Assembly (NCBI GenBank): GCA_013265495.1
Contig: MU057719.1
Coordinates: 930,001-994,000 of the forward strand
Length of the DNA stretch: 64,000 bases
Reading direction: 5' to 3'
From: Vicugna vicugna
Taxonomy: Eukaryota
Shown here in pieces: positions 1-64,000 of the stretch; the stretch's first letter is position 1; every line of letters starts with the position of its first letter. The notes beneath the pieces were generated by a model, which was not told the origin of the DNA, searched no databases, and saw only the letters and a program-made list of their open reading frames with translations. The position numbers were made by a program, and so were the translations under genes.

Positions 1-679
1 TACTTTGTTTCTCTCCCGGATCCGGGTTGCTGTCACAACTGAACTGTAACACCTTTCTTCCGCAACAAAAGAAACCCACCACTCTAGGTAAATAACGGAT
101 AGGGGCAAAGTTTGCCCACAGGATGTATTCTGTTCATACCAGGAAAAGTCTGGAAACAACTTAATGACCTAACAATAGGGGATACTTAAGTAAATGATGG
201 TGCATACAAAAAATTAAAATATATTGTAAAAGACCTGGGAGAAATGTTTGGGATATATTGTCACATAAAAAGGCAACTAACCCATGTGTAACCCAATCCC
301 AATTTTCCAAATAAAAAGTTCTGTATTTCTGTGTAAAGAAAAGATGGATGTTATCTCTAAGTGGTGGGATCTGAGATAATGTTTTACAGCCTGCTTTTTG
401 TTTACCTGAATTTCCTACAAAAAAAAAATTCTGCCTAGCTACTAAGTGTATTTTTCTTATTTTTTCTGAAAAAAGGTTTTTTCCTTTTAATCATTTGGTG
501 AGGAAGACGTATCAGATTTCCCAGCCCTTGCCCCCCACCTTCCCTAGTTCACTGGAGTCAAGAGTACAGGCTCCTTCCAGCAGGCTCCCAGGGGGCCCAC
601 CACCAGCATGACCTCCCCTCCTGGGGGCCCAGGTCAGGTCTTTGGCCAGAGCTTGGGGACAGTGGGTGCAGCCTCTTAC

Positions 680-3600
680 CTGTGCCCAATCTCATGGGCA
701 ATGGTGACCCCCAGGTCGAAGCCAGTATCCTCAGTGATCAGGCAGTTCCAGGAAGAGGAGCAGGCGCCCCCCAGCTGGGTGACCCCCCGAACCTGTCGGT
801 TACCATCAGGCAATTCCAGGTCAAACCTCAGGAAGAGAGAACAGACAGCTGGGTGGTGCTGAAGTGCCAGCCCGCTGCCGGGCCACCTTTGCAGAGCGTG
901 GGAGCAGTGCCCAGGCAGGCTGGCACGCCATCAGGGAGCTTGGCTACCTGGTGATGTAGAGGACCAGGTCAGCATGACTGGGATCCGTGTCATCCTCGGG
1001 GTTGATGGTCCTGCTCCACTCACAGACGCTCAGCAGTGATGCGGTGATGTTGGCTGTGATATTCGGAGCATCCTGGGGAGCCAATAATAGACTGCAGGTT
1101 TAGGGGACCCGCACCAGGCAGGCTACTGCCCAGTGTTGGCATCTCAGTCAGTCCTCATAACAACCCTGTTACTGTCCCATGTTGCAGATGAGGAGACTGA
1201 GGCTCAGCAGAGCTGGAATTCCGGTCCAGGTCTGGCTGGTGGGCAGCCCTGCTGTCACCCCTGCTGTTCTATGGGCATCCGCGGGCAGAGGTTAAAGAGG
1301 GCAGAAACAGGTTTTCCAGTGAGCATCCAGCTCAGTGCCTACCTCCGGCTGCGTCAGTATGACCATCTTCACCAGGTGCACTTGGAACTGAGCCCCCAGG
1401 GATGGGTCCCTCAGCAGCTCTGACCCCTGTGGAAGGGCAGGCAGGACAGGTGACACATGTGGGTGGGCCACCACCAGCCTCAGCCGACCTGCATCTTAAC
1501 CCAGGCTCCCAGCTCCCTACCTATGAGCTCAGGGTACTGCTAACTGACCTCAGGATCCCAGGTGTCTCATCAGTAAGATGGAGAGAAAGACTTCCACGGG
1601 TGTCGGGAGACAGGGACAATGCAGCTGGCGCCAGGCGGGCATCCAGTCACGACACTGGCCACTACCAAGACCGGCACCATCTGGGCAGGAGCCAGCCTGC
1701 AACCTACCACCTGGCCGTCCTCAGTCCCCAGAAGACGTCAAATGACCGAGGGAGCATGGTTTGATTACTGAATTTCAGCATGTTAGAGGTGGGGGTAACC
1801 CCCAGAGCTTGAAAATAATAGCTTTCAAATGACTTAGAGGGAAAGGACCTACTGTACAGCATGGGGAACTACACTCAATTCCTTGTAATAACATACAATG
1901 TAAAAGAATCTGAAAAAATAGAGGGGGGGAGCGTACAGCTCAGTGGTAGAGCATGTGCTTAGCAGGCACGAGGTCCTGGGTTCAATTCCCAGCACCTCCA
2001 TTAAGTAAGTAAATAAGTAAATCTAATCATCTCTCCCCTCCAAAATAAAAATAATAATAAATTTTTAAAACTTTTTTTAAGAATCTGAAAAAATATATAC
2101 GTGTATGTATAAATGAATCACTTTGTCGTACACCTGAAACTAACATTGTAAATCAACTATACTTTGATAAAAAACAAAATTAAAGAAAAGAAATTTAAAA
2201 AAAAAGATCCACACCCTCTGTGCCAGGCCCAGCCTGGGTGTCTGGAGTCTGTGAATAAAACTGCACCAAATGTGGGGAAAACAGAAGTCTCAGCGGGGAC
2301 ATTTTCCATTTGCAGGGTTTGCAGGTAGAAACCGAAGCGGGTTCACCCTGGACTTGAGGCAGCTTGTCCAAAAGTCGGGACCACCTAGGGGTGGCAGCCC
2401 CACTGGCTGCCAGGGCTGTACCTGCTAAGATGCCCATGGATCGAAGGGACACTGGGGGAGAGGCCAGGCTTGAGTGTCCCCGGGTGAAGGGGTTGTGGGG
2501 TGTGCTCCCTGGGGGGCAGGGGAGGTGAGAACATGCTGCACTCCTCCCTGCTCCAGGGCCCTGAGCCCCAAACATGACCCCGGCCTCAGGGTTATACCGA
2601 GTTCAGCCCACTCAATAAGCTGGCCCACTGATGTTTCGCGCAGCGCCAGGCATGCGACACTGTGTCCGCTCCCTGGGTCAACACCGCCCACGAGCCTGCT
2701 CCCCACGCGGGCACCCACCATGTTGAGGTTGGTGAGGACGTAGCGCTCCGTGTCCTCCCCGTGAACCGCGTGGACGTCGGGGCCCACGGCCACCAGCAGC
2801 TCCAGGTACAGGACACTCCGAGCAGCCCGTCTCCAGAGGCGAGGGGCCGGAGGGCAGCCTGGCGAGGAAGGAGGCAGGGCCGAGAGCGAGGGTCCTAGCA
2901 AGCAGGTGGAACATGGCCAAGGCCACCCGGTCAGCTGCCCTCCCGACCCCACAGCCCCCACCACCAGGCCTCTCCTGGCCACACGCAGGGCTGGCCCACC
3001 TCACCGAGCCCTGGGCTCAGACACACAGCGTTGGGAGCCCCGTGTGGGCCGCTTCCCGTAGGGAGGAGGGAGTCGTGGGCCCGCCCCTCCGCCTCCTCTG
3101 GGACAGCGCCTGCCTCCCGGCACCCGGAGACAGGCAGCAGCTCCGCCCGCCCCCCGGAGCTGGTGTCTCGGCGCCCACGGACTTGCCCCCTCAGCCACCC
3201 ACGAGCTGAGCTAGGACATCCTGGCCTCCCGACCCCTCAGGAGTAAATTCTAACAGGGGATGAGGGCCCCAGGCTCTCGCATATCACTGGTGTTGTGACT
3301 GTCAGAGCTGACGGCCGGCTGGCTCATGGGAGAGAGGCGGCTGGGTGTTGGGAGGACGGCCTTCTAGGTGAAGACACTTCATTTCACTGCATGGGCCGAG
3401 ATCCCACTGCTGACTGGGCATTTCAGGGCAGTGCAAGGCCCAGGGGGGAGCTGGCGTGTGCCCTCATGTCCTTCTGGTCACCCCAGAGCCCCACCTGGGC
3501 ACACACTGGAGAACAGGGTCACCCCAAGATGGCAAGAAAAGCCCAGGACACCCCCCTGCAGGCACCTGGACGCAGCTAGGGAAGTGCATGCGCGGGCCTG

Positions 3601-6600
3601 GGGGGCGGCAGAGCTGTGCCCTGGAGGCGTCGTGTGGGCCTGCAGCGGCCACTTCCCGTCTCTGGGCCTCAGGGCTCCCATCTGCAGCACTGGGACTGTC
3701 AGTAACGCTGACCTAGGCCCCGAGGCTCCAGGGCGCACATCTGTGAAGTGCTCTGTAAACTGTGACAGGCTGTTCAGAGGTGGGAGGTCTACCTGTCCAC
3801 CACAAAGACGGTCTGGGGCACGGCTGGTGGCCCCGCGAGCCGGCACTCCCCTGCATGCTAAAGAAGGTGGCTTGTGGAGTTGGGGGGCGTTTTGCGCAGC
3901 CCCCAGGCATCAGGAGAGCTGGTGCCCCTGGGCCCCTTGAGGCTGTCCCTGCCAGCAGCTCCGCCTTCCCTCTCCCAGGAGCTGTACCTGGAACCACAAG
4001 GGCCGGGTGCACCGTGGGGTTGGACCTGTGGATCAGGTGGGGCTGAGCACCGCCCCAGGGTGGCACCAGCTCCCGGTGCTGCCTCTTCAATGGCTGGATG
4101 TAGAGCCTGTCTCCACCCACCACGATGTCACCCTCCTGGAGAGGAGAGAGCAGCCTGGTGCACACAGCCCCCTCCCCGCCCGCTACAGGGGAGCCTCTCT
4201 GGGCCATCCCAGCACCGGGCATGGACTGGCCCTGAGCCCTCTCCAAGTCCAGGGTCGAGGAGCCCATCTGTGGGGGACGACGTGGGACCCAAGCCCTCTT
4301 GGGCGGTGCTCACGGCCTGTCCCCTGCTGCCAGCCCCCACTGCCACATTCCCACTTCCCGGCATGCACACGGCCTCCAGGCCGCCGTCTGCAGGGCCTGG
4401 TGAAGACCCCGGCAGGCCCCACAGGTGCAGGAAAGGAGGGGTCTTGAGGGACTGGCTAGGCCTGTGCCAAAGAACAGCAGATGGACCCTGAATGGCATCT
4501 GTCTTGACCCAGGGCTCAGGGTACGGGGGTGTGTAATGACATAAATGGCTCTGGCTCACTGAGTGACCCCCCGTGACAATGTGTGACACCAGTCCTCACA
4601 GCTACCCACGAGGCAGGTGCTGTCTTCCCCATCTCTTGGTGCCGACGCTGAGGTCCGGTGGAGTGATGGGCCAAGGTCCTTGTCCCCAGCTCAGCCACCT
4701 GCTAGCTAGGGGCCTGGGAAGACTCAGCTGGCTTTTCTGGGCCTCCCTGGAACAGGCCCCCGAGGGGTCTGACGGCAGGCTAAGAGCTACGTGGTGCTGC
4801 TCTCTCATGCGGCTGTGCAGTGGGGGCTGGGGGGGCATGTATGCACCACGGGGTCCCACCAGCCACGTCCTCTCCCCGATGCCGGCCGGGGCGCCCACTC
4901 ACCACACGGCCCGAGCAGTAGGTGAGCCTGGCTGCTGCGCCCAAGGGCAGCAAGGTGCGGCCTCCCGTGAAGCAGGGGTGGGGGGGCCCCCTGAGCAGCC
5001 GGAGGGAGGCGTTCACCACACGCTCGCTGGTGAAGGAGGCAGCGAGGAGGCCCATCCGGGGCCGGAAGGAGAAGGAGAAGAGCTGTCCCAGGGCTGGCAG
5101 GGAGCAGCGTGGGGGCCTGCAGGGTGCTCCTCCCTGCCTGTCCCCATCCTCTTCTTCACAGACACAGGTGAGCGGGGCCACGTCGAACTGGGGCACTGCG
5201 GGAGACAGGAAACCCCTCACTCACCGGTCAGCCGTCCGGGCCCTCGTGCTCTGGGGAGGGGCCCAGAGTTCTTCCCTTTGGAGAGAATCAGTGGGGAGGC
5301 GCGCTGGCCTGGAGCCCTGGAGCCCTGGAGCCCAGGAGCCCAGGAGCCCAGGTTCACATCCCGCTTCTCCAGCTCAGGCAAGGGGCAGCTCGATGCTGCG
5401 GGGCCAGGCCAGCCTTGGAACACATGTCTCATGAGTGAAGCCCTGAGGCCCGGCAGGGGAAGCGGAGCAAGCATGGCCTCAGTGGAAAACAGGAGCCCAG
5501 GACCAGCCCCACCGTCCTGGTCCACCGTCTCCTCACCCCAGTGCAGCCCCCAGCGGCCATGGGGGCCCTAGGCTGTGGTCTCCTGACCCTCCAGGGAGCT
5601 GCAGTATGAGACACTCAAGCTCCTGGCCCCCACACCACAGTTAACTGCCTCCCACCCCGGCCCTCCGGCACGGCCCCGGGCACTGGCCGGGCTGTACCCG
5701 ACCCAGGCCACAGAGAAGTCAGTCACAACTGGACATCGCTATTTTGCCCCACCCTGACCACTAGCCCACTCTGCCCCTGGTGCCCACCAGCTTTTGGATC
5801 AAAGTCACCAACAGCCCTACTTGGAAAGGGGGCCAGCACCCCGAGAAGTCCACGGACACAGCCCACGAGCAACGAGTGCAGAAAGGCTGTGTGTGGCTGG
5901 AGCTTGACCCAGCGCGCGTGTTGCCGTCACAGAAGGGATAAATGTTTACATCCACGGCCAGCGACCGCAAGAGCTGCTGACAATCAGTCAGCCCAGGGGG
6001 CCCAGGCGTGGAAGGGCCGGCTAATTAGCGGCCATCTCCAGACGCCGAGCAGAACCCTGGGGTCAGAACCCGCGCTCGGCCCAGAACACGCAGACCCGTT
6101 TTTATCGACTTGGCAGGAAGTAGTGGAGTTAATTAACAGGGGTGACCGCAGGGGCTCTGACCGCCTCCCAGCCCAGCCACCACAAAGCCGAGACCCCTGA
6201 CTCAACGGCACCCCCGCAGGCCCCGAGAAACTCCCCAGGCTACGAAGACTCCAGGACTAGTACCTTCGGAGGTAGCGGCAGGGCCAAAGTAAGCCATCAC
6301 CTCCTCTGGCTCCAAAGCCTGAAGAAATCGCTGTGGAACAGAGAGGATGAATGAGGGGAGGGAGGTGGGAGGGGGCTAGGCACGGGGCAGGCATAGAGGG
6401 GAGAGGCAGAGAGAAGGGGCCGCAGGATGGAGAGGCGGATGAGAGCCACTCACCCTGGCATGGACAGCGTGTGCCCTTCACCAGCCAGACAGACGGTACC
6501 GAGAGGCCAACTTCTTCTCCAGGGAGCACACTTCGTCCCCTGAACCTCAAGTTCCGATTCCTCCCACTCTGCCCCCTCTCTCTAGGGGATCTGCCCTCGG

Positions 6601-6775
6601 CACCCAGTAGAGCTGTGACTAATTCCCAGTGCTCAGGCTCCCCCGGCACCACCGCTCCTCCAGGACCACCCACCTGCTGGAAATCGGAGAGGCCCCAGCA
6701 GCCCAGGAGGAAGAGCACAGAAGTGAGAATTCCCCGCGCGCATCTCCCCAGGAGGCGAAGCTCACGCGCCCTCAT
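680..6775 (-). CDS. ADAMTS13: ADAMTS13, von Willebrand factor-cleaving metalloprotease, 5' part (signal peptide, propeptide, metalloprotease domain up to HEIGH); continues beyond the left edge
   Basis: Human-equivalent exons, all GT-AG and phase-consistent: 6674-6775 (MRARELR...[10 protein letters not shown]), 6264-6330 ([11 protein letters not shown]...), 2719-2858 (...[20 protein letters not shown]...TNLNM), 1343-1426 ([14 protein letters not shown]...), 948-1072 ([10 protein letters not shown]...DLVLYITR), 680-826 ([14 protein letters not shown]...TIAHEIGH, start of the HExxH zinc motif). Two further exons at 4903-5195 and 3988-4135 are listed separately. Confidence 0.97.
1150..1240 (+). 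mobile_element. MIR fragment
   Basis: Core tgtcccatgttgcagatgaggagactgaggctcag. Confidence 0.6.
1845..2205 (+). mobile_element. L1 3'-end fragment (laurasiatherian/cetartiodactyl type), split by the SINE
   Basis: ggacctactgtacagcatggggaact...gaatcactttgtcgtacacctgaaactaacattgtaaatcaactatact followed by an A-rich tail; recognised from memory as an L1 3' UTR. Confidence 0.75.
1921..2078 (+). mobile_element. tRNA-Ala-derived camelid-type SINE (vic-1-like), inserted into an L1 3' fragment
   Basis: tRNA-Ala-like head (agctcagtggtagagc...cttagca...gggttcaattcccagcacctcca) and AT-rich tail. 17-bp target-site duplication aagaatctgaaaaaata at 1904-1920 and 2079-2095. Confidence 0.9.
3988..4135 (-). 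CDS. ADAMTS13: ADAMTS13 additional prodomain exon X2 (148 nt, phase 0 to 1)
   Basis: Acceptor ctgctctctcctctccag|GAG and donor CCAG|gtacag. Encodes [49 protein letters not shown], matching the ADAMTS prodomain G...YxIxPL...PHxxxR block. X1 plus X2 is 441 nt, which keeps the frame between exons 2 and 3. Confidence 0.82.
4903..5195 (-). CDS. ADAMTS13: ADAMTS13 additional prodomain exon X1 (293 nt, phase 1 to 0)
   Basis: Acceptor gtttcctgtctcccgcag|TG and donor CGTGTG|gtgagt. Open frame [13 protein letters not shown]...[29 protein letters not shown]...HPCFTGG...[12 protein letters not shown] matches the ADAMTS prodomain pattern (AFxxxFxLxLxPxxxxLAPGF...CFYSG...AALSLCxG). Confidence 0.85.
5308..5352 (+). 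repeat. 8-bp tandem repeat (ggagccc[t/a]) x5
   Basis: cct-ggagccct-ggagccct-ggagccca-ggagccca-ggagccca-gg. Confidence 0.9.
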
Positions 6776-7705
6776 CCTCGGGAAAGCCTGCCAGCCCTCC
6801 TGCCGGCCCAGGGAGGGAGAGCTGTGGTGACTGAAGTCCAGGCGGTGTGGAATGTGACAGACCCCGCTGGGCTGGAGGATTAGCCTGTGTTTACTCTTAG
6901 GAGCTTCTTCCCAGGGCTGGGGCCGGGGGTGGGGGTGGGGCGCTGGCCTGCCCGCCGGCTCCGCCCTTGCTGGCTGGGCCAGGCCTGACCGGCCCTGCAC
7001 CTGGGACCGTGGCTGGGGGGATGGATTCAGTCCTGCGTCCCCCGTGGCTCCCCTTGTCTGAGGCACCTGCATACCTGCTCTCTGCAGACAGCCCTGCCTA
7101 CCATGACCTGTCCCCACTCTCCTGTCCTCGTTCCCTTCCTCAGCTACTGCCTGGTCTGTGCCTGCTGCCGACGGCCACCCACAGAGCCAGGCTGGTGGCC
7201 CCAGGCTACACTCAACATGCAGTCCACTCCACTTTCTGGAAGGTTCTCTGGCACACTCTCTGGACTCTCTGAAGCACTACCGACACTCCCTCCCATCTCC
7301 AGGACGCCTCCTCCAACTTAGCTGATGGCTGACAGAGGGTCACCCCTGGTCTCCTGCCTGCCCCACCACCCCCATCCTCTGCTACCAGGAAGGACAACCC
7401 ACCCATCCAGCTGCGCTGGTCTACTTTCCTGTCAGGCCTGTCTGTGGTTTGAGTCCCAGCCCTGCCTGCATGTCCCCTTTATCCTGCCCCGATTAATGTT
7501 GCGCATTCCTAACTCTGTCTCTGTGGCTGCTTCCCAGAGACCCAAACTGGCACACTGCCTGCATCCTGGTGGCCTCGTCGCTGGCCTGGGCATCTGGACT
7601 GGGCCCCTAACTCCCTGCTCGCTCTCTCACTCCCCCTTCCCATCCCATCTGAGAACTCCCCAGCCTCAAAACAATCGATAGCTCCCCCTTTCTCCTTAGA
7701 ATAAA

Positions 7706-8065
7706 ATGTCCTGAAAAAGGACACTATGAACTCATCTACAAAACAGAAACAAACTTGCAGACATAGTAAACAATCTTATGGTTACTGGGGAAAGGGAGTG
7801 GGAAGGAATAAATTTGGGAGTGAGATTTACAAATGTTAGCCACTATACATAAAAATACATTTTTTAAAAAGTTTCTGCTGTATAGCACAGGGAACTGTGT
7901 TCAATATCTTGTAACAACCTTTAATGAAAAAGAATATGAAAATGAACATACGTATGTATATGCAGAACTGGGACATTGTGTTGTACACCAGAGATTGACA
8001 CAGCGTAACTCATGGTAGTTCAATAAAAAAAATAAAATGAAAAAATTGAAACATTAAAAAAAAGA
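7706..8065 (+). mobile_element. L1 3'-end fragment between the ADAMTS13 and REXO4 start codons
   Basis: atgaactcatctacaaaacagaaacaaacttgcagacatag...ctgctgtatagcacagggaact...tgtacaccagagattgacaca...aataaaaaaaataaaa. Confidence 0.8.
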
Positions 8066-8311
8066 AAGTCTTGAACCTCTGAGGCTCTGTCATCCATGGT
8101 CCAGCCCCGGTCCAGCCCCAGTCCGACTCGGCCCGGCCCGGACCACTGCCTGCATCTCCTGCCCTCCCCTCGGTGCTCACAGACCTTGACCCCTACCAGG
8201 CGGCTTTCTGTCCCTCAAACACATCCACTGCTTTGCTATTCCCTCTGCCTGTGGTTCACATTCAAGTTTCACTTCAAATGTCACCTCCCTCGTGGTATCA
8301 TCTAAGTGTAC

Positions 8312-8516
8312 CTGGCGGGCCACACTTAGGAAACAGAAATCGGGACAGCAGTGAAATTTGAATTTTGCAATAAACAATGGATAAATTTTTTCCTTTGGTG
8401 TTTTAAGTATAACCCAAACATTGCAGCTACTATATGGGGCATACTTATAGTAATAATTACTCTTTATCTGAAAGTCCCGTTTCTCTGGGCGTCCCGCATT
8501 TTGTTTGACAGCCTTG
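8312..8516. mobile_element. MER53-like palindromic hAT MITE remnant
   Basis: gaaatttgaattttgcaataaacaatgga...gggcatacttatag...ctttatctgaaag...ctgggcgtcccgcatttt resembles the recalled MER53 consensus; the arms are decayed inverted repeats. Confidence 0.65.
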
Positions 8517-8689
8517 CGCCTCCTCAGTGTCCACCACGGCGTCTCATTTATCATCTTCGTAGTAGTTACTGCTATCCAGACTATGACCTGTATTTCCCTG
8601 AAAGCCCCACTCACTCATGGAGGCTGGAGGGGGCGCCTCGCGGGTGGTGTTTATCAGGGTACCGGCAGGGCCAGGCCCGCGGGCCAGCC

Positions 8690-9800
8690 GTTCATTGCTG
8701 TTGCCGCAAAATGAAACCTTGCACGGCGCTGTCACAGTCCTCTCCTGCTGTTACTGGATGTCGTTGAAGCGCCTTTGCAGCCCGATAGCTCTGTGCACCC
8801 TGGTTCCTCCTTCGCGCCCCCGGGCCTCCGTTCCCCGCTGCCTGGGGAAGGCGGGCCCCCAGAGCCGGGGAGGCTGGGCCGGGGCGCCCGGGACCCGCGC
8901 GCCCTCCGGGCCACGCCGATCGCGCCCGGCCCGGCGGCCCGGCGCCCCCTTGCGGCCGTCCGCGCCCTGCGCTCCGCCGGCACGGCCGCGGTGCTACAGC
9001 GACGGCGGCCCCCCGTGCCCTTCCGGCGCTCGCGTCTCGGCCCCATCTCCACTCTTGGCGAGATCCCGGGATCCCCCTAGTCCGACCCTAGGTCGCCGAC
9101 CGCGGAGGCCGCTCGACGAGGTGGCCGCCCCTTTCCTCTGGGGGCGAAGAGCTCCGCCCTCCTTCCGCTCGTCCGGAACCAGATGCGAAGGCGAGGTTTC
9201 CAGCCGGTCGGGGAAAGAAGAGCACTTCCGGGGATCGGGGCGCACGTGCCGAGGCGCGCGCGGGGTCGCTTCCGGGGTCCCGGGCGCGGGTGTCCCCCCA
9301 GCGGGCGAGTCGAGGGCTGGCTGGGGCCTGTGCTCGGCGGGCAGAGCCCAGCTCCGGGGCCGCGGCGAGGCGCCGTGAACGGGCCCAGGGACCAGGGACG
9401 AGGCCGGGATGGCGAAGGCGACGCCGCTGACCCCCAAGCGCGCCGCGGTCGACCCCGCGCCTGGGCCGGGGCTCGTCAAGAAGCCGACTCGGAAGAAGAG
9501 GAAGAAGAAAAGATTCTGGAAGAACAAAGCGCGAGAAGTAGGCGAGAAGCCGGGAAACGACGCCGGAGGCGTCGCGGTGCGGCCTCCAAAGGCACCGGAA
9601 GACTTTTCCCAAAACTGGAAGGCGCTGCAGGAGGTAAGAGCGAGGGGGCCCGCGGACCGCGCCGCTCTTTCCCCGGTCACCGCAGTGGAAGAGGGAGCAG
9701 GGCTTGCGGGACCCCAGAAGGGCGCTGTGGAGGCGCATTGGAGTGGAGACTGTGCGGACAGCGCCGTTCACAGGAGAAGTGGCCTCTGGGGCAGGCAGCG
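8690..9800. promoter_or_regulatory. CpG island / REXO4 promoter, head-to-head with ADAMTS13
   Basis: Very high GC and CpG density by eye; ETS core acttccgg upstream of the REXO4 ATG. Boundaries are approximate. Confidence 0.8.
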
Positions 9801-12800
9801 AGCTCCTGGGCGAGTGGGTGGCAGAAGTTGATGTCGAGGATTCTCTCAGTGCTCTGGGTCTTTAAACACATGATGGTTGATCACTCCTGCGCCCAGATGC
9901 TGACCTTAAGGTGTGCAGACACGGCGGGATGTGTGTTCTTCTTTAACCCGATACCAACACTGTGAGACAGAGTCCTTTATCATCCCCATTTTACAAAAGA
10001 GGAAATGGGCCCAGAAAGGTTAAGTAAATTATCCAGGGTTGCAGCCGGGTCGGCGGAACCAGGAGTCAGACGCCAAAATCCCTGCTGTCAATGCAGAGTT
10101 AAACTTACTGCCTTTCTTGACATCATTGGTCAGAACTCACTTATGGGTTACCGTGTGCTAGATGCTGTTCCACGTACATCACTCACAAATTCTCTGCGCC
10201 TCCTTGGAGTTAGCTGCTGTTTTTCAGATGAGGAGATTGAAGCAGGGAGTTTGAGGAACCGTGTGACCACACAGCTAGTGAGTGGGCTGGGGGACAGGTT
10301 CCCATGGTTGGGCCTCAGTTTGTGCTCTTTGCTACCACCGACCTTCAGAGTGTCTTCTGCAAGTTCCTGGAGTCCGTTACGGAGCCTCAGAGGAAGCGAG
10401 AGAGAACAGAGAAGAGCTTTTGAACTTCTTAACCAGGCCCAGCATCTTAGTTAGGGCAGGAATCCAAATATTTCTCCTGGATGAGTGAATTTCTCTAGGG
10501 CACCCCCAGGGTTCTCTGATTTCTTAAACTGTAAGTCAGCCACTTTCAAGAATATAAAGCAAAATTAAGTGGAGCAGAGGAATGTTTACTGTGACAAAAA
10601 CCTTGAGTTTTCTCTCGTTCATACAAGAAAGGCAATATTTATGTTCTTTAAATGTTATGGGAACAGGAAAGTGGAAACCCACCTCATCATCTCAGCTACG
10701 TGCGTGGCAGGGTCTTAACCATGTAGAGAGCATCCAGGTTGAGGACTCGCACACCAGAGGAGATGGGGCTGGAAGGCCTCAGCCCTCCGTGCGGAAGAGC
10801 AGGGGTGTGGCTGCCAGCCCTTCAGCCACCTGTCACTGGACACACCCCTCTCTTCCTGAGACCCTCATGGCAGTAGCAAACCATGAAATCTGATAAAGGA
10901 AGTGATTTCTGTGCCCCAGCCTTTTGGCCAAAGGTGGGAGGGAGTTAACTGTAAAATAACGATAAATGTGAGAACAGGTTGCTTTTACGCACATACCCAG
11001 ACGTGTTTTCAGTCTCTTGTGCGTGATTTCCAAATGAAAATGTGTCACGTATCTTATCTTGGGTTCCATTAGCTGCTGAAGCAAAAATCACAGACCCGGA
11101 AAGAGCCTCTTGCTCTCTGTCAGATGGATTCTAAAAAGCAGCCCCGAAGTGTCCAGCAGAACAGGAAATCAATCCCAGATAAAGCAAAGAGGGCTGAGAT
11201 GGGGGCAGAAGACACAGACCAGGAGGCCACAGGGGGCTCTGTTCCCCCAGGATCACCACCGAACAGGAAGATGCCTGCACTTCACACACAGCGCAGCGGG
11301 CAGGCACGGCACAGTGAGAAAGGAGCCAAGAAGAGGACCAATGGGAACATTTCTCCGAAGCGAGGAGACATCAAGCATAAGAAGCGGAAAGCTAAGGAGG
11401 CGACCGCCACCTCGGCCCCAGCCCCACCCACCGAGTAAGTGCCCACGGCCTCCGCCAGCCTGGGCTGCAGTCTGCCACAGTCGTCCTTGCCAAGAGGGAG
11501 GTTACGGCCAAAGCCAGGAAGACTCTGGTCTGAAACCTATTCCTGTGTCTTGCTCACTGGGTGGTTGGGGGCAAGCTCCTACATGCCCTGAGCCTCTGCA
11601 TTGTCCTGTGTGGTGGGTCTGTGAGGTGTAGCGGGCTGACCTGTGCCTGCCGGTTACTCAGCAAACACTGGGATGTCACTGACGTGGTGGGGGGGACCAG
11701 AGGTCAGTGGTTCCTCCGAATGGCTCAGCTGGAGGTGTAAGTTGGGCTGGCTGCCTGTTGCCTGGGTGTTGAGGTCACAGTGGGCACAGGTTTTAGGAGA
11801 CAGGGGTTTCAGTGCCTGCCCTGTGTCATGTGCCAGGCCCATTGTCTGGAAATAGAGTGGCCCTGATGGGTCGCTCCCTCCTGGGGGGCAGCCAAGCAGA
11901 GGAGATGGACGAGACACTGAGATTATTTCAGCAATTCGCTCAGTGTGGTCGGGATAAATCCAGCGAGGGAGAAGCTTGTGGGAGCAGAGGGCCAGGGGAG
12001 CGTGTCTGTTCAGGGAGCCATCCCTAAGGAGATGACGTGGAAGCTGAGTTCAAAAGACACACTCAGCGGGCAGAAGTGTGCGCTCCTGCCCGGGTGTCCG
12101 TGTCTGCAGGGCGTGGCACCAAGTGGGCGGGGGGTGGGGAGGAGTCTGTGTCATGTTGGACAGTCGTGTTTGAGTCTCTTGAATGTTTGATTACAATAGA
12201 ATTTGTGTTGTAATTAGAAAGGAAACATTAGAAGCTGTTACACCTGGGTGGGGGTCTCTATTTCTGTTTTGTGTTCTGTGTGTTACTCTGTAGCTCTGAA
12301 TTTTGGATACTGAGTGTTTTTTAGTTAAAAAGAAGCGTGAGGGGAGAAAGTGCCGAGATGGTCACAGCGGTGGGCCGGCACCTGGGGCCTGACTGCAGGA
12401 GCAGCGGCCGCCGCCGGCGCGTCCAGCCTGCTCGCTCTGCCTTTCAGGGAAGACATCTGGTTTGACGATGTGGATCCGGAGGATATTGAAGCGGCCATCG
12501 GCCCCGAGGCAGCCGACATAGCGAGGAAACAGCTGGGTCAGAGCGAGAGCAGCGCCACGCTGGTGAAGGAGCGGGCCTTCAGGGGGTACGCGGGGCGCAC
12601 TCGGCCTTGGAGGGCGGGGGTTTTCCGGGAAGGAGCCGTCCCTCCCCTCCGGTGGGTCGGGCGGGCACCTCTCAGTGTCCTGCTGGGACCCATGTCTGCA
12701 CAGGGCTTGTCACGGTGGGGGGCGGCGGTGCCTGTTCCCTGGTCCCCCTGCTGCATGCATTAAATCGGAGCCTTGGTTCCCTCAGCCTGACCAAAGCCTT

Positions 12801-15800
12801 AGCCCTGGACTGTGAGATGGTGGGTGTGGGCCCCCAGGGGGACGAGAGCATCGCCGCCCGCGTGTCCCTGGTGAACCAGTACGGGAAGTGTGTTTATGAC
12901 AAGTTCGTGAAGCCGACCCAGCTGGTGACTGACTACAGGACGGCGGTCAGCGGGATCCGGCCCGAGGACCTCGCGCAGGGTGGGTGGTGCTCAGAGGCGA
13001 GAGTGGCAGTGGCACGCTCGTGTTCCTCCACCTGTTCCCTTCTGCGGGTGCTTCCTAGCTAGCTAGCGGGGGTGCGGTGGGGGCCAAGCTCTCGGGTCTT
13101 CGTTGCTGCCTCCTGGCTGCCAGCCTCCAGACCAGGACGCTGTTCTAAGGCACTCTGTGACTTGGCGGCAGGACAGAGAGAGAGAGGGCAGGAGGCCGGT
13201 GGAGGGTGTGGCTGGGGAGGTGTGCAGACTGTGGGGTCTGGCAGACCGCGAGGACTCTGGGGGGCCCGTGGGCAGTGAGAGGCGAGGTCCGGCCCAGGTC
13301 CCTGCAGGTTCTTTGCAGGACTGGGGATGGGGCGGACGAGTGTGAGCTGGAGGTGACCGTTAAAGGTGACAAGTTGTGGCCCAGCTCTGGACACACCCCA
13401 GAGGCTGAGTCTGTTGGGTTTGCCAAGGGACTGGCTGTGCTGGCGGGAGCGAAGGCCCGAAGACTTGGGGGGAGGTCCTGGATGCAGGCGCTCGTGGCCA
13501 CTGCCCTGCTTTCTCAGGCCATGTGGTCTCTGCTCTCCGCACCTCTCAGCTTCTCCCACTCAACGGCCCCAGGGCCCATGCGCATCTCCAGCCAGTCTTT
13601 CTTGGCTTAGAGCGGACAGAATCACAGGGCACAAGCTCGGTTCCCACAGCCCCTCCCTTTGGGAGGAGGGGAAGGGGGGCCCCCAGAGGGTCTGCTCGGA
13701 GAAAGCAGGCAGGCCTCCTCTGGAGCCCGGGGTCTGGAGTGGGGCTTCTCACCATCTGTGGTGAGGGGACCCCCGCCCTTTGTTCTTATCTCCAGTTGCA
13801 AAGACATCAGACACAGGCCCTGGTTTCTATTAGATTCAGCAGTCAGGGTCACTCCGCCAGGTGGCAGTGGGTGTGCGCCCATCCCTTCTCCCTGGGGAAG
13901 AGGGGGGCAGTTGAGACAGCCCCTGGGCAACCGCCCAGAATCTCTTAACTGCCGGCCCTCTGAGTCCTGACCTAGGGTGGCGGCCTCTCCTTCTCAGAAA
14001 CAGTGATTTACGTGTTGATAAAAATTACTTCCTTGTTTTGATTCCAGGAGAAGAATTTGAAGTTGTCCAGAAGGAAGTGGCAGACTTGCTGAAGGGCCGG
14101 ATTCTGGTCGGACACGCGCTGCACAATGATCTGAAGGTACTGGCTCGGCCGCGCTGGCCTTCTGTGGAGCGCAGCGTCTAAGGCAGTCATGCTTGGTTCG
14201 TGCACTGAGTGACGTGCCCACGTGTCAGCTTGGTGGGCCAGCTCCCCGCCTACCACCCCGCACACCCGCTGGACGGGCTGCAGCTCCTCTCAGGGCAGAG
14301 CTTCCCTGGTGACCATTCCTTCGAAGCCACCAGGCAGCCCCCGCCTCACAGGCTGGCCCGCCATGGCCAGCTCAGAGGGCGGCAGGCAAGCTCAGAAGGC
14401 CCCCTTCCCGAGGCCCAGAGGGCGCGGCCTCAGCCTCTGCCCTGCAGGGTCCTGCTGTGGGCAAAGCTGACCCTCCGGTTCGGGCGGGAAGCTCAGGGCA
14501 GGCGGGGTGGGAGCCTGTCCTCCCTGGGCCTGGAGTTTTTCTGCGTCCTCTGGGACCCTGGAGTCCTCCCACATCTCAGGGACTGGGAAGTGTTGGTTTT
14601 ACGTGCCTTTTAAAAGTAAGTTTTTAACCGTTAAAAACTAACGCGTCCTCTGCTCACAGAAGCGCGCTTTATCGTGGTGATTCTCATCCCAGGGGCCCGG
14701 TGCCCTGCTCCCTCCTCGCGCCCTCTCCGACCCTGGTAACTTGGGTGGACTCAGACCTCCCCCGAGGCCTGTCGTTTGCTGAGCTGTTAAAACCGGCTCT
14801 GTTCCCGCCTCGCTGTGTGCGTGACACCAACTGAAAACAGGCAACAAGTTGGCTGCTGGTTCCTCAGCTCCAGCTTTCCGGCCTCAAGGCCATTTCAGCC
14901 CCGTGGTTTGTGGTTCGAGGGCCGCCTCCCCGGGGTGGTTTTCTCCCAGACGTTCAGGCTGTCGTCAGCACCTCATTTCATCTGTGCGGGAACGTGTGTC
15001 TTTGCTGGAACTGGGGGGTTCCCTCACAGCAGGTGAACAGTGAGGCCCCCGTCGTGTTTTCTCCCTCCAGGCGCTGTTCCTGGGTCACCCAAAGAAGAAG
15101 ATCCGGGACACTCAGAAGTACAAGCCTTTCAGGAGCCGAGTGAAGGTGCTCGGAGCCAGCGTGGCCCTGCGCGGGGGGGTGGTGTCGCGGTGCGCACGGT
15201 CCTCTGTTCTGGTCCCTGGAGGCTGGCTGGCTTGTTAAGGGGGTTTTGGCTTGGTTTGGTTTTTCCTTTTAACCTTTAAAACTGAAAGGCATCTTAAAAA
15301 GGAGAGTTCTGCTACATGCCAACCTCAAAGTTCATGTCCCTGAGGGCCGGTGAGTCCACTCTGACCTGTGACAAGAGCCCCGACTGCGGGGAAGAAGCCG
15401 CCATGTGGCCTGTTCCAGCGGCAGAGCTGCCCCTGGAAGGCTGAGATGCAGGGTCCTTCCTGGTCCCCTCCACTGGCTGACCTGGGTGTCACCAGCCCCC
15501 AGGGCCACTGGCACTTTCATTGGAAGGCACACTGAAGGTCGCTGGGGTTGGGGGTCAGCAGGCGAACCCCTGCCCGGTGCAGCCCCCCACCCGCCCCAGG
15601 GCCACCGTGTGCTGCCCTCTCCCCTGACAGAGTGGACGGCCGTCTCTGAAGCTGCTTGCAGAGAAGATCCTGGGGATCCGGGTGCAGCAGGCTGAGCACT
15701 GTTCGGTGAGTGTGTCCCGCCTGACAGTCCCCGGAAGTGGGGGCCTTGCCCGGCCTCGGAGGCAGGTGCCTGTCACCTGACACACACACCTCGGGGCTCA

Positions 15801-16403
15801 GGCGCCTTTTAGGAGGCTGCTGGCTGTGAGAAATGGCATGGCGCCACGGGCCTGCACGGTGCTGATTAAGTTCTAAATGGTTACGTTTAACTGATTCACA
15901 CTCACCATGAAAAAACAGCTGGTGTACTGTCATCGAAGAAGAAGTCCCGGGTCTGGGCTGGAGGCCCTCTAGGACTGCGGGATAGGCTGGCGGCCCGTGG
16001 AACCCCACCGCCCGCGGCTCCAGCCCCCTAGGCTCTGTGCGCCCAGCGCCAGGCTCTGAGCCCGCCACGCCTCCCCTCTGGTCCTCATTCCATGGGGTCC
16101 GGTGCGCCTCTCTGGGCAGCACGTTTGTCCCTTCCTTTCTTTGGGTTCCTTCCTTCCATGAGTGGGGGCACTGGGGGTGCAGAAGTACAGTGAGACCACA
16201 TCACTTTTCTCCTTCATCCGCCCTGTGTGGCTGTGCCTGTCCCCGGTGGAACAGTCACGATGACCCTCCGTGTCCCCCAGGTTCAGGACGCACAGGCAGC
16301 GATGAGGCTGTATGTCTCGGTGAGGAAGGAGTGGGAGAGCGTAGCCCGGGACAGCCGGTCCCCGGCCTCCAGCCCAGCCCTGGACAGCCTGCAGCAGCTG
16401 TGA
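9409..16403 (+). CDS. REXO4: REXO4, RNA exonuclease 4 (DEDDh 3'-5' exonuclease), 8 exons, 426 aa
   Basis: Exons 9409-9633, 11073-11434, 12448-12585, 12786-12979, 14048-14136, 15071-15145, 15631-15705, 16281-16403 total 1281 nt. Basic N-terminus (RKKRKKKRFWK...APEDFSQNWKALQE) and exonuclease motifs ALDCEMVG, GHALHNDLK, EHCSVQDA. Confidence 0.97.
9970..10290 (+). mobile_element. Two MIR fragments in REXO4 intron 1
   Basis: atccccattttacaaaagaggaaatgggcccagaaaggttaagtaaattatccaggg, and ttttcagatgaggagattgaagcagggag...cacacagctagtgagtgg. Confidence 0.6.
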
Positions 16404-17064
16404 CCGAGTCCCCCCAAGAGGTTTCAGAATCATGGCGGAGGGGCACACACGCGCATGTGCTGCTGAGCAGGACTTCTCTGGTTTTGTGACCTAAGACTCG
16501 TCACCATACACAGGGCGGGAGTAGGGGCTGTGCCACGCCGACCATCCCCTGGGACGCACCAGGTCCCGGGGCTGAAAGCACCCAGTTGTCCGCCGGGTCT
16601 TCCGTGTGGTCCCCCGAGACCCCCTTGGGCGATGGGAAGAACTCTGCGGACTCCGGCCTGGACCCAGGGGCTGTGGGCAGCCAGCTGCAGCCTCATGGAG
16701 GAATTTCTGTGGTCACCCGTGGACTGAGGGAGACTCTATGAAGGTGAGGGGGTCCTTTCTCACCCACTCCCTACACCCTAGCCAGGCTTGAACTCCGGGT
16801 CCGAGCCCACAGCTGGTGAGGTGAGCTCAGGGTGTCCCGCGCGGGGACAGCAGTGACACCCAGAGGCAGGCACCTCCCTCGTCTGAGACAGAGCTGTTGA
16901 CCATGGACGGCCTGCGGCTGTTCCCCAGCCCTGGGGTGAGAGTCTCCGAGAACCAAGGTCAGGGCACTGCGTGGAGGGCGTGACACCCCAGGCCACACTG
17001 AGCCACCTGCCGGCTGTACAAAAACTCCAGACCCCTAAGGACATTGTGTGACATAAACGCAGGT

Positions 17065-17070
17065 TTTATT
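17065..17070 (-). terminator. STKLD1 poly(A) signal AATAAA
   Basis: tttatt on +, about 230 nt past the stop codon. Confidence 0.7.
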
Positions 17071-17299
17071 GGAGCTGGAGCTGGTGGAGGCTCTGTGTCT
17101 GGCTACTGCCACCTGTCCCAGCTGGGCGGCCCCACCCTGGGAATGGCCCAGGCCCCTTGTCACAAAGGGTGAAGTGCATGTGCTGGTCCTGGGTGGCGGT
17201 TCTTCCTCCCCCCCACCCCGCGTAACCCCGGAGGGGATGCCCAGTCCGGCAGCTCCCAGAGGAACAGGCCAGGGAAGGGGAGGGGGGCCCGGGAGGCAC

Positions 17300-37401
<20,102 letters not shown>

Positions 37402-37920
37402 AGTGCGTCTTGAGGGGAGACTCCGGCCTCCCTCTCCCTCCGCGGGGCGCGGGGGGCACCGCTAGCCCGCGCCGCAGTCGGACCCGCGACTGAGCATGCT
37501 CAGTCGGGACCGCGCCCGGTGAGCGCCCATCCCCCACCCGGGGCGCCCCTCAGCCCCGGGCGCTTGCCTCGCCTGGGGACCCACCCTGCCCGAACGGTGT
37601 CCGCTGGGGCGCCCTCGCGTCCCAGCCGCAGGCAGGCCCCAGGGCCGGGCACCTCACAGGGACCGCCGGGCCGGAGCGCGGCGGGCGGAGCCTCGGGCGT
37701 GGGGGCGGGGCCTGAGCGCGGCGGGCGGCGCGCGGCCCCTTTAAGGCGCGGCCGGGGCGGGCCCCGCGGCGCGGCCCCTTTAAGGCTTGGCCTACGTGGC
37801 AGCCGCTGGAGCCGCGGACGCCGAGCGAGGCCGGCCGCCGGGCACTTCCTGTGGAGGCCGCAGCGGGCGCGGGCGCCGAGGGAGCGAGCGAGCGAGCGAG
37901 CCGAGCCTCCCGCCGCCGCC

Positions 37921-48330
<10,410 letters not shown>

Positions 48331-50331
48331 CAGCCCCCGCCTGCGAGGACCGTGGCTGCCGAGGATGGTTCGGGTGGATTCGACCTAACCGCCAGCATTT
48401 ATGTATCCTCTCCCCTTCCCTCCCTTGGTAAAGGCACAGATGTTTTGAGAACTTTATTCACAGACACCTGATAACTGATGGCCAGCCCGGCTCTGGCCCC
48501 ACAGCCGGTCCCTGACCACTCGGAGCCCCAGCCTGCGGGCAGCGCCCCTTCCCCCGGCGGGGCCGTGGCTTCTCGGGGCGAGCAGCTTGGTTGGCTGTGG
48601 CCCCTCAGTCCTGTTTTTGTTTCTTTTTGGGGGCGGGGGACCTTCAAGCTGTACTGTGAGCAGATACATCTGTGTATCATTCAAAGCAGTCTCCCTCTTT
48701 ATTTTTTCTTTCAAAGTTTACGTTTTTAGCTAAAACTACTAAATGATTTGGGACAGCCCAGCCCAACATCAGCACCGGGTTAAAACTGCACCCGCGGCCT
48801 CCGCGTTGTAGCCGCCCTGCGCTGCGGTACGTGATAGGGACAGCGAAAACCGTTCAGGAAAGCCCCAAACCCAAAGGATAAGGCAGTATTAAGGGGCGGC
48901 TGCGGCCGCCGTTGCTGGTGAAAGGCGCTAGTCAGAACATCGGCTCGGACTGCAGCAGCTCCGGGGTGATACCCGGGGGCGGCTCACGGTGGGGACGGTG
49001 GTCCTCGGGGAAGCCACCTGGAGCCCGCAGGGCCCCACTGCCCAGCTAGGGGGCCAGGGCCGGCCAGAGCGGGCTCTCAGACCAGTTACCTCACGCTGAC
49101 CTGTCCCAGAGTCGCGGCTGCAGCTGGGGCCGCGCGCCGCCCGGCCTGCCCGGGGCCAAGGGGCTGAGGGGCCCCTCCGGCCACGCAGCCACCACCTCCT
49201 GCTCTCACGAGGCCGCTGCTTGCTCGGATTGCCTACTCGCTCTGCTGAACGCAGCCCAAATTACTTTTTACGATTTGTGATGCCTTACCGATTGGATCTT
49301 GATCCTGTATTTAAAGTTTCTAACATTGCCTTATACTGTGTTTCTCTTCTTGTGGGGGCGTGAGCACCTGTCGCTGTTGTCCGCTTGTCCCCCATGAGCT
49401 GAGTCGGAACATCCCTGCGCCTCCGGCGGCCCTTCCCTGGGGCCTTCCGGGGATCAGACTGACGAGGTGAGGCTGGCTCTCCTTGGAGGCCCCTCAGAAG
49501 CCTGGCCCTGGGGCCAGTCTCTTCTCTGGTCTCGTCAGCTGGGGGTGCAAGCCTGAGGGCCACCCCCCAGGGCTGCTGGAGCCAGTCCTGAGCCAGGCTC
49601 CACGCTTACCTCCCAGACCAGAGCCAGGGTGAGGTGCGGAGCACACCCCCACCCCAGGACCCCGGTCAGCTTTGCGGCGCGGTGTGGGGCCAGTCCTGGC
49701 CATCAGTGCTCTTAGGAGCTCCCCTGGTCCCTCTGCAGCCTGGACCCGCTAACCCAAGGGGAGTGACGGCCACCTTTTCAGCCCCCCACCCCCATGTCCC
49801 AGCCACAGCAGAGGTCATCCCAAGATGCTCCTAACCCCCCCATGGCCCACTTCCCTACCCCGGAGTATTTATAAGGACAGGGGCTTTTCCCCTCACTCAC
49901 TGGGACGCTCCCGCATGAAGGGCGGTTTCTGACTCGGTTTCCACCTGGGCTGGGAGGTCCCTGGGTCCACACCTGCTTCCCCGTCACCACACACGACCGT
50001 CCCAGTGAGTAGCACACTCTGCCAGGTCACAGGCGCTCCATGCATGGCATGGTCCTTGGCAGGGGATGGGTCCTCAGCCCTGTGCTTAGAAGACCTGTTT
50101 GGTTTGTATAACTGAGATTGACCCCTGGTGGCCAAGCGACAGTGGCCTAGTGCTCCGGATCGGGGTAGATGTCACACAAGGAGGAGAAAACGATCGACCA
50201 GTTGGTTTTGGAAAAACAACTTCTGAACAAGTTTTCTGCTTTATGTGGGGAATAGGTATAAACCTTATTTTATGCTGTATTTTATATCTTAGTTGTGTTT
50301 GAAAACATTTTGATTCTTGGAGACACATCAA

Positions 50332-50337
50332 AATAAA
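50332..50337 (+). terminator. SURF4 poly(A) signal AATAAA (3' UTR about 2 kb)
   Basis: aaataaataa preceded by a U-rich stretch and followed by GU-rich tttgttgt. Confidence 0.7.
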
Positions 50338-50672
50338 TAATGGCATTTGTTGTATGCAGTGTGACCTCTGGTGTTGTCCAGCCAGTTGGAGCTTGGCCAG
50401 GGCTCTCCTCGGGGCCGCAGTGAGCCAGGTGTCCCCTCTAGGCTTCACCGAAGACCACGTGCAGACAGAACTCTTCCCTCGGGGTCCCTGCCACTTCCTG
50501 GGGGTGGGGGTGAGACCCTGACATCCGTGGGACAGACCCCCAGCCCTGCTTTCGGGGGCAGATCTGGGGACAGCCCCGCACTTCCGAGGACGCGTGGCAG
50601 GCGGCTTGAGGAAGACGGGAGACGCCTGGAGGACTCTCCAAAGGCTCGTGGATATGTTTTCTCCAGCAGCCA

Positions 50673-50676
50673 TTTA

Positions 50677-50678
<2 letters not shown>
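50673..50678 (-). terminator. SURF2 poly(A) signal overlapping the stop codon
   Basis: The minus strand reads GGT-TAATAAA. Confidence 0.75.
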
Positions 50679-59160
<8,482 letters not shown>

Positions 59161-59249
59161 TGTGATCAGCTGATGGAGTCCTGTTCCTGAACAATTAGGA
59201 AGCTATCCCAAGAGATCTGGTTTTATGTTGATCATGTACCACTGGTATC

Positions 59250-59255
59250 AATAAA
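59250..59255 (+). terminator. SURF1 poly(A) signal AATAAA
   Basis: 90 nt after the TGA stop. Confidence 0.75.
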
Positions 59256-59524
59256 TAAGTACCTCTGCTACGTGTAATACCTTCCCTTCTACCCAGATGA
59301 GCCAGTTACTGGGCAAGCGTAAGATCCCGGCCTGGTTCAGAATATTCATATTCAAGTACTAGTTCACCTTTGGAATAACTGCAAAGCAATTTACAGTTAA
59401 GTCTGACACAAGTGCTGCCCGCTATGAGGGCTAAGGGCCCTAGATTTGAAAATACACTTGCCACCATCCCAAACATTATTTATTGATAATAAGACTCAAA
59501 ATGCCTGACACTGGCTGAAGAATT

Positions 59525-59530
59525 TTTATT
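59525..59530 (-). terminator. RPL7A poly(A) signal AATAAA (second copy at 59479-59484)
   Basis: About 35 nt after the TAG stop. Confidence 0.75.
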
Positions 59531-59563
59531 ACTTTTATGTACAGAAAACTTGGTGGGGTACAC

Positions 59564-62858
<3,295 letters not shown>

Positions 62859-62870
62859 CTTGAACGGCGG

Positions 62871-62891
62871 GCGGAGAGAGAAAGAAAAGGG
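62871..62891 (-). promoter_or_regulatory. RPL7A 5' terminal oligopyrimidine (TOP/TCT) start region
   Basis: The minus strand reads cccttttctttctctctccgc just upstream of the ATG, typical of ribosomal protein genes. Confidence 0.8.
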
Positions 62892-63766
62892 AATTGTGGG
62901 TAATATGTATGCGATCTCCGAGATCGCGAGAACTGGCGCCTGCGCGGGATTTCGGATTTAAAGCCGCAGGACTCCTTTCTCCTGCTCCGCGGTCGGGGGC
63001 GGTGCCTAGAGCGAGGCGAAGGGGTCGGAGCTGCCGGCAGTCTGCGCGGAGAGGGACCCGGGAGCCAGGACTTTCCGGGAGGGGCGCGCGCTCGTCCCCA
63101 CCCCGGCCAGGTGTCCGCCGGGCCCCGGCTCTGCGCACCAGGTGTGGGCGTTGGGGCTGCGCGGCGGGGTTGGCGTCCTTCCCGTGTGATTTACCTCAAA
63201 GTGGCTTTAAAACCTCGAGCTCGGGCTCTGGTTCGTGCTCCAGGGCCCGGGCTGGGGATCACCCTGCCCAGAGCGCGCAGCCCGGAGGCGCCTGGCGCGA
63301 GGTGGGAGGGTGGTCCCAGCAGAAACCCCGGAGCGGAGGAGCCCAGAGGCCTCGTGGGGCGGCCCTCGGGGGTCCCGGCTTGGAGACCCCGGAGGCGGAG
63401 GGGGAGTGAAGGCAAAGTGCGTTCGGAAGGGGTAGGGTAGGTGAGGGGAGGATGGGGGTGGTGGAGGGGAGGCGGCTGGCAGGGGCAGGTGGAGCGCCTA
63501 AGGCCTCTCGCGGACGTGCGTGGGCCCGGCCTCTGAGAATACTGCGCCAGAGCGGGGCAAGGTGTTGTCTGCGGTCCCAGGGAGACAGCCGGGGGAGACC
63601 CAGCAGGGCACCAGTGTGCGAAGAGCTGGACGAATGAGTCTGGCAGAAGGGGGATCTCTGGAGATCTGTACGTCCTGCTGGGGCGGGGGCATGGAGGGTG
63701 GGTGGCTGGGATGCTCACATCAGACTCTGGGTCCCAGGTGCCCGCTGCCCTGCCCGAGGCCCGGCC

Positions 63767-63889
63767 ATGGCCCAGCAGAGAGCCCTGCCGCAGAGCAAGG
63801 AGACGCTGCTGCAGTCTTACAACAAGCGGCTCAAGGACGACGTCAAGTCCATCATGGACAACTTCACCGAAATCATCAAGACCGCCAAG
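63767..63889 (+). CDS. MED22: MED22 (SURF5), Mediator subunit 22, first coding exon; gene continues beyond the right edge
   Basis: [41 protein letters not shown] followed by donor AAG|gtgggc. Acceptor at 63736-63737; Kozak gccATGG. Confidence 0.96.
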
Positions 63890-64000
63890 GTGGGCGAGGC
63901 CGCCAGTCTCCTGCCCCTTCTGAGACCAAGGGAAGTGGCAGGGTCTGGAGGTTGTGGACAGTGGTAAGCGGAGCCGGGGTGTCTGCTTTCAGCAGCAGCA

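Follow-up and report, generated by a model that had tools for sequence, protein, structure and literature searches.

Does the camelid gene for ADAMTS13, the von Willebrand factor protease and the enzyme that is deficient in thrombotic thrombocytopenic purpura, encode a longer propeptide than its human and mouse counterparts, and what kind of domain would such a propeptide form? The human and mouse propeptides are short (approximately 41 residues; Majerus et al. 2003, cited through PMC8275829 and PMC6706451) and are reported to be unnecessary for folding, secretion or latency of the enzyme. Reviews and a crystal-structure paper likewise describe the ADAMTS13 propeptide as very short and as having neither a chaperone nor a latency function (PMC8275829, PMC10499240, PMC6706451), and Petri et al. 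2019 suggested that an intrinsically latent catalytic domain compensates for the non-inhibitory propeptide (PMC6706451). The stretch of DNA analysed here, hereafter referred to as the window, comprises 64,000 nucleotides of Vicugna vicugna (assembly GCA_013265495.1, contig MU057719.1, positions 930,001 to 994,000) and carries ADAMTS13 on its minus strand, at the low-coordinate end. A sequence-only reading of the window had proposed that intron 2 of this gene, between the equivalents of human exons 2 and 3, holds two additional exons (here X1 and X2) that together rebuild a full-length ADAMTS prodomain.

The gene structure underlying this proposal was fully reproduced from the sequence (Table 1). 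X1 and X2 are devoid of stops, are bordered by AG and GT and extend the reading frame by 147 codons, all as originally described, and the peptide that had been quoted for them is identical to our translation. X1 is preceded by tgtctcccgcag (acceptor) and followed by gtgagtggg (donor), and the corresponding borders of X2 are tctcctctccag and gtacag. When exons 1, 2, X1, X2 and 3 are joined they form a single open frame of 250 aa; since the 441 nt of X1 plus X2 are a multiple of three, leaving both exons out also preserves the frame. X1 encodes six conserved Cys residues, located in the motifs CxC, PC, RC, PCFTGG and TYCSG, as well as the N-A-S sequon pointed out in the sequence-only reading, which we place at 5013..5005. 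The sequence RLWRR (2827-2841) ends at residue 214, with cleavage predicted directly after it (RLWRR/AA), in agreement with the 214 aa calculated earlier for signal peptide plus propeptide. The upstream acceptor of exon 3 listed in Table 1 is the one chosen by the Vicugna pacos RefSeq models, and similar inserts are present in models from sea lion, baiji, pangolin and Pteropus medius; judged from these inserts, it is probably an alternative 3' splice site that has been conserved in the tail of the propeptide. Elsewhere, the window contains a run of 319 N (33412-33730), an assembly gap or masked stretch.

Table 1. Features of the 5' part of ADAMTS13 in the window (slashes mark splice borders; coordinates are those of the window).
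Feature	Position	Strand	Description
ADAMTS13 exon 1, coding part	6674..6775	minus	Met1 to Gln34, signal peptide; donor CAG/gtgggt
ADAMTS13 exon 2	6264..6330	minus	67 nt, ends in phase 1
Exon X1	4903..5195	minus	293 nt, phase 1 to 0, residues 57-154
Exon X2	3988..4135	minus	148 nt, phase 0 to 1, residues 155-203; includes ...PHLIHR
Alternative exon 3 acceptor	2859..2894	minus	tgcttgctag/GACCC, 36 nt upstream, +12 residues in frame
ADAMTS13 exon 3	2719..2858	minus	propeptide end, RLWRR, start of catalytic domain
ADAMTS13 exons 4-6	near 1430, 1085, 820	minus	encode ADAMTS13 catalytic sequence

Intron 2 has a GC content of 66% and contains 1566 AG..GT pairs, 100-400 nt apart, that enclose an open frame, and its antisense strand holds an open stretch of 334 codons. 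The combination of an open frame with AG and GT borders at X1 and X2 represents no excess over chance in this GC-rich intron. Base composition at the third codon position (GC3 of 0.80-0.82 in X1/X2, against 0.43-0.61 at codon position 2) is coding-like but constitutes weak evidence. As open frames with splice sites are so common by chance, homology, together with constraint, must decide whether the two segments are exons.

A phmmer search with X1 against 1.84 billion representatives returned 17 matches. Several of these were read-through open frames on unspliced mammalian contigs (63-78% identity), and three were spliced ADAMTS13 models (P0014, a caecilian protein of 905 aa, P0015 and P0018) in which sequences resembling exon 2, X1, X2 and exon 3 follow one another directly and in that order. 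The matches listed in a region search that used P0014 as query included long-prodomain ADAMTS13 proteins from sharks, rays, frogs, turtles, squamates, birds and platypus and, among placentals, from tree shrew, seals, cats, flying fox, mole-rat and baiji. When the query was restricted to the residues of the cat protein that correspond to X1 and X2, the same type of search also recovered bear, dog, ferret, donkey, rhinoceros, more bats and sloth, as well as Camelus dromedarius (P0147 to P0149) and Camelus ferus; the listed matches include more than 20 placental species with a long prodomain. Exon order and junctions in the window match those of the annotated long-form orthologues, with ADAMTS13 catalytic sequence downstream (exons 4-6). 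Sequence comparison thus identifies X1 and X2 as orthologues of ADAMTS13 exons that are annotated in vertebrates ranging from sharks to mammals, with every junction corresponding. The long ADAMTS13 proteins of Xenopus laevis (P0075), Caretta caretta (P0024) and a shark (P0091) share with that of the window the exon order, the six Cys residues, the N-x-S sequon, the motifs CF.GG, YC.G.L.G and IQP and the pre-catalytic dibasic site, whereas the identity between non-mammalian and camelid long prodomains is only 17-46% and camelids carry a four-codon insertion after CxC. Outside the window's species, the long form is also encoded as a frog-like protein of 1574 aa (P0088) on a Logan contig of 4838 nt, a contig size that shows its expression. 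Short ADAMTS13 isoforms are annotated in some carnivores (mink) and in pangolins, related species of which have long ones, and skipping of X1+X2 may therefore occur. The initial suggestion that this lineage keeps the ancestral long prodomain holds as far as ancestry is concerned, with orthologues from sharks to platypus and placentals; it does not hold as a trait special to camelids, since a long prodomain is also present in carnivores, equids, rhinoceros, bats, sloth, tree shrew, mole-rat, manatee and platypus.

The question of whether these exons are already annotated in camelids, which the sequence-only reading had put without answering, can be answered in the affirmative: X1 and X2 are included in public RefSeq gene models of Vicugna pacos and Camelus, and in models of many other vertebrates. 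The conceptual product of the window is 97.2% identical, over 250 aa and with no gaps, to the Camelus dromedarius protein P0147, whose cluster comprises RefSeq isoforms from Vicugna pacos and from two Camelus assemblies. All listed camelid RefSeq isoforms with an N-terminus contain the exon 2-X1 and X1-X2 junctions, and a direct junction of exon 2 to exon 3 occurs in none of the 15 listed camelid isoforms. The RefSeq/Gnomon models of Vicugna pacos (XP_072816573-75) have both junctions in common with the window and show one substitution in 250 aa; the first 60 residues of two Vicugna pacos RefSeq proteins (P0160 and P0167), as printed, are those of the window. These models differ from the structure in Table 1 in that their exon 3 acceptor lies 36 nt upstream and adds 12 residues, whereas the models of Camelus dromedarius (XP_064346791, XP_064346798) and Camelus (XP_074218662 and following) also share the X2-exon 3 junction, at the 2858 acceptor. 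In the motif PC(R/G)PP the window has Arg, while Gly is found in all camelid models. Some Camelus isoforms (P0155, P0161, P0164) carry a predicted N-terminal extension that corresponds to the window open reading frame at 7432-7593 (minus strand, MPRPATRPPGCRQCASLGLWEAATETELGMRNINRGRIKGTCR...); this extension, which would place the signal peptide internally, is a prediction and we regard it as doubtful. Support for the inclusion of X1 and X2 in the mature mRNA of the window's species comes from these RefSeq models, which may themselves rest in part on homology.

RNA-labelled sequencing runs were compared with the window through shared 31-letter words. In fourteen such runs, the share of sampled words that was present amounted to 0.33-0.35 for the interval 2700-6400 and to 0.38-0.43 for 3988-5195; for the same two intervals, spliced-only coverage would be expected to give shares of about 0.11 and 0.26, and the complete unspliced dromedary locus shares 0.364 and 0.413 of the window's words. 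As the shares in the runs match those of the unspliced dromedary locus, the runs carry intron-containing Camelus-like sequence and are neutral with respect to splicing. An interpretation of the highest values (0.35 and 0.43) as exon-only coverage was rejected, because the whole unspliced dromedary locus gives the same.

Comparison with dromedary DNA (L006) revealed differences at 3 of the 293 nt of X1 and at none of the 148 nt of X2, that is, at 3/441 nt (0.7%) for both exons, against 114/2918 nt (3.9%) for intron 2 (binomial P = 2.6e-5), a divergence approximately five times below that of the flanking intron. The constitutive exons 1-3, which are short, are no more conserved relative to dromedary than the intron is, in keeping with a propeptide tail that evolves rapidly. 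Eight loci (the window, dromedary, donkey L007, manatee L008 and the Logan contigs L001-L004 from other mammals) retain an intact X1 together with its conserved acceptor and a gtgagtgg donor, and the six loci that extend as far as X2 all have this exon intact. Under a codon model (GY+F3X4), omega was estimated at 0.25 for X1+X2 (6 taxa) and at 0.19 for X1 (8 taxa), and omega = 1 was rejected in both cases (2dlnL = 89 and 124, respectively); the analysis was carried out without the DNA of the cat, sloth and Hipposideros isoforms. Pairwise NG86 estimates were only moderately low between orders (0.38-0.54) and amounted to 0.18 within camelids. Taken as evidence from codon substitution, these values indicate that X1 and X2 are under purifying selection.

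The sequence-only reading had named an omega near 1, or frameshifts in related species, as results that would speak against it. The omega estimates across mammals are well removed from neutrality. As for frameshifts, the frame and splice sites of X1 are preserved in the eight mammalian loci and one frameshift was encountered, late in X1 on the bat-like Logan contig L005 (~2128-2160). On a related bat-like Logan contig, L002, Arg replaces the second Cys of CxC (~2755-2765). Both changes could represent lineage-specific decay or assembly errors.

Alignment of intron 2 and its surroundings by blastn to manatee and to L001 recovered islands only, namely exon 1, exon 2, X1, X2 and exon 3; the exon 2 island takes in ~400-570 nt of the following intron, and L001 has one further intronic stretch. 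The noncoding sequence just 3' of exon 2 (~5750-6263), which aligns to manatee as far as ~5927 and to L001 as far as ~5752, contains the AT-rich motifs ttaattaa, gctaattag and tgtaaacattta inside the GC-rich intron 2 and, given this alignment, may be a conserved intronic regulatory element. In the manatee Trichechus inunguis (L008, 2657-2935 and 3701-3847), X1 and X2 are intact and have canonical splice sites within intron 2, yet the only manatee model found (P0128) is short. Short models can therefore be annotation choices, and annotation probably misses the long prodomain in some mammals, as the intact manatee exons suggest.

The nature of the encoded domain was addressed with an alignment, A1, of 41 long ADAMTS13 prodomains ranging from shark to camel. 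It displays two invariant and four nearly invariant Cys residues, a nearly invariant N-x-S sequon and the motifs CF.GG, TYC.G.L.G, IQP and PH..F/HR. The match to the Pfam family PF01562 (Pep_M12B_propep) that had been expected at the outset did not materialize: none of the 41 prodomains matched this HMM even at E <= 10, nor at the same threshold did X1 alone, X2 alone or nine long-ADAMTS13 N-terminal regions, and the precomputed Pfam lists of long ADAMTS13 orthologues do not include PF01562. A search of the ESM Atlas with X1 produced only weak bacterial look-alikes with low recognition, and searching PDB sequences with the A1 profile gave only chance matches, with E values of at least 0.33.

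Structural comparison, also mentioned in the sequence-only reading, produced a match to M12B prodomains. The AlphaFold2 model built on A1 is confident (pLDDT 78, pTM 0.71) and has N-terminal helices derived from exon 2 and a beta-rich body derived from X1 and X2. In a Foldseek search of the Swiss-Prot AFDB, the best 30 of 30 matches were prodomains of ADAMTS1, 15, 8, 4 and 10, of ADAMs and of snake-venom metalloproteinases, with a probability of 1.00, E values of 2e-6 to 3e-4 and TM scores by query of 0.40-0.46, which lie below 0.5 and relate predicted structures on both sides. The best matches in the PDB were the ADAM17 prodomain or zymogen (VIA-align Z of 7.0-8.1, versus 5.5 for the next unrelated fold). 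The region also occupies the position of a prodomain, at residues ~30-214 between signal peptide and catalytic domain, with PF01421 directly downstream in the orthologues. From the modelled fold we conclude that the X1/X2 region is a divergent M12B-type (adamalysin/ADAMTS) prodomain; orthology, constraint and modelled fold support the proposal that the two exons restore a full-length ADAMTS-type prodomain. Compared with known M12B prodomains (PF01562; ADAM17, PDB 8snm, 8snl, 9o58), the long ADAMTS13 prodomain is alike in position, in its beta-rich modelled fold and in its C-terminal convertase site, but it shares only 13-25% identity with other members, fails to match PF01562 and lacks a conserved cysteine-switch residue.

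Nearly all of the 41 orthologues carry a sequence of the type R-x-(K/R)-R or K/R-R ahead of the catalytic domain. ADAMs, snake-venom metalloproteinases and some ADAMTS proteins possess a zinc-coordinating cysteine-switch residue in their prodomains. Among the 41 sequences of A1, the segment running from the IQP motif to the convertase site contains no conserved Cys; the six conserved prodomain Cys residues, an even number, are consistent with three predicted disulfides. The window and the Vicugna models contain a further Cys at position 205 (window 2854-2856), nine residues before RLWRR, where Camelus has His; this residue is unpaired and close to the usual cysteine-switch position, and it is not conserved.

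How X1 and X2 should be understood depends on weighing these observations against several readings. The abundance of open AG..GT segments and long antisense frames in intron 2 would be in keeping with X1 and X2 being chance open frames in a GC-rich intron, a notion that is refuted by homology, with phmmer E values down to 8e-39 for mammalian copies and 2e-14 for the caecilian protein, as well as by all of the constraint data (omega, dromedary divergence and splice sites), and to which we attach practically no credence. The two segments could alternatively be decaying relics that are no longer spliced and that enter gene models by copying of homologous proteins. While the failure of Pfam to match the X1/X2 peptide is compatible with decay, of eight independent mammalian copies of X1, counted in addition to those of the window and of dromedary, seven are without stop or frameshift, and the exception, L005, has a single frameshift that is possibly an assembly error. 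Conserved splice signals, omega values of 0.19-0.25 with neutrality rejected and the reduced divergence from dromedary further argue against decay, and we hold this already disfavoured reading to be very improbable.

It is also conceivable that X1 and X2 form a cassette pair, giving rise to long and short mRNAs, in which case the circulating enzyme would be mainly of the short form and the long form minor or tissue-specific. Such an arrangement would be compatible with the preservation of the frame when both exons are skipped and with the short isoforms annotated in mink and pangolin beside long ones in their relatives, but it is at odds with the lack of any direct exon 2 to exon 3 junction among the listed camelid isoforms, with the intact exons and splice sites in the manatee, for which only a short model was found, and with purifying selection on X1/X2, from which it follows that the long form matters. 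Overall we consider a cassette unlikely. By far the greater part of our confidence rests with X1 and X2 being genuine, maintained ADAMTS13 exons that encode part of an ancestral M12B-type prodomain, the short form of human and mouse being derived; we regard this explanation, taken as a whole, as highly probable.

If X1 and X2 are indeed maintained exons, then exon 2, X1, X2 and the start of exon 3 would encode an M12B-type prodomain of ~180 residues, a long prodomain would be the ancestral vertebrate state, and the short propeptide of human and mouse, the length of which is taken from the literature, would have arisen through derived loss or skipping of X1+X2 (-441 nt, with the frame kept). 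The primary camelid product would consist of a signal peptide encoded by exon 1, the prodomain (residues ~30-214) and the catalytic domain. The prodomain would be expected to form a beta-rich module that carries three disulfides and a single N-glycan, and may assist folding of the catalytic domain and secretion, as in other ADAMTS proteases; a furin-type convertase would presumably remove it at RLWRR/AA before or at secretion. Because no cysteine-switch residue is conserved, we expect that the main role of the prodomain would be that of a chaperone, more than that of a latency clamp of the classical kind. The enzyme of this lineage may, as the sequence-only reading suggested, be chaperoned or kept latent in a different way.

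The human and mouse proteins correspond to the camelid one in exons 1, 2 and 3 and in the convertase site but lack the 147 residues of X1+X2. We found no papers on long ADAMTS13 propeptides in mammals in the searchable literature, and the short human propeptide as a derived state seems to have been little noticed in searchable papers. The sequence-only reading is borne out in its observation and essentially right in its interpretation; the long prodomain is ancestral, widespread and already in RefSeq for the genus, with a function that we infer. On these data, the description of the propeptide as uniquely short and dispensable appears to apply to human and mouse only, the ancestral and still common form being a full prodomain under purifying selection. 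The gain lies in the correction of a textbook generalisation rather than in new biology, as the exons are already in public models and the trait is not specific to camelids. We lean, if only slightly, towards the broader view that the short, non-inhibitory propeptide regarded as a hallmark of ADAMTS13 is a derived peculiarity of primates and murid rodents, and that most vertebrates, including dog, cat, horse, camel and probably manatee, keep a complete M12B-type prodomain that is maintained by selection and that Pfam does not recognise. If this is true, the idea that intrinsic latency of the catalytic domain compensates for the propeptide (Petri et al. 2019; PMC6706451) would need to be revisited, and dog or pig models might differ from human in the biosynthesis of ADAMTS13. 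The finding bears on genome annotation, where two intact exons are missing from the short manatee model, on the design of recombinant ADAMTS13 from veterinary or model species, and on the evolution of ADAMTS13 latency.
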